From an uncultured candidatus Porisulfidus sp. (GTDB taxonomy: Bacteria > Pseudomonadota > Gammaproteobacteria > Poriferisulfidales > Poriferisulfidaceae): 64,000 nt of DNA. Below the pieces are notes generated by a model. It was not told the DNA's origin and made no database searches. It worked only from the letters and a program-made list of their open reading frames with translations. The DNA is taken from positions 128,001 through 192,000 of the forward strand of contig CBDASZ010000001.1 in assembly GCA_965199755.1 (NCBI GenBank), in the 5' to 3' direction. Below are positions 1-64,000 of this stretch, one piece after another. Every line of letters begins with the position of its first letter. Within the stretch, counting starts at the first letter, position 1. The position numbers and the translations under genes were made by a program.

Positions 1-918
1 CTCCGGCACGCGCACCGGCAACCCGGTCCGCTCTATCAGAGCACGCGCCCGTTCGGCCTGCTCTTGATCCAGCCAACCCTGACGCACCGACAAGTCGGCC
101 GCCAACACCATGCCGCACGCAACCGCTTCACCATGCAGCCACTGCTGATAATTCTGCTCCGTCTCAATAGCATGGGCGAAGGTGTGCCCCAGATTCAGCA
201 GGGCGCGCTGGCCGCTGCTCTCCAACTCGTCCGCCTCCACCACGCGCGCCTTGCACGCGCAGGAAGTCTCGATCGCCTGCGCCAGAGCCTCCGGCTCTTT
301 CGCCAGCACCGCGTCGATATGCTCCTCAAGCCATGCAAAGAACGGAGCATCGCCCAGCAAGCCGTACTTGATCACTTCGGCGACACCCGCGCGCAATTCA
401 CGCTCCGGCAGTGTCGCCAGCGTCACCGGATCAATCAGCACCGCCTGCGGCTGCCAAAACGCGCCGATCATGTTCTTGCCCAAAGGATGATTGACGCCGG
501 TCTTGCCGCCCACCGACGCATCCACCTGCGCAAGCAGGGTGGTCGGGACTTGTATGTAACGGATTCCGCGCATGTAGGTCGCTGCCGCAAACCCCGTCAT
601 GTCGCCAACCATGCCGCCGCCGACCGCAATCAGACATGCATCACGACCGAGGTTGCGCTCCAACAAATACTGATAGATCCCCTGCAAGTCCTCCAGCGTC
701 TTGTGCGTCTCGCCATCCGGCAGCACATAGACGCCGCGACAGGTTTCTCCCAAATGCTCGGCAATGACTTGCGCGTATTCATCCTCGACGCGCGGCTGCG
801 TCACCACCACTGCCGCATCCCCGGCAATATGCGCCCAGTGCGCCGGCTCGCGCAGCAAGCCGTCGCCTATCAGAATCGGATACGCCGTACCTTTGAGGCC
901 CACGCGAAGTTCACGCAC
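1..918 (-). CDS. aroB: 3-dehydroquinate synthase (runs off the window start)
   Basis: Manual minus-strand translation from GTG 918: VRELRVGLKGTAYPILIG...GGGMVGDMTGFAAATYMRG...VPTTLLAQVDASVGGKTGVN; directly downstream of aroK. Not in the ORF track because it is open-ended. Confidence 0.93.
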   Translation of the reverse strand, partial: MRELRVGLKGTAYPILIGDGLLREPAHWAHIAGDAAVVVTQPRVEDEYAQVIAEHLGETCRGVYVLPDGETHKTLEDLQGIYQYLLERNLGRDACLIAVGGGMVGDMTGFAAATYMRGIRYIQVPTTLLAQVDASVGGKTGVNHPLGKNMIGAFWQPQAVLIDPVTLATLPERELRAGVAEVIKYGLLGDAPFFAWLEEHIDAVLAKEPEALAQAIETSCACKARVVEADELESSGQRALLNLGHTFAHAIETEQNYQQWLHGEAVACGMVLAADLSVRQGWLDQEQAERARALIERTGLPVRVPE

Positions 919-967
919 AACATCTCACCAGTCAATCGGGTGCGAGAATTGTACGGCACACCCGGTT

Positions 968-1504
968 TCACCAGCCCCGTGAGCGGTCCAGCCACTGCAC
1001 AATGTTGTCGCAGGCCGCAGTCAGCGTCAGCTCATCCATATTCACCGTGTGATCACCCAGCTCCCGATATAGCGGGGTGCGATCGGCGGCCATGCGCTCC
1101 AACACTGCCATCGGATCATCCGTCTGCAGCAGCGGGCGCGAGTGATCTGCGCGTACGCGCAGATTGGCCAGCTGTTTCTGCGGCGAAGCCGCCATCCAGA
1201 TCACCAGGCCGCGTGCGCCGAATGCGCGGCGGTTCTCCACATCCAGCACCGCGCCGGCACCGGTGGCCAGCACCAGATTTTTGCGCTGCGTCAATTCATC
1301 AATGAGGGCGCACTCGCGCCGCCTGAAGCCTTCTTCACCTTCCAGTTCAAAGGTCTCCGCCACAGTCACGCCGGTGCGCTCGCACAACACGGTGTCGCTG
1401 TCGAGGAACTCGCGCCCGGTCGCGGATGCCAGCCGCGCGCCCAGCGTGGTCTTGCCAACTCCGGTTGGACCGATCAGAAATACGCTACTTTGCAAGCCTG
1501 CCAT
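968..1504 (-). CDS. aroK: shikimate kinase
   Basis: P-loop GPTGVGKTT, DSD, GEEGFRRRE, RPLL motifs; adjacent to aroB. Confidence 0.95.
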   Translation of the reverse strand: MAGLQSSVFLIGPTGVGKTTLGARLASATGREFLDSDTVLCERTGVTVAETFELEGEEGFRRRECALIDELTQRKNLVLATGAGAVLDVENRRAFGARGLVIWMAASPQKQLANLRVRADHSRPLLQTDDPMAVLERMAADRTPLYRELGDHTVNMDELTLTAACDNIVQWLDRSRGW

Positions 1505-1636
1505 GGTGCAAATGAAGTTAGAAGGGTGGGAACATTAAACAAGCAATGGTTAATCTAGCCAGCGGCAGCACTATTGTTCAACCATGGGTCCAGAAGTACT
1601 GTCAGAGTAGCACCAAGGCTAGTTTATTGGGAAAAG

Positions 1637-1930
1637 TTATTTTACAAACGCACGCCCCAAATGATTTTTAACAATCTTGATTGCAGGAGTTCCTGAAAAT
1701 GTGTGTGGTTGCGTGGGAGACAGAAAGCACCCAATCCTGCAACTGGGGGTCTTCTTCAAGGCGAACTATAGCCAACCCTTGCTTTTCTAACTCTTCCCTG
1801 GAAATATGGCGGACATGACTCTGAAAGTGCTTATGGTTAGCAAACCAGTGAACACTCTTTTCGCTTTATCAATATCATCATCTTTGAACATATATTTTCG
1901 TAGCCAAGTTTTGACCAGTTCTCTGGACAT
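1637..1930 (-). pseudogene. frameshifted C-terminal remnant of an SDH-family (Clp-fold) serine protease-like gene
   Basis: Joining three frames gives MSRELVKTWLRKYMFKDDDIDKAK / WFANHKHFQSHVRHISREELEKQGLAIVRLEEDPQLQDWVLSVSHATTHIF / GTPAIKIVKNHLGRAFVK*, resembling the C-terminus of that family from memory; AT-rich. Confidence 0.6.
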
Positions 1931-2001
1931 TTATGGCATCCTGCAACAAAACAAGATTCCATGTAGTCTAATATACTCTCGAACTTCTCACTACACCGTC
2001 C

Positions 2002-4416
2002 ATGCCCTCCCTGCCGCGCTACCTGCAACCGCTGGCCGCCCTGATTCTGCTCGGCGTGCTGGTTACGATGGGCGCGTATCTATACATCTTCCCAAGTCTG
2101 CCGACGGTCGCAGAACTGCGCGATGTGCGGCTGCAAACCCCGTTGCGAGTGCTCTCCGAAGAAGGCGAATTGCTGGCTGTATATGGCACCAAACGGCGCA
2201 TCCCACTGACCTTCGAAGAGATCCCGCCGCTCATGCAAAAGGCATTCATCGCCTCTGAGGACGCGCGCTTCTACGATCATCCAGGCGTTGACATACAAGC
2301 ATTGATCCGGGCCAGCATCGCACTGGCGCGCACCGGAAAGATCCGACAGGGCGGCAGCACCATCACCATGCAGTTGGCGCGCAACTTCTACCTCACGCGC
2401 CAACGTCATTTTGTGCGCAAACTGCGCGAAATCTTCCTCGCCCTGCGCATCGAGCAAACCCTCAATAAAGACGAAATCCTCACCCTCTACCTCAACAAGA
2501 TCTTCCTCGGACATCGCGCCTATGGAATCGGCGCGGCAGCCGAGGTGTACTACGGAACCTCCCCGCAGCAATTGACGCTGGCGCAGATCGCGACTTTGGC
2601 CGGTCTGCCAAAAGCGCCTTCCGCGATCAATCCGCTCTCCAACCCGGATGCTTCGATGGAGCGGCGCATCTATGTGCTCGATCGCATGCTGGAAGATCAC
2701 CACATCACCCCGCAGCAATACGCCGTCGCGCGCGCGGCGCGGGTCACGGCACAGCCCCGTCAGCGCATTCGCGCGGCCAATTCTTCCGCGCCGTACGCCG
2801 CCGAGATGGTGCGCGTTGAGATGGTGCAGCGCTACGGCTCGAACGCGTACACGGGCGGCTACACCGTCTACACCACTCTGCGCGAGGAATTACAACTGGC
2901 CGCCAACAAAGCCGTGCGGCAGGGTTTGATTCGCTATGACCTGCGACACGGCTGGCGCGGCGCGCAGCGGCGGCTGGACCCGCTGCCAGATGAGCGTAGC
3001 GAACTGGATCAGATACTGCGCGACACCCCGACCCGCGGCGGCTTCAGCAACGCCATCATTACCCACGCCGGCGATCTCGTGGCGCACGCCTATCTGGGCG
3101 GCGGACAATGGGCGGAATTGACTTTGGAGGAGATCCGCTGGGCGCGGCACATGCGCAGCGTGGACTTCCGCGGCCCGCCGCCGCAAACCGCCTCCCAAGT
3201 GGTGCGCGCAGGCGACATCGTGCGTCTGATTCACGAAGACGGGGTCTGGCGTCTGCGGCAGATCCCGCAAGCCGACGGCGCACTGGTCGCGCTCGATCGG
3301 GCAGATGGCGCAATTCGGGCCCTGACCGGCGGGTTCGATTTCTCCAGCAGCAAGTTCAATCGCGTCACGCAAGCGCGCCGGCAACCCGGCTCAGGATTCA
3401 AGCCGTTCGTTTATGCCGCCGCGCTGACGCGCGGCTACACGCCGGCCACGCTGATCAACGACGCGCCGGTGGTCTACCACGACCAAAGTCTTGAAGGGGT
3501 CTGGCGGCCCGCCAATTACAGCCGCCAGTTTTACGGGCCTACCCGTGTGCGCGAAGCGCTGACCTTCTCGCGCAATGTCGTGTCGGTGCGCATACTGGAC
3601 CACATTGGCACCAGTTACACGCGCAATTATGTGGAGCGCTTCGGCTTTGACGCGGATGCGCTGCCGGACAATCTGACGCTGGCGCTGGGCTCGTGCGAAG
3701 TCTCACCCATGCAGATGGTCTCCGCCTACGCCATTTTGGCCAATGGCGGCTTTAAGGTTACGCCTTATCTGATCAAGCGCATTGATGACGCAGCCGGCAA
3801 GACGGTGTATACCGCCAGCCCGCGCCGGGCCTGCGACGCGCAGTGCCGACAACAACTAGCGCAAGACTCGATGCAAGGTACTGAACTGGACACGCCGCTA
3901 CCGGCGCTTGAAGATTTCGCGCCACGCGTTTTGGATCAGCGCGTCCACTACCAGATGGTCAGCATGCTGCAGGATGTCACGCGCCGCGGCACCGCGCGCA
4001 GCACCCAGGTGCTGGAGCGCAGCGATCTGGCCGGCAAGACCGGCACCACCAACGATCAGCGCGATGCCTGGTTCATTGGCTTCGGCGGCGATACGGTGAC
4101 CGCGGCCTGGGTCGGACGCGACAACTTTGAGAAGCTCGGACAGCGCGAAGTCGGCGGGGTGGCCGCCCTGCCGATCTGGATTGATTTTATGCAGCAGGCG
4201 CTGGCGGACACGCCGCCGCAGCCTCTGGAATTGCCGCCCGGTATCGTGCGGGTGCGCATCGATCCCGACAATGGCCTGCTAGCCAAACCCGGCAGCGACA
4301 ACAGCATGGTGGAAACCTTCCGTGAAGAGCAAGTGCCCAACCGAATTTCTGATGACTCGAACGTCTTGCCGTCCGACAATCAGCTGTCAGGTGAGACTCC
4401 TGAAATGCTGTTCTGA
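2002..4416 (+). CDS. mrcA: penicillin-binding protein 1A
   Basis: Transglycosylase motifs EDARFYDH, GGSTITMQL, RKLRE; transpeptidase SGFK, SRN, KTG. Confidence 0.95.
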   Translation: MPSLPRYLQPLAALILLGVLVTMGAYLYIFPSLPTVAELRDVRLQTPLRVLSEEGELLAVYGTKRRIPLTFEEIPPLMQKAFIASEDARFYDHPGVDIQALIRASIALARTGKIRQGGSTITMQLARNFYLTRQRHFVRKLREIFLALRIEQTLNKDEILTLYLNKIFLGHRAYGIGAAAEVYYGTSPQQLTLAQIATLAGLPKAPSAINPLSNPDASMERRIYVLDRMLEDHHITPQQYAVARAARVTAQPRQRIRAANSSAPYAAEMVRVEMVQRYGSNAYTGGYTVYTTLREELQLAANKAVRQGLIRYDLRHGWRGAQRRLDPLPDERSELDQILRDTPTRGGFSNAIITHAGDLVAHAYLGGGQWAELTLEEIRWARHMRSVDFRGPPPQTASQVVRAGDIVRLIHEDGVWRLRQIPQADGALVALDRADGAIRALTGGFDFSSSKFNRVTQARRQPGSGFKPFVYAAALTRGYTPATLINDAPVVYHDQSLEGVWRPANYSRQFYGPTRVREALTFSRNVVSVRILDHIGTSYTRNYVERFGFDADALPDNLTLALGSCEVSPMQMVSAYAILANGGFKVTPYLIKRIDDAAGKTVYTASPRRACDAQCRQQLAQDSMQGTELDTPLPALEDFAPRVLDQRVHYQMVSMLQDVTRRGTARSTQVLERSDLAGKTGTTNDQRDAWFIGFGGDTVTAAWVGRDNFEKLGQREVGGVAALPIWIDFMQQALADTPPQPLELPPGIVRVRIDPDNGLLAKPGSDNSMVETFREEQVPNRISDDSNVLPSDNQLSGETPEMLF

Positions 4417-4467
4417 ACACCTATAAGCCTCTGGCGCATATAGCCCCCACTTAATCTTCAGGATTGA

Positions 4468-4944
4468 ATGATGAATCGTATCTCGCTACCGCGCGCAGTT
4501 GTTGCTGCCGCACTCTTTTTTGTCCCATTCGCTGACGCTGATGCCGAGGAACTTTCCGAAGCGCAACAAGCGGCCGTCGCGATGGTGGACGTCGCCGCTG
4601 CACACATCGGCAGTGACGGCATCGTCAGTTTGATCGACGCTGTCAACAATAAGGACGAACGCTATCTGGATGGCGACTTGTACATGTTTATTCTCAATGT
4701 AGGCGGCACAGTCGTAGCCAGCGCCGCGTTCCCGGACACGGTCGATCAGAACCCCAATGAGGCCACGGACCTAGACGGTAATGCGTTCCTCGGCAATCTG
4801 GTCGCAGACTCACGGAGCAACCCGGACGGCATCTGGTTCAGCTATCGCTGGAAAACCCCAGGCGGAGCCGTCGGCGAAAAAAGCAGCTGGCTTCGCTTCG
4901 TTGACGGGCACGTGCTCGGTGCCGGTGTCGTCACTCCCGACTAA
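4468..4944 (+). CDS. secreted stand-alone single Cache-domain protein (copy 1)
   Basis: Signal peptide, then DLYMFI...DLDGNAF...GIWFSYRW...EKSSW...VLGAG, the sCache_2-like pattern; no TM or output domain. Confidence 0.7.
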   Translation: MMNRISLPRAVVAAALFFVPFADADAEELSEAQQAAVAMVDVAAAHIGSDGIVSLIDAVNNKDERYLDGDLYMFILNVGGTVVASAAFPDTVDQNPNEATDLDGNAFLGNLVADSRSNPDGIWFSYRWKTPGGAVGEKSSWLRFVDGHVLGAGVVTPD

Positions 4945-5021
4945 GCCACTGCGTCATAAAAATGCACCACTGTTCTATGACTAAAATACATCTCCCGCTT
5001 AAACTTTTTTTGGATTGAAAT

Positions 5022-5495
5022 ATGAATCGTATCTCGCTACCGCTCGCAGCGATCGCCGCAGCACTCCTTTTTTTTCCGTTCGCTGACGCTGATGCCGAGG
5101 AACTTTCCGAAGCGCAACAAGCAGCCGTCGCGATGGTGGACGCCGCCGCCGGACACGTCGACAGTGACGGCATCGTCAGTTTGCTCGATGCCCTCAACAA
5201 CAAGGACGAGCGCTATCTGGCTGGCGACCTATACTTGTTTGTGCTCAATGTGGGCGGCACCGTCGTGGGCAACCCTGCATTCCCGGAGAGCGTCGACAAG
5301 AACCCCGATGAGGTCAAGGATGCGGACGGCAATGCGTTCCTCTCCAACATGGTCGCGGAATCGCGGGGCAACCCGGACGGCGTCTGGTTCAAGTACCGCT
5401 GGAGCACTCCGAGCGGAACCGTAGGTGAAAAGAGTAGCTGGCTTCGCTTCGTTGACGGACACGTGCTCGGTGCTGGAGTCGTCACCCCCAACTAA
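5022..5495 (+). CDS. secreted stand-alone single Cache-domain protein (copy 2)
   Basis: Tandem paralog of 4468-4944; DLYLFV...NPAFP...KDADGNAF...WFKYRW. Confidence 0.7.
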   Translation: MNRISLPLAAIAAALLFFPFADADAEELSEAQQAAVAMVDAAAGHVDSDGIVSLLDALNNKDERYLAGDLYLFVLNVGGTVVGNPAFPESVDKNPDEVKDADGNAFLSNMVAESRGNPDGVWFKYRWSTPSGTVGEKSSWLRFVDGHVLGAGVVTPN

Positions 5496-5504
5496 GTCGG
5501 GACG

Positions 5505-8011
<2,507 letters not shown>

Positions 8012-8221
8012 TTAGCGGAAGCGCAGGCGACCTTGGCGAGAAATACGTTTGGCGTTGCGCTTGACCGCAGCGGCGGCCTTGCGCTTGCGCACTTCGGTCG
8101 GCTTCTCGTAATGTTCGCGGCGACGGGCTTCCGTCAAAACGCCCGAACGCTCACAGGCCCGCCGAAAACGGCGGACCGCGATGTCAAACGGCTCGTCTTC
8201 CTTGACTCTGATTCCGGGCAT
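8012..8221 (-). CDS. rpsU: 30S ribosomal protein S21
   Basis: [12 protein letters not shown]...[10 protein letters not shown]. Confidence 0.95.
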
Positions 8222-8276
8222 TTGGCTGCAATTTCAAGTTGCGTAAAACGGGCCATTTTATCAGAAATGCACAAAC

Positions 8277-8351
8277 TGGCGCTCCCTAGGGGAATCGAAC
8301 CCCTGTTCCCGCCTTGAGAGGGCGATGTCCTGACCGCTAGACGAAGGGAGC
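8277..8351 (-). tRNA. tRNA-Glu (CTC)
   Basis: GCTCCCTTCGTCTAGCGGTCAGGACATCGCCCTCTCAAGGCGGGAACAGGGGTTCGATTCCCCTAGGGAGCGCCA; cloverleaf, TTCGA loop, encoded CCA. Confidence 0.95.
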
Positions 8352-8409
8352 GTGCTGTGTTTGGCGTGCCAGTATAAAGGTTTTGCGGAAATCGCGGCTT
8401 CCCAGCGCG

Positions 8410-8750
8410 TCAAACCCCTACTTGATGCAGCGCCACTTTCACCGTGTTGGCCACCAGACAAGCCACCGTCATCGGTCCGGTGCCTCCAGGCATCGGCGTG
8501 ATGTATCCGGCCACTTCACGCACCGCGTCGAACTGCACATCCCCTTGAATCTTCCCGTCCACACGGCTTACTCCTACATCAAACACGGCGGCACCCAGTT
8601 TGACATGATCGGCGCTGATGACTCCCGGACTGCCCGTCACCGCCACCAGAATATCGTCGAACAACTGCGATTCATAGCATAGCGACACCAGCGCACAGTC
8701 CGCACGGGAGCGCTCCAGCAAGCGGTCGTAGTAACCTTGGCGTTGCCCAT
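8410..8750 (-). pseudogene. chimeric remnant: 5-formyl-THF cyclo-ligase fragment fused to the folD 3' end
   Basis: [29 protein letters not shown] matches the 16298-16930 product; [10 protein letters not shown]...[15 protein letters not shown] matches the FolD C-terminus; junction ACCAGAATATC at 8645-8655. Confidence 0.85.
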
Positions 8751-8818
8751 GCACAGTGGTGGTGAGGTGGTTGCGGAATTTTTGCATGCGGGTCATGCAA
8801 AAGACTGTTCGCGGTCTA

Positions 8819-9446
8819 TCAAAATCGGCGGTATGTAACAACTCGCGTCTGCTGCGAACCCTTTATGGTTGCCAGATCAGGCACCGTGCGTGTGGCACAT
8901 ACAGCGAAAACCATGCCGTTCCCAGAACCAATCAATAGCGCCGGGGCATGATGCGGGCTATAGCCGCGGCCAGAACGTGCAGATCGATTACTGTTCTGGT
9001 TGCTATGGTTGCGAAGACTGTTTGATTGGATGGCGATGGGATCACGATGTGAGGATTCGTTTGGGGATGACTCGACATGCTTGTTGGGTGCCCCCCGCGC
9101 ACAAGTCGACTGTTGTCCTGGTTGCAAGGGTCCCGAAAACTGCTTTGTTGCTCGGGGAGCTCCAGAGGACCCCCCCCCCCCCCTATATCTGTAGCTGATA
9201 CCTTGTATGTCGTCATTCACAGGCGTTGCTTTCTCGGCATCACCTGAGCTATCGGATCGAGAGTATGCAGACCCGGTACCGTGTTGGTCGCGACTGTCGC
9301 GAACACCGTCCGCGAAGTTGGCATTGTAATCACTATCGCTTTCTGGAGCAGATGCGGCCTTGTCTCCCTGTGAGTCCCAGATCGGGGGCTGACCTTGTGG
9401 CAAGCAGTCCCCATCCGATTTGAGTGCTGTTTGAGACATAGACTGC
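8819..9446 (-). repeat. array of five homologous TRD cassettes in staggered frames (9446-9333, 9339-9217, 9170-9042, 9048-8932, 8941-8819)
   Basis: Manual translation; shared pattern hhh-x(5-7)-[FW][AG]xhAT[RN][ST]xx[DG]L-x(6-9)-[RQ]hhxx[RK]. Confidence 0.88.
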
Positions 9447-12400
9447 CCCCCCCCCCCTGTTTCATTTCCACGAGGGAATAGCGCAGCAGCCGTTTTGCCT
9501 GCGGACAAGATACGCCAATCCTCATACAGCCAGATTTTTACAAATGGCCGGTATAACACCTCCCTGATATTAGCTTCATCAAAAGTAAGCCTGATTTGTT
9601 TGCGCAACGTTTTCTTAAGGGCATCCGTCCACTTGATTGATTTGATATTTTGAGTGCTTGTCAACTCATCAAGAGCTTGCTGGTTGTCTGGTTTCTGCAA
9701 GATGTCCAGTGTTTTGTTGTATGTGTTAATGAGTGCTTGGGCCTTATTAGCACACTCTTCCCTCGACCAACTGTAGACATAAGTGTCTAAGTTTGTCTTG
9801 ATGCCAGCAACACTGCTAGTAGCGACCGAAGCACTGGCGTTAGTAAGTTTCGCTCTTGTGTTTTTCTGACACAATGGCATCAATGAATTAAATTCCGGAT
9901 TGCCAAGATTAATCCAGGCATGATCTGGAGTCACCGGTATTGTCTCGAATTGTTCGTGGTAAACGTCACCGAGATCCTCTAGCCACTTAAACTTTTGCTC
10001 TAGACTCCGGGAGTCTGGGACCATCGCAATACGCAATGTTGCCGGTTTTTTAATATCCTTCTTCGGATCGTAAACCAAGAAAGTTATCTGGACCCCATTT
10101 CGGGAAGCGCTACCAAAAACCTTATCCCCCTCAAGTTCCCATTCGCTACCACTCTTGTAAGCGTTCCCCCGCAAATTTGCAACATATATGTCCGTGAATT
10201 CGTCTCGCAGAACCTTTCTCATGCCTGCCAGCGAGGTGGCATCCGACAGAGAGTTTGGCGTAACCATTGCCAAAATTCGCGGCCCCGAGGTGACACCTTC
10301 CTGTCCCTGCTTCAGTATCCGGTCGGAGCCCCAGCGCAGTGCCTTGACATATAAGTTGCCACCTGCGTTCCCGCCGGGTGCCCGGCCAGTCAGCTGAGTG
10401 TGTTCTTGAACATAAGTCTGGTGCACCCGCTTGGCGATATCCTGATAGAGAATGTTCGATGCTTTCTCTGATGCGTCATCCTTGCCACTGGACCATGGCG
10501 GGTTCGTCACCAGAACCTCAATATCGGCATCACCTTGGCGCCGTACCCGCTTGTAGTTGTCCTCAAGGTCGTCTGAGTCCAGATTTAGTCGAGCACTTGA
10601 ACTTCCCGGATCAAGTAGAAGCGTGTCAACCAAACTTAAGGACTCGAACGGCTCGTAAGACAACTTGGAGGGGTCTGCCACGCCGGCTTCCTCAACTTGG
10701 CGCTGATGCTTCGTGGCTTCGATGTTCAGGTTTGCAATGTAGTAGGGGAGGAGGAGAAGTTCATTGCCGAAAAACTCCCGCCGGTATTTTCGTGAAAGGT
10801 CAGGCTCGCGAATAAGGTAATTGCCATCGTTATCCCGGAGATTAAGAAGCCGTGCGAGGAATGTCCCTGTGCCAGCGAAGGGTTCCAAAATACGAACATT
10901 CTTGTCAGAAATGCTTTTCCCAAATTCCTTCTGACAAATAGCCTCAATGGAATGTAGCACGAAATCCACAATTTCCACAGGCGTGTATGCAATGCCCATA
11001 GATTTCACTTGACCCGGTATTGCTTGCCGGAAAAAGCTTTCATAGATCTGGCGCAAGATGTCAAGTTTTTTCGCATCACGATCTTGGATTTTCTCCAAAT
11101 TTCGCTCACATCGCTGATCTTCATCAACCAGTTCATCGGCGTGTAAAGCAGTCCGCATCATTTGATACGGGCGCTCCAGTGGTTCGAGTTCAGCCCGGTA
11201 TTCCATTCCCTCAACCTCAAACGCATCCAGTACCTTCTGAATCGCAGCTGACACGGGATTGTCATCGGCAAAATGAGACTGCGAAAAGAACTCATCAAAG
11301 ACTGGTAGCGTGACGATGTGGTGCGCCAGCATGCTGACCGCCATAGTCCGATTGATATTCGGACTGACTGCCTTTTGGAGGTCCACCAAGAACCCATTGA
11401 AGTGCTCTTCAACGGCCGAATTATTATCAACGTGGGCATTGATTTTGGTTTCAATCTTGTCTGAGATTTCAGCCGCGTGCTTGCCCCACTGCAGATACAT
11501 GTGACGGTCGCCACATTCTTCAATTACGAGTGACCCGAATTTCTCTGCTATTGCTTGCCTAAACTTTTCTGGGTCCGCATAGATTGTGTCCTTGAGGTCG
11601 TCACGGACAGAGTCGTCCCTTTTGAGCGGCGGAAGTAATTTGAACGTTACTGGCAATGCACCAGCTTCAATTTCATAGTTTAAACGTTCGTCGTGTGAGC
11701 GCAATGCTCGAATGATTTCGTAGACAGGCTCGAAAGCACTTTTCCTCAGTGTTTTCTCAGCAGCGGCCTTCACATCCCCCCAATCCCAGCTCATCTGAAG
11801 CTGAAGCACTACTGGAATGATCACATAGCCTATCTTCTTATGTGGCGCTCGGCGCATGACCCGGCCCACTGCTTGCGTCACATCAATAGGAGACCGTCTT
11901 GTTTGGAGAAAAACAACCGCATCCAGAGAAGGAACGTCAACTCCCTCAGTGAGTACTCGGACATTTGTCAGAAGTTCGCATACATTTCCCGCAGTGTCTT
12001 TGTGAACTTGCCGCAACCTGTCAAGTTGCGCATCACGTTCAAACGCTGGTGTCTTTGCATCCAGATGATTTACCGACAGTTCCAGTAACTCTGTTTGACC
12101 GTCAGATGGCTCTTCGTCCGAGGCGGAGTACCACTTGATCACGTCGTTCCAAACTTTCTGAATTCTTTTGCTTTCTTTCACACGTGATGCAAATACCAGG
12201 GCAGAGCGGCAGGGTTCCCCATACTGGTCAAGGTTGATCCCACCAATTGGAAGTTCCGGATGTTGCCCCTTTGAGAGTGGGCTAGCTAGCGCATCCCAGC
12301 AACCAGCAAGTTTGATGATGGTTTCGGAGTCAATTTGTTCTCCACCTACATCTATCTCTCGGCCTGCGACTTCACGCTCAAAATCATCCTGTGTGCCACC

Positions 12401-13741
12401 AATGATTACGATCTCGTAGTCGCTCAAATAACCCTCTTTGATAGCATGAGCGAAACTCATCCGATATGCCTCATCGCCGTATGTTTCGACATCGTCCATA
12501 GAATAACTCTGTCCATCAAAATTGCGTTGCTCGAGTTTTTTTCGATGAGTGGGAGTAAACACCCTCGGAGTTGCCGTCATATAGATACGCTTCCTCGCAG
12601 GTAAATACGTGTCGGAATGCAACAAAAGAAAAGGTGATGTGTTTTCGATCTCACTGGCATGCGGCAGGCTGGAAATTTCCTTGTCTGGGTGTTTGAGCTT
12701 CTTCTTTTTCTGCTTGTTATCTTCAATTCCTGTAGTTCGGTGCGCCTCATCAGCGATGATCAGGTCAAGAGTGGCTTTCTTCCCATCGCGTTCAAGCAAA
12801 GATAATGCGAGCGCAAGAACATCTGATGACTGATAAGTACAAAATACGACTCTCATGGCCCCACCTGGCACAGGCTTGGACAACCTTTCCGCCAACTTCT
12901 TTGGCCGGGTCGTGACGGGGATAGGCATTTCAATTACTGATGTCCCATCATCCCTGCCGACCGTTTTGTCGGAACACACCGCAATGTACTCAATAGGTAC
13001 ATCGCGATCGCGATGGCGAGACCACTCTTTTATGGTCTGCCGAACGAGAGCAAGTGACGGCACCAGATATGCAATGGTCTTGCCGGATCCAAACAATTTC
13101 TCAGCAGTACGCAAAGCAACGAAGGACTTCCCGGTGCCGCACGGCAATATCAGTTTGGTGCGGTCTTTTCCTTCAAGCTCCGCTTGAATGCCCTTAATTG
13201 CCTCTCTTTGAAAGTCGTGTAGTTCATGTCGTTTTGTAACAAAGTGTGATGGCCGGACATCAAATTGTTCAAGTGCACCTACAAGACTCTCCCGATCATC
13301 AAACCAGCCAGCAATATCTTGAGTCGTAATCACTTGACATTCAGGGTTTGCATTTTCGAGTTGCGCCTGTACGTTTGAGGTGAGAGAGCGGGTTGTGACT
13401 ATCAAGCGCAGTTTGAATTTCTCGGACTCGCTGGCACCCAGAAAGGAATCAACTTCAGCTTTTCTTACTGTCGAACTGCCGTACTTCGCTTGGACCGCAA
13501 CTAAGCCTCCGCCGTAAGTTTCCGTCTGTTTGGCAACAATGTCTACGCCAATATCAATCCGGCCCCGGTAATCAACGTTGTCAGGCCAGTCCCTCCAGAG
13601 CCAAACGTTCTCGAACCTGTCACGGCCCCAGTCACCAGGGTGTTTCGTAAAGACCTGATGAATGAACTGTTCAAACGTTCGTCCTTGTTGCTGGCGCGAA
13701 CCTTGAAAGTAATTGTCGAAAATTTCTTCGATGCTTTCCAT
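8819..13741 (-). CDS. Type ISP-like restriction-modification enzyme (nuclease-SF2 helicase-N6-adenine MTase-partial TRD) with a variable C-terminus
   Basis: Mrr-like DIGVDIV...VQAK; Walker [24 protein letters not shown]; MTase EPFAGTGTF and NPPW; TRD entry [13 protein letters not shown]; the frame crosses two poly-G tracts. Confidence 0.9.
9170..9183 (-). repeat. homopolymer tract B (G14 on the coding strand)
   Basis: C14 on the + strand, directly before cassette 3. Confidence 0.95.
9446..9457 (-). repeat. homopolymer tract A (G12 on the coding strand)
   Basis: C12 on the + strand, immediately after ...FPRGNET of the core enzyme. Confidence 0.95.
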
Positions 13742-13781
13742 ATTACTAACGCTGGGTGATTGTTAAAAAGGATTCCCAAAC

Positions 13782-14500
13782 CTATGAGTCAAATAAAGAC
13801 CCCGAGTCAGTTGAGACTTCCGATAAAGGTTCAGAGGGCAGTGCCGGCGGCAATGAGCGGATGATTCGGGTCGACTCGATACCAATATAAATGAGGCGGC
13901 GCAAGTGATTGATCAATTCGACAGAGTTATCTGCCCACGCATGCCATGTATTTGGATCGTCACGTATGCCAGAGCGTTTATCAAGCTTCTCACGGAGCGA
14001 GCCAACGGCCCACTCAAGTGGCGACCTGCCAGAGATCTGGTACTCATGCGCCTCAGGAGGGATATCGACTAGTCTGCAATGGTCATTGACGTGAAGAACG
14101 GACCTGTCTTCCTGCTTTGTTTCAGGGTCCTTGCCAAACCGCATCTGCTTGACAATCCGGTACCTGAGATTCTCATCGACACTCTCGTCAACGATACACT
14201 TGACATCAGCCAGAGGAGCTTGCTCGTAGTCGGCGTGCAACTCGAAAAGCTCCGCGCCTGCTTTACAAAATTTCTGAAAGGCCTCAACCCCACCTGGGAC
14301 GAGCGGGATGGATGGCAGATTCTTCTGTAGATCATTCTTGAACTCACGCCGCCAGTCGGGCGCGTGCATAACACCGTAAATGTAATCCCAAACGTCGTCT
14401 TTGGTTATATCCTCTGATTGATAGACTTTCTGAAACTGTGCCAGCGACCAATCGGACACATTATCTGTTTCATATGGAGGGGGGGGGGGGGGGCAAGCAT
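13782..14500 (-). CDS. detached C-terminal portion of the Type ISP enzyme; ATG 14500 is out of frame as assembled, alternative GTG start at 14459
   Basis: YETDNVSDWSLAQFQKVY...ITKDDVWDYIYGVMHAPDWRREFKNDLQKNLPSIPL...IPPEAHEYQISGRSPLEW...SGIRDDPN is the typical Type ISP C-terminal region. Confidence 0.85.
14479..14493 (-). repeat. homopolymer tract C (C15 on the coding strand), starting at the 8th nt of the candidate ATG 14500 reading frame
   Basis: G15 on the + strand; ATG CTT G(C)n T CCA TAT GAA is in frame only for n=13 or 16. Confidence 0.9.
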
Positions 14501-14513
14501 GGGAATCCCGGTG

Positions 14514-15374
14514 CTAATTGCCCGAGTTATGTAGTGCCGCCTTCACAGTATTCGCCATCAAGCAGGCAACTGTCATGGGCCCGGTGCCGCCTGGCATCGG
14601 CGTGATATAGTCAACCACTTCGTGCACTAAATCAAATTGAATATCTCCTCGTATTATGCCATCCACACGCGAGACCCCCACATCAAAGACGGCGGCACCC
14701 GGTTTAACGTGATCGGCACTAATGATCCCGGGACTTCCGGCAGCTGCTACCAGAATATCCGCCTCCCGCGTCAACTGCATCAGGTCCCGTGTGCGCGAAT
14801 GCGCCAGTGTTACCGTCGCATCCACGCCTCGCTCAGCCAACATCATTGCCATTGGCACGCCGACCAGCCGGGAGCGACCCAGTACAACTGCACGTGCGCC
14901 CTCGGTCTCAATTTTGTAATGGTTAATCAGTTCAATCACACCCGACGGCGTGCAGGGGCGCAGGCCTGGCAAGCCAACCGACAAGCGGCCTAGGTTGATT
15001 TCAGTCAGACCATCGACATCCTTGTGCGGTGGAATTGCGTGTAGAACAGGCCCTGCGTCCAAGTGCGATGGCAACGGCATCTGCACCAGAATTCCGTGCA
15101 CGGTCGAATCCTGCGCCAGAATGTGAATCGCTTCAATCAGATCTTCTTGCTTGGTGTCTGAGGGAAGCGCCAGATGACGGGACAGGATGCCTACTTCGCC
15201 GGCTTCCGCGATCTTCCGTGAGATGTACAACTGGCTGGCCGGATCGTCACCGACCAACACCGTGGCTAGTGTGATGGGAGGAAGGCCGCGAATTTGCTCA
15301 CGCAGCCGACCGCACAAAGCATGCGCGACGGCAGTGCCGTCGATAATCTTCCCGGAATGTAAGGGCTCACTCAA
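14514..15374 (-). CDS. folD: methylene-THF dehydrogenase/cyclohydrolase
   Basis: [46 protein letters not shown]. Confidence 0.96.
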   Translation of the reverse strand: MSEPLHSGKIIDGTAVAHALCGRLREQIRGLPPITLATVLVGDDPASQLYISRKIAEAGEVGILSRHLALPSDTKQEDLIEAIHILAQDSTVHGILVQMPLPSHLDAGPVLHAIPPHKDVDGLTEINLGRLSVGLPGLRPCTPSGVIELINHYKIETEGARAVVLGRSRLVGVPMAMMLAERGVDATVTLAHSRTRDLMQLTREADILVAAAGSPGIISADHVKPGAAVFDVGVSRVDGIIRGDIQFDLVHEVVDYITPMPGGTGPMTVACLMANTVKAALHNSGN

Positions 15375-16293
15375 GAGGAGGCTGTTTGTCCGGGTCCAGG
15401 TAAATCAGGTTCTTGCCCAGCCGGCCACCGTAGTTGCCCGCCGAGATCATGATCAAGCCGTCCGTATCCTTGGCCGCGTCAATCGCCGCGTGAGTCGCGT
15501 CAATGATGGTCGGCAGATCCCGACCATTGATGATGATCTCCATGACCGAGTTGACGCCTTCCGGCAAACCGTCCTCGACCTCTGGATCATCCTGCAACAA
15601 GGGGCAGTATTTCTCGTAGGTGCTGGCAATGGAGAAGCTGTAGTCGCTGCCCGGTTTGGAGCCGGAACCCGCGATGCCGCCGGGGAAACACATCACCACG
15701 CCGGGCGTCGCCGCTACCGCTTTCACGCCAGCCTCGGCCGCTTCCAGCGCCGAGTCCACACCGTCACCAAAAAACCAGAGATTGCCGCCCATCAGGCCGT
15801 CCGCATAACCGAGACGCCGATCAAGCACAAACTCACCGCCGAGAATCGGCACCCACCACATCCGACGGCCAAAGCGTTCAATCCGTTTCTGCTTGCCGTT
15901 GCCGAAATACGCCACCTTGCGGCCCATCTGGTAGTACTCTTCCGTATCCAGCAGGTTGAAGCAACTGGCTGTCGGGCAGGTCAGGACGTTTTGGCTGATG
16001 CGCACCAGCGCGGCGCGCTCAAGTTTGGTCACACGGTCTTTCCAAAAGCGCGGCACATGCAACTGCACAATGGCACCGGGGCGTCCGTCAGGGGTCTCAA
16101 AACTCTCATCGCCGCCCGGCCCCACGAAGCGATCCAATCCCGCCTCGCAGTCGCACAGGATGGTGCTGGCGGCATTGCCGACCGCCGCGTCCACTGCGTG
16201 CTTGACCCAGGTTTGGTCCCGGGCCGTAATCAGAAACTCCGCGTAAAGGCTTTTGAATGCCTCGGCGTAAGTATCGTCAATTCGCGCCGCCAT
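15367..16293 (-). CDS. ftr: formylmethanofuran:tetrahydromethanopterin formyltransferase family protein (Ftr/FhcD-like)
   Basis: IDDTYAEAF, CDCEAG, TPDGRPG, QNVLTCPT, GGNL, ISAGNYGGRLG. Confidence 0.88.
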   Translation of the reverse strand: MAARIDDTYAEAFKSLYAEFLITARDQTWVKHAVDAAVGNAASTILCDCEAGLDRFVGPGGDESFETPDGRPGAIVQLHVPRFWKDRVTKLERAALVRISQNVLTCPTASCFNLLDTEEYYQMGRKVAYFGNGKQKRIERFGRRMWWVPILGGEFVLDRRLGYADGLMGGNLWFFGDGVDSALEAAEAGVKAVAATPGVVMCFPGGIAGSGSKPGSDYSFSIASTYEKYCPLLQDDPEVEDGLPEGVNSVMEIIINGRDLPTIIDATHAAIDAAKDTDGLIMISAGNYGGRLGKNLIYLDPDKQPPLE

Positions 16294-16297
16294 CAGA

Positions 16298-16930
16298 TCA
16301 ATCCCGGCCGCGACCTGTGTACACCGCCGCTTCGGTCACAACGTAGTCCATATACACATCGTGCGGTGCCACCAGAATCTCATCAAACAGTTGCGATTCA
16401 TAGCACAGCGACACCAGCGTGCAATCCGAGCGGGAGCGCTCCAGCAAGCGATCGTAGTAGCCTTGCCCGTTGCCCATGCGACCACCGTCACGGTCGAAGC
16501 CAACGCCGGGAACCATCACAAAGTCCAGCTCTTCCGGTTCGACTTCCTTGTCCGGGTTGCCCCACATGTCTTTCGGCGGCTCCAGAATGTTCCATTTGCC
16601 GACCACCATCTCCTCGAGGCTTTCCATGTGCCACAGGCCGAGCTTGTTCTCGCCCTGCTCATCCACGGTGCAGTACGGCACGATCACTTTCTTCTCGCCG
16701 CGCGCCACTTCTTCGAGCAATTCCGGCTTGGTGCGGGTCTCGGAGCGGCAATCGATGTACCACATGATGACGTGGGCTTTCTGGTATTCCTCCAGCGCCA
16801 TCAATCGGGCGACCGCCTGATGGCTGATTTCATCTTTGTTTTCCTGGGCATTGCGGCGATCGTAGGCTTCGCGGCGCATTTTGCCCTTGCGCTCCATGAT
16901 GGCTTCGAGTTCTTCTTGCGACAAGGCCAT
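16298..16930 (-). CDS. fau: 5-formyltetrahydrofolate cyclo-ligase
   Basis: [45 protein letters not shown]. Confidence 0.92.
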   Translation of the reverse strand: MALSQEELEAIMERKGKMRREAYDRRNAQENKDEISHQAVARLMALEEYQKAHVIMWYIDCRSETRTKPELLEEVARGEKKVIVPYCTVDEQGENKLGLWHMESLEEMVVGKWNILEPPKDMWGNPDKEVEPEELDFVMVPGVGFDRDGGRMGNGQGYYDRLLERSRSDCTLVSLCYESQLFDEILVAPHDVYMDYVVTEAAVYTGRGRD

Positions 16931-17004
16931 AAAGTTCTCCTGCAGAATCAGTAATTGGGGGGTGAGTACAAAATCAAAAAGTATGAAGCGTGAATTATAG
17001 GGGA

Positions 17005-18024
17005 TTATGGCGACGCCTCGCCTATCAACTCATCAACCAGCCGCCGTGCCGTCGCCGGCGCGCACACAATCCCGTGGCGGTAGTGTCCAGTATTAAAGTA
17101 AAGCCCGCGGATTTCAGAACTCGCGCCGAACAGAGGCCCGTCCTGTGCGCCGCACGGGCGCAAGCCTGACCATTGCTCATCCGGCATGTCCGAAAGCCCC
17201 GGATACCAGCGTTGCGCGAACTCTGTCAACTGCGCACCCGCCTCCGGCGTGGTGCCCACATCAAACTCCACCGTCTCATTGGTCGCACCAGCAAGCAAGG
17301 TGCCGTCCGCGCGTGACACCAGATACTGATCGTCCTCCAGAATGATGGGCAGCCCCGTCGTATCCACTTCTCGCCACACCACAATCTGACCGCGGCGCGG
17401 CGTAATTTCGGTCGGTGCCTGCGGAAAGATCTTCGTGCTCCAGGCCCCGGCCGCCAGCACCACTTGATCCGCCGTCCATTCGCGCTGGCCGTCTGACACC
17501 CCCATCACCACGCCATTCTCATGGCAGATTTCTGCTACCTGCGCTGTCTCCCACTGCATGCCGTGCGACTGTAGCGTCTTGCGTATATGTTGCAGAAAAG
17601 CCTTTGGGTCAATTTGCGCGATGTCCGGCAATAACACCGCGTCTTCCTGCAAGGGTGCCAGTTGCGGGTAGCGCTCCCGGCAGGCCTCCGGTGTCAGCAC
17701 CTCGACCGCATCACCCTGCTGTCGCGCCCGCTGCGCCAGATTCGTGACGTCCGCGCCAAGCACCAGCAATCCGCGGCGCTCAAAGCCGGTGCTACTCTCT
17801 GCGCCTGCGCATAATTTCCGATAGCGGCCGCGCCCTTCGCGCGCCAGCGTCTCCCACAGGCTGTCGTGCGCCCAATCCCGAATGCAGAACAGCATCCCGG
17901 CGGAAGCCGGAGTGGCCGCGCCGGGGACTTCCGCCTCCAGCACATACGGCCTCATGGCCCTGCGCTGCAGTTCGTACGCAGTAAGCGTCCCGGCAATGCC
18001 GCCTCCGATCACGCAGGCGACCAT
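17005..18024 (-). CDS. thiO: FAD-dependent glycine/D-amino-acid oxidase (ThiO-like)
   Basis: GGGIAG, ASAGML, PRRGQ, WSGLRP, GHYRHGI. Confidence 0.7.
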   Translation of the reverse strand: MVACVIGGGIAGTLTAYELQRRAMRPYVLEAEVPGAATPASAGMLFCIRDWAHDSLWETLAREGRGRYRKLCAGAESSTGFERRGLLVLGADVTNLAQRARQQGDAVEVLTPEACRERYPQLAPLQEDAVLLPDIAQIDPKAFLQHIRKTLQSHGMQWETAQVAEICHENGVVMGVSDGQREWTADQVVLAAGAWSTKIFPQAPTEITPRRGQIVVWREVDTTGLPIILEDDQYLVSRADGTLLAGATNETVEFDVGTTPEAGAQLTEFAQRWYPGLSDMPDEQWSGLRPCGAQDGPLFGASSEIRGLYFNTGHYRHGIVCAPATARRLVDELIGEASP

Positions 18025-18030
18025 AATGAC

Positions 18031-18612
18031 TTACTGCAGACGTTCGGCCTTGATAATGACGACCTGATCGACCGGCACATCATCATGTGGACCCTGCGAT
18101 CCGGTCTGCACCGTGGCGATGGCATCGATCACTTCCATGCCTTTGACCACCCGCCCGAACACCGCGTAGCCCCAGCCCTGCGCGGTCGGCGCACTGTGGT
18201 TGAGAAAGTTGTTGTCGGCCAGATTGATGAAGAACTGCCCGGTGGCCGAGTCTGGATCCGAGGTCCGCGCCATGGCGATGGAGCCGCGCACGTTCAGCAG
18301 GCCGGAATCCGCCTCGTTCTTGATCGGTTCGCGCGTCTCTCGCTGCGTGAAGTCGCGGTCGAAGCCGCCGCCCTGAATCATGAATCCGGGGATGACTCGA
18401 TGAAAGATCAGACCATCGAAAAATTTGTCATCGACGTACTGCATGAAGTTCCGGGTCGTAACTGGCGCGTTCTTCGCGTCCAGTTCAAGGGTGATGGGCC
18501 CGGAAGTGGTTTCCATCAGAACCTGAGGGTTTGCCGTATCTGCGGCCATAGTGATTTCTCCCGAAAAAAGCGCCATGCCCAAGAGTAATCCCAAGTATGT
18601 TTGCCGAAGCAT
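18031..18612 (-). CDS. ppiA: cyclophilin-type peptidyl-prolyl isomerase with signal peptide
   Basis: FHRVIPGFMIQGGG, AMARTSDPDSATGQFFIN, GYAVFG. Confidence 0.88.
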   Translation of the reverse strand: MLRQTYLGLLLGMALFSGEITMAADTANPQVLMETTSGPITLELDAKNAPVTTRNFMQYVDDKFFDGLIFHRVIPGFMIQGGGFDRDFTQRETREPIKNEADSGLLNVRGSIAMARTSDPDSATGQFFINLADNNFLNHSAPTAQGWGYAVFGRVVKGMEVIDAIATVQTGSQGPHDDVPVDQVVIIKAERLQ

Positions 18613-18710
18613 GGTGGTTACTGAATCTCCTGAAAATGTGCGGGTAAAAAGGTGCCAACCGCCCCGCGCGCGACAACTCCCGGTTGAGGCTGAACACAGC
18701 AGGGCCGAAA

Positions 18711-18786
18711 TGGTGCCGGCGAGAGGAATCGAACCCCCGACCTACTGATTACGAAACAGTTGCTCTACCGACTGAGCTACACCGGC
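18711..18786 (-). tRNA. tRNA-Thr (CGT)
   Basis: GCCGGTGTAGCTCAGTCGGTAGAGCAACTGTTTCGTAATCAGTAGGTCGGGGGTTCGATTCCTCTCGCCGGCACCA. Confidence 0.95.
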
Positions 18787-18888
18787 GCGTGAAGCAGGCG
18801 GGTATTATACGCCTGCCCCTGATTTCTCACCCTCCAAATACCCTCTGCCTTTATAATAAACTCGCACCGCGTTGCGGTTCCGAGCCTC

Positions 18889-21189
18889 GTGAATTTTTCA
18901 GCATACTTCCCCTCTCTGACTTGCACCTCCCCGACACTCGCTCGGTGTAGCGGCATTACGAGCCTGCTTTTGTGTTTGAATGCTACGCCTGTTCTTGCCG
19001 AAGAAGGCCCCGCATCAATCACTCCGATTGACCCCGCGCAGTGCGGATCCGCGTCGCGCGTACCCTCCGCGACGCCCGGAAAACTTGATGAAATCGAACT
19101 GGAAGCCGACTCGATAGAGCAGCAGGAATCGCACATTAAACTGCACGGCGCGGTACGCATCCGCCACGGCGCGTGGTATGCCAACGCCGATGCCGCCGAT
19201 ATCGATCAAGAACAGGAACGCGCTGAACTCTCCGGTAACGTGCGCCTGCAAGGCGCTGGCATTCAGGCCGATACTGATAGCGCCACACTGGAATACGTAC
19301 GCAACTACATCGCGCTTGCGCACACACGCTACGAGACCTCCGGCGGCGGGCGCGGCACCAGCGCGCGGCTGACCTACACCGGCGACGGCAAGGTGGAGGC
19401 CGAGTCAGCCACCTACACAACCTGCACGCTGGACAATCCGTCCTGGTATCTGTCCGCCAGCACCGTGCACGTCGACACCGAACGCGGTCAGGGCAAAGCC
19501 AAAAATGCCGTCCTGCGCTTGGGCGGCGTACCGATCATGTATCTGCCCTGGATCGGATTCCCGGTCGGCGAGGAACGCCAAAGCGGCTGGCTGGTGCCCT
19601 CGATCGGCTCCTCCGACGATCTCGGCTATTCGCTGGAGACCCCGTACTATTTCAATCTCGCGCCGCATTACGACGCCATTTTGTCCGCGCGCTACATGGG
19701 ACGGCGCGGTATGCAGGTACTGCCACGCATGCGCTATCGCAACCACTTCGGAGACGGCTCGATGCGGGCCGAGTTCATCGCAGACCAGAAACTGCATGAC
19801 GACCGCTACTTGATGCAATGGCGTCACCATGTCGAGCGCGGCAATCTGGAAGCCTATGTACGCTACACCAACGTCTCTGATCGCGAGTACCTGGAGGACT
19901 TCGAGTCCGGCATCGGTGGCATTTCACGCACACGCCTGCGGCAGGAAGCGCACGCGATCTGGCGCTCGGATCATTGGCGCGTCTCGGCCGGGCTGACCGG
20001 CATGGATCCGCTGAAAGACCATGTGGAGACCTGGGACCGGCTGCCGCGAATCCGCGCCAATGCCAACTTTGATCTGCCGTCACTCGGCCTGCAAATCAGA
20101 CCTTCTTTCGCCATGGATGCGTTTCACGGCGACCTACAGGATCTATCGGTCTCGCCAGAGGCGCCGGAGCAGCTCTTGACGAACATTGGTGAGATTCTGG
20201 TGCCCGCGGAAGGCGAACGCTATGACGCCGCTCTCGACATCGCGCGGCCGTTTGCCGGGATTGGCTGGAAGGTCACGCCCCGACTGCAATGGCGGCACAC
20301 GACATATGATCTGGACTATGCCGAGGGTCTGGAAGGCGACGACTCGCCGTCACGGACGCTGCCAACCTTCAGTCTGGACGCCCAGATGCGCTTTGAGCGA
20401 CGCACCGCTGACGGCGATCTGCAAACGCTGGAGCCGCGAGTGTTTTATCTGAATCGTCCGCATCGCGACCAGCATCACTTGCCGCGCTTTGACACCCGCC
20501 GCCTGCAACCGGACTACGATGCCCTGTTTCGCGGTTACGAACACTCCGGGCTGGATCGTTTTGAGGCGGCTGATCAGCTGGCCGTCGGGGTCAGCACGCG
20601 GGTAATGGACCGGGTTGCCCATTACATGAAGTTTCAGGCGCAGTTGGCGCGCATATGGTATTTCCGCAAGCCGGGCGGCACTACAACCGAAGGCAGCGAC
20701 ACGCACTCGGCATGGGCGGCGCAGGTGCGCTGGCGGCCGCAGCCGCAGTGGGAGTTCTCCTCCTCATTGCGTCACGATCCTGGCCGCCCCGGCTCCGACG
20801 TCGTGTGGGCCTCGCATCAACTGGAATGGCGCGGTTCGGAAGATCAGCGCTTTCAGGTGCGCTACACCCGCCGTGCCGGCGACTATGAACAAATGGGCAC
20901 GCATGTGCTGTTGCCGCTGGGCGATCACTGGCGGATTGCGGCACGCTACCACTACGATCTGCGCAACAGCCGCGGATTAGAACAGATGATTGCGCTGGAG
21001 CATGAAAGTTGCTGCATCACGATCGGCATCGGCGCATGGCGGATCCGTCGCGATGCCGGCAGCCTTGAGGAAGATTACGACAACCGCATTCTCTTGCAAA
21101 TCCGCTTCCACGGTCTGGCTGGCTTTGGCGAAGATCTGGCGGGCCGACTGCGCCGCGAGTTGGATGGTGAACCTGTATGGAAGTACTGA
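18889..21189 (+). CDS. lptD: LPS-assembly outer-membrane protein
   Basis: YTTC, RQSGWL, PYYFNLAPHYD, QTLEPR, SCC; first gene of the lptD-surA-pdxA operon; start uncertain. Confidence 0.92.
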   Translation: MNFSAYFPSLTCTSPTLARCSGITSLLLCLNATPVLAEEGPASITPIDPAQCGSASRVPSATPGKLDEIELEADSIEQQESHIKLHGAVRIRHGAWYANADAADIDQEQERAELSGNVRLQGAGIQADTDSATLEYVRNYIALAHTRYETSGGGRGTSARLTYTGDGKVEAESATYTTCTLDNPSWYLSASTVHVDTERGQGKAKNAVLRLGGVPIMYLPWIGFPVGEERQSGWLVPSIGSSDDLGYSLETPYYFNLAPHYDAILSARYMGRRGMQVLPRMRYRNHFGDGSMRAEFIADQKLHDDRYLMQWRHHVERGNLEAYVRYTNVSDREYLEDFESGIGGISRTRLRQEAHAIWRSDHWRVSAGLTGMDPLKDHVETWDRLPRIRANANFDLPSLGLQIRPSFAMDAFHGDLQDLSVSPEAPEQLLTNIGEILVPAEGERYDAALDIARPFAGIGWKVTPRLQWRHTTYDLDYAEGLEGDDSPSRTLPTFSLDAQMRFERRTADGDLQTLEPRVFYLNRPHRDQHHLPRFDTRRLQPDYDALFRGYEHSGLDRFEAADQLAVGVSTRVMDRVAHYMKFQAQLARIWYFRKPGGTTTEGSDTHSAWAAQVRWRPQPQWEFSSSLRHDPGRPGSDVVWASHQLEWRGSEDQRFQVRYTRRAGDYEQMGTHVLLPLGDHWRIAARYHYDLRNSRGLEQMIALEHESCCITIGIGAWRIRRDAGSLEEDYDNRILLQIRFHGLAGFGEDLAGRLRRELDGEPVWKY

Positions 21190-22469
21190 TTCGCCGAATC
21201 CTCTGCAGCCTCCTCCTTGTGCTCGGCACCGCTCAGGCCGAGATGCTGGATCATGTCGTGGTGGTGGTCGAGGACGATGTCATCACGGCCACCGAACTGG
21301 ACCAGCGCCTGCGCATCATCGCGCAGCAGGTCCAGCAAAGCGACACACCATTGCCGCCGATTGAGCAGTTGCGCAATCAGGTGCTCGATCACATGGTGCT
21401 GAACCTGCTGCAGATCCAACGCGCCGAACAGATTGGCGTGTCGGTATCAACTCAGGAACTCATGGAGGAAGTCAACGCGCTAGCACAGCGCAACCAGATG
21501 ACTCTGGAGGAATTTGAGCGTCAAGTGGAGCGCAGCGGCGTCATGTTCCCGTACTTCGTCCAGTATCTGCGCGACCAGATGCTGACGCAGCGCGTCCAGC
21601 AGGCCGAATCGCGCCGGCTGGTGCGCATCACCGATGATGAAATCGATAATTTCCTGCGTTTGCACTCAGACCGACTAATCGGAGAGACCCGCTACCATCT
21701 CGGCCATATCCTGATTGCCATTCCGGTGGAAGCGACCTCGCAGGATGTGCGCAACGCCGAGAAACGCGCCAACCGACTGCGTGATCGAATCGTCGACGGC
21801 GAGAACTTCGCCAGTCTGGCGCTGACTGAATCCGACGGGCGCAACGCGCTGAAAGGCGGTGACATGGGCTGGCGCGACAACGCCACCTTGCCGGCGATCG
21901 CCGCGCAGGGAGTGCCGGAACTGCAGGCGGGCGAAGTGACAAAAGTGCTGAAAAGCCCAAGCGGCTTTCATCTGTTCTACCTGATCGCGAAGGAAACCGC
22001 GGACCAGATCATGGTCAAGCAGACCCATTCGCGCCACATTCTGCTGATCCCCAATGCGATAATGGATGAGGATGAGGTGCAGGCGCGGCTCAAAGACCTG
22101 AAGAAGCGCGTCACGATCGGCGGCGAGGACTTCGGCGAACTGGCGCGCTCGCATTCTGACGATACCACCTCCGCCGTGGTCGGCGGCGATTTGGACTGGC
22201 GCTCGCCCGGCGAACTGGATCCGCGCTTTGAGGAACAAATGAACCGTTTGCAGCCGAACGAGATCAGCGAGCCGTTTCAAAGCAGTTTTGGCTGGCACCT
22301 TGTGCAGGTGCTGGACCGGCGCGAGGTGGATGAGACGCAACAGACCATGCGCCAGCGCGCGCTCAATTATCTGGCGCAGTCACGGGTTAGTCAGGAAGTA
22401 GAAATCTGGCTGCAGCGCCTGCTGAAAAACGCCTACGTCCAGTACCTCACCGCTTCGGACGATGCCTGA
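21177..22469 (+). CDS. surA: periplasmic chaperone SurA
   Basis: Two parvulin domains (HIL...GGDMGW; HIL...GGDLDW...SSFGWH); synteny. Confidence 0.94.
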   Translation: MEVLIRRILCSLLLVLGTAQAEMLDHVVVVVEDDVITATELDQRLRIIAQQVQQSDTPLPPIEQLRNQVLDHMVLNLLQIQRAEQIGVSVSTQELMEEVNALAQRNQMTLEEFERQVERSGVMFPYFVQYLRDQMLTQRVQQAESRRLVRITDDEIDNFLRLHSDRLIGETRYHLGHILIAIPVEATSQDVRNAEKRANRLRDRIVDGENFASLALTESDGRNALKGGDMGWRDNATLPAIAAQGVPELQAGEVTKVLKSPSGFHLFYLIAKETADQIMVKQTHSRHILLIPNAIMDEDEVQARLKDLKKRVTIGGEDFGELARSHSDDTTSAVVGGDLDWRSPGELDPRFEEQMNRLQPNEISEPFQSSFGWHLVQVLDRREVDETQQTMRQRALNYLAQSRVSQEVEIWLQRLLKNAYVQYLTASDDA

Positions 22470-23451
22470 TATGCGCCTTGCCATCACTCCGGGTGAGCCC
22501 GGCGGCATCGGCCCGGACCTGATCGCGCAACTCACCGAACATCACGTCCCCGCGCGCTGTGTGATCTTCGCGGACCCGCAACTGCTGCAACACAGGGCCG
22601 AACAACTCGGCAAAGCTCTGAACTGGGTGGTGTATGACCCGCAACAGCCGGCACCAACCAACAACGCACTGGAAGTCTGGCCGATTACCATGCCACATCC
22701 TGAGGTCGTCGGGCGCACCGATCCCTTGCTCGCCCCTTATGTGCTTGAGTGCATCAATACTGCGGCGCAGGCGTGTCTGGACGGTGAACTGGACGCGCTC
22801 ATCACCGGGCCTGTGCAGAAAAGCGTCATGCTGGATGCTGGCCTGGACTTTCACGGCCACACTGAACACCTGGCGCGACTCGCCGATAGCGACTCGCTTA
22901 TGCTGCTGGCCGCGCAAGACTTGCGCGTGGCACTGGCCACCACGCACATCCCTCTGTCCGAGGTCTCCAAACAACTGCGCCCGGAACGCCTGGAGCGCAC
23001 GCTGGAACTTTTGATTTCGGGCCTGCAGCATCATTTCGGCATTAGCTGTCCACACATTCGAGTATTGGGCCTAAACCCGCACGCCGGTGAAGGCGGGCAT
23101 CTTGGATCCGAAGAGCGCACCGTGATCGCGCCGGCTCTGGCGCGGTTTCACGCCCGAAACTGCCACATCGAAGGTCCGGTGTCGGCGGATACCGCATTCG
23201 TGGAGCGCGCATCAGTGGATGCGTTTCTGGCAATGTATCACGATCAGGGGTTGCCGGTGTTGAAGACGCTCGGATTCTCGCGCGCGGTCAATATCACGCT
23301 GGGACTGCCGTATGTGCGCACCTCGGTCGATCATGGCACGGCGCTGGAGCGCGCCGGCAGTCTGGCCGCCAATCCCAGCAGTCTGTTCGCCGCGATCGAT
23401 AGTGCCATTGAACAGGTCGCCGCCGTGCGCCAGCACCTGCAAGCCGCATGA
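22462..23451 (+). CDS. pdxA: 4-hydroxythreonine-4-phosphate dehydrogenase
   Basis: GEPGGIGP, GHTE, GLNPHAGE, AMYHDQG, RTSVDHGTA. Confidence 0.96.
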   Translation: MPDMRLAITPGEPGGIGPDLIAQLTEHHVPARCVIFADPQLLQHRAEQLGKALNWVVYDPQQPAPTNNALEVWPITMPHPEVVGRTDPLLAPYVLECINTAAQACLDGELDALITGPVQKSVMLDAGLDFHGHTEHLARLADSDSLMLLAAQDLRVALATTHIPLSEVSKQLRPERLERTLELLISGLQHHFGISCPHIRVLGLNPHAGEGGHLGSEERTVIAPALARFHARNCHIEGPVSADTAFVERASVDAFLAMYHDQGLPVLKTLGFSRAVNITLGLPYVRTSVDHGTALERAGSLAANPSSLFAAIDSAIEQVAAVRQHLQAA

Positions 23452-23849
23452 ACGCACTGCCGGGCGAATTTCTAACCGGCTGGGGTGAGCAGGAGATCCC
23501 GGCGGCTCTTTCAACGGTCGCCGCCGACGGCACACCGAATGTGATCTGGGTGGCCTGCCTGCACTTGGTGGAGGAAGACGCCTGTGTGCTGATCGCCGAC
23601 AACTGGCTGGACAAGACACGCCGCAATATCGACGCCACCGGCAGTGGCTCGCTGGTGATGCTGGCACCGCCACGACGCGCATGGCAATTGAAGGGCGCAC
23701 TCAGTTATCACGCCGAAGGCGCGCTGTTCGATGACATGAAGAACGGCTGGCTGGATTCCTCATTCCCTGGACATGGCGTGGTACGTCTGGAGTGTCACGA
23801 ACTCTGGCAGGGTGCCGAACGAATCTGGCAGCGCGACTCCTCCGAATGA
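23448..23849 (+). CDS. pyridoxamine 5'-phosphate oxidase-like FMN-binding protein
   Basis: LSTVAADGTPNV, IADNWLDKTRRNI, WQLKG; ATGA overlaps at both ends. Confidence 0.75.
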   Translation: MNALPGEFLTGWGEQEIPAALSTVAADGTPNVIWVACLHLVEEDACVLIADNWLDKTRRNIDATGSGSLVMLAPPRRAWQLKGALSYHAEGALFDDMKNGWLDSSFPGHGVVRLECHELWQGAERIWQRDSSE

Positions 23850-24625
23850 CGCGGCCCCGACCTCGTCTGGGCCAACACTTCCTGATCGACGCCCACTGCG
23901 TCGAGGACATCATCGCAGCTGTACCAACGGGAGGCTGGGTCGTTGAAATTGGCCCGGGGCGTGGAGCTCTGACCGCGCAACTGGCCGAACGCGCCGATCA
24001 ACTGCTTGCAATCGAGAAAGACACCGAACTGGCGCAAGCCCTGAGCCAGCAGTTCGATACCAACCCCAAAATCACCATCCGTTGCGCGGACGCCTTGCAG
24101 TGGGATCCTTCAGATTGCCCACGCGGAGTGTGTCTGGTCGGCAACCTTCCGTATAACATTTCCACCGCGTTGCTACAGCGCTGGCTGCGCACACGCACGC
24201 ATTTCTCCGAACTCATCATCATGGTGCAGCGCGAAGTGGCAAACCGGTTATGCGCGCAACCCGATGATGCGGTGCGCGGACAACTTTCCGTCATCACGCA
24301 GTTGTGCATGAGCGTGCAGGTGCTGCGAGAGGTGCCCCCGGAATGCTTCGAGCCACCGCCGAAGGTGATGTCCACGGTGTTGCGCCTGACGCCGAGGGAG
24401 TCGCTACCAATTTCTGAGTCAGTGGTATTTGGAGAGTTCAGCCGTCTTGTGCAGTGCGCGTTTGCAGCGCGGCGCAAGACTCTGCGCAACAACCTGGCCG
24501 AAGTGCCGAAAACACTCTGGGACGCGCTTGAAATTGATGCCGGGCGACGCGCGCAGACCCTCACGCAAGAGGAATGGGTGCGCCTGTTTGTGGGCGTGGA
24601 GACGGCAGCCGCACGTGCAGGATGA
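23846..24625 (+). CDS. rsmA: 16S rRNA dimethyladenosine transferase
   Basis: LGQHFL, EIGPGRG, GNLPYNIST, FEPPPKV, RRKTLRN. Confidence 0.95.
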   Translation: MTRPRPRLGQHFLIDAHCVEDIIAAVPTGGWVVEIGPGRGALTAQLAERADQLLAIEKDTELAQALSQQFDTNPKITIRCADALQWDPSDCPRGVCLVGNLPYNISTALLQRWLRTRTHFSELIIMVQREVANRLCAQPDDAVRGQLSVITQLCMSVQVLREVPPECFEPPPKVMSTVLRLTPRESLPISESVVFGEFSRLVQCAFAARRKTLRNNLAEVPKTLWDALEIDAGRRAQTLTQEEWVRLFVGVETAAARAG

Positions 24626-24672
24626 CGCAGGTTAGCCAGTATAATTACACTGCCAATCAGGAACGGGTTCTC

Positions 24673-25053
24673 ATGGCCACCGAGCCGCATCATATTGACA
24701 TTCAGGTCGAGACTCGTTATCTCGCAGAACAGTCCGATCCTGAAGATGATCGGTATGTTTTCGCCTACACCATCACGATCACGAATAACGGGACTGAGGC
24801 GGCGCGCCTGATCAGTCGGCATTGGATTATTCTGGACGGCGAAGAGAACCGTCAGGAAGTCCATGGCGAAGGCGTTGTCGGGCAGCAGCCCTACCTGGCA
24901 CCCGGAGAAGTCTTTCGCTACACCTCAGGAACCGTGCTGCAAACGCCAGTCGGCTCCATGCACGGAACCTATCGCATGTTGTGCGATGACGGCGAAAGTT
25001 TTGACGCGGACATCCCCGCCTTCATTTTGGCGACCCCTCATTCCTTGCACTAG
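24673..25053 (+). CDS. apaG: ApaG protein
   Basis: YVFAYTITI, RHWII, GEGVVGQQP, YTSG. Confidence 0.95.
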   Translation: MATEPHHIDIQVETRYLAEQSDPEDDRYVFAYTITITNNGTEAARLISRHWIILDGEENRQEVHGEGVVGQQPYLAPGEVFRYTSGTVLQTPVGSMHGTYRMLCDDGESFDADIPAFILATPHSLH

Positions 25054-25061
25054 CGACGGCG

Positions 25062-25898
25062 ATGGCAATTTTCGCAGTGGGCGACATCCAAGGATGTCTT
25101 GCGGAATTGCGTGCAGCTTTGCAGGAAGCGGGCTTCAAGAAAGGCACGGACACACTGTGGTGCGTCGGTGATCTGATCAATCGCGGCCCGGACTCGCTGG
25201 ATACCTTGCGGTTTATTCAGGATCTGGGCGATCGCGCCATCTGTGTGCTCGGCAATCACGATATCACCTTGCTCGCCTTGGCCGCCGGAGTCCCGGTGCG
25301 CACCCATCATCAGTTGCGGGAAGTATTGAATTCTCCTGATCTGGACAGCATGGTTGAATGGCTGCGACACCGCCCGGTGCTGCACCACGAACCCGAACTG
25401 AACACCGTGATGGTGCACGCCGGGGTGTTCCCACAGTGGGATCTCGCGCAAGCGCATCTGCATGCTGCGGAGCTGCAGGAGTTTCTGCGTCATCACCAGT
25501 GGGGTCAGCAAATTCAGTATCTGTATGGCGCACGCCCAAGGCGCTGGGAGCCCACGCGCAAAGGGCACAAACGGATTCGGTTTATCTCCAACAGTTTCAC
25601 CCGAATGCGCTATCTGGATCGCAAGGGACGACTGAATATGGAGTGCAAACAACCACCGAAGAAGCGTCCCAAAGGTCTGACGCCCTGGTTTCAGGTTCCC
25701 GGTCGCAGGACACGTGATGTCCGTATTGTGTTCGGGCACTGGGCGACGCTGGGTCTATATAACGAGGATAACGTATGGGGGATTGATACAGGGTGTGTGT
25801 GGGGCGGCAAAATGAGTGTGCTGCGCCTGAAACCGAAGAAACCGAAACTGTTTCAAGTGCCTTGTCCGGGCGCGGCAGTGCCGCCTGAAGCATTTTAG
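25062..25898 (+). CDS. apaH: symmetrical Ap4A hydrolase
   Basis: GDIQGC, GDLINRG, LGNHD, FGHW, DTGCVWG. Confidence 0.96.
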   Translation: MAIFAVGDIQGCLAELRAALQEAGFKKGTDTLWCVGDLINRGPDSLDTLRFIQDLGDRAICVLGNHDITLLALAAGVPVRTHHQLREVLNSPDLDSMVEWLRHRPVLHHEPELNTVMVHAGVFPQWDLAQAHLHAAELQEFLRHHQWGQQIQYLYGARPRRWEPTRKGHKRIRFISNSFTRMRYLDRKGRLNMECKQPPKKRPKGLTPWFQVPGRRTRDVRIVFGHWATLGLYNEDNVWGIDTGCVWGGKMSVLRLKPKKPKLFQVPCPGAAVPPEAF

Positions 25899-26020
25899 GA
25901 ATTATCGGACAGGTTAATACAACTTTGATAGATGAATCTCCGGTTGCGAGTACGGCCGGTTATTTCGCACAAGACCCCCGCATTAACCAGACGTGAGGCC
26001 CATCTGCTGGCCGGAGCCAT
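25895..26020 (-). pseudogene. C-terminal remnant of a Fic-family protein
   Basis: LVNAGVLCEITGRTRNRRFIYQ resembles the L.E.TG..RNR.F.Y tail of Fic proteins (from memory); no Fic catalytic motif remains. Confidence 0.5.
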
Positions 26021-26212
26021 GTTGGAGGTGCTATACTCAATTCTGAGGATTAATTTTGGGACTTATATACTTGTGCATGCATCGCAAATCCATGATGTAA
26101 TGCATGTTATCGTAAGTAACAAGCTGCATTTCTAATATAATTAGAGACAGCATGAATATACATGCTTAAAAACAACCCCGTCAAGTCAAGTATATAAGCC
26201 CCATCAAGATAA

Positions 26213-27112
26213 TCAGATTGCAGGGTTTGCGAATAAGTCACCAGTATTTTGACTTCGGGGTTTTGTATCAGTGCCATGCTCCCATCCGTGAAATGAAGGC
26301 TTGGAAAACGCGAGGCGGCGACTCATAACCTTCATCGCCTCAGGATTGTTGTCCACTAGAACAGCATCACGCCCCGCCCGGACTGCGGCCTCCCCAGTGG
26401 TCCCACTTCCCGCAAAAAAGTCTAATATTTTGTCGCCATAGTTTGAGTGAACGTTAATTATGCGATTGATAATGGCGATGGGCTTCTGCGTCGGGTACCC
26501 TGTCTTCTCTTTGCCATTCGGGCTGACAATGGTCTGCCACCACACATCCGTCGGTGTCTTGCCTCGGGCCGCTTTCTCGGGACCTACAAGAGCGGGTGCC
26601 ATATACGGAATACGGTCTATCTTGTCGTAACAGTAGGTGTAGTTGTTCGGATCTTTGGTATACCAGAAGATGTTGTCATGTTTGGTTGACCATCTTTTCT
26701 TTGATCTGGCGCCATAATCGTATGCCCAGATAATTTCGTTCATAAACGACTCGCGACCAAAGATTTCATCTAGTAGAACCTTGCAGTAATGAGACTCACG
26801 GGAGTCAATGTGGAAAAAAAACGATCCGTGCTCGGACAAAAGTCGGTATGCTTCCCTGAGGCGCGGCTCTATGAACCCCACGAAGTCATCAAAGCTGTCG
26901 TTATAAGAAGATTCATCAAGAATTTTTGTCTTGTATCGCTTTCCCTGAAAGCCGGTGCGATCGCCCTGTTCGTCCCTTACCGTTTTCAGTCGTTTGCGGG
27001 ATTGCTTTTTCCCAGTGTTGAATGGGGGATCGATGTAAATTAAGTCGAATGAGCCAGTTTCCAATTTTGACAGGACATCCAGACAATCACCGAAGTGGAT
27101 TTCCAATGTCAT
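26213..27112 (-). CDS. orphan beta-class N4-C/N6-A DNA methyltransferase
   Basis: IDPPF (motif IV) precedes YPTQKP and DFFAGSGTT (motif I); AT-richer than its neighbours. Confidence 0.9.
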   Translation of the reverse strand: MTLEIHFGDCLDVLSKLETGSFDLIYIDPPFNTGKKQSRKRLKTVRDEQGDRTGFQGKRYKTKILDESSYNDSFDDFVGFIEPRLREAYRLLSEHGSFFFHIDSRESHYCKVLLDEIFGRESFMNEIIWAYDYGARSKKRWSTKHDNIFWYTKDPNNYTYCYDKIDRIPYMAPALVGPEKAARGKTPTDVWWQTIVSPNGKEKTGYPTQKPIAIINRIINVHSNYGDKILDFFAGSGTTGEAAVRAGRDAVLVDNNPEAMKVMSRRLAFSKPSFHGWEHGTDTKPRSQNTGDLFANPAI

Positions 27113-27244
27113 CGTGAAAACATGCCCTCTGGATTGTGCGCCATATCTTCCGCTCTTGGATGAGACGCATAATCTTGGTTTTGGCAACCCTCATTATTCC
27201 ACACAGAACTCCGAAGCCCCGATTTCTGACTCAGCCTCCTGCAA

Positions 27245-27727
27245 TTATTCGTGGCGAACGAATTCTTGCATTACAAACGAATACGCATGCCGCGCATCCA
27301 CTTCCTGTCGCCGCTCGCGCAACAGTTCGAACTCCGATAAATCCGGCGACACAAACATCGTGTCACCCGACGGGGAAGCCTCAACGCGAGTCAGATACAG
27401 GCGATCGCAGTGGGGCAGAAAGTGTGTGAACAGCGACACGCCTCCGATCACCACCAGTTCCGCGGCCCCAGCGCAAAGAGCCACACCTTCTTCCGGGGTC
27501 TGCACACACTCGCAGTCCCCGCTTTGGGGTGTTCCCGTCACCACTATGCAACGACGGCGGGGTAGTGGAACGGGAAGTGACTCCCAGGTGCGTCGTCCCA
27601 TCAAGACAGGCTTATCAAGGGTCAGCCTGCGAAAGTTTTTCAGATCCTCTGGCAGGTGCCAAGGCAGGCGCCCATCCTTGCCGATGACGCCATTCTCCGC
27701 AATGGCCAGAATGACGGAAATGATCAT
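27245..27727 (-). CDS. folA: dihydrofolate reductase
   Basis: NGVIG...[21 protein letters not shown]. Confidence 0.95.
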
Positions 27728-28518
27728 ACCGCTACCGGAGCCGCGATATGCGAGTGGCTTTGATAATCCCGCAACTCTATGTCATCGAAAGTGAACGCAA
27801 ACAAATCGGTGACTTCAGGATTGAGATGCAGTGTGGGTGGTGCGTAAGGCTCACGCTGTAGTTGTTCCCGCGCTTGATCCAAGTGGTTTTGATACAAGTG
27901 TAGGTCACCAAACGTATGCACGAACTCACCGGATTTTAGTCCGCACACCTGCGCCACCATCAACGTCAGCAAGGCGTACGAGGCGATATTGAACGGCACG
28001 CCGAGAAACAGATCGGCGCTGCGCTGATACAGCTGACACGACAGCCGATCTCCCGCGACATGAAACTGGAATAACAGGTGACAGGGTGCGAGCGCCATGC
28101 GATCAAGGTCAGCAACGTTCCAGGCGCTGACAATATGTCGGCGTGAGTGCGGCTGTTCACGCAACGACTGCAGAACTGCTCGAATCTGATCATGTGTGCG
28201 ACTATCAGCGCCCGTCCAATTGCGCCACTGCGCCCCATAAACCGGACCCAGGTCACCATGCTCATCCGCCCATTCGTCCCAAATACTCACACCCTGCTCT
28301 CGAAGAGACTGCACGTTGGTCTCGCCACGCAAGAACCACAGCAATTCGTGGACAATGGATTTCAGGTGAAGCTTCTTGGTGGTGAGCAGCGGAAACCCGT
28401 CGCTCAGGTCATAACGGTTCTGGTAGCCGAAGACGGCGAGCGTTCCGGTTCCCGTGCGATCTTCTTGAGGGCGGCCGTGCTCCAGCACGTGTCGCAACAT
28501 GTCGAGATAGGTCTTCAT
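27724..28518 (-). CDS. thyA: thymidylate synthase
   Basis: [34 protein letters not shown]. Confidence 0.97.
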
Positions 28519-29291
28519 GCGGGAGATCTCTGCGCGCGAAATAGTAACACCAACCCCACGATCAGAAGCGGCACACACAGCAACTGTCCCATCGTCAGCC
28601 AGCCAAAGGCCAGATAGCCGATGTGCGCATCCGGTACGCGCACCAACTCAACGGCCATACGCGCGAGTGCATATCCGGCAGCAAACAGGCCGGCCAGCAG
28701 CCCCACTGGACGCGGTGCGCGCGCCACCCACCACAGCACAACGAAAAGCACCAAGCCCTCCAGAGCAGCTTCATATAACTGCGAAGGATGGCGGGGCTCT
28801 GATCCCGCGGCCGGAAAAATCACGCCCCACGGAAGGGAGGTCGTACCACCCCAAAGTTCACCATTGATAAAGTTGCCGAACCGTCCGAAGAAAAGCCCAA
28901 TGGGAACCATTGGGACGCAGAAATCCAATGTGTTGAGAAGACCGATCTGATTCTTGCGGGCCCACAACCAGAAGGCGAGCACCACACCAATGAGGCCGCC
29001 GTGGAAACTCATACCGCCTTCCCAAACGCGCAGCACCATCAACGGATCCGCAAGTAAACGATCAAAGTGATAAAACAGTGCTGAACCAAGACGGCCGCCG
29101 ATGATGGTGCCGAGCGCACCATAAACCAGGAGATCGCTGACTTGATCGGGCACCAGCGCTGTATGCTCCCGCCGCGCATGAACCACACCCAGCGCCCAGA
29201 ATCCGGCGAAGCCCAACAGATACATCAGGCCATACCAGTGGATACGTACGGGGCCTAGCGCGAGGGCGATCGGATCCCAGTCAAGCAGCAT
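28515..29291 (-). CDS. lgt: prolipoprotein diacylglyceryl transferase
   Basis: [34 protein letters not shown]. Confidence 0.96.
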
Positions 29292-29368
29292 AGGGGGAGT
29301 TTAACAAAAACTCCCTCTGGGATTATTTTTTAGGGGACTTAATAGGGGAGAGTTGACAAGGTGGTATT

Positions 29369-29694
29369 TCAGACTTTCTTGATGGTTGGCTTTCCGTATC
29401 GGTCAACCTGCATAACAAACTTGCGCTCTAGGTCAGCCTTCGTAGGCTTCGGTATAGCACAGCGTTCCATTCTGTATAGTTTGATCAGGGTTTCCCCGCC
29501 AACTCCTCCCAGTTTGGCATTTCCATAAATCATGACTCCAACCGGACGGTTAAAAGACAACATAAACACTTTATCCACATTGCTATACGTTTTTCTTGAC
29601 TCTCCCTCTACTGCAGACCACAAGGAAGTGTAACTGTGCTATCTGCCGATAAGGCTATAGCATCTCTATTCATAATGACAACTTCAACTGTCAT
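29369..29694 (-). pseudogene. frameshifted Ntn-hydrolase/proteasome-beta-like gene
   Basis: AAGGAG RBS; MTVEVVIMNRDAIALSADSTVT, then a frameshift to KTYSNVDKVFMLSFNRPVGVMIYGNA...ETLIKLYR. Confidence 0.6.
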
Positions 29695-29782
29695 GTCAAT
29701 TCTCCTTTTTGCTACACCAGAATCTCATAACCATTCGCGGCTCACAATATCTGGCTAATTAGTCTTTAATTTCGGGAATGCG

Positions 29783-29810
29783 ATAGTAGCCCCCCTCCCC
29801 CCCTTGTCAA
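29783..29810 (-). promoter_or_regulatory. sigma70-like promoter TTGACA-N16-TACTAT with a G7-A-G6 spacer
   Basis: Minus strand reads TTGACA AGGGGGGGAGGGGGGC TACTAT. Confidence 0.6.
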
Positions 29811-29882
29811 CTACAGTATGGGTCCGTATCGGTACTTAATCTGGCTGCGTCTTATAATTCCTATCCTGCTTGCTTCAACGCC

Positions 29883-31898
29883 ATGTCAAACCGTCTCGCC
29901 AACGCCTCCAGCCCCTATCTGCGCCAGCACGCAGACAATCCGGTCGACTGGTATCCGTGGGGTGAAGAAGCCCTAAGTGCCGCCCGCGAAAGCAGCCGCC
30001 CGATCCTGCTCTCCGTCGGCTATGCCGCTTGCCACTGGTGCCATGTAATGGCGCACGAGTCCTTCGAAAGCGAGGAAACCGCGAAACTGATGAATCAATG
30101 GTTCATCAACATCAAGGTGGATCGGGAAGAGCGGCCCGACCTGGACAAGATCTACCAGACCGCGCAAATGCTGCTAAGCCAACGCAGCGGCGGCTGGCCG
30201 CTGACATTGTTCCTCACCCATGACAAACGCATTCCTTTCTTTGGCGGCACGTATTTCCCGCCGGAACCCCGCCACGGCATGCCTGCGTTCTCTCATATTC
30301 TGGAGCGGGTTGCCAGCTGGTACGCTGAACATGCTGAAGATCTAAACGAGCAAAACGAATCCGTCTGCGCCGCACTCGGCAACATCTACCAAGCACCGGA
30401 ATCCGCGCAATGGCCCATATCAATAGCCTCGCAGACCGTCGAGGCCATGGCGCAATCTTTTGATGAGCGCGAGGGCGGCTTTGGCGGCGCGCCCAAGTTT
30501 CCTCGGCCCACCCAGTTGCAGTGGCTGTTATCACAAGACAACCCGCGCGCGCAGCACATGGCGACGCACACCTTGCTGAAAATGGCGGAAGGCGGCCTGC
30601 ACGACCACGTCGGTGGTGGTTTCTACCGCTATTCCGTTGACGCACACTGGATGATCCCGCATTTCGAGAAGATGCTCTACGACCAGGCGCTGCTGCTCCC
30701 GCTATACGCCCGCGCCGCCGCGCAGACAAGCTCCGCACAACTCAAAGTCGCGGCCGAGGGCATCGTCAGTTTCGTCACACGCGAGTTGCAAGATCCGAAT
30801 GGCGGTTTCTATTCAAGTCTGGATGCTGACTCCGAAGGCGAAGAGGGCAAGTTTTATGTCTGGACGCCCGAAGAAGTAAAAGAACTGGTCGATCCTGAGC
30901 ACTTTGATGCATTCACCTTTCGGTTTGGCCTTGATCGCGCAGCCAATTTCGAGGGAAACTGGCACTTGCACGGCTTTCGCTCACTGACCGAAACCGCCGC
31001 GCGAACAAACCAACCTACAGAAGACCTGCAAGAAAACCTGGCATTGGCTCTACAGAAGTTGCTGCAGGCGCGCGGCAAGCGGATTCGTCCGGGGCTGGAT
31101 GACAAAATGCTAACCAGTTGGAACGCACTGATGATTCGTGCACTGGTGCTGGCCTCCCGATTCATGAACACTCCCGACTGGCTGCAGCCGGCGGAGTCCG
31201 CGTTTGCGTTCCTGCGCGAGAATCTCTGGGCCGACACCCGGCTGCAGGCGAGTTTCAGTCAAGGGCAGGCTCATTTCAATGCTTATCTGGATGACTACGC
31301 CTTTGCTCTGGAGGCCGCACTGCTGCTGTTGCAGACCCGCTGGCGGCGCGAGGATCTGGAGTTCGCCACGCAACTGGCCGACGTCATTGCCACACAGTTC
31401 GCTGGCCCCAACGGTGAGATGTTCTTCACCACGGAAGACCATGAAGATTTGCTGGTCCGTCCACAGCTTCTCGCCGATGATGTGACTCCTGCCGGCTGCG
31501 CTATCGCTTGCGAGAGCCTGTCCCGATTGGGTCACCTACTCGGACGCGGCGACTGGATTGATTTGGCTCAACGCACCTTGCGTTATGCTTCCGGAGCCAT
31601 CATCCGCGGGCCGAGTGAACACGCACGTTTTCTGGAGACGCATCAGGCACTGGAGAATCCGCTTGAATTGATTATTCTTCGTGGGGCCAAAGATGACATG
31701 GCTGCGTGGAAGCAGCAGGCAACCGATGCCGGTCACGACGACTGCTACGCCATCCCCGCTGAAGAAACTGATCTGCCTGAGGGCTTGACCGAGAAGACCC
31801 CAGGCGACGGCGTGATTGCCTATGTGTGCACCGGCTTGAGCTGCGAGATGCCGATTCAGTCTCTGGATACGTTTGGCGAAAGGCTCGCTCCCCAATGA
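29883..31898 (+). CDS. thioredoxin-domain protein, YyaL/SSP411 family
   Basis: [46 protein letters not shown]. Confidence 0.93.
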
Positions 31899-32671
31899 CG
31901 TGGGTGCGCGTCTTGTTGCGTGTGATCCTGATCACGCGCTGGATCATCTGGGGCTTTTGGCGCAGCAGCAAAGCCCATATATCAGCCTTGCGCGCCAATC
32001 CGGTCAGCGCAGACGCGCAGCAGCTCGTGCAGTTCTGGTTCGCTCAGGCGCTGCGCGTGATGAATGTCACCGTACACATTCACGGCGAATGGCGTGGCGC
32101 GCCGCGGCTGGTTGCTTGCAACCATATTTCCTGGCTGGATATTCTGGTGCTGGGTTCCGCCATGCCGGTCGTGTTTTTATCCAAAGAGGAAGTCAACCAT
32201 TGGCCGGTTATTCGCCGCCTGGCGCATGCGGGCGGCACCCTGTTCATCAAGCGCGGCACCTCAGGAGCCGTGCGACACAGCATTGAAGAAATTGCCCGTG
32301 CGGCCAACCGCGGCCAAAGTGTGCTGGTCTTCCCTGAGGGAACCACCGGTGAAGGAGATCAGGTCATGCACTATCACCCGCGCCTGTTCGCCGCGGCCAT
32401 CGAACAGAATATTCCTGTGCAGCCCGTCGCCCTGCAGTACCCGCATCAAGCAGGCATCAACCCTGCGGTTCCTTATACTGGGAATACCTGGCTCATCACC
32501 AGTCTGTGGCGCATTCTTTCATGCGTGGAGATCCACGCCGAAGTGCACATCGGAGAAGAAATAGACCCCGGTCAGATGGAGCGCCGTGAGCTGGCCAGTC
32601 GGGCCCGCGCCTTCACAGCGCGAGCCATAAAAGAAGAACAGGAGCGTCCGTGGCTCCCGGAGTCCGGTTAG
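31895..32671 (+). CDS. lysophospholipid acyltransferase (PlsC/OlsA family)
   Basis: NHISWLD, FIKR, FPEGTT. Confidence 0.88.
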
Positions 32672-32678
32672 AAAAGTT

Positions 32679-32939
32679 TTAGAGCGCTTTGATGCGCGCG
32701 TTCAGACGGCTTTTCTGACGCGCCGCCTTGTTCCGATGAGTCAGTCCGCGGTTGACCGCGCTATCAATTATCGGAATGGCCTTGTTGAATGCTTCCTGCG
32801 CCGCCTCGCGCGCACCGTCGTCGATCTGTTTAACCACAGCCTTGACGTACGTGCGATAGCGTGACGCGAGCGCGACATTGTGGGACCGACGGGTAATTTC
32901 CTGCCGGGCACGCTTGCGGGATTGTGCTGAATTGGCCAT
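32679..32939 (-). CDS. rpsT: 30S ribosomal protein S20
   Basis: MANSAQSRKRARQ...HRNKAARQKSRL. Confidence 0.95.
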   Translation of the reverse strand: MANSAQSRKRARQEITRRSHNVALASRYRTYVKAVVKQIDDGAREAAQEAFNKAIPIIDSAVNRGLTHRNKAARQKSRLNARIKAL

Positions 32940-32966
32940 AAGGCGGCGCATTATATACGATGCGCG

Positions 32967-34394
32967 CTATCCTCCGAGCAAATACAGCGACGCCGCGGCG
33001 CGGCTCATCTCCAGCCAGCCTTGCGGAAACACGAAAAGCACCACCAGCGCCAGCGCGTTCGCACCGAGCAATATCTGATAACCCTTGTCCAACGTCACCT
33101 CAAGCGGCTCTTCCGCTTCCTCGAAGTACATATAGCGGATGATGCGCAGGTAGTAGTAGGCTCCGACCACCGCCAGCACCACCGCGATCACCGCCAGCCA
33201 CCATAAATCTACCGCCACCACGGCCTGCAGAACATACAGTTTGGCGGTGAATCCGGCCGTCAGCGGCACACCCGCCATGGACAGCATCAGAATCAGCACC
33301 ATGAATGCCAACGCGGGGTGCGAGCGGCCCAACCCGCGAAAGTCGCGAATATCCTCAATCGGTTTTCGTGCGCCCAGCAAAAGCAGCACCCCAAAAGCGC
33401 CCAACGCCATAACCGCGTAGATTGTGGTGTAGAAAATCGCGGCGCTCAGCCCCCGCGGCGATGCCGTGCACAGCGCGAGGAAGATAAACCCGGCGTGCGC
33501 AATGGCGGAATACGCCAGCATTCGTCTGATCCGTGTTTGCATGATCGCGACCAGATTGCCCAGCGCCATCGACAGCACCGCCATCACCATCAAAAACCCG
33601 GCCCATTGCGATGCCAACGATGCCAGCGCCCCGCCGAGCAGCGCCAGCAGAAACAGTAGCCCGGCAATCTTCGGTGCCGCAGAGATATACGTCACCGCTG
33701 GCACCGAGGTGCCGTCGTAGACATCCGGCAGCCACATATGAAACGGCACTGCGCCGAACTTAAAGGCCAGACCCGCCAGCACGAAGATCAGACCGAGCAG
33801 CGTTAGTTGATTAATTTCATCCTGCGCCAAAGCCACATGCAGGTCATGCAGGTGCAGGCTGCCGGTCGCGGCGTACAGCAATGAGACCCCGTACAGCAAA
33901 AATCCCGCGGCCAGCGCGCCGAGCACAAAATACTTGACCGCCGCCTCCGCGGCGCGGCCATCCGCGCGCTGCATGGCGACCATCGGATACAGCGACAGTG
34001 ACAGCAACTCCAGCCCCAGGTACAGCGGGATCGCATGCTGCGCGCCACTCATCAGAAACATCCCGACGCACGCGAACAGCGCCAACACATAAAACTCAAC
34101 CGTACGCAATCGCTCCGCGTTGGTCGCGAACGCGCGGGCATAGACCAGCGCCAGCAGACTGAGCCCAACAATCAACAGTCGCAACATATCCAGTTCCGCG
34201 GCGCGTCGAAACGCGCGGCTCATAATCTCCACCGGCGCGTCCGGGACACTCACCGCGATCGCCAACATCGCGCCAGCACAACTCAGCACAGTCACCGGCC
34301 ACGCCCAGGCACGCGGACACAACAGCAGCACGCACGCACCGCTCAACAGCACGATCTCCGGCAGCAGCAAGAACAGCTCCTGCGCAACACTCAT
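32967..34394 (-). CDS. nuoN: NADH-quinone oxidoreductase subunit N
   Basis: EAAVKYF, FKFGAVPFHMWLPDVY; operon position. Confidence 0.95.
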   Translation of the reverse strand: MSVAQELFLLLPEIVLLSGACVLLLCPRAWAWPVTVLSCAGAMLAIAVSVPDAPVEIMSRAFRRAAELDMLRLLIVGLSLLALVYARAFATNAERLRTVEFYVLALFACVGMFLMSGAQHAIPLYLGLELLSLSLYPMVAMQRADGRAAEAAVKYFVLGALAAGFLLYGVSLLYAATGSLHLHDLHVALAQDEINQLTLLGLIFVLAGLAFKFGAVPFHMWLPDVYDGTSVPAVTYISAAPKIAGLLFLLALLGGALASLASQWAGFLMVMAVLSMALGNLVAIMQTRIRRMLAYSAIAHAGFIFLALCTASPRGLSAAIFYTTIYAVMALGAFGVLLLLGARKPIEDIRDFRGLGRSHPALAFMVLILMLSMAGVPLTAGFTAKLYVLQAVVAVDLWWLAVIAVVLAVVGAYYYLRIIRYMYFEEAEEPLEVTLDKGYQILLGANALALVVLFVFPQGWLEMSRAAASLYLLGG

Positions 34395-35878
34395 AACTGG
34401 CTCTCCGCCTTGAAGTGTCTGGCCTGATCCACCAGTTCGGCGACCGACGGCTCCATCAGTTCAATCAACGGTGCCGGCCACAGGCCCAATCCCAGCACAG
34501 GCAGCGCCAACGCCGCCAGCAGCACAAACTCACGCCCGGACACGTCCGAGAATGCCTGCACTTCGGCGTGCTTCGCCTCACCGAACACCACCCGGCGCAC
34601 CAGCCACAGCGAATAAGCCGCGCCCAGCACCAGCACCATCGCCGCCAACGCCGCCAGCCACCACTGCGCCTGAAACGCAGCCAGAATCACCATTAACTCG
34701 CCCACAAATCCCGACGTGCCGGGCAGGCCGGCGTTGGCCAGCGCGAAGAACACGAACAGCCCGCCGAAGATCGGCATGCTCACCAGCACGCCTCCGTAAT
34801 CCTCGATCTTGCGACTGTGCCGCCGGTCGTAAAGGATGCCCACGCAGGCGAACAGCGCGGCCGACACCAGTCCGTGCGACAGCATCTGCACCATCGCTCC
34901 GCTCACGCCCAGCATCGCACCCTCCACACTCAAGCGATATATCAGAAACAATCCCAGTGTGACGAATCCCATGTGCGCGATGGAGGAATAGGCGATGAGT
35001 TTCTTCATATCAGTTTGCGCCAGCGCCACGAAGCCGATGTACACCACCGCGACCAAAGACAGGGCGATCACCAGCGTGTCAAAAAGCAGTGAGGCATCCG
35101 GCGCGATCGGTAGACAGAAACGCAATAGTCCGTAGCCGCCGACCTTCAACAGCACGGCCGCCAGCACCACCGAGCCGGCCGCGGGTGCCTCCACGTGCGC
35201 GTCCGGCAGCCACGTATGCACCGGCCACATCGGCACCTTGACCGCAAAGCCGATCAAAAAGGCCAGAAACAGCCAGTGCTGCTCCAACGCGGTCAGCGTC
35301 CAGTTCTGCCAGTCGCGAATCTCAAAACTGCCGGAATCCAGGTACAGATAGACCATTGCCACCAGCATGAGCACGGAGCCCAGAAAGGTATACAGGAAGA
35401 ACTTGACCGCTGCGTAAATCCGGTTGTCCGAACCCCACACGCCGATGATCAGAAACATCGGAATCAGCATCGCCTCGAAAAATATGTAGAACAGCGCCGC
35501 GTCCATCGCGCTGAACGTGCCGATCAGAAAGCCCTCGAGAATCAGAAACGCGGCGAGGAATTGCCGCTGGCGATCAATCAGCGACAGCCGCCCGGTGATC
35601 ACCGCGAGCAGGCCGATAAATGCAGTCAGCACGATCAGCGGCAGGGCCAGCCCGTCGACGCCGATGTAGTAATAAATATCAAACGCTGGAATCCACAGCG
35701 CGCGGCTCTGCCACTGGAAGCCGCCATACGGGTCGAACTGTCCCAGCATCAGCAGCGACACAGCGAGCACCGTCGTACTGATTACGACTGCCCAGCCGCG
35801 CGCCGTGGAAGGCGGCAGCAGCAACACGCCGATGCCACCGAGCACCGGCAGCCAAATCAGCAGATTGAGCGAGTTCAT
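34391..35878 (-). CDS. nuoM: NADH-quinone oxidoreductase subunit M
   Basis: VKVPMWPVHTWLPDAHVEAP, KKLIAYSS. Confidence 0.95.
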   Translation of the reverse strand: MNSLNLLIWLPVLGGIGVLLLPPSTARGWAVVISTTVLAVSLLMLGQFDPYGGFQWQSRALWIPAFDIYYYIGVDGLALPLIVLTAFIGLLAVITGRLSLIDRQRQFLAAFLILEGFLIGTFSAMDAALFYIFFEAMLIPMFLIIGVWGSDNRIYAAVKFFLYTFLGSVLMLVAMVYLYLDSGSFEIRDWQNWTLTALEQHWLFLAFLIGFAVKVPMWPVHTWLPDAHVEAPAAGSVVLAAVLLKVGGYGLLRFCLPIAPDASLLFDTLVIALSLVAVVYIGFVALAQTDMKKLIAYSSIAHMGFVTLGLFLIYRLSVEGAMLGVSGAMVQMLSHGLVSAALFACVGILYDRRHSRKIEDYGGVLVSMPIFGGLFVFFALANAGLPGTSGFVGELMVILAAFQAQWWLAALAAMVLVLGAAYSLWLVRRVVFGEAKHAEVQAFSDVSGREFVLLAALALPVLGLGLWPAPLIELMEPSVAELVDQARHFKAESQL

Positions 35879-37779
35879 AACACGCTCCCCCACCACAGCA
35901 GATAGCCCAGTGCCGCCACCAGACCCAACAGCATGGCCAGCGCATAATGCCCGACCAGCCCGCTTTGCAACACACGCAGCCGTTCACCCGCCGCACGCGC
36001 GGCGCGCGCCGCGCCGCCCACCATCGCACCATCAATCAGGCGCACATCACCAACCTGCGCCATGAATTGTGCAAGCCGCAAGCCAGCACCGACCACAATC
36101 TGCTCATAAAACACATCAAAGCCGTATTTCTGCTCCAGCACCCGACGCCACAGCGGCGGCTCAGTGGGTGGCTCGCTGAGTTTCCGCACACGGCGCGGAT
36201 AAACGATCATGCCAACGATGACCGCCACGCCCAATATCACCAGTGCAAGCCACGGGATTTCGTGCGGCATCGTCGCCAGCACATCGTGCTGCGGTAGCAC
36301 GTGAATCGCATCATCCAGCAAGCCGTCGTAAAGAAAGCCCTCGCTCATCAGCGGCGACAGCAGTGTCAGCAGCGCCAGCGCCAGCAATGGGAATTTCACG
36401 CTCCAGCCGCTTTCGCTTGCGTGCTCGGCCTCAGGCGATCGCGCCTCGCCAAAAAACACGTAATAGCCCAGACGCAGCGAGTACAACACGGTAATCGCCA
36501 CGCCGATCAGCGCCATGACATAGCCGACGGGGGCCATGGCCATTTCTGAATGGTTCAGCGCGAGAATGATCGCATCTTTCGAGTAGAACCCGGAGAAGCC
36601 CGGAATTCCCATTAACGCCAAGGTGCCCACCGCGAAGATGACCCCGGTCACGCGCAGCCGCTTGCCGAGGCCGCCCATCTTGCGGATGTCCTGTTCGTGG
36701 TGCATGGCCAGAATCACGGCACCCGCGCCTAGGAACAGCAAGGCCTTGAAGAAGGCGTGCGTAAACAAATGGAAGATGCCGGCGGCGTAGGCCGACACGC
36801 CGAGCGCCATGGTCATGTAGCCCAGCTGCGACAAGGTGGAATAGGCGATGACCCGTTTGATGTCGTAGGAGACCAGACCGAGTAGACCCATAAACAGCGC
36901 CGTCACCCCGCCGACCAGCACGATCATGTTGAGCACCATCTCGCTACCTTCGAACAGCGGCGACAGCCGCGCCACCATGAAAATACCCGCCGTCACCATG
37001 GTCGCGGCATGAATCATCGCGGAAATAGGCGTCGGCCCTTCCATGGAATCCGGCAGCCAAACATGCAGCGGCACCTGAGCGGACTTGCCCATCGCGCCGA
37101 TAAACAAAAGCAGGCAGGCCATGCCAAGCAGGGAGGCCTCGCCAATCGGGGCCGGGGTTTGCGCGAGAATCCCGGTATGAGCGAACACCGTGGCGTAATC
37201 CAGACTGCCGACTCCGGCCAGCAACGCGCCCATCCCCAGCAGGAAGCCGAAATCTCCCACGCGGTTAATCAGAAACGCCTTGAGGCCGGCAGCGGCCGCG
37301 CGCGGACGCGTGAACCAGAAGCCGATCAGCAGATACGACACCAGCCCGACCCCTTCCCAGCCCAAAAACAGCAGCAGGAAGTTGTCCGCCATCACCAAAA
37401 GCAGCATGGCGAACGTAAATAGCGACAGGTAGCAGAAGAAACGGACATAGCCGGGATCACCGTGCATGTAGCCGATACTGTAGATGTGGATCAGCAGCGA
37501 CACCGAGCTCACCACGACCATCATCAAAATGCTGAGCGAATCAAGCAAAAACGCGATGTCCAGACCCAAGCCCGGCGGCCCCCACTGATACAGCACGAAG
37601 GACTGCGGCTCGGTGTATTGCCGGGCCAGCGCGATGCTGGCTGCGGTGGCGATCGCCACGCCGGTGATGGTAATCACGCTGGCCGCACGCGGGCTCAACA
37701 CGCGCACGCCAAGCCCGGCGATTACCGCGCCTGCCGCAACCGCGGCGAGGCAAAGCAGGGCCAGAGAGGGCGCGTCCAT
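35875..37779 (-). CDS. nuoL: NADH-quinone oxidoreductase subunit L
   Basis: GKSAQVPLHVWLPDSMEGPTPISA, HAFFKALLFL. Confidence 0.95.
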   Translation of the reverse strand: MDAPSLALLCLAAVAAGAVIAGLGVRVLSPRAASVITITGVAIATAASIALARQYTEPQSFVLYQWGPPGLGLDIAFLLDSLSILMMVVVSSVSLLIHIYSIGYMHGDPGYVRFFCYLSLFTFAMLLLVMADNFLLLFLGWEGVGLVSYLLIGFWFTRPRAAAAGLKAFLINRVGDFGFLLGMGALLAGVGSLDYATVFAHTGILAQTPAPIGEASLLGMACLLLFIGAMGKSAQVPLHVWLPDSMEGPTPISAMIHAATMVTAGIFMVARLSPLFEGSEMVLNMIVLVGGVTALFMGLLGLVSYDIKRVIAYSTLSQLGYMTMALGVSAYAAGIFHLFTHAFFKALLFLGAGAVILAMHHEQDIRKMGGLGKRLRVTGVIFAVGTLALMGIPGFSGFYSKDAIILALNHSEMAMAPVGYVMALIGVAITVLYSLRLGYYVFFGEARSPEAEHASESGWSVKFPLLALALLTLLSPLMSEGFLYDGLLDDAIHVLPQHDVLATMPHEIPWLALVILGVAVIVGMIVYPRRVRKLSEPPTEPPLWRRVLEQKYGFDVFYEQIVVGAGLRLAQFMAQVGDVRLIDGAMVGGAARAARAAGERLRVLQSGLVGHYALAMLLGLVAALGYLLWWGSVL

Positions 37780-38085
37780 TTAGTCTCGCAACTCCCGCAA
37801 CTGCTCGGTGTCGATGGTGGCGCGAGAGCGAAACACCACCACCACGATGGCGAGGCCAATGGCGATTTCGGCCGCCGCGATGGTCAGCACAAACAAGGCG
37901 AACACCTGTCCGCCAAGATCCTGCAGATAGTGCGAGGCAGCAATCAAATTGGTGTTGACCGCCAGCAGCATCAGCTCCAGCGACATCAGCAGCACCAGCA
38001 CATGGCGGCGGTTGACGAACACGCCCGCGACGCCGATCGCGAACAGCGCGCCGGACAGCAGCAGAAAGTGCGCGTGGCTCAACAT
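37780..38085 (-). CDS. nuoK: NADH-quinone oxidoreductase subunit K
   Basis: [17 protein letters not shown]. Confidence 0.94.
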
Positions 38086-38663
38086 GGCGGCTCCGTGCGC
38101 CCGTCGGTCATCCGCAAACGGTCCTCCTTGCGCGCCTGAATCTGGCGGGACGGGGTTTGTCGGTGCTGGTTGCCGCGCTCGCGCAAGGTCAGCGCGATCG
38201 CCCCGACAATGGCGATCAGCAAGGCGACCGCGGCTGCCTCAAACGCGAGCGCGTACTCGGTGTAGATCACCGCACCGAGCGCCTGGGTATTGCTGCCCAC
38301 CTCCAGCGGCGCGACCGTCGGCGTCTGTGGTGCCGTACCAAGCACGGCGAGCAATTCCGCCACCATCAGCAAAGCGACCGCGATGGCCGCGAATCGGAAC
38401 GAGCCGCGTTGCGGCGTCGGCGCTTCGCGCTCCACCATCATCACCACGAACAAAAACAGCACCAGCACCGCGCCGATGTACACCAGCACCAGCAGGATCG
38501 ACAAAAACTCCGCATGCAGCAGCATCCACAGCATGGCGGCCGTGAAGAAACTCAAAATCAGACACAGCGCGGCGCGCACCATGCAGCGCAAGGTAACGGT
38601 GGCGGTGGCCGCCGCAAGCAACACCGCGCCCAGCGTGTAGAACAGCAGGGTCTGAAATCCCAT
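38079..38663 (-). CDS. nuoJ: NADH-quinone oxidoreductase subunit J
   Basis: AEFL...[16 protein letters not shown]. Confidence 0.93.
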
Positions 38664-38667
38664 CGGG

Positions 38668-39153
38668 CTAGCTGGCGTCCTGACTCCGGTGCTCGGCGAT
38701 GCGCTTCTCAAAGCGATCACCGATGCGCAGCAGGTCCTGCTTGGTCATGATCTGATCACCGGCATGCTCGAAATGGAACTCGTGAATGTCCGTCTCCACA
38801 ATGGCATCCACCGGACACGCCTCTTCGCAAAAGCCGCAGTACACGCACTTGAACAAGTCAATGTCGTAGCGGGTGGTGCGCCGCGTGCCGTCACCGCGTT
38901 CCTTCGATTCGATCGTGATCGCCAAGGCCGGACACACTGCTTCACACAACTTGCAGGCGATGCAGCGCTCCTCGCCGTCAGGATAGCGGCGCAGGGCGTG
39001 TAGGCCGCGAAAGCGCGGCGACTTCGGCGTGGTCTCATCCGGGTAGCGCAGCGTGACGTTGGGGGACAGCATACGCCGCACGGTCACACGCAGCCCGCGC
39101 AGCAGATCCATCAGGCTCAGGCTTCGCAGCAGGTAGCGGATATTGCCCTTCAT
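38668..39153 (-). CDS. nuoI: NADH-quinone oxidoreductase subunit I
   Basis: [12 protein letters not shown] and [12 protein letters not shown]. Confidence 0.95.
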
Positions 39154-40187
39154 GCCATGCCTGCCGTGAAGTGACGCGCCACCCCCAGCACGAAAATCCA
39201 GATCAAGGTCACCGGAATGAACGCCTTCCAGCCCAACCGCATGATCTGATCGTAGCGATAGCGCGGGAAGGTGGCCCGAAACCAGACAAAGCAGTACATG
39301 AAGAAAGCGGTTTTCAGCAGCCACCAGTGAATGCCGGAATCCAGAAGCGGCACCCACTGCGCCAACGCCGTGCCCTCAAACGGCGACAGCCAGCCGCCGA
39401 AGAACAAAATCGCAGTCAGCGCCGACACCAGAATCATGGCCGAATACTCGGCCAGAAAGAACATTGCGAAACCCGCGCCGGAGTACTCCACATGAAAGCC
39501 CGCAACCAACTCGGACTCACCCTCCACCACATCAAACGGCGCGCGGTTGGTCTCGGCCACGCCGGAGACCAGATAGACCACAAACAGCGGCAGCAGCGGC
39601 AGGAAGAACCAATCCAGCACGCCGCCGGACTGCGCCATCACGATGGCGGACAAATTCAGGCTGCCGGACAGCATCAGCACGCCCACCAGCGCAAACCCCA
39701 TGGCGATCTCGTAGGACACCACCTGCGCCGCCTGACGCATCGCGCCGAGCAGCGCGTAGCGCGAATTGGAGGCCCAGCCGGCGATGATGATGCCGTAGGC
39801 ACCCAGCGAGGTCAGCGCCAGCACGTACAAGAGGCCGGCATCGATATTCGCCAGCCACACGCCTTCGGCGAACGGCACCACCGCCCACGCGCCCAGCGCC
39901 GGCACCAGCGCCGCCAGCGGTGCCAGATAAAACAGTCCGCGACTCGCCTCACGCGGCTGCACCATCTCTTTGGTCAGCAACTTGAAGACATCCGCAATCG
40001 GCTGCAGCAGACCGCTTGGGCCGACTCGCGTCGGGCCCAGACGCATCTGGATGAAGGCCACCACCTTGCGCTCCGCGTAGGTGTAGTACGCGACCGTGAC
40101 GAACAGCGGCACCAGAATGAACACCGCGGTGACCCCAATCTCCATCACCCGAAACCAGACCTCAACGTCCTGAATCCACTCAAACAT
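39150..40187 (-). CDS. nuoH: NADH-quinone oxidoreductase subunit H
   Basis: [25 protein letters not shown]. Confidence 0.96.
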
Positions 40188-42447
40188 AACTCAGCCTCAC
40201 CAATCCCACGGCCGCGCCCAATTCCGCCAGCCGCGCATCTCCGCTTGGCAGGTGCACGCAATCCTCCGGCATGCTCTCATCCACGCAAATATCCACGATA
40301 TGACTGGCTCCGTCTTGAAACAATCGCACTTGCGTCGCATCCATTGGAATGCCGTGGGTCTTAAGCGCTTGCGGGTGTAGTCGCGCCACCAGCGTGCGCG
40401 CCTGTTCGGTCTGTTGCAACGCATGCGCATGGCGCACCACGGCGTCTTGCTGATACAGCGAGGGGGTCCCGAAGCGCAGCAAGCCGTGTTGCGGCACCCG
40501 GCAGTCAGCCAGATAGGTCAATGACGGCAGCGTCGGCGCGCGCGGCGCAATCAGGCCGCGCAGGTGCGGGATCAACTGGTCGCGCCGCACATCCAAAACC
40601 GCGCCCGCGGCATCCGCCAGCGCTTCCAGCGCGTCCACGCCGCAGCGCACCTCACCCGGCGGCGCAACCGCCGCCTCCATGGCTTGCCAGCGTTCTTCCA
40701 GATTGATCAGATGACCGCTGCGCTCACCCACCGTCGCGATCGGGAACAGCAAGTCATGCAGCGTCTCTTCCTCTTCCGGCAAGAACGATTGAAAGCCAAT
40801 CACCTGCTTCGCGGCGCGCAGCGCCTGACACAGCCGCTGTGGGTCATTCACATCGCAGCACGGGTCCACGCCGTATAAAAACCAGGTCTCCGGCGGCGTC
40901 TCAAGCGCCTCACTGAGGCTGGTGCCGCTCACTGGTTTGCCGCCCGCATAGCGATCCGCCACACAACCGCTCAGCCAGGCCCCGGGGGCGTTGGCACCTT
41001 CCGGTAGCATGCCCAGCGTGGCCCCGGTGCGGTTGCACAACTCCAGCACCTTGCTGTAGAGCAGGCTGGCGTCTGGATAATTGAGCGCCAGCGGGCCCAG
41101 CCAGACCACCGGCCGCTCCGCGGAGCGCAAGCGCTGATGCAGCACCGTGCGCCGCTGCGGCGTCAGCCATTGCAGCCAGTCGCGTACCGACACCACGAGT
41201 TCCTGCGCCAGCGGGAAGTTCCAGTCGTACCCGCAGGGATTGAACGCCCAGACCTCGGTTCCCTGCTGCTGCGCCTTGCGCAGGCGGTGATTGATGATCG
41301 GCTGATCATGGCGCAGATAACTGCCGATCAGCACCACCAGATCGTGTTCAGCGAGCTGATCCAGCGTGCAGCCCAGCGACGGCATCTGCGGATACTGTTC
41401 GCCGTAGCGAAAATCGCTGGTGCGCAGACGATGCTCTACGGTGGTGGCGCGACGCGTGCGCAGCAACTGCTGAAAGCGGAAGCATTCCTCCACCGTAGCC
41501 GACGGGTGAATCAGTCCGGCCTTGTCGCCTGCGCCGTTCAGCCATTCCGCCGCCTTGAGCAGTGCCTCCTCCCAACTGATCGGAAACCACTTGCTGCCGT
41601 ATTTGATGTGCGGTTCGGTCAGCCGCTTCGGATGCTGCGCCGCCTGATAACTGAAGCGGTCGCGATCAGACAGCCAGGTCTCATTGATCGAGTCCTCATC
41701 GCGCGGCACACTGCGAACCTGATGGCCGTGCTGCACATGGCGCGTCAGATGCGAGCCGGCACCGTCGTGCTCGCCCAAACCGGGACGCGACACCAGATCC
41801 CAAGCGCGCGCGCGCATGCGCGAGGGCCGGGCGTTGAGCGCACCGACCGGGCACAGGTCAATCACGCAGCCGGACAATTCGGACTCCAGCGCCTTTTGGA
41901 TGTAGGTGCCGATCTTGACGAACTCGCCGCGCCCAAAGGCGCCGAGTTCCTGCTCGCCGGCGATCTCTTCGGTGAAGCGCACGCAGCGCGTGCAGTGAAT
42001 GCAGCGGGTCATGTCGGTGGACACCAGCGGCCCCAGATCCGGGTCCGGCACCACGCGGCGCGCTTCGGAGTAGCGCGAAATGTCGTCGCCGTAGCCGAGC
42101 GAGAGATCCTGCAATTCGCACTCACCGCCCTGATCGCAGATCGGACAATCCAGCGGGTGATTGATCAGCAGAAACTCCATGGTGCCGCGCTGCGACTCGC
42201 GCGCGAGTTCTGAATCCGTATGCACCTCCATGCCGTCCACCACCGGCGTCGCGCACGCCGCCACCGGCCCGCGCACGCCGGCCACTTCGACCAGACACAT
42301 GCGGCAGTTGGCCGCCACTGACAGCTTGCGGTGATAGCAAAAGCGCGGGATCGCCTCACCGGCACGATCCGCCACCGCGATCAGCATCTCGCCGGCCGTG
42401 GCCTCGACCTCGCGACCGTTCAATTTGAGGGTGATGGTCTTGCTCAT
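40180..42447 (-). CDS. nuoG: NADH-quinone oxidoreductase subunit G
   Basis: [35 protein letters not shown]. Confidence 0.95.
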
Positions 42448-43724
42448 GCCGGTGCCACCATGCTTTTCTTGTGTTTGATGTAATACTCAAACTCGGCGCG
42501 AAAATGCTTCAGAAAACTCTGCACCGGCCAAGCCGCCGCCGCGCCCAGTGCGCAGATGGTATGACCGTCGATGCGCGCCGGCACCGTGTCGAGCACGGTC
42601 AGATCCTCTTCGGTGCCCTGCCCTTCAACGATGCGCGTCAATACCCGATACAGCCAGCCGGTGCCTTCCCGGCACGGCGTGCACTGGCCGCAGGACTCAT
42701 GGAAGTAGAAGCGCGAAATGCGTTGCAGCGCGCGCACCATGTCGGTGTGTTCGTCCATCACAATCACCGCGCCGGAACCGAGCAGCGAGCCGGCCGCCTC
42801 CAGACTCTCGAAATCCATCGTCAGCCCTTGCATCGCGGAGGCCGGCAGCACCGGCACCGACGAACCGCCGGGGATCACCGCCTTCAGCCGGCGTCCCTTC
42901 CAGACGCCGCCACATAACTCCAGCAGCGCGGCGAAGGGGATGCCGAGCGGCACTTCATGGTTGCCCGGCTGCGTGACATGACCGGACACGGAGAAGCATT
43001 TGGTGCCAGGGCTTTTCTCGGTGCCGAGTTGCGTGAAGGCTTCCGCGCCATCGCGCAGGATCTTCGGCACCAGCGCCAGACTTTCAACATTGTTGATGGT
43101 GGTCGGCTTGCCCCACAGCCCGTAGTTCGCCGGAAACGGCGGCTTGAAGCGCGGCAGGCCGGGCTTGCCTTCCAAAGACTCCAGAAGCGCGGTCTCCTCG
43201 CCGCAGATATAAGCGCCCGCGCCGAGCGTGTCGCGCAGTTCAACCGCAATGCCGCTGCCTTTGATGTTGGTGCCAAGGAACCCTTCCGTGTAGGCCTCCT
43301 GCAGCGCTTGCGCGAAGCGCTGATACGGCTCATCGCCAAACTCCTCACGCAAATAAATGTAGCCGGTACGCGCGCCGATCGCATAACAGCCGATCGCCAT
43401 GCCCTCAATCAGCGCGTGCGGATTGAAGCGCAGAATGTCGCGGTCCTTGCAGGTGCCCGGCTCGGACTCGTCCGCGTTGCATACCAAATAGCTTTCTTCC
43501 ACATCCGGCATGAAACTCCACTTCAGCCCGGTCGGAAATCCGGCACCGCCGCGCCCGCGCAAACCGGACGCCTTGACCTGTTCGATCACGCCGCGGCGCG
43601 GCGGGCGTTTCTTGAGAATATCGTGCCAAGCCTGATAGCCTCCGTGCTCCTGATAGGTCTGCAGCGACCACGGCGTGTCTTGTCCCATGGTGGCGAAGCA
43701 GTAGGTGTTGTGCGCTTCAGTCAT
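42444..43724 (-). CDS. nuoF: NADH-quinone oxidoreductase subunit F
   Basis: GRGGAGF, NADESEP, YICGEET, ESCGQCTPCREG. Confidence 0.96.
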   Translation of the reverse strand: MTEAHNTYCFATMGQDTPWSLQTYQEHGGYQAWHDILKKRPPRRGVIEQVKASGLRGRGGAGFPTGLKWSFMPDVEESYLVCNADESEPGTCKDRDILRFNPHALIEGMAIGCYAIGARTGYIYLREEFGDEPYQRFAQALQEAYTEGFLGTNIKGSGIAVELRDTLGAGAYICGEETALLESLEGKPGLPRFKPPFPANYGLWGKPTTINNVESLALVPKILRDGAEAFTQLGTEKSPGTKCFSVSGHVTQPGNHEVPLGIPFAALLELCGGVWKGRRLKAVIPGGSSVPVLPASAMQGLTMDFESLEAAGSLLGSGAVIVMDEHTDMVRALQRISRFYFHESCGQCTPCREGTGWLYRVLTRIVEGQGTEEDLTVLDTVPARIDGHTICALGAAAAWPVQSFLKHFRAEFEYYIKHKKSMVAPA

Positions 43725-44205
43725 GGCCCAGCTCCTCCAGAATCTCATCCACCCGCTCGGGGCTGAGGTTCTCGTAGTAGACGTGATCGACCTGCATCAT
43801 CGGCGCGCCGCAGCAGCCGGCCAGACATTCCTCTTCCAACTTCAGAAAGTAACGCCCGTCAGCGGTAGACTCGCCCGGCGCAACGCCCAGACGCTCACTG
43901 AGGTGGTTCAAAATCTCCTCGCCGCCGCGCAGCCAGCAGGAAATGTTGGTGCACACCGAAATGGTGTGCCGGCCCACCGGCTGGTGGTTGAAGCCAGTGT
44001 AGAAGGAGCCGACTTCGTACACCTGAATCGGCGGCAGATCAAGGTGTTCAGCCACCATGTCCATGCGCTCAGGCGTGAGGTGGCCGTATTCCTTCTGCGC
44101 TTCGCGCAATGCGCCCAACACCGCCGAGCGGCGATGCTCGTTCGGGAAGCGCTGCACCCATTCGTCGATGCGCGTGCGCAACTTCGCGCTCAGCTTACCC
44201 CTCAT
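43717..44205 (-). CDS. nuoE: NADH-quinone oxidoreductase subunit E
   Basis: [17 protein letters not shown]. Confidence 0.94.
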
Positions 44206-45470
44206 CGGTCGACCTCGCCGAACACCAGGTCCAAAGTGCCCAGAAGCGCCACCACATCCGCCAGCATGTGCCCGCGCGCCAGTTCGTCCAGCGCCGCCAG
44301 GTGGGCGAAGCCCGGTGCCCGAATCTTGAGACGGTAGGGCTTGTTGGCACCGTCCGACACCAGATAGATACCGAACTCGCCTTTCGGATGCTCGATCGCA
44401 GCGTAGGTCTCGCCGGGCGGGATGCAATAGCCTTCCGAGAACAACTTGAAGTGATGAATCAGCGCCTCCATGTCGTGCTCCAGCCGCGGGCGCGGCGGCG
44501 GCGTGATCTTGTGATCATCCGCGATCACCGGCCCCGGGTTCGCACGCAGCCAGTCGACGCACTGCTTGATGATGTGATTGGACTGGCGCATCTCCTCGAC
44601 GCGCACCAGATAACGGTCGTAGCAATCGCCGTTGGTGCCGACCGGCACCTCGAAGTCCAACGCCTCATACACCGCGTAAGGCTGACGGCGACGCAAGTCC
44701 CACGGCACCCCGCAGCCGCGCAGCATCGGTCCGGTGAAGCCCAGTTGCAGGGCCTGCTCGGTGGTGACGATGCCGATATCCACGGTGCGCTGCTTCCAGA
44801 TCCGGTTGTCCGTCAGCAGGGTCTCGTATTCGTCCACGCAACCTGGAAAGCGCTCGGTGAAGGCGTCAATAAAATCCAGCAGGCTACCCTGTCGGTCGCG
44901 GTTGCGGCGCTGCATTGTGCGCCGGGCCTTGCGCGTCAGTGAGGAGAACCGCGGCGCGTCATGCTGCGGCATGCGCTCCGGCAAATCCCGGTGCACGCCG
45001 CCGGGGCGATAGTAGGTCGCGTGCATGCGCGCGCCTGAAGCCGCTTCATAGCAGTCCATCAAGTCCTCGCGCTCGCGAAAGGCATACAGAAACACGCTCA
45101 TCGCGCCGATATCAAGCGCGTGCGCGCCCAGCCACAGCAGGTGATTGAGGATGCGGGTGATCTCATCGAACATCACCCGAATGTACTGCGCGCGAACCGG
45201 CGGCTCGATGTCCAGCAACTGTTCAAGCGCGCGCACGTACGCATGTTCGTTGCACATCATCGACACGTAGTCGAGCCGATCCATATAGCCGATGCTCTGG
45301 TTGTACGGTTTGCTCTCGGCCAGTTTCTCGGTGCCGCGATGCAGCAAGCCGATGTGCGGGTCGATCTGCTGCACCACCTCGCCGTCGAGTTCCATGACCA
45401 GACGCAGCACGCCGTGCGAGGCCGGATGCTGCGGCCCGAAATTCATGGTGTAACTGTGAATCTCCGCCAT
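44202..45470 (-). CDS. nuoD: NADH-quinone oxidoreductase subunit D
   Basis: [27 protein letters not shown]. Confidence 0.96.
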
Positions 45471-46144
45471 CAGTACTTCTCCCGCAACACTCTGGGGACG
45501 CCGACCCGCGCGTCAATCGAGACCGGCTCATACACGACCCGGCGCGCCTCGGCGTCATAGCGCACTTCCATATGGCCGCTGAGCGGAAAATCGCGGCGCA
45601 GCGGGTGGCCGATGAAGCCGTAGTCGGTCAGGATACGGCGCAGGTCCGGATGGCCTTCAAACACGATGCCGAACAAATCAAAGGCCTCGCGTTCGTACCA
45701 GTCAGCGCAACGCCACAGGTCGCGCACCGACGGCAACGATGGCCATTCTCCGCCGGCGCACCTAGCGCGCACCCGAAGGCGGCGATTGTGCGTCAGCGAC
45801 AGCAAGTGATAGACCACCGCGAAGCGGCGCTCATCAGACACCGGCTCATGCGGCTGCGCAAATGACAGACGGCCTGAGGTGCCCGGCACCACCGCGCGCG
45901 AAAACCCGGTAGCGGTGGCCGCGCTGGTCTTCCATTCGGTCTGCCCGAACTCGGCATAGTCCATGCCGGCCAAATCAATCAGTTGCGCGAAACGAAACGA
46001 CTCGGCATCGCGCAACTCGCGCAGCACCTCGCTCAGATGTTCAGCAGTGACTTCAAGGGCGGGGCCGTCCGCGTGTTCCTGCAGTTGCACGCGCGAACCA
46101 AAGTGTTCGGCGAGTGCCGTGCCCCAAGGAGTGCCCGCATCCAT
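45470..46144 (-). CDS. nuoC: NADH-quinone oxidoreductase subunit C
   Basis: [12 protein letters not shown]...[12 protein letters not shown]. Confidence 0.94.
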
Positions 46145-46659
46145 TAGCGAGCCTTTTTGTTCGCCCGGCGGATCTTGTGCTGCAGCTGCAACACGCCGTA
46201 CAGCAAGGCTTCCGCCGTGGGCGGGCAACCGGGGACGTAGATGTCCACCGGAACGATCCGGTCGCAACCGCGCACCACCGAATAGGAATAGTGATAGTAG
46301 CCACCGCCGTTGGCGCACGAACCCATTGAGATGACCCATTTCGGATCCGGCATCTGGTCGTAGACGCGGCGCAACGCCGGGGCCATCTTGTTGACCAGCG
46401 TGCCCGCCACGATCATCACGTCCGACTGGCGCGGGCTCGGCCGAAACAGCATCCCGAAACGATCCAGGTCATACCGCGCCGCCCCCGCATGCATCATCTC
46501 TATCGCACAACAGGCGAGCCCAAAGGTCATCGGCCACAGTGAGCCGGAGCGGGCCCAGTTCGCCAGCGCATCGGCGCTGGTCACCATGAAGCCTTTTTGC
46601 TGCAGTTGCCCGGCGGACAGCGGGTGCACCTGCGTGGCGTACAGCTCCATTAATCCCAT
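46144..46659 (-). CDS. nuoB: NADH-quinone oxidoreductase subunit B
   Basis: [18 protein letters not shown]. Confidence 0.96.
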
Positions 46660-47012
46660 TCCAGCGCTCCCTGCCGCAATTCATAGACAAAACCGACCGC
46701 GAGCAGCAGCAGAAAGACCGCCATGCTCACCAGCCCGAACGTGCCCACCGCGTCCAGCGCCACCGCCCAAGGGAACAGAAACGCCACCTCCAGATCAAAC
46801 AGCACGAACAGAATCACCACCAGATAATAACGCACGTCAAAGCCCATATGCGCGTCATCCAGAGCGTCAAAGCCGCACTCATACGGCAGTTCTTTTTCCG
46901 GGGTCGGCGCGCGCGGCGCGAACAAGCGCCCAATCACCAGTATGGCGACGCCGATTCCAGCGCCCATTCCAAGAAACAGCAACACGGCCAAGTATTTGTC
47001 CAACATCATCAA
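46650..47012 (-). CDS. nuoA: NADH-quinone oxidoreductase subunit A
   Basis: [24 protein letters not shown]. Confidence 0.95.
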
Positions 47013-47128
47013 ACCTCATGCATCCCCATGCACTTTCCCCCGACTCCCCTCATCGCCTCCGGCAGCGTACAAGAGGCGGGCGTCTCGACGCGGACACCGG
47101 CATTGGATTATAACTGTTAGGAGCGGGC

Positions 47129-47205
<77 letters not shown>

Positions 47206-47226
47206 GCCTTGCTCCGACGGTGCGCT

Positions 47227-47772
47227 TCAAGCGCCGCCACCCTCCACAATGGTGAGCAGATTGGCCAGATCATCGGCGTGCTCCTCTTCCATTTTGAGGA
47301 TATCCTCAATCATCCGGCGCGTGGTGGGATCATTGTCTTTCAGCCAGCGGATGATCTCCGAATAGGTCTCGATCGCGATGCGCTCGGCAACCAGATCCTC
47401 ACGAATCATCTCTTCGAGCGTCTCGCCCTCGGAATATTCGGCGTGTGCCCGTGTCGCCAGACCCTCCGGGTTGAAGTTCGGCGCACCGCCTAGCTGCGTG
47501 ATCCGTTGCGCCACCCAGTCGACGTGCATCTGTTCCTCGTTGGCATGTTCCAGAAACTCGGCCGCCACCACCGGCGAGTTGACGCCGCTCGCCATGTAAT
47601 AGTGATTGCGATAGCGCAGTACGCAGACCAGCTCGGTCGCCAGCACCTCATTGAGCACCTCGATTACTTTCTCAATGTCCGCGCCGTAAGCGTCGGTGAC
47701 CGCGCCATCACTCATTTTTGCGCGCGCCCGCTCGCGAATCGCCGCCAAATCCATGCTGAATTCTTGCGCCAT
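47227..47772 (-). CDS. ferritin-like/bacterioferritin-family protein
   Basis: Di-iron ligand pattern ATE...EEQMH...AE...EEEH. Confidence 0.85.
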   Translation of the reverse strand: MAQEFSMDLAAIRERARAKMSDGAVTDAYGADIEKVIEVLNEVLATELVCVLRYRNHYYMASGVNSPVVAAEFLEHANEEQMHVDWVAQRITQLGGAPNFNPEGLATRAHAEYSEGETLEEMIREDLVAERIAIETYSEIIRWLKDNDPTTRRMIEDILKMEEEHADDLANLLTIVEGGGA

Positions 47773-47850
47773 CAGTGTTCCTCTCCCAGAGTGGGTTGTG
47801 TCCTCACATTCTAGCACCCATGCCGCGCAGGCGGTATACTGACCCCTCCG

Positions 47851-48669
47851 ATGACGCGCCTCATTGTCTTCGCTTTATTGCTGGTCTGCATGGGGCCCCT
47901 TCCCGCTATGGAACTTTCACTGGACGGCGCGCTGACTCAAGGCGGATTGCTCCGCGGCCAGGTCGCGCCGGGACAGCGCCTGTGGCTGGACGGCGAGAAA
48001 ATCGCCACCACGCCGCAAGGCCATTTTGTGTTCGGCTTCGGCCGCGACCATGCCGCCTCCGCGCAGTTGCGCGTCGAGGACCTTGACGGCGTGGCGCACG
48101 AACAGGAACTCGCGATCGCCCCGCGCGAATATGAGACCCAGCATATCCGCGGCCTGCCCAAGCGCAAGGTCAGCCCGAAAGAAGAGGATCTCGAACGCAT
48201 CCGCGACGATCAAATGCAGGTCGCCAAAGCGCGCGCCGTCTTCAGCGATCATGACGGCTTCACTGAAGCGTTCCGCTGGCCGGCTCTTGGAACCATCAGC
48301 GGCGTCTACGGCAGCGCGCGGGTTCTCAACGGCGAGCCGCGCCAACCGCATTACGGCATTGACATCGCCGCCGACGAAGGAACACCGGTGGTGGCGCCGG
48401 CTTCCGGGCGCGTGACGCTGGCGCACCCGGATATGTTCTTCACCGGGGTCACGGCCATCATCGACCACGGCTTCGGTGTGTCCTCCACGTTCCTGCACCT
48501 GCAGCAGATCGAAGTCGAAGTCGGACAGATGCTGCAGGCCGGCGAGCGCTTCGCCACGGTCGGCTCAACCGGACGCTCAACCGGGCCGCACCTGGACTGG
48601 CGCGTGAACTGGTTTGACACGCGCGTCGACCCGGCCTTGCTGGTCGGCCCCATGCCGGAAACGCCATGA
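47851..48669 (+). CDS. M23 family peptidase
   Basis: HYGID (HxxxD), STGPHLDW; signal peptide. Confidence 0.9.
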   Translation: MTRLIVFALLLVCMGPLPAMELSLDGALTQGGLLRGQVAPGQRLWLDGEKIATTPQGHFVFGFGRDHAASAQLRVEDLDGVAHEQELAIAPREYETQHIRGLPKRKVSPKEEDLERIRDDQMQVAKARAVFSDHDGFTEAFRWPALGTISGVYGSARVLNGEPRQPHYGIDIAADEGTPVVAPASGRVTLAHPDMFFTGVTAIIDHGFGVSSTFLHLQQIEVEVGQMLQAGERFATVGSTGRSTGPHLDWRVNWFDTRVDPALLVGPMPETP

Positions 48670-49169
48670 GACGCCCTGCTCCATTGCAACTGGCGTTGCT
48701 GCTGGCCGTGATCGGCGGCTTCGCGACCGCTGCGCAGGCGGACAGCCCGATTGACAAGGTGCTGGTCGAGAAATCACAAATGCGCCTGAGCCTGATGTCG
48801 CGCGGGCGCGCCGTGCGCAGCTTCCCGATCTATCTCGGCGGCAACCCGGTCGGCCACAAACAATACCAGGGCGACCTGCGCACGCCGGAAGGCCGCTACG
48901 TGCTGCACCGGCGCAACGCCCAAAGCCGCTTCTACCGCTCGCTGCGCCTCGATTATCCCAACGCGGCCGATCGCGATCGCGCGCGCCGTCTTGGCAAATC
49001 GCCCGGCGGCGATATCATGATTCACGGACTGCCGGAACTGGAGAAACGCAGCCTGCTGATGTTCGCAGGACGCTACTGGACGGACGGCTGCATCGCGCTC
49101 AGCAACGCCCATATGCAGGAAGTCTGGGAGCTGGTGGAACTCCAGACCCCGATCGAAATCCGCCCCTGA
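48666..49169 (+). CDS. YkuD/L,D-transpeptidase family protein
   Basis: GDLRTPEG, IMIHG...WTDGCIAL. Confidence 0.88.
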   Translation: MRRPAPLQLALLLAVIGGFATAAQADSPIDKVLVEKSQMRLSLMSRGRAVRSFPIYLGGNPVGHKQYQGDLRTPEGRYVLHRRNAQSRFYRSLRLDYPNAADRDRARRLGKSPGGDIMIHGLPELEKRSLLMFAGRYWTDGCIALSNAHMQEVWELVELQTPIEIRP

Positions 49170-49366
49170 ACGGCGACGCAATCTCCAAAAACCCCCTTCC
49201 CCAGTTAAAACTATTGAAAATCAATAGCCTGTAGCGGTTCCAATTTGAAAGGGTTTTGCAATATTGTTGAAATTTCCTACACTTGCGAATGCGCTTTTTT
49301 GTATATCGTATAGTCATTTCCCCTTTTCAACTCTCGCGCCTGCTGCGACAGACCGGTACCGAATTC

Positions 49367-50719
49367 GTGTCCTCTGTAACTTGGCAAGCTTGCTTACGCC
49401 GCATGGAAGCGGAGTTTCCGGAATCGGAAGTCAATACCTTTTTGCGACCGCTTCTTGCCGAAGAACAATCCGGCATTTTGCACCTGCTCGCCCCTAACCT
49501 CGTCCTGTTCCAGCAAGTCCGCGAACGCTTTTTGTCGCACATCGTGCAATTCATCAGTACCGACGCGGCCGAGACTTTTGACGTGAAACTGATGGTCGGC
49601 ACGGCGAAGACGGCATCGCAACCGCACACCTTAGGTGGGCACAATGGCACGAGCCCGTCCCCGCCACCAGACGCCGTCACCTGCGACCCCCTGCTGCCGC
49701 GCTTCACATTTGAGAACTTCGTGGTTGGTCGCTCCAATGAGATCCCCTACACCGTCGCCCTTGAGATCACCGAAGGCGCGGACATCTACAGCCCGTTTCT
49801 GATTTATGGCGGCGTCGGCCTTGGCAAGACCCATCTGATGCAAGCGATCGGCAACCGCTTGCTGGAGCGGCAAAAGGGACTCAATGTTCTCTACCTGCAC
49901 TGCGAGCAATTCGTGCAAAGTCTGGTCAGCTCCCTGCAGCTCAAACAAACCGAGCGCTTCAAGGCGTTCTACCGCAGCGCCGACGTGTTGCTGATCGACG
50001 ATATTCAGTTTCTGGCCGACAAGCCGCGCTCCCAGGAAGAGTTCTTCCACACCTTCAACTCTCTGCTGGAAAGACAATGCCAGATCGTCTTCACTTGTGA
50101 TCGTTATCCCAAGGAAATCAATGGCCTGGAGGCGCGTCTGTGTTCACGCCTGGGAGGCGGTTTCTCGGCCTTTATCGAGCCGCCGAACACCGAACTGCGC
50201 GCCGCTATCCTGCTGAGCAAAGCGGCCCAGCGTGAAGTTGAACTGCCACACGACGTGGCATTTTTTATCGCTGAAAACATGATCGGCAGCATCCGCGAAC
50301 TGGAAAGCGCGCTGTCGCGCGTCATCCTGCAGGCCGGTGTCGAGAATGCCGCGATCGATGTGGCCTTCGCCCGCTACGCCCTGCGCGACATCATGCCGGT
50401 GCGAGACCGGCTCATCAACGTACACAGCATCCGTCAAGCCACCGCCGAATACTTCGGCATTCAGGAAGACATCCTGAGCTCGCGGCGGCGCTCGAAAGAC
50501 ATCGTCGTGCCCCGGCAACTGGCCATGAAACTGACGCACGAGCTGACTTCGATGAGCCTCGCGTCCATTGGCGAGGCCTTCGGCGGGCGCGACCATACCA
50601 CCGTGCTTCACGCCTGTCAGAAAATCGACAACATCCTCAACGGCGTGGAGAATATGAGCGGCGAAGCGCAAAAGATCCGTGACGCACACAAGAACATAAA
50701 GCGGAAACTGCTAAACTGA
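49367..50719 (+). CDS. dnaA: chromosomal replication initiator
   Basis: TFENFVVG, GGVGLGKTHL, LIDDIQF, FGGRDHTTVLHA; GTG 49367 preferred as start. Confidence 0.96.
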   Translation: MSSVTWQACLRRMEAEFPESEVNTFLRPLLAEEQSGILHLLAPNLVLFQQVRERFLSHIVQFISTDAAETFDVKLMVGTAKTASQPHTLGGHNGTSPSPPPDAVTCDPLLPRFTFENFVVGRSNEIPYTVALEITEGADIYSPFLIYGGVGLGKTHLMQAIGNRLLERQKGLNVLYLHCEQFVQSLVSSLQLKQTERFKAFYRSADVLLIDDIQFLADKPRSQEEFFHTFNSLLERQCQIVFTCDRYPKEINGLEARLCSRLGGGFSAFIEPPNTELRAAILLSKAAQREVELPHDVAFFIAENMIGSIRELESALSRVILQAGVENAAIDVAFARYALRDIMPVRDRLINVHSIRQATAEYFGIQEDILSSRRRSKDIVVPRQLAMKLTHELTSMSLASIGEAFGGRDHTTVLHACQKIDNILNGVENMSGEAQKIRDAHKNIKRKLLN

Positions 50720-50917
50720 ATCCGCTTGGGGGAATCATGTGGATAAGTCGTTTACAATTCACACCATGTTTTTCTTCACCTCCCGCCATCCCCAATCCAC
50801 CGCAATGTATGCTCTCTTCTCCACCCGCTGTGTGGATAATAAATCATTGATACTCGGTGGCTTTAAGCGGTTTTCCACGATGGAGACCATTCCTAACAAC
50901 AATAAGGATTTAAAAGA
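50720..50917. promoter_or_regulatory. probable oriC
   Basis: Perfect DnaA boxes TGTGGATAA at 50738-50746 and 50831-50839, near-match TTTTCCACG at 50871-50879; AT-rich; dnaA-dnaN spacer. Confidence 0.8.
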
Positions 50918-52033
50918 ATGAAATTTACCATTGTTCAATCCGAACTGGTCGCGCCACTGACACGGCTGGCCGGCATCGTGCCCGGAGCGCAAACGGTTAG
51001 CGCGATGAGCGACATTTTGATCGAACCTGTCGATGGCGGGTTTCGTGTCACAGCGACTGATAACAATTTGCGTATGGCCTTCAATGTGGCAGCCGAGGGC
51101 GAGGACATTACCACATGCACACTGCCTGCGAAAAAATTGCTGGATGTATGTTCCCGCTTTCCTAGTGACGCCGCCATCAGTTTTGAACATGACGCCGAGC
51201 AGGAACGGATGCGCTTCTCATGCGGTAGCAGCAAATATGAGTTGGTTACGCGGGATCCCGCGGCGTTTCCAGGTATTGAGTCCAATGAGGATGACTGTAG
51301 TATCGAGATCCCGGAACCAATGCTGCTGAGCCTGCTGTCACCGGTCAAATACGCCGCCTCGCAGAACGACATGCGCTATTACCTGATGGGCGTGTTGCTG
51401 GATGTAACGTCGGATGGCGTCGCCACCGCCGCGACCGACGGTCACCGATTGGCCATGCGCGAGGAACCTTGGGATACCGGAATGTCCGAGCCGCGCCAAT
51501 TGATTCTGCCGAACAAGAGCGTGGAGGAGCTGAGCCGGATTCTGAAGCCGGACACGGACGATGTTGTGGTGCTGCATCTGGCCGGGAACCACCTGAAAGT
51601 CGAGATGACCGGCATTCGCGACGGCATGGACACGATTCTGGTGGAGGGCAAGTACCCGGATTATCGCGCCGTGGTGCCGACCGACAGGGAAATTCAGGTG
51701 ACGGTGGCGCGCAATGACTTCCTGCAAGCGACAGAACGCCTGCAAGCGGTGTCTGATGAATCTCTCAAGGGCGTCAAGATCAGTCTCGACGAGCAGGGCA
51801 TCGCGGTGAATTGCCAGAACAATATGGGCGATATGGGCAGCGAGGTATTCGCCGCCGAGTATTCTGGCGGAGAGGTGAGTATATCTTTGAATATCAAATA
51901 CTTACAGGATGCCTTGGCGAATATCAAGGCCGATGAGGTGACGCTCTGGTTCAAGGATGAGTCGAGCAGCATTCTGCTGACTTCAGAGATCGGGGGAGAC
52001 GGCAAGCACATCATCATGCCGATGCGGACGTGA
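50918..52033 (+). CDS. dnaN: DNA polymerase III beta clamp
   Basis: RYYLMGV, ATDGHRL, GKYPDY, IMPMR. Confidence 0.96.
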   Translation: MKFTIVQSELVAPLTRLAGIVPGAQTVSAMSDILIEPVDGGFRVTATDNNLRMAFNVAAEGEDITTCTLPAKKLLDVCSRFPSDAAISFEHDAEQERMRFSCGSSKYELVTRDPAAFPGIESNEDDCSIEIPEPMLLSLLSPVKYAASQNDMRYYLMGVLLDVTSDGVATAATDGHRLAMREEPWDTGMSEPRQLILPNKSVEELSRILKPDTDDVVVLHLAGNHLKVEMTGIRDGMDTILVEGKYPDYRAVVPTDREIQVTVARNDFLQATERLQAVSDESLKGVKISLDEQGIAVNCQNNMGDMGSEVFAAEYSGGEVSISLNIKYLQDALANIKADEVTLWFKDESSSILLTSEIGGDGKHIIMPMRT

Positions 52034-52040
52034 CGCACCG

Positions 52041-53126
52041 GTGCATCTGTCCCGTCTGGAAATCCAGAATCTGCGTTGCCTGAAAGCAGTCCCGGAGCTG
52101 GAGTTTCATCCAGAACTTAATATCATTACGGGCGCGAACGCGGCCGGCAAAACGACGTTGCTGGAATCCATTGACCTGCTGGCGCGCGGGCGGAGCTTCC
52201 GCAGTTCGCGGCCGCGGGAATTGATCACCCGGGGCGAATCCGGGTATTTGTTGCGCGGGCAGGTGTGCCGGCGCAACTCAGACGAAGGGGAAGAGGAGGT
52301 GTTCTGGCTGAGCCAGAGCCGAACGCCGGAAACTCTGGAGCTGCGCTGTGATCGCGAGCCGCTAAGCGGACTCGCAAGTCTGGCTGCGCGTCTGGCGGTA
52401 CAGAGCATCCACCCGGACAGCCAGGCATTGGTGCATGGCGCGCCGCGTCGCCGGCGATCATGGCTGGACTGGGGCGTGTTCCACGTGGAACCGGCCTATC
52501 GGCCGGTCTGGGCAGCCTATCAGCGCGCCCTGAAGCAGCGCAACGCGGCATTGAAGGCGCGACAGGATCCACAGCCCTGGAATGCGACGCTGGCGGAGGC
52601 CGGAGAGGCGATAGACCAATACCGCTGTAACTATCTCGACGAAGTGCGGGATTCGATTGACGGGTTCGCGCAGATTTTGCTGCCCGGACAGGAACTAAAC
52701 TTCCAATATCGGCCGGGTTTTGATCGCGAGGAAGGGCTGCAAAAGAGTCTGGACACGGCCAGCGCGGCATCGCGCCCGGCGCTGGCGACGGAAGCGGGAC
52801 CGCACCGGGCGGATCTGGAATGGACGCTGGACGGCATGCCGGCGGCGCATTGCGCATCGCGGGGGCAAACCAAACTGTTGGTCAGTTGCCTGCTGCTGGG
52901 GCAGGTGGTGCTGTTCCAGGAACTGCGCAACCAGAACTGTGTGCTGCTGGTGGATGATCTCGCATCAGAACTGGACGCCACGCGGATGGGGCGCATGATG
53001 GAGGCGCTGTCGCGTTGTGAGGCGCAGTTGTTCGCCAGTTGCGTGGGCGAGGAATCCGGGGTTTTCCCTCTGGCTTCAGGCGGGCAAATGTTCCATGTGG
53101 AACAAGGGGCCATTTCATTGACTTAA
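52041..53126 (+). CDS. recF: DNA replication/repair protein RecF
   Basis: GANAAGKTTLLE, GRSFR, GPHRADL, SRGQ, LLVDD. Confidence 0.95.
   Translation: MHLSRLEIQNLRCLKAVPELEFHPELNIITGANAAGKTTLLESIDLLARGRSFRSSRPRELITRGESGYLLRGQVCRRNSDEGEEEVFWLSQSRTPETLELRCDREPLSGLASLAARLAVQSIHPDSQALVHGAPRRRRSWLDWGVFHVEPAYRPVWAAYQRALKQRNAALKARQDPQPWNATLAEAGEAIDQYRCNYLDEVRDSIDGFAQILLPGQELNFQYRPGFDREEGLQKSLDTASAASRPALATEAGPHRADLEWTLDGMPAAHCASRGQTKLLVSCLLLGQVVLFQELRNQNCVLLVDDLASELDATRMGRMMEALSRCEAQLFASCVGEESGVFPLASGGQMFHVEQGAISLT
52477..52492. promoter_or_regulatory. parS site 1 (within recF)
   Basis: TGTTCCACGTGGAACC, a near-palindromic match to the parS consensus. Confidence 0.85.
53089..53104. promoter_or_regulatory. 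parS site 2 (within recF)
   Basis: TGTTCCATGTGGAACA. Confidence 0.8.
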
Positions 53127-53156
53127 TGGGCCTGCAGAACTAAAATAGGCAGATGA

Positions 53157-55568
<2,412 letters not shown>

Positions 55569-55570
55569 GC

Positions 55571-57616
55571 ATGGCCGCTGCGTCCAATCCCTTGCTGGAC
55601 GCGGGCGCACTGCCGGCATTTGGTCGCATCAAACCGGAACACGCAGTGGCGGCGATCGAGGAGATCCTCGCCGACAATCGGGCCTTGCTTGAGGCCCTGC
55701 ATACCGCACCAGCCGACGAAGCACACCTGTTGCATCCTTTGGAGTGCGCCGAAGCGCGCTTGCAGGAGGCGTTTTCACCGGTTCGGCACCTGCGCGCGGT
55801 CCTAAATACCCCGCAATGGCGCGAAGCATTCAATACCTGCTTGGAGAAGATAACGGAATTTGAGACAGAATTAGCGCAAGATAAAGACTTATATGAGCAA
55901 TATGAGAAACTTAATCAAAGCGAGAAGAAGGATAATTTATCACCAGAGCGCCGAGCAGAGTTGCGACAGGCGTTACTGGGCTTTCGGCTCGGCGGTGTCG
56001 CCTTGCCGGACGCTGAAAAGGCGCGATTTGCGGAAATTGCGCAAGAGTTGGCCGCGTGTTGTGCGAAATTTACTGACAATGTAACGGATGCCACGCAGGC
56101 GTGGTCGCTGCAGATCACGGATGAGGCGCGTCTTGAGGGCGTCCCGGAAAGCATTCGAGGCATGTTGCGCGCGGACGCGCAGGCGCACGAGCAGTCTGGC
56201 TGGCGTATAAACCTTACACCACCTTGCGTTCAGGGCATTCTGATGCATGCGGCAGACCGGGAATTGCGCCGTGAAATCTATATCGCGCATGTCACACGGG
56301 CCTCGGATCAGGGACCGCACGGCGGACAATTCGACAACACCGAGCTGATCGAACGCATCCTCCAGTTGCGCTACGAGCAGGCAAAACTGCTGGGATACGA
56401 CAGCATTGCCGCGCATCATCTGGAGACCCGAATGGCGGACGAACCAGCCGAAGTTTTGGCGTTTTTGAACGATTTGCAGGCTCGCGCAAGCCAAGTGGCC
56501 AAAAATGAATTAGAGCAGTTAAAAGTTTTTGCTCGGAATGAATATGGGTTGGAGGGATTACAGCGGTGGGATCTGGCGTGGATTAGCGAGCGTTTTCGCG
56601 AGCGCGAACTCAAGTTGAACGACGAGGAGCTCAAGCCATATTTCGCTGCAGACCCTGTAATTGAAGGGATGCTGGAAGTTGCTGCAGAGTTGTTCCAGCT
56701 TCAGATCACACGGCGCGAGGACATTGAGACATGGCACTCGGAAGTACGTTTCTATGAAATAAGAGACCGCCAAGGGGGTGATTTGCGGGGGCAATTTTAT
56801 CTTGATCCCTATGCTCGTGAGGGTAAAAATGGAGGTGCATGGATGGATGTTTGTGCACAAAGGCGCTATTTTCAAGGGCAGATCCGTCCTGGAGTGGCGT
56901 ATCTCACCTGTAATGGCATGCCGCCGGCTGGAGATGCGCCTGCGCTATTCACGCACAACGATGTCACCACGCTATTCCATGAGTTTGGGCATGGGCTGCA
57001 TCATATGCTGACCCGCGTGGATTGCGCCAGCGTGTCGGGGATTGAGGGCGTGGAATGGGATGCGGTCGAGTGGCCGAGCCAATGGATGGAGAACTGGTGC
57101 TGGGAGCCGGAGGTGCTGCGGCGTTTCGCACGGCATTACCGGACCGGGGAGGTGCTCCCGGAGGAGTTGATATCCCGGCTGCGCGCCAGCCAGCGATTTA
57201 ATGCCGGCCTTGCGTTGATGCGCCAACTGGAGTTTGGGCTATTTGATTTCCATCTGCATCTGGAATACCGTCCTGATCGCGGTGCGCGCGTTCAGGAGTT
57301 GCTGGACGAAATTCGCGGCACTATGGATTTGTTGGAGACGCCGAAATTTGTACGCACAGCGCATTCATTTGAACATATATTTTCCGGCGGCTACACCGCG
57401 GGCTATTACAGCTACAAATGGGCTGAAGTGCTTTCCGCTGATACATTTGAAGCATTCGTGCAGGAAGGTCTGTTCAACCCGGAGACGGCGCGACGTTTTG
57501 AGACCTGTCTGCTGGCGGCGGGCAGTGTTCGTCCGGCATCGGAGATGTTCGAGGCGTTTCGAGGCCGCGCGCCGCAGCCGGACGCGCTATTGCGGCAAAT
57601 GGGTTTGGCGGCATGA
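55571..57616 (+). CDS. prlC: oligopeptidase A (M3)
   Basis: FHEFGHGLH, WDAVEWPSQ, GYYSYKWAE. Confidence 0.95.
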   Translation: MAAASNPLLDAGALPAFGRIKPEHAVAAIEEILADNRALLEALHTAPADEAHLLHPLECAEARLQEAFSPVRHLRAVLNTPQWREAFNTCLEKITEFETELAQDKDLYEQYEKLNQSEKKDNLSPERRAELRQALLGFRLGGVALPDAEKARFAEIAQELAACCAKFTDNVTDATQAWSLQITDEARLEGVPESIRGMLRADAQAHEQSGWRINLTPPCVQGILMHAADRELRREIYIAHVTRASDQGPHGGQFDNTELIERILQLRYEQAKLLGYDSIAAHHLETRMADEPAEVLAFLNDLQARASQVAKNELEQLKVFARNEYGLEGLQRWDLAWISERFRERELKLNDEELKPYFAADPVIEGMLEVAAELFQLQITRREDIETWHSEVRFYEIRDRQGGDLRGQFYLDPYAREGKNGGAWMDVCAQRRYFQGQIRPGVAYLTCNGMPPAGDAPALFTHNDVTTLFHEFGHGLHHMLTRVDCASVSGIEGVEWDAVEWPSQWMENWCWEPEVLRRFARHYRTGEVLPEELISRLRASQRFNAGLALMRQLEFGLFDFHLHLEYRPDRGARVQELLDEIRGTMDLLETPKFVRTAHSFEHIFSGGYTAGYYSYKWAEVLSADTFEAFVQEGLFNPETARRFETCLLAAGSVRPASEMFEAFRGRAPQPDALLRQMGLAA

Positions 57617-58377
57617 AAATCGCGACCTGGAATGTGAATTCCTTGCGTTCGCGCGTTGCGCACGTGAGGAACTGGCTGGAGGAAAATCCGGTGGATGTGT
57701 TGTGCCTGCAGGAAACCAAGTGTCGAAATCGGGACTTCCCGCTGAGCGATCTGTGTGGACTGGATTACTACGCCACTTTTTCAGGCCAGAAAGCCTACAA
57801 CGGCGTAGCCATGCTGACGCGCAAGCCGACGGAGGAAGTGGAGGTCTTGGTTCCCGGTGTGGATGATTCGGAGCGGCGGGTTTTGGGGGCCACTATCGAC
57901 GGGGTCCGCCTGCTCAATTTATATGTGGTCAACGGCAAGGAAGTGGGCGATCCCAAATACGTGTACAAGCTTGACTGGCTGGAGAAGGTGCGGAAGTTCG
58001 TTGAGGCTGAGGTGTCGCAATACGAGCGCTATGTGATTGTGGGGGACTTTAATATTGCGCCGGAGGATGCGGACTTGCCTGATGAGTGGAGCATGGAGTT
58101 ATTATGCTCCGAGCCCGAGCGGGCGCGTTATCGCGAGCTGTGCGCGCTCGGTTTTGAGGATTGCTTTCGGCGATTTAAGCAGGCTGATGAATCTTTCAGC
58201 TGGTGGGATTATCGTGGCGGGAATTTTCGCCGCAACTATGGTGTGCGCATTGATCTGATTTTGGCGAATGCCAAGGCGGCTGCGGAGTGCAGTGCTTGCT
58301 TTATTGACAAGATGCCGCGCGCCTGGGAGAAGCCCTCCGACCATGCGCCGGTGGTGGCCGAGTTTGCGTGGACTTGA
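57613..58377 (+). CDS. xth: exodeoxyribonuclease III
   Basis: TWNVNS, LQETK, GDFN, RID, SDHAPV. Confidence 0.95.
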   Translation: MKIATWNVNSLRSRVAHVRNWLEENPVDVLCLQETKCRNRDFPLSDLCGLDYYATFSGQKAYNGVAMLTRKPTEEVEVLVPGVDDSERRVLGATIDGVRLLNLYVVNGKEVGDPKYVYKLDWLEKVRKFVEAEVSQYERYVIVGDFNIAPEDADLPDEWSMELLCSEPERARYRELCALGFEDCFRRFKQADESFSWWDYRGGNFRRNYGVRIDLILANAKAAAECSACFIDKMPRAWEKPSDHAPVVAEFAWT

Positions 58378-58386
58378 GCGCGAGGA

Positions 58387-59130
58387 TTATTCGAGGGCTG
58401 AACAGCCGTCCCGATCGCAGCGGAACACAATATTGCGAATGCCCGTGAGGCACTCGACTTCATACAGGTCTTCCTGATCATCGGATTTCAGCAAAGACAT
58501 TTTGCTTTGCATCAGACAGCCAGCGCCGGGCAGCGACTGCTTGGCTTGGCCTTGGAAACGGCCCTGACGATATTTCTTCTCGATGGACATGTCCGGGACA
58601 TCTTCGCCCGCTGCCAGTTTTGCGGAATCGACCTTCGGTAGTTCTGGCTCCTCATAGCCTTCCAGTTCAACATGGCCTTCGGCCAAGGCGCGCTTGTGGG
58701 CGCGCAGGAAAGTATTGAGCGTGTGTACCTTCTCAACGGAGGTGCGCTCGCAGGCCTCGACGTCTGCGCAGAAGGATTCCACCTTGATTTTGGCGACGCC
58801 ACCGGCCATAGGCACCCGCGTGACGCGATACTGAAATTCCTGCCGATGTTTGTCGGGGACTTGGTTGTAGGCGGTCAGGGTGGCTTCGTTTTTCAACGTG
58901 ACTTGAAAGCGGGCGTTTTCTTCCAGCCAGATCTGCGCCTGCGACCAGAGGTAGTCGCATTCCTTGCCGACATTGCAGGTTGCAAAGTCGCGTGCGCTAG
59001 CGGCGATGACATTGTCCTCGTCGTCCTCGTCAATGCCGAAATCAATGGCGGACAGATCCAGATCATCAATCCCCATACAGCCGGCGCTAAGGCAAGCCAA
59101 AAGGACGGCGGGGAGCAGGGAAGAGCGCAT
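58387..59130 (-). CDS. putative lipoprotein of unknown function
   Basis: Lipobox LSAG-C after a hydrophobic leader; several Cys pairs. Confidence 0.65.
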   Translation of the reverse strand: MRSSLLPAVLLACLSAGCMGIDDLDLSAIDFGIDEDDEDNVIAASARDFATCNVGKECDYLWSQAQIWLEENARFQVTLKNEATLTAYNQVPDKHRQEFQYRVTRVPMAGGVAKIKVESFCADVEACERTSVEKVHTLNTFLRAHKRALAEGHVELEGYEEPELPKVDSAKLAAGEDVPDMSIEKKYRQGRFQGQAKQSLPGAGCLMQSKMSLLKSDDQEDLYEVECLTGIRNIVFRCDRDGCSALE

Positions 59131-59251
59131 AAATCAGAGGGGCAGACAAAGCAGAGAACGCATTATATAGAAGAGGCACACACCAGCAGGCTTCAGGCAT
59201 CTGTCAGCAATCGGGTGCTGGTGTCAGATCAGGAAGAGGCACGCCACTGAC

Positions 59252-60952
59252 TCACATCGCCTGCAGCCACAGGCACTGATAGGGAGTCAGGCTCATATTC
59301 AGGTGGCGCACGCGCAGCCGGTGCGTGTTCCCGCTGATCAGATCCCGCGCCCGCGACGGGCATCCCAACGGTTCGGAGTCCAGATGCAGAGACTGTGTTT
59401 GCGGAGTCAGGTTGCACACGAAAAGGACGGGCTGTTCCACGTCGCCGCGGCGCAGCGCCAGAAACCCGGATCCCAGCCTCACCGGTGCCATGGACGCGCC
59501 CGGCGCGAAGGCTGCCGTGGCGCGACGCAGTCGGATGCGGCGCAAGGTTTCTGTCAGGATGCGGTGGCGGATGCTGGCGGGATCCTCAAGATCCGCCTCC
59601 AGTTTCGCCCGCTGCAGTTGGCCGCGGTTCAGGGAGCGCGCGCGGCCGGTGCGCTCGGCGAGCGCCTCATCATTCGGCGAGCCCAGCAGGCTGTGCACAT
59701 AGAAAGCGGGGACGCCGGGCAATGACAGCAGCACGGTATGGGCGCACAGCATGCGTTCGACCTGGAAGGCGTCTTCGCCGTGGCGCGTGCCGCGCAGCGC
59801 GTCCAGCAACGTGATGTTGATTTCGTAGGGGCTCTCCACTCCCTGTTCATCGGCGCGTGTGCTGATGCGCCCGCCAAAGCGGCGCATTGAGGAAAGCAAA
59901 TCCTCCATCTCGTCGGGGCGGACGATTTTCTCAACCGGGCGCACTCCGATGCCGTCGTGCGACGCGATGAAGTTCAGGAAGGTTTTACCCTCAGGCAGGT
60001 CAGGCCACTGATGCAGCCAGCGTTGAAGGTACACGGAACTGCCGCGGTGCAGGGCCTGCAGCAACAAGGAAGGCAAGGCGAATTGATAGACCATGTCCGC
60101 CTCGTCACCGTCCCCGAAGTAACTCAGGTTCTCGTGTTCCGGGACGTTGGTTTCAGTCACCAGACGGCAGTCTGGGGCATGGTCATCCAGCACAGCGCGG
60201 AGCAGCTGGACAATCCGGTGCGTATTCGGATGGTGAATGCAGGGAGTGTCAAGTTCTTTCCACAAGAAGGCAACGGCATCCAGCCGCAACAAGCGGGTGC
60301 CGGCTTCCAGATACTGCGCGGTGACGCTCAGCACTTCGAGCAGGACTTCCGGGTTGCGATAGTTGAAATCAATCTGGTCTTCACTGAAGGTGGTCCAGAC
60401 GCCCCGGCCCTGCGGGTCGTTGGGTAGTGGGGTAATTAGCGGTGTTGCGCGCGGGCGCGTAATGCCGGAGGTGTCGAGATCGACAGGCTCCAGATGAAAC
60501 CAGCTGGCGGCGCTATCGTCGCCGTCCCACAGGCGGCGGGCCAAAGGATGTTCGCGCGAGCAGTGATTGAGCACCAGATCCGTCATCAGATCAAACCGCT
60601 CGGCCAGCCGGATGATATCGCGCCAGTCACCGAGATCTTCCCGAACGTCGCGAAAGGCTGAAACCGCGAAGCCGTCATCCGAAGTGGCGGGGAAGTACGG
60701 CAACACATGAACGCCGCTGAAGGTGTCGCCCAGATGCTGCTCCATAAAATCGCAAAGGGTTTGTAGCGGCACTCGGTTGGGTTCCACAATCGTGTCGGCG
60801 TAACTGATGAGTAGGATGTCACGCTCGGACCAGCCCTGAGGCTCGCGCAGGCGCACCTTGCGCGACAGAAAACACTGATCGATTCTCTCTTCCAGCGCGG
60901 CCGCATCCGCGTCCGGGTACAGCACGCGAAGATGCGCGGCGACGGTGTTCAC
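59252..60952 (-). CDS. GH13_18 sugar phosphorylase (glucosylglycerate phosphorylase-like)
   Basis: LRLDAVAFLWK, TETNVP, ASHDGIG, YEINIT; GTG start overlaps the queG stop (GTGA). Confidence 0.82.
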   Translation of the reverse strand: MNTVAAHLRVLYPDADAAALEERIDQCFLSRKVRLREPQGWSERDILLISYADTIVEPNRVPLQTLCDFMEQHLGDTFSGVHVLPYFPATSDDGFAVSAFRDVREDLGDWRDIIRLAERFDLMTDLVLNHCSREHPLARRLWDGDDSAASWFHLEPVDLDTSGITRPRATPLITPLPNDPQGRGVWTTFSEDQIDFNYRNPEVLLEVLSVTAQYLEAGTRLLRLDAVAFLWKELDTPCIHHPNTHRIVQLLRAVLDDHAPDCRLVTETNVPEHENLSYFGDGDEADMVYQFALPSLLLQALHRGSSVYLQRWLHQWPDLPEGKTFLNFIASHDGIGVRPVEKIVRPDEMEDLLSSMRRFGGRISTRADEQGVESPYEINITLLDALRGTRHGEDAFQVERMLCAHTVLLSLPGVPAFYVHSLLGSPNDEALAERTGRARSLNRGQLQRAKLEADLEDPASIRHRILTETLRRIRLRRATAAFAPGASMAPVRLGSGFLALRRGDVEQPVLFVCNLTPQTQSLHLDSEPLGCPSRARDLISGNTHRLRVRHLNMSLTPYQCLWLQAM

Positions 60953-62001
60953 GCGAGGCGTTCCAGAGCCCAGCTCACGTGTTCGCGCACCATATCGCTG
61001 GGGTGACTGGCGCGGGCGCGCAAAGCGGCCATGCCATCTTCGGAGCGTGGCGCGTTGCCGAGTGCGACGGCGACATTGCGCAGCCATTGCAGGTGTCCGA
61101 TGCGGCGCATGGCCGAGCCTTCTGTCTGGCGCAGGAACTCGGTCTCGCTCCAGCGCAGGGCTTCGGGCAGAGGCAGGCGCACCAGACCATTGCGCGCATG
61201 AAAATCTTTTTCCGCCGCGAGGCGCGCATAGCGATTCCAGGGACAGGCCAGCTGGCAGTCATCACAGCCGTAAATGCGATTGCCGATTAAGGGACGCAAG
61301 GAGCGCGAGATAGAGCCTTTCAGTTCGATGGTCAGATAGGAGATGCAGCGTCGCGCGTCCAGTTGGTACGGAGCGACAATGGCCTGCGTGGGGCAGGCAT
61401 CCAGACAGGCGCGACACTCGCCGCAATGTTCCTGATTCTGGGGCGGGTCCGGCGGCAACGGCAAGTCGGTGTAAATCTCGCCAATAAAAAACCACGAGCC
61501 GGCGTCTTCAGACAACAAATTGGTGTGCTTGCCGATCCAGCCGAGGCCGGCTTTCTGCGCCAAAGCCTTCTCCAGCACTGGCGCGCTGTCGGTGAAGACG
61601 CGACACTGGAACGGGCCGACCGCCTCCTCAATCCGGCGCGTCAGCCGGCGCAGCCGCCCGCGCAGAACCTTGTGATAATCGCGCCCTAGTGCATAGCGCG
61701 AGATGTAGCCGCAGGAAGCATCGTCCAGAGCGGTCTGGGCGTCGGCGAAGGAATGTGGCAGGTAGTTCATGCGCACCGAAATGACGCGCTGAGTACCCGG
61801 CAGCAGTTCCTCGGCGCGGGAGCGCTTGGTGCCATGGCGCGCCATGTAGTCCATCTCGCCGTGCCAGCCACGGGCCAACCAGCGCAACAGGTGGGCTTCG
61901 TCTTCCTCGATCTCCGGCGCGCTGATGCCGACGCGATCAAAACCGAGTTCGCCCGCCCACTGATGAATGTCGTGCGCGAGGGTAGTGAAATCGTCGGACA
62001 T
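60949..62001 (-). CDS. queG: epoxyqueuosine reductase
   Basis: SRYALGRDYH, CGECRACLDACP, RCISYLTIE, GCDDCQLACPWN. Confidence 0.95.
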   Translation of the reverse strand: MSDDFTTLAHDIHQWAGELGFDRVGISAPEIEEDEAHLLRWLARGWHGEMDYMARHGTKRSRAEELLPGTQRVISVRMNYLPHSFADAQTALDDASCGYISRYALGRDYHKVLRGRLRRLTRRIEEAVGPFQCRVFTDSAPVLEKALAQKAGLGWIGKHTNLLSEDAGSWFFIGEIYTDLPLPPDPPQNQEHCGECRACLDACPTQAIVAPYQLDARRCISYLTIELKGSISRSLRPLIGNRIYGCDDCQLACPWNRYARLAAEKDFHARNGLVRLPLPEALRWSETEFLRQTEGSAMRRIGHLQWLRNVAVALGNAPRSEDGMAALRARASHPSDMVREHVSWALERLA

Positions 62002-62042
62002 GGAAAACGAGCGAGTGCAGGCGGGCTTACTATACTAATGTT

Positions 62043-63809
62043 ATGTGCGGGATTGCCGGGGAACTGAATTTCAAGCAGCCCGCCTCTGAGGCGGCGCTCG
62101 CCGCCATGCTGCCACAGCTGGCGCGGCGCGGCCCGGACCACGAGGGACAGTGGTGCGACGGCGCGGTCGCTCTGGGGCACCGCCGGCTGAATATTATCGA
62201 TCTGCATCCGCGCGCCAACCAGCCGCTGTGGGACCCGGACAGCAACTGCCGGCTGGTCTTCAACGGCTGCATCTACAACTATCGCGAACTGCGCGCGCAA
62301 CTGCGCGCCCAAGGACACAAGTTTCATACCGAAAGCGACAGTGAAGTCATTCTGAAAGCGTACGCCGAGTGGGGCGAGAACGGTGTGGAATTTTTGGCGG
62401 GCATGTTCGCGTTCGCTCTATGGGATGCCGACAGGCGGCAATTATTTCTGGCACGCGATCGGCTGGGGATCAAGCCGCTGTACTATGCCCAGACACCGGG
62501 GCGCTTTCGCTTCGCGTCCAATACCCAAGCGCTGTTGGCTGCAGGAGACGTGGATCGGGATTTGGACGCGGTGGCGTTGCATCACCACCTGAGCCTGCAC
62601 GGCAGTGTGCCGGCACCGTACACACTATTGCGCGGCGTGCGCAAGCTGCCGCCGGGGCACACGCGAACGGTATCCGCGGAAGGCGATGTTCGAGAGCGGC
62701 GCTACTGGAATCTTGATGCCACCAACCCGGACCTGGAGCGTTCCGAGGAAGAGTGGCTGGAGATCGCGCATGTGCGCTTGCGCGACGCGGTGCACTGCCG
62801 TCTGAAAACTGCGGATGTCCCGGTCGGCGTGCTACTGTCAGGTGGGCTGGACTCCAGTCTGCTGGTGGCCTTGCTGGCGGAGGCCGGTGTGTCGCGGGTG
62901 CGCACCTACAGTGTGGGGTTTGAGGGCGCGGGCGGCGAGGCGGGCGATGAGTTTGAGTATTCCGATGCGGTGGCTGCGCATTACGATACCGACCATCACC
63001 GTTATTTTGTTGGCAATGAGGTGCTGCGCGAGCGTCTCGATGAGATGCTGACGTGCATGAGCGAGCCGATGGTAGCGCAAGATGCCATTGCGTTTTATCT
63101 GCTTTCCGAACAGGTGCGCCAAGACGTCTCGGTGGTGCTGAGCGGACAAGGCGCGGATGAGGCCTTTGCCGGATACTTCTGGTATCCCCGCATGCACGCC
63201 GAGCGCACCGACGGGCTGGAGGCGTTTTGCCTCCATTATCTCGACCGAACGCATGAGGAGTTGAGCGCGGTGCTGGAGCCGGACTGGGTGGGTGAGGATC
63301 ACACGCGGGCCTTGCTGGACGAGCGCTTGCAAAATGATGACACGGCGGAGTTCCTGAATGCGATCTTGCGCATGGACTTGACCCTGCTGATTACAGATGA
63401 TCCGGTCAAGCGGGTGGACAACATGACAATGGCGTGGGGGCTGGAGGCGCGGGTTCCGTATCTGGATGCGGCGCTGCTGGAGGCCATTGCCGGGATGCCG
63501 GCGGAGTTGAAGTTGCGCGACGGCGGCAAATACCCGCTGCGCGCGCTGGCGCGCGGGCGGCTACCGGATACCGTGATCGATCGGCAAAAGGGGTATTTCC
63601 CGGTGCCCGCCCTGAAGCACGTGCAGGGCGCTTTTTATGATTGGGCGAGGATGGTGCTGGAGTCTGCGGAAAGCCAGAGCCGTGGTCTGTTTCGTGAGGA
63701 TTACCTGCAAGGCTTGCTGCAGAATCCCGATCAGCGCAGCCGAATTGACGGCAACTTCCTGTGGCATGCGGCCGCGCTGGAGCGCTGGCTGCAACTGCAT
63801 GGGCTTTGA
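62043..63809 (+). CDS. asparagine-synthase-family amidotransferase, N-acetylglutaminylglutamine amidotransferase-like
   Basis: N-terminal MCGI, RRGPD, LSGGLDS, GQGADE, DDPVKRVDNMTMAWGLEARVP. Confidence 0.8.
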   Translation: MCGIAGELNFKQPASEAALAAMLPQLARRGPDHEGQWCDGAVALGHRRLNIIDLHPRANQPLWDPDSNCRLVFNGCIYNYRELRAQLRAQGHKFHTESDSEVILKAYAEWGENGVEFLAGMFAFALWDADRRQLFLARDRLGIKPLYYAQTPGRFRFASNTQALLAAGDVDRDLDAVALHHHLSLHGSVPAPYTLLRGVRKLPPGHTRTVSAEGDVRERRYWNLDATNPDLERSEEEWLEIAHVRLRDAVHCRLKTADVPVGVLLSGGLDSSLLVALLAEAGVSRVRTYSVGFEGAGGEAGDEFEYSDAVAAHYDTDHHRYFVGNEVLRERLDEMLTCMSEPMVAQDAIAFYLLSEQVRQDVSVVLSGQGADEAFAGYFWYPRMHAERTDGLEAFCLHYLDRTHEELSAVLEPDWVGEDHTRALLDERLQNDDTAEFLNAILRMDLTLLITDDPVKRVDNMTMAWGLEARVPYLDAALLEAIAGMPAELKLRDGGKYPLRALARGRLPDTVIDRQKGYFPVPALKHVQGAFYDWARMVLESAESQSRGLFREDYLQGLLQNPDQRSRIDGNFLWHAAALERWLQLHGL

Positions 63810-64000
63810 GGTTTGTCTTCTACAGAATGAGCGTGTAGGCTTGCAGGGCGACTGGATCGTTCATGAATCAGAGGAGATCCCATTGGCGGGGGCATATGAG
63901 TCTATCAGCAAGATGCTCTCCGCTTGCGACGAACTGTCGCAGCCAAAACAAGGGAATACGAAGACGCGGCGGACTGAGCAAGCCGCCGTTTTGACAGGGA

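What the first reader, a model, noticed from the sequence alone, without database searches (positions are those of the whole stretch)
8819..9457. Five-way frameshift switch for the C-terminal specificity module of a Type ISP R-M enzyme
Seen (hand translation): the core enzyme ends ...FPRGNET, then G12 (tract A), then five homologous peptides. C1 [37 protein letters not shown] (9446-9333). C2 [40 protein letters not shown] (9339-9217). Then G14 (tract B). C3 [42 protein letters not shown] (9170-9042). C4 [38 protein letters not shown] (9048-8932). C5 [40 protein letters not shown] (8941-8819). Start coordinates mod 3 are 2,0 | 2,0,1 (core frame = 1). Tract A length 3n+1 selects C1, 3n+2 selects C2, and 3n reads through to tract B. 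There, 3n selects C3, 3n+1 selects C4, and 3n+2 (as assembled) selects C5. No state is a dead end. Known: in Type ISP enzymes (LlaGI/LlaBIII family) the segment after YRPF...FP has the form hhh..F.hhhT..hPDL....hP and belongs to the target-recognition domain. Homopolymer slippage is known to switch R-M genes ON/OFF or between two specificities (e.g. a H. pylori Type IIG system, N. gonorrhoeae NgoAV hsdS). Inference: a nested ternary decoder giving five methylation/restriction specificities without any recombinase. I do not know of a described example of this architecture.
Basis: partly seen in the sequence, partly recalled or inferred. Interest (0 to 1): 0.96.

Follow-up and report, generated by a model that had tools for sequence, protein, structure and literature searches.

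The report
Repeat-driven specificity switch in split restriction enzyme
A bacterial restriction-modification enzyme ends in five interchangeable copies of one DNA-reading loop, placed in staggered reading frames behind two slippery G runs, and the same design recurs in dozens of mostly sponge-symbiont genomes, so one gene can probably change the DNA sequence it recognises without any recombinase.

Summary
On the minus strand a Type ISP gene (Mrr nuclease, helicase, coupler, MTase, first part of the TRD) ends at ...FPRGNET.

- **What the cassette is.** It aligns to the TRD beta-hairpin plus Loop VI. In LlaGI and LlaBIII this loop reads target position +3.
- **Split enzyme.** The rest of the TRD (225 aa) is a separate gene upstream. 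It sits behind a third tract (C15) that, as assembled, is out of frame with both upstream start codons.
- **Not a one-off.** 75 of 80 related loci carry such arrays of 1-7 cassettes. In 110 of 113 multi-cassette blocks all frames differ, and 288 of 294 cassettes are reachable from the switch.
- **Other repeats at the same site.** Loci without a homopolymer carry other frame-shifting repeats there, such as (GA)n, 4-mers and a 7-mer.
- **Selection.** Cassettes that are silent as assembled have dN/dS 0.29.
- **State differs.** Two relatives about 86% identical end in the C4-like cassette. The window ends in C5.

Tract variation in reads and the methylation motifs were not tested. This is a new, multi-state variant of phase-variable R-M. 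The closest precedent is a two-state H. pylori Type IIG switch.

The parts
14514..15374 (-). folD (complete), directly upstream of the island. Its last 80 codons are duplicated downstream of the island.
   Evidence: Pfam THF_DHG_CYH and THF_DHG_CYH_C; comparison
14479..14493 (-). Tract C: C15 on the coding strand, between ATG 14500 / TTG 14496 and the TRD-C reading frame. A length of 1 mod 3 puts the ATG in frame and 2 mod 3 puts the TTG in frame. The assembled length of 15 puts neither in frame.
   Evidence: Sequence and hand codon count. P0004 (97% identical TRD-C from another assembly) starts MPPPPPYETDNV, which fits a C11 tract read from the TTG.
13782..14459 (-). TRD-C gene (P0002, 225 aa counted from GTG 14459): the conserved helices of the TRD core plus the 'guide' subdomain, made as a separate polypeptide.
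   Evidence: Pfam Type_ISP_C profile 170-340 of 342, E 8.1e-44. 110 stand-alone homologues of 155-366 aa. Mapping to LlaGI 1395-1568 through and PMC4872093 section 15.
9458..13741 (-). Type ISP core: Mrr nuclease, SF2 helicase-like ATPase, coupler, N6-adenine MTase (NPPW), and the first part of the TRD with Loops IV and V. It ends ...LFPRGNET.
   Evidence: Pfam Mrr_cat_2, ResIII, Helicase_C, ISP_coupler, N6_Mtase, and Type_ISP_C profile 5-101; translation
9446..9457 (-). Tract A (G12): first three-way frame selector.
9333..9446 (-). Cassette C1 (loop ...[12 protein letters not shown]-like type), selected by tract A = 3n+1.
9217..9339 (-). Cassette C2 (loop ...[12 protein letters not shown] type), selected by tract A = 3n+2.
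9170..9183 (-). Tract B (G14): second three-way frame selector, reached when tract A = 3n.
9042..9170 (-). Cassette C3 (loop ...[14 protein letters not shown] type), selected by tract B = 3n.
8932..9048 (-). Cassette C4 (loop ...[12 protein letters not shown], a rare type also seen in L101, L103, P0114 and P0116), selected by tract B = 3n+1.
8819..8941 (-). Cassette C5 (loop ...[14 protein letters not shown] type), selected by tract B = 3n+2. This is the state as assembled.
8413..8655 (-). Remnant of the folD 3' end (last 80 codons, 65 of 80 residues identical to the complete folD). It marks the far edge of a roughly 5.9-kb low-GC island (about 8656-14513).
   Evidence: Pfam THF_DHG_CYH_C profile 81-158; BLASTP; DNA alignment; GC 0.48-0.52 inside against 0.58-0.62 outside

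Best explanation
This is a horizontally acquired, split Type ISP restriction-modification system with a repeat-driven switch of one DNA-reading loop.

The large gene makes the nuclease, motor, methyltransferase and the first part of the target-recognition domain (TRD). Its 3' end is a decoder. Slippage of tract A (G12) and tract B (G14) during replication changes the reading frame. The polypeptide then finishes with exactly one of five alternative cassettes of about 40 residues.

Each cassette supplies the TRD beta-hairpin, Loop VI and the following strand. In solved Type ISP enzymes Loop VI reads the base pair at target position +3. Because each cassette must end in a stop codon, the rest of the TRD cannot follow it in the same chain. 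That remainder (conserved helices plus the guide subdomain) is made as a separate protein from the upstream gene and completes the domain in trans. Its own C15 tract sets which start codon, if any, is in frame, so it probably turns the whole system on or off.

Shown: the anatomy, the homology of the cassette to the Loop VI region, family-wide conservation of the staggered frames, purifying selection on silent cassettes, and different states in related genes.

Inferred: that slippage happens at useful rates in this organism, that the two proteins assemble, and that the cassettes confer different recognition sequences.
For: **Anatomy.**
- The frames, stops and tracts are as described.
- Pfam places the end of the core at Type_ISP_C positions 5-101 and the upstream protein at positions 170-340.
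- These are the only two Type_ISP_C matches in the 1.39-Mb genome.

**Cassette identity.**
- In 6 of 7 related loci where the first cassette is naturally in frame, Type_ISP_C extends through it to position 150-152.
- Alignment A2 puts the cassettes on 'AIAVTGKGGRSGFSVLMVDALPNLHTVDTGQCFPFWLY' of an unsplit enzyme from the same genus.
- That segment aligns to LlaGI 1342-1384 and LlaBIII 1334-1374.
- The numbering was checked against residues named in PMC4872093: H1368, G1372, Q1373, D1318, R1319, Y1321 and N1360.
- The segment therefore contains the hairpin 1347-1358 and Loop VI 1365-1374, which reads position +3.
- The residue after PDL, equivalent to H1368, differs between cassettes: G, H, C, H, A.

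**Family evidence (81 arrays including the window's).**
- 76 of 81 arrays have at least one frame-shifting repeat.
- In 110 of 113 blocks with two or more cassettes, all frames differ.
- 144 of 155 steps between neighbouring cassettes are a -1 frame step, and none keeps the same frame.
- 288 of 294 cassettes lie in a frame that is open back to the switch.
- 67 of 68 internal blocks keep an open pass-through frame. Controls: antisense frames are open 0.25 of the time, shuffled sequence 0.13.
- Where no homopolymer is present, the same site holds (GA)n or (CA)n, 4-mers, a 5-mer or a 7-mer.

**Selection and diversity.**
- dN/dS of the cassette body is 0.29 in its own frame, against 0.92 and 2.2 in the shifted frames.
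- It is 0.288 for the 1068 pairs in which both cassettes are silent as assembled.
- Arrays avoid repeating a loop type: 17 of 74 do, against 47.8 expected from 2000 shuffles (minimum 36).

**State differences.**
- P0114 and P0116 (87.5% and 85.5% identical over the core) pass tract A as the window does but end in the C4-like cassette.
- P0115 (79.8% identical) ends in the C5-like cassette after a single tract.
- P0004 implies a C11 rather than a C15 tract in front of TRD-C.

**Trans-acting TRD-C.**
- There are 110 stand-alone homologues with their own Met start.
- They lie next to a core gene in 72 of 81 cases, in three different gene orders.

**Precedent.** A homopolymer swaps a small C-terminal TRD piece and changes the motif in H. 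pylori Type IIG enzymes (PMC3936762, passages read).
Against:
- **No methylome.** Different specificities rest on homology to two solved enzymes that are only about 25% identical in this region.
- **Weak direct sequence match.** The profile built from the five window cassettes does not hit unsplit enzymes significantly (best E 0.079). The weak hits do fall on the expected segment in 5 of the 9 rows listed.
- **Many arrays look OFF.** As assembled, only 40 of 73 arrays with a core end upstream finish at a recognised cassette stop, and 33 finish elsewhere. This could mean OFF states, homopolymer miscalls in long-read MAGs, or some decay.
- **Long linker.** In the window, C5 is reached only through about 180 residues of out-of-frame read-through. 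Whether such a linker is tolerated is not known.
- **TRD-C looks OFF here.** With C15, TRD-C has no good in-frame start, so the system may be off as assembled, or the tract length may be miscalled.
- **Uninformative model.** An AlphaFold2 model of a TRD-N-plus-cassette product alone left the cassette at pLDDT about 30.
- **Non-independent counts.** Pairs and arrays are related to one another, so the counts overstate independent support.
Confidence: 0.68

Rival explanations
1. The switch acts at the level of expression, not inheritance. RNA polymerase or the ribosome slips on the long repeats, so every cell makes a mixture of isoforms. The enzyme population then recognises several related targets at once instead of phase-varying.
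For: The tracts are long (G12-G27), and long homopolymers are known to cause transcriptional slippage (general knowledge; the review PMC5009743 was seen only in the listing). A mixture would avoid the self-restriction risk that follows a heritable change of specificity.
Against: Many loci use di-, tetra-, penta- and heptanucleotide repeats at the same site. These are classic substrates for DNA slippage and poor substrates for polymerase slippage. Repeat lengths and states differ between related loci at the DNA level. The two mechanisms are not mutually exclusive.
Confidence: 0.12
2. The cassettes do switch by slippage, but they do not change the recognised sequence. They would vary a surface to escape phage anti-restriction proteins, or tune activity and ON/OFF state.
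For: No motif data exist. There are at least six or seven loop types, more than four bases. 33 of 73 arrays appear OFF as assembled.
Against: The swapped segment is the loop that makes base-specific contacts at position +3 in both solved Type ISP complexes. The residue equivalent to the base-reading H1368/N1360 differs between cassette types. In the H. pylori analogue, the swap does change the motif.
Confidence: 0.1
3. The cassettes are silent donors for recombination or gene conversion into an expressed slot, as in pilS/pilE. The repeats are incidental.
For: Tandem homologous cassettes could in principle recombine. Cassette number and order vary between loci.
Against: Recombination gives no reason for nearly all neighbouring cassettes to be offset by one frame, for each to end in its own stop, for pass-through frames to stay open, or for a frame-shifting repeat to sit in front of 76 of 81 arrays. 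No recombinase gene lies in the 5.9-kb island. Its open frames of 30 aa or more are listed. Only the two Type ISP genes and the flanking frames were scanned against Pfam.
Confidence: 0.05
4. It is a decaying, frameshifted pseudogene, or an assembly artefact at homopolymers.
For: The island is foreign. The genome is small (1.39 Mb). TRD-C lacks an in-frame ATG or TTG as assembled. Long-read assemblies miscall homopolymer lengths.
Against: The 1418-aa core and the 225-aa TRD-C are intact. The layout recurs in 75 of 80 independently assembled loci. Silent cassettes are under purifying selection in their own frames only.
Confidence: 0.03

Closest known systems
H. pylori Type IIG enzymes JHP1272 (Hpy99XIV) and HP1353-HP1354 (HpyAXVI) with two homopolymer switches (Krebes et al. 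2014, PMC3936762; passages read)
   Same: A homopolymer near the 3' end decides which C-terminal piece is made. The alternative piece is homologous to part of the TRD and changes the bases recognised next to the methylated adenine. A separate tract gives ON/OFF.
   Different: The H. pylori switch has two states, this one five (up to seven cassettes in relatives). It has one extra domain appended to a complete TRD, not an array of staggered cassettes behind nested selectors. It has no split TRD supplied in trans. It belongs to a different enzyme class (Type IIG, not Type ISP).
Type ISP enzymes LlaGI and LlaBIII (PDB 5FFJ, 4XQK; Kulkarni et al. 2016, PMC4872093, sections 15, 16 and 18 read)
   Same: Same domain order (Mrr, helicase-like ATPase, coupler, gamma-class N6A MTase, TRD) and the same TRD elements. 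The cassette is the hairpin 1347-1358 plus Loop VI 1365-1374.
   Different: The classical enzymes are single polypeptides with one fixed TRD. Here the TRD is cut after the strand that follows Loop VI, the C-terminal 225 aa is a separate gene, and Loop VI exists in five alternative copies. Loop VI is about three residues longer than in unsplit relatives.
Phase-variable Type I and Type III systems: SSR ON/OFF phasevarions, and hsdS shufflons such as SpnD39III (seen in the listings and abstracts; NgoAV hsdS is recalled, not read)
   Same: Stochastic, reversible change of methylation and restriction through hypermutable DNA. The shufflons also reach several specificities.
   Different: SSR systems described so far give ON/OFF or truncated forms. 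Multi-state specificity switching there needs a site-specific recombinase and inverted hsdS copies. Here several states come from repeats alone.

Membership tests
Type ISP restriction-modification enzymes | Mrr-family nuclease, SF2 helicase-like ATPase, coupler, gamma-class N6-adenine MTase and Type ISP TRD, in that order | tested here: met
   Pfam Mrr_cat_2 41-144, ResIII 172-393, Helicase_C 554-631, ISP_coupler 751-865, N6_Mtase 893-1093, Type_ISP_C 1309-1416. The motifs PCGTGKS, DEAH and NPPW are visible in the translation.
Type ISP restriction-modification enzymes | All functions in a single polypeptide (the 'SP' in the name) | tested here: not met
   Type_ISP_C profile positions 170-340 are encoded by a separate gene upstream (14459..13782), and every cassette ends in a stop. 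The same split is seen in 110 stand-alone TRD-C proteins. By homology it is a Type ISP enzyme, but a two-chain variant.
Type ISP restriction-modification enzymes | Methylates one strand of an asymmetric target and cleaves after translocation and collision | not testable with these tools
   Needs biochemistry or a methylome.
SSR-driven phase-variable (contingency) locus | A repeat tract whose unit is not a multiple of three, inside or at the start of a reading frame | tested here: met
   G12, G14 and C15 in the window. 9 G/C runs of 11 or more, two of 8 and none of 9-10 in the genome. 76 of 81 arrays in the family have such a repeat.
SSR-driven phase-variable (contingency) locus | Tract length varies within a population | not testable with these tools
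Only variation between related loci was seen: C4-state against C5-state, C11 against C15, and differing orthologous repeat lengths.
Homopolymer-switched alternative TRD piece (H. pylori Type IIG kind) | The alternative C-terminal segment is homologous to part of the TRD | tested here: met
Homopolymer-switched alternative TRD piece (H. pylori Type IIG kind) | The swap changes the recognised sequence | not testable with these tools
   Inferred from the Loop VI contacts at position +3.

The most novel reading that the evidence does not exclude
A whole family of two-chain Type ISP enzymes, spread by horizontal transfer mainly among sponge symbionts, uses nested simple-sequence repeats as a recombinase-free 'frame decoder'. 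The decoder picks one of up to seven conserved Loop VI modules. Each module would specify a different base at target position +3 (perhaps also +2). The TRD was split precisely so that an internal reading loop could be placed at a C-terminus and made switchable. With ON/OFF tracts on TRD-C and on the core, one locus would give a population many methylation and restriction states. The conserved cassette types would amount to a natural, portable recognition code for engineering Type ISP specificity.
Probability: 0.5. Interest if true: 0.92.

Novelty: new variant of a known kind. Interest (0 to 1): 0.86.

Why it matters
- **Phase variation.** SSR-driven phase variation of R-M systems is known as an ON/OFF device, and in one case as a two-state specificity switch. 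Multi-state specificity switching was thought to need recombinases. This locus and its roughly 75 relatives show a way to get five to seven states from repeats alone.
- **Protein design.** To make an internal recognition loop switchable by frameshift, the domain is cut just after the loop and the remainder is supplied in trans.
- **Ecology.** It points to intense, fast-changing phage defence or epigenetic heterogeneity in sponge-associated bacteria, which are uncultured.
- **Engineering.** The six or seven conserved loop types, if matched to motifs by SMRT or nanopore methylomes, would extend the partial recognition code proposed for Type ISP enzymes. They would also offer ready-made swap modules.
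- **Annotation.** Gene callers see these loci as 'DEAD/DEAH box helicase' plus 'hypothetical protein' (source names) and miss the system.

Tried and rejected
**Attempts that gave no result**
- Two exact-pattern scans of metagenome contigs, one for the flanks of tract A and one for a TRD-C coding stretch, found nothing.
- An AlphaFold2 model of the L054 TRD-N-plus-cassette product alone (alignment A2, 18 rows) had mean pLDDT 64.3, with the cassette (residues 280-330) near 30. This is too poor for a fold search, so none was run. It says nothing either way.
- The five-cassette profile against 16 unsplit enzymes gave no significant hit (best E 0.079). Homology was instead shown with Pfam on natural in-frame products and by alignment.
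- My first regular-expression typing of loops mis-anchored many cassettes and was replaced. 16 of 305 cassettes remain untyped. The types are my own labels.
- A regular-expression search for a 'cassette 0' interrupted by the first tract was too strict: 4 of 123 runs, two of them false. That point rests on reading the output.

**Relatives searched**
- Same genus: 5 of 15 genomes have Type_ISP_C, all unsplit.
- Phylum sample: 8 of 401 genomes, counting the window's own, match TRD-C at E 1e-20 or better. The 7 others are at most 40% identical and lie in open frames of 544-1677 aa, one with two stops inside the match.
- No split relative was found in those searched.

**Explanations rejected**
- Pseudogene decay, assembly artefact and recombination donors (see rivals).

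**Literature**
- No description of this architecture was found with the searches.
- Subscription journals and supplements are not covered. The supplementary text of PMC4872093, which elaborates the recognition code, could not be seen.

Full report
**1. What is in the sequence**

- The large ORF 13741..8819 (1640 aa as assembled) reaches ...[32 protein letters not shown].
- It then crosses G12 (9457-9446). C1 (stop 9335-9333) and C2 (stop 9219-9217) lie in the two other frames.
- It crosses G14 (9183-9170). C3, C4 and C5 follow in three different frames.
- Counting codons confirms the rule. For tract A, 3n+1 gives C1, 3n+2 gives C2 and 3n passes on. For tract B, 3n gives C3, 3n+1 gives C4 and 3n+2 gives C5, which is the assembled state.
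- All the frames needed are open, so no state of this gene is a dead end.

**2. The gene and its missing end**

Pfam finds Mrr_cat_2, ResIII/Helicase_C, ISP_coupler and N6_Mtase in the large protein. It also finds Type_ISP_C, but covering only profile positions 5-101 of 342.

The next gene upstream on the same strand (14459..13782, 225 aa) matches Type_ISP_C positions 170-340 (E 8.1e-44). These are the only two Type_ISP_C matches in the 1.39-Mb genome. The enzyme is therefore split. The cassettes fill the gap between positions 101 and 170, and the remainder of the TRD is a separate protein, here called TRD-C.

A third tract, C15 on the coding strand (14493-14479), lies between ATG 14500 / TTG 14496 and the TRD-C frame.
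- A tract length of 1 mod 3 puts the ATG in frame.
- A length of 2 mod 3 puts the TTG in frame.
- The assembled length of 15 puts neither in frame. That leaves only GTG 14459, which has no obvious ribosome-binding site.
- A 97%-identical TRD-C from another assembly (P0004) begins MPPPPPYETDNV. This is what a C11 tract read from the TTG would give.

**3. What the cassette is**

Unsplit Type ISP enzymes from the same genus (1634-1635 aa) read ...YRPF...IFPDSELPNR-AIAVTGKGGRSGFSVLMVDALPNLHTVDTGQCFPFWLY-(variable linker)-...ITKEDIFHYIYGLLHS...

The cassettes align to the middle piece (alignment A2), and TRD-C starts where the variable linker ends. In 6 of 7 related loci where a cassette is naturally in frame with a short linker, Pfam Type_ISP_C runs through the cassette to profile position 150-152. 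The seventh stops at 114.

The HMMER alignment of the unsplit relative to LlaGI (5FFJ) and LlaBIII (4XQK) gives the numbering. I checked it against residues named in Kulkarni et al. 2016 (PMC4872093; sections 15, 16 and 18 read): LlaGI H1368, G1372 and Q1373, and LlaBIII D1318, R1319, Y1321 and N1360.
- The cassette corresponds to LlaGI about 1342-1384.
- It contains the beta-hairpin 1347-1358 and Loop VI (1365-1374), followed by the strand NLPRFTYE.
- The paper states that Loop VI residues (LlaGI H1368, G1372 and Q1373; LlaBIII N1360) read target position +3.
- The residue after 'PDL' in each cassette is the H1368 equivalent. It is G, H, C, H and A in C1 to C5, and the loops that follow differ in sequence and length.
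- TRD-C corresponds to the conserved helices 1395-1428 plus the 'guide' subdomain, which the paper says does not read bases.

**4. The design is a family trait**

*Size of the family.*
- A search with TRD-C found 110 stand-alone proteins of 155-366 aa carrying only Type_ISP_C, most with their own Met and a short variable leader.
- A scan of one genome per species found 133 confirmed stretches. The best 80 loci were kept. Most are titled Acidimicrobiia or sponge-symbiont candidate taxa. There are also single Dehalococcoidia, Caldilineaceae, Thermoanaerobaculia and OMG-group records.

*Gene order.* Of 81 TRD-C matches:
- 37 lie after core-plus-array,
- 23 lie before the core, as in the window,
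- 11 are divergent,
- 9 have no core in the fetched locus,
- 1 is other.

*Cassettes.* A profile built from the five window cassettes finds 300 more in 75 of 80 loci, in 80 arrays of 1-7 cassettes.

*Layout statistics, over 81 arrays including the window's.*
- 76 have at least one frame-shifting repeat.
- In 110 of 113 blocks with two or more cassettes, all frames differ.
- 144 of 155 neighbour steps are a -1 frame shift, 11 are +1 and none is zero.
- 288 of 294 cassettes are in a frame that is open back to the switch.
- 67 of 68 internal blocks keep at least one open frame to the next switch, and 62 keep exactly one. The control rates are 0.25 per antisense frame and 0.13 per shuffled frame.

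*The most telling point.* Loci without a homopolymer carry other repeats whose unit is not a multiple of three, at the same place between ...LFP... and the array. They include (GA)n, (CA)n, tetramers such as GGAC, GTCC and GAAC, a pentamer and a heptamer. Different repeat chemistries with the same consequence argue that frame choice is the selected function.

**5. Selection and cassette types**

*Selection.* I took cassette pairs from different loci that are 70-97% identical in DNA (1428 pairs, not independent) and scored the 13 codons before the PDL anchor.
- dN/dS is 0.29 in the cassette's own frame, against 0.92 and 2.2 in the shifted frames.
- It is 0.288 for the 1068 pairs in which both cassettes are silent as assembled.

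*Types.* Loop sequences fall into recurrent types (my labels): D 70, C 64, A 52, M 48, T 46, K 9, and 16 others or untyped.
- Arrays tend to hold each type once. 17 of 74 arrays repeat a type, against 47.8 expected from 2000 shuffles (minimum 36).
- The window holds five different types: T-like, D, C, a rare 'GIAxR'-like type, and A.

**6. States differ between related genes**

A second protein search found close relatives of the large gene.
- P0114 and P0116 are 87.5% and 85.5% identical over the core. Both lie on one 2.6-Mb contig that also encodes P0004. They pass the first tract as the window does but end in the C4-like cassette (...[39 protein letters not shown]).
- P0115 (79.8% identical) has a single tract and ends in the C5-like cassette.

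Across the family, as assembled:
- 40 of 73 arrays with a core end upstream finish at a cassette stop. The cassette ranges from the first to the fifth in the array.
- 33 finish elsewhere. These may be OFF states, homopolymer miscalls or decay, and I cannot tell which.
- 8 arrays had no YRPF motif upstream.

Orthologous repeats differ in length and even in unit between the most similar locus pairs.

**7. Context**

- The locus is a low-GC island: 0.48-0.52 against 0.58-0.62 in the flanks.
- It lies between a complete folD (15374..14514) and a remnant of the last 80 folD codons (8655..8413; 65 of 80 residues identical). This indicates insertion into the 3' end of folD together with a replacement end.
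- Same-genus genomes lack the split form, as does a 401-genome sample of the phylum.
- The genome has 9 G/C runs of 11 or more, two of 8 and none of 9-10. Three of the nine are in this locus.
- Others sit in or by a second helicase-plus-MTase gene, a Dam-like MTase and a Calx-beta/fn3 surface protein.

**8. Mechanism proposed**

[quoted passage not shown] TRD-C completes the TRD in trans, and tract C gates TRD-C.

- The split explains itself. A loop in the middle of a domain can be swapped by frameshift only if the chain ends just after it.
- The read-through linkers are hydrophilic and of low complexity, so they are plausibly tolerated as loops.
- Not shown: slippage in this organism, assembly of the two chains, and motif changes.
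- Expression-level slippage that yields mixtures cannot be excluded.

**9. Comparison with what is known**

- The closest precedent is the two-state homopolymer switch of the H. pylori Type IIG enzymes JHP1272 and HP1353-54. There a small C-terminal piece homologous to part of the TRD changes the bases read next to the methylated A (PMC3936762, passages read).
- Multi-state switching in Type I systems uses recombinases (abstracts).
- I found no description of nested repeat selectors with staggered cassette arrays, or of two-chain Type ISP enzymes, in seven literature searches. The library does not cover subscription journals or supplements.

**10. Verdict**

The finding is broadened from one locus to a family. 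I rate it a new, multi-state variant of a known kind of system, of high interest. The untested steps are tract variation in reads and the methylation motifs.

Noticed in passing
window 8413-8655 and 14514-15374 (minus strand): The last 80 codons of folD are present twice, flanking the roughly 5.9-kb low-GC Type ISP island (65 of 80 residues identical). The island seems to have inserted into the 3' end of folD and brought a replacement end. No integrase gene was recognised inside the island.
   Followed up: partly
G000 C1:849508-853709 (L105): A second large defence-type gene (1181-aa open frame with ResIII, Helicase_C and N6_Mtase) has a G13 run on its coding strand near the 3' end. A further 234-aa open frame continues behind the run. 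This may be another frame switch at a C-terminus.
   Followed up: partly
G000 C2:131425-132300 (L106): A D12-class (Dam-like) N6-adenine methyltransferase has a G16 run about 45 codons into the frame. It looks like an ON/OFF phase-variable orphan or Type II MTase.
   Followed up: partly
G000 C2:6379-10406 (L108): A 1160-aa Calx-beta/fn3/Ig-like surface protein has a G11 run just upstream of its frame. It may be a phase-variable adhesin. In the whole genome, G/C runs are bimodal: 9 of 11-16 bases, two of 8 and none of 9-10.
   Followed up: partly
L029, L033, L059, L082, L099 (output); L034, L083 (output): In several relatives the first G tract lies inside the Loop VI region of an extra in-frame 'cassette 0' (...PDLNS(V/I)GPGR-GGGG...). 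The homopolymer may therefore have grown out of the glycine codons of Loop VI. In-frame length changes there would also alter the loop itself.
   Followed up: partly
L033, L037, L039, L040, L046, L059, L061, L068, L081 and others: Many related loci also carry G/C runs inside the core gene, where the tblastn match breaks. Others carry runs just upstream of the core start (for example L049, L056, L057, L066, L073, L074, L091). 8 of 81 TRD-C genes have a run at their 5' end. So ON/OFF layers are common in the family.
   Followed up: partly
L036, L083, L087; the 2.6-Mb contig of P0114 and P0116: Some genomes carry two or three copies of the split system, in tandem or nearby, each with its own array.
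   Followed up: no
L054 9937-9943: In the core>array>TRD-C gene order, the ATG of TRD-C starts one base after the stop of the last cassette (stop ends 9939, ATG at 9941). This suggests translational coupling to that frame.
   Followed up: no
L072, L088: A few loci have a cassette array and a TRD-C gene but no recognisable core gene within 10 kb. They may be remnants, or partners of a core encoded elsewhere.
   Followed up: no

Follow-up and report, generated by a model that had tools for sequence, protein, structure and literature searches.

Type ISP restriction-modification enzymes are defined as single polypeptides. In the 64,000-nucleotide stretch of DNA analysed here (the window), which belongs to an uncultured candidatus Porisulfidus sp., the domains of such an enzyme are spread over two adjacent genes, with the end of the recognition domain encoded ahead of the nuclease. 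This raises the question of whether the locus could still encode a working enzyme, how its two products and the variable end of the larger one would fit together, or whether it is what is left of a broken gene.

Domain organization of the two genes

The small gene (13782..14459 on the minus strand, where all the genes, tracts and cassettes described below are also located) encodes 225 aa from a GTG codon. Its frame stays open back to position 14513 and is closed by the stop codon at 13784-13782. The product covers profile positions 171-340 of the 342 in Pfam Type_ISP_C (E = 1.2e-43), with no stop within. In comparisons with solved structures, its residues 14-204 align with residues 1399-1572 of the 1578 in LlaBIII (E = 5e-22), and it also aligns with the corresponding C-terminal stretch of LlaGI. 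With the subdomain limits given in the consulted portions of PMC4872093, the small protein comprises the last core helices of the target recognition domain (TRD) and its guide subdomain. The motifs that the initial annotation had named for this part are present, but in looser form, as DNVSDW, ITKDDV, YIYGVMH and LPSIP. No other copy of this part was found in a search of the genome. A spacer of exactly 40 nt (13742..13781) separates the small gene's stop codon from the large gene's ATG (13741), and the coordinates therefore confirm that the small ORF is a separate gene 5' of the nuclease-bearing ORF, as had been proposed.

The large gene (8819..13741) encodes 1640 aa as assembled, reading through a linker into the last of several alternative ends (cassette E, see below). 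An Mrr nuclease is found at the N-terminus (Mrr_cat_2, residues 41-144, E = 1.2e-22), followed by an SF2 helicase-like ATPase at residues 172-631 (ResIII, E = 1.7e-15; Helicase_C, E = 3e-9), a coupler between ATPase and methylase (ISP_coupler, PF22240, residues 751-865, E = 3.4e-24) and a gamma-class N6-adenine methylase (N6_Mtase, residues 893-1093, E = 4e-7), which aligns with the methylase part of LlaGI. The motifs GTGKS (Walker A), DEAH and NPPW are seen in the translation, and the protein aligns with LlaGI, LlaBIII and DrdV up to the YRPF motif. From the Type_ISP_C profile the large ORF contains only positions 5-101 (aa 1309-1416), corresponding to the first part of the TRD, so that the profile is divided between both ORFs and the claim of an enzyme split in two holds. 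Nuclease, ATPase, coupler and methylase of the Type ISP class are all present in this locus, as are the core, jaw and guide of the recognition domain, the latter distributed over two genes and a selectable cassette; the departure from the definition lies in there being two ORFs.

An artefact of assembly was considered as a source of this layout, since three tracts are located at junctions and polyG can lead to mis-joins, and was rejected. The junction between the small and the large gene is bridged by independent public contigs covering 13424-13955 and 13435-13783, and the one formed by folD, the tract and the small gene by others covering 14218-14526, so that the layout does not derive from one assembly. 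Besides, many organisms show the same design, in assemblies at chromosome level as well as in short-read ones, and tracts of 12-15 nt are shorter than the word sizes usually employed in assembly.

Terminal cassettes and reading frame

The large gene ends in an array of five terminal cassettes of around 40 aa each, occupying all three frames. Homopolymers of at least 9 nt are limited to three in the 64-kb window (G12, G14 and C15), the first two of which act as branch points in the frame logic of the array. Tract 1 (9446..9457, G12 on the coding strand) directly follows the FPRGNET codons. With a length of 1 modulo 3, translation would continue into cassette A (9336..9455, frame 0, followed by two stops; cassette HMM E = 8e-8) and with 2 modulo 3 into cassette B (9220..9345, frame 2, followed by a stop; E = 9e-12), while 0 modulo 3 leads on to tract 2 (9170..9183, G14 on the coding strand). 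There, a length of 0 modulo 3 gives cassette C (9045..9179, frame 0 after tract 2, followed by a stop; E = 6e-17), 1 modulo 3 gives cassette D (8935..9057, frame 2 after tract 2, followed by a stop; E = 1e-11) and 2 modulo 3, the assembled state, gives cassette E (8822..8950, in the frame of the large ORF as assembled and followed by two stops; E = 1e-11). According to the translations there is one defined product for each class of tract length, and five of the five cassettes can be reached via stop-free frames, in agreement with the previous suggestion that the variable C-terminus is swappable by frameshifts at homopolymer tracts. Since the choice of cassette is set by tract lengths modulo 3, the slipped-strand gain or loss of one G would switch the C-terminus.

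Tract lengths differ between public contigs. In the window itself the lengths are G12 and G14, the combination for cassette E. A contig of run X1 (9087-9597, no mismatches) has G11 and G13 and would select cassette B, and one of run X2 (9087-9590, no mismatches) has G12 and G13 and would select cassette D. These lengths are those of short-read contigs, where the count of a long G run can be wrong, and the best holder of the locus among public runs may be the sample from which the window was assembled. With respect to RNA, metatranscriptome contigs of run X6 match only 11368-13723, with mismatches, and neither the small gene nor the cassettes had any; DNA may also be present in RNA libraries, and these contigs do not show transcription of this locus. 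Inversion between oppositely oriented tracts (inverted repeat I1) was also considered as a switch and discarded, because it would part the large gene from its cassettes.

The C15 tract and the start of the small gene

The small gene has the third homopolymer, C15 on the coding strand (14479..14493), at its 5' end. Shortly before this tract are two candidate start codons, an ATG at 14498-14500 and a TTG at 14494-14496. Both are out of frame with the small ORF at the assembled length; the ATG would be in frame with C13 or C16, and the TTG with C11, C14 or C17. This leaves the GTG as the sole in-frame start, with no obvious ribosome-binding site. The interval given in the initial annotation, which extends to 14500, includes the C15 tract, and the tract is left out of that account. 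A protein 96% identical to the small one (P0001) starts with M, five prolines and YETDNVSDW, so that in P0001 the tract is read as codons, and in one public contig (run X1) the site is 6 letters shorter. Eight loci with the upstream layout have a tract of this kind, and in seven of them the ATG close to it is not in frame; the small protein may therefore often go untranslated. With C15 directly behind its start codons, the small gene is probably subject to phase variation in its translation as well, which would extend to the enzyme as a whole.

Recurrence of the split and selection on the small gene

Relatives were located by means of an alignment-based contig scan, a scan with a single protein having given nothing. 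Of 156 candidate contig stretches, 133 encoded a relative, and 80 loci were kept, mostly from metagenome-assembled genomes of sponge symbionts; with the window these make 81 sources, containing 82 small-gene matches. All 82 are unfused, and the open frames in which they lie are short (222-551 aa, median 259.5). Stand-alone homologues of the small gene amount to 108 proteins of 123-394 aa, with PF18135 only and 34-96% identity. Among the genomes of the phylum, 28 of 401 match PF18135, and the domain is divided in this way in this genome only. The fused relative P0130 has a single cassette joined directly to the small-protein part, which fits the idea that the split goes with several cassettes.

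The small gene is under purifying selection, with dN/dS of 0.07-0.20 in 11 of 11 informative pairs, including pairs among L055, L057 and L067, in which the ATG is out of frame; the window's copy stands outside these pairs, its nearest available DNA relative being saturated at synonymous sites. These values, along with the 108 stand-alone homologues and the lack of fusion in the 80 loci, speak strongly against the idea that the small ORF is a relic with pseudogene-like dN/dS.

As for gene order, 36 of the 82 small genes are downstream of the array, which is the ordinary order, 10 are divergent and 22 are upstream, as in the window. The initial annotation held that the permutation frees the C-terminus of the large protein. 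This does not stand: given that downstream and divergent orders also occur, it is the split that frees the variable end, and the upstream placement is one of three stable recurring layouts. On a quick tree of the small protein, the upstream layout forms several clades (8 changes versus 20.2 with shuffled labels), and it is common to L011 and L013, of around 55-60% identity, which form a clade with the window with a support of 96.

The upstream small gene could also be a remnant of a tandem array, namely the end of a unit that once preceded the present one and was lost, and serve the downstream large gene only by accident. Four of the 82 small genes are flanked by a large gene on both sides, and the order in L068 is large-array-small-large-array-small-large, as would be expected from such an origin. 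We nevertheless regard it as very unlikely, since no second small gene follows the array in the window or in the 21 other upstream-only loci, for which 10 kb were fetched, and since the upstream layout groups in clades on the quick tree. Even so, a tandem origin would leave the present function unchanged, given that no further copy exists in the genome.

Cassette arrays across loci

The cassette HMM gave 387 matches in 77 of the 81 sources, mostly with 3, 5 or 7 per array. Arrays start directly where the conserved part of the large gene ends, with cassettes in each of the three frames, and in 343 of the 387 cassettes no more than 6 residues separate the end of the match from a stop. In the 27 loci whose domain is undivided, cassette matches never exceed one per locus, so that split homologues do co-occur with cassette arrays, a point that the initial annotation had put forward for testing. 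Tracts are concentrated in the arrays: in split loci there are 128 in 65 kb of arrays versus 75 in the remaining 1,464 kb, and a single one was found in the 103 kb of the 27 undivided-domain loci.

Reachability was evaluated for 62 arrays with 321 cassettes. When the frame was allowed to change only at real tracts, 240 cassettes were reachable via stop-free frames, versus 55 with no frame change and a mean of 115.8 with randomly placed tracts. The other 81 were unreachable with tracts of at least 8 nt; in tract-free arrays, (GA)n or other repeats are seen that may be the switch sites. The stop-free out-of-frame linkers through which cassettes are reached differ widely in length, which agrees with the earlier view that linkers of any length are tolerated. 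In the window, cassette E as assembled follows around 210 residues of out-of-frame linker. This is an unusual insertion into a beta-sheet domain, and it counts against the explanation that we favour below.

Cassettes have a strongly conserved core and can be grouped into only a limited set of subtypes, around four of them major and a few minor, found repeatedly in different loci, and the same subtype can appear twice in one array, so that the number of specificities that could be encoded is limited. Their last 10 residues have a mean charge of +3.2 (positive in 362 of 368), and the 25 residues before DN[IV][TS].W in the small proteins have a mean charge of -4.85 (negative in 71 of 75).

Structural mapping and specificity

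When a single-chain relative was aligned to LlaBIII, the stretch equivalent to a cassette fell at around 1335-1375. The consulted portions of PMC4872093 give, in LlaGI numbering, 1347-1358 for a conserved hairpin and 1365-1374 for Loop VI, the latter being one of six base-specific contact elements in LlaGI and LlaBIII, and describe the guide (1448-1578) as the most conserved subdomain and one that does no target reading. Judging from these alignments, cassettes correspond to the beta-hairpin plus the base-reading Loop VI of LlaBIII, and the small protein to the last core helices plus the guide. Differences between cassette subtypes are greatest after the PDL motif, in a stretch that aligns with Loop VI. 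The homology of the cassettes to Loop VI suggests that a cassette switch probably changes the target sequence for methylation and restriction alike.

A different role for the cassettes has to be weighed here. The two-gene enzyme might be real and its cassettes tune activity, be it the balance between restriction and methylation, linker length, stability or escape from phage anti-restriction proteins that bind the recognition domain, or only the tract-adjacent cassette might be functional, with the others representing off states. The strong conservation of the cassette core, the recurrence of only around four major subtypes and the long linkers preceding distal cassettes would all fit such a role. 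However, the stretch that varies most between subtypes aligns with an element that contacts bases, according to the same portions of PMC4872093, and stop-free paths to distal cassettes are kept far above what random tract positions would give, which argues that the distal cassettes are used. We therefore see tuning as unlikely, and a change in specificity as the better account of the cassettes. With respect to the partner protein, domain complementarity, linkage and the complementary charge at the split point suggest that both products would form a heterodimer.

Genomic context

At the far border (8277..8760, minus strand) are degenerate 3' ends of 5-formyl-THF cyclo-ligase and folD (around 8410-8760), followed by tRNA-Glu(CTC) at 8277-8351; Pfam matches on the ORF at 8410-8841 support the degenerate copy. 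A direct repeat of 231 nt (8425-8655 and 14529-14759) is 74% identical, and GC content is 0.46-0.54 within 8800-14500 versus 0.57-0.64 outside. The locus would thus appear to be a small, horizontally acquired island located between folD and tRNA-Glu, in a genome of 1.39 Mb. A 9-nt word, ATGAAACAG, is shared in the same codon phase between the position before tract 1 and that after the 5' tract. The folD repeat and this word led us to consider circular permutation via an integrated circle cut inside the gene, which was discarded because joining at that point skips the cassette and the repeats are only 74% identical; the ATGAAACAG match itself is left with no explanation.

In a small genome, a foreign island next to a degenerate folD copy could be in decay, that is, a single-chain Type ISP gene that runaway homopolymers and rearrangement have disrupted in a symbiont with a reduced genome, with the small ORF as a functionless leftover. 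The lack of an in-frame ATG or TTG in the small ORF as assembled and the nearly 210 out-of-frame residues read by the large ORF would be in line with this. It is nonetheless highly improbable, in view of the occurrence of the same architecture in 77 of 81 sources and of its upstream layout in L011 and L013, the purifying selection on the small gene even among L055, L057 and L067, the stops close behind 343 of 387 cassettes, the excess of reachable cassettes over random tracts (240 of 321 versus 115.8), and the coverage by the small ORF of its half of the Pfam profile with no stop (E = 1e-43).

Proposed mechanism

Taking all this together, a Type ISP-like restriction-modification enzyme encoded by two genes, with frame-selected terminal cassettes and a small protein docking in trans, is in our opinion the best explanation overall, and a likely one. 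The large protein would carry the nuclease, translocase, coupler, adenine methylase and TRD front and end in one of five cassettes, with tract lengths modulo 3 deciding which one is read. The last core helices and the guide would be made as a separate 225-aa protein because five different ends cannot all join one downstream sequence, and this protein would dock non-covalently onto whichever cassette is present.

A broader reading of the whole set of loci can be offered only tentatively. The system could be a recombinase-free, multi-way specificity switch in which one to three tracts act as a ternary decision tree addressing 3, 5 or 7 Loop VI modules in all frames, one G more or less changing the sequence that is methylated and cut. 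The guide half would be a trans subunit with a repeat switch of its own, fitting every module, and each of the four dominant cassette classes may stand for one of the four possible base pairs at a single position of the target. Horizontal spread among unrelated sponge symbionts (Actinomycetota, Pseudomonadota, Acidobacteriota) would then provide a constantly reshuffled phage barrier in dense symbiont populations.

Significance and comparison with known systems

Changing the specificity of restriction enzymes is described as an unaccomplished engineering challenge in the consulted portions of PMC4872093. The base-reading tip appears here to be modular, made up of a short, frame-chosen terminal cassette and a common partner protein. 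If this is correct, it would represent the first split Type ISP system, a new recombinase-free route to multi-state phase variation, and a natural guide to the places where a recognition domain can be cut and given another tip. The findings also point towards a defence trait that sponge symbionts have in common and probably exchange, and the link between tract state and methylation motif is testable in existing long-read sponge metagenomes. Our literature search, with subscription journals and supplements outside its reach, found no published account of a split or cassette-bearing Type ISP system.

Several known systems share part of this design. In comparisons with PDB 7LO5, which we take to be DrdV (Type IIL), the small protein aligns with the last 200 residues (E = 1.5e-19) and the TRD front of the large protein with the part preceding them; unlike the enzyme described here, DrdV is a single chain with no helicase, and we know of no cassettes in it. 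In Type IIB BcgI the second subunit carries the recognition domains, whereas the separate protein here would be a non-reading guide and the reading loops would stay on the large protein. The combination of a fused nuclease-methylase protein with a second polypeptide is common to both (PMC4027205, in the portion consulted).

With regard to switching, a G tract in the specificity gene hsdS1 of the Type I system NgoAV of Neisseria gonorrhoeae shifts the frame and alters the specificity part, and a 2011 paper cited in the consulted portion of PMC9577141 states in its title that this tract changes the system's DNA sequence specificity. NgoAV differs in having one tract with two or three outcomes (truncated, fused, inactive), no three-frame array of modules and an ordinary HsdS subunit. 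In the Type I hsdS shufflons or 'epigenetic invertons' of Streptococcus pneumoniae, one enzyme likewise picks among adjacent silent specificity modules (PMC7672463 and PMC7394358, as far as their consulted sections describe), but this is driven by a recombinase through inversion between repeats, while here the choice would be made by reading frame; neither a recombinase nor long inverted repeats were seen at this locus.

The closest parallel in overall organization is with LlaGI and LlaBIII, from Lactococcus plasmids, which have the same Mrr nuclease, SF2 ATPase, coupler and gamma-class methylase and the same order of core, jaw and guide, according to what was consulted of PMC4872093. They differ in being single polypeptides, whereas in the locus described here the TRD is cut after Loop VI, the guide is separate and the stretch preceding the cut exists in five frame-selected versions.

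Division of the specificity domain between two genes

On the reverse strand of the window, the folD stop codon (14514) is followed after 20 nt by a C15 tract (14493-14479), a small ORF of 225 amino acids running from a GTG at 14459 to a stop at 13782, a spacer of 40 nt, and a large ORF of 1640 amino acids (13741-8819). Pfam searches identified Mrr_cat_2, ResIII/Helicase_C, ISP_coupler and N6_Mtase domains in the large ORF, along with only the first part of the Type ISP specificity domain (positions 5-101 of the 342 in the profile), while positions 171-340 of the same profile were found in the small ORF (E 1.2e-43). Residues 14-204 of the latter align with residues 1399-1572 (of 1578) of LlaBIII, LlaGI aligning over the corresponding stretch, and no second copy of this part was found elsewhere in the genome (1.39 Mb, 4 contigs). 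These data confirm, exact to the base, the initial annotation of a separate C-terminal ORF located upstream of the main gene with a 40-nt gap.

Homopolymeric tracts and alternative C-terminal ends

Only three homopolymers of at least 9 nt are present in the whole window, all of them at this locus. Besides the C15 tract, there are two G tracts inside the large ORF, also on the reverse strand: tract 1 (G12, 9457-9446), directly 3' of the FPRGNET codons, and tract 2 (G14, 9183-9170). All reading frames 3' of each G tract encode something useful. On translation, the first frame after tract 1 encodes cassette A followed by two stops, the second a linker, cassette B and a stop, and the third continues to tract 2, whose three frames yield cassettes C, D and E, respectively, the last being the terminus of the large ORF in the assembled state. 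In terms of the number of Gs, 1 mod 3 in tract 1 leads to A, 2 mod 3 to B, and 0 mod 3 leaves the decision to tract 2, where 0, 1 and 2 mod 3 lead to C, D and E. The five cassettes have in common a hydrophobic strand, PSN-like residues, F..LAT and PDL, 3' of which a variable stretch terminates in Q/R..PR and basic residues. The 9-nt word ATGAAACAG is found directly 5' of tract 1 (9458-9466) and directly 3' of the C15 tract (14465-14473), in identical codon phase (GAA ACA, E T), and the ACAGATA located 5' of tract 2 also matches the beginning of the small ORF region; these shared words could be due to chance or be the remnant of an old rearrangement.

According to the structural report on these enzymes (PMC4872093), the recognition domain of LlaBIII comprises a core (1205-1244 and 1291-1448), a jaw (1245-1288) and a guide (1448-1578), the latter being the best-conserved part, with no role in target recognition. 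In LlaGI numbering, bases are read within this domain by Loop IV (1223-1230), Loop V (1324-1331) and Loop VI (1365-1374), the last being touched by a conserved beta-hairpin (1347-1358). The paper matches R1319 of LlaBIII, in Loop V, to alignment position 1327 of LlaGI numbering, so both numberings are about 8 residues apart here. L002, a relative encoded as a single chain in a related genome, aligns to LlaBIII 1266-1573, with its YRPF and IFP at 1302-1305 and 1326-1328, and its cassette-equivalent stretch at approximately 1335-1375, followed by a short linker and DNITD. By this mapping, the cassette spans the hairpin and Loop VI whichever numbering is used, Loop V is just 5' of tract 1, and the small protein corresponds to the last core helices and the guide.

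Conservation of the small gene and variation in gene order

A word-indexed search returned 108 stand-alone relatives of the small protein with PF18135 only (123-394 amino acids, 34-96% identity) and 11 matches in longer proteins, with identities of only 32-42%. The closest relative (P0001, 96%) starts with M, five prolines and YETDNVSDW, and in its genome the tract, which differs in length from that of the window, is translated as codons. In an exhaustive search, 3044 proteins were obtained at E ≤0.001 and 77 at E ≤1e-30, with a few fused relatives at 45-49% identity. One fused relative (P0130) has a single cassette directly joined to the small-protein part; in two others (P0145 and P0132), one shows a six-glycine run inside the Loop VI position, and in the other the linker preceding the small-protein part contains repeats of the unit QVTGHRS. 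Repeat-rich linkers are thus also present in unsplit relatives.

Of the 156 candidate stretches from a scan of one genome per species with the small-protein alignment, 133 were confirmed, and the retained set comprises 80 loci (81 sources with the window). Their record titles correspond mostly to sponge-associated lineages and sponge MAG bins, including Acidimicrobiia, Ca. Poriferisodalis, Poriferisocius, Spongiisociaceae and Aldehydirespirator; one is from a Thermoanaerobaculia genome and one from an OMG-group gammaproteobacterium. Many of the loci are in chromosome-level assemblies. Each of the 82 small-gene matches from these sources is in a short open frame (222-551 amino acids), and dN/dS was 0.07-0.20 in the 11 informative pairs, the twelfth (the window and locus L011) being saturated. 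The initial annotation had considered that the small ORF could be the relic of an unrelated paralog with pseudogene-like dN/dS; with the stand-alone relatives and these values, the small ORF is not a relic. Among 401 genomes sampled from the phylum, PF18135 was matched by 28, of which 21 have the whole profile in a single frame (371-1677 amino acids) and a few others show partial matches, mostly at contig ends; the domain was divided as here only in this genome. Five strong matches were obtained in 40 closer relatives, all of them single frames of 1389-1713 amino acids.

The layout is downstream (small gene after a large gene with its array) in 36 of the 82 cases, upstream as in the window in 22, and divergent in 10; in 4 the small gene is flanked by large genes on both sides (tandem arrays), in 1 it precedes one large gene and diverges from a second, and for 9 the retrieved sequence contained no large gene. 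In a quick maximum-likelihood small-protein tree, the upstream layout required 8 changes versus 20.2 with shuffled labels, and the divergent layout 2 versus 9.6; the window clusters with L011 and L013, both of upstream layout, with a support of 96 at a point where long branches meet. Given that layouts cluster on the tree and that several of them occur, the permuted order highlighted in the initial annotation is a stable, inherited arrangement, but one among others: the feature common to all loci is the split, not the order.

Cassette arrays across loci

A cassette HMM built from the loci themselves gave 387 matches in 77 of the 81 sources, the other four being short or devoid of a large gene. 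Arrays begin directly where the conserved part of the large gene finishes, use all three frames, most commonly contain 3, 5 or 7 cassettes, and have tracts of 8-37 nt consisting of G or of C; a stop is present within 6 residues of the match end in 343 of the 387 cassettes. Reachability was analyzed for the 321 cassettes of the 62 arrays in which the large-gene end was mapped and one or more tracts reached 8 nt. Through stop-free frames changing only at real tracts, 240 of them could be reached, versus a mean of 115.8 when the same number of tracts was placed at random; 55 were reachable without frame change, and 54 arrays had at least one cassette in frame as assembled. Tract density was around 38 times higher in arrays (128 in 65 kb) than elsewhere in the same loci (75 in 1,464 kb). 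The 27 control loci whose domain is undivided (103 kb) contained a single tract, and at most one cassette match each. These results agree with two earlier proposals, the co-occurrence of split homologs with cassette arrays and the swapping of the variable C-terminus by frameshifting.

Cassettes grouped in four large classes (119, 79, 74 and 74 members) and several small ones, differing chiefly 3' of PDL. The class orders DAB, DACAB and ADACCB recur in arrays; by class, the five cassettes of the window run from first to last as C-like, B-like, D, B-like and A. Some arrays in which homopolymers are scarce or missing (L036, L023, L028, L016, L025, L045 and L079) carry other repeats at the same place, in linker regions past the conserved end of the large gene: ERERER-type runs, which suggest (GA)n, and 12-nt or similar repeats with units RPTD, SQPA or TENREQR. 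Dinucleotide repeats could also shift the frame, and the effect of 12-nt repeats would be limited to linker length. Outside arrays, tracts of 10-13 nt of G or of C within large genes or right at their beginning (5415-5427, 12226-12236 and 18620-18631 in locus L068; 5169-5178 in locus L027) may be on/off switches for the entire enzyme.

Tract lengths in public contigs

The locus is present in sponge-metagenome runs from two studies, and tracts were compared in assembled contigs only. A 509-nt contig of run X1, covering 9087-9597 with 0 mismatches, has each G tract one G shorter, and its G11 would select cassette B. In a 503-nt contig of run X2 (9087-9590, 0 mismatches) only tract 2 is one G shorter, a state (G12 and G13) that would select cassette D, while that of the window (G12 and G14) corresponds to cassette E. 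The three assemblies would therefore have three different selected ends, these being short-read contigs in which long G runs are error-prone, and the best-matching sample may be the source of the window itself. An X1 contig spanning 14218-14526 has 6 letters fewer at the tract preceding the small ORF. In the large gene, the 100 nt at 9653-9752, within or next to the recognition-domain jaw by alignment to solved structures, are swapped for 103 other letters in contigs of X2 and of a third run, X3; an X3 contig joins 9128 to 9498, without 369 nt and both tracts. This suggests that X2 and X3 contain allelic versions of the recognition region from a shared habitat.

A probable switch for the small gene

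In the C15 state, an ATG (14500) and a TTG (14496) are both out of frame with the small ORF; the ATG is in frame with C13 or C16, and the TTG with C11, C14 or C17. Tracts of at least 7 nt were found within 200 nt upstream of 14 of the 82 small genes (9 with upstream and 5 with divergent layout), and of none with downstream layout. With upstream layout the tract is usually directly 3' of the ATG, and in frame with it as assembled in one of eight cases. Purifying selection is also observed on small genes with an out-of-frame ATG, in better agreement with reversible switching than with decay. A preprint on a Type III mod gene reports that its frameshifted repeat states are not entirely silent. 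With divergent layout (L020, L028, L056 and L066), a G10-G15 tract is located 100-140 nt upstream of the small gene, between a -35-like TTG-type hexamer and a -10-like CATAAT/CATAAG hexamer, read by eye; it would be a promoter spacer, and hence a transcriptional repeat switch of the small gene.

Genomic context

Both genes are in an island (approximately 8842-14513) with GC below its surroundings, between folD and a tRNA-Glu gene. At the far border (8410-8841, reverse strand), the C-terminal end of 5-formyl-THF cyclo-ligase is fused directly to that of FolD, the folD 3'-end copy being 74% identical in DNA to the intact gene. Intact folD (14514-15374), formyltransferase-like (15367-16293) and cyclo-ligase (16298-16930) genes are on the other side of the island, and the chimeric fragment looks like a scar from its arrival. 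The two-gene system was missing from most of the 40 closer relatives, which, along with the low GC and the folD/tRNA-Glu borders, points to horizontal acquisition. Two tandem paralogous genes elsewhere in the window (4468-4944 and 5022-5495, forward strand), with highly similar products of around 157 amino acids and hydrophobic, signal-like N-termini, bear no relation to the restriction-modification finding.

Proposed working and comparison with known systems

In the enzyme proposed here, the large protein would perform everything but the completion of its own recognition domain, its last 40 residues being one of five versions of a hairpin and Loop VI module, and the small protein would provide the helices and guide, packing against the core. 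At the cut, the two ends are oppositely charged: mean charge is +3.2 in the last ten residues of cassettes (362 of 368 positive) and -4.85 in the 25 residues that precede the start motif conserved among small proteins (71 of 75 negative). We infer that both proteins bind each other and that specificity changes with the cassette. Because nuclease, methylase and recognition parts would act in one complex, a cassette switch would alter protection and attack together.

A literature search outside subscription journals and supplements gave no description of a split or cassette-bearing Type ISP design. Its domain content makes the system a Type ISP enzyme, but these are defined as single polypeptides and the system in the window consists of two. 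The nearest precedent for a specificity-changing tract is NgoAV, which has a single tract and two or three forms; stored alternative modules have theirs in the hsdS inverton, a system that requires a recombinase.
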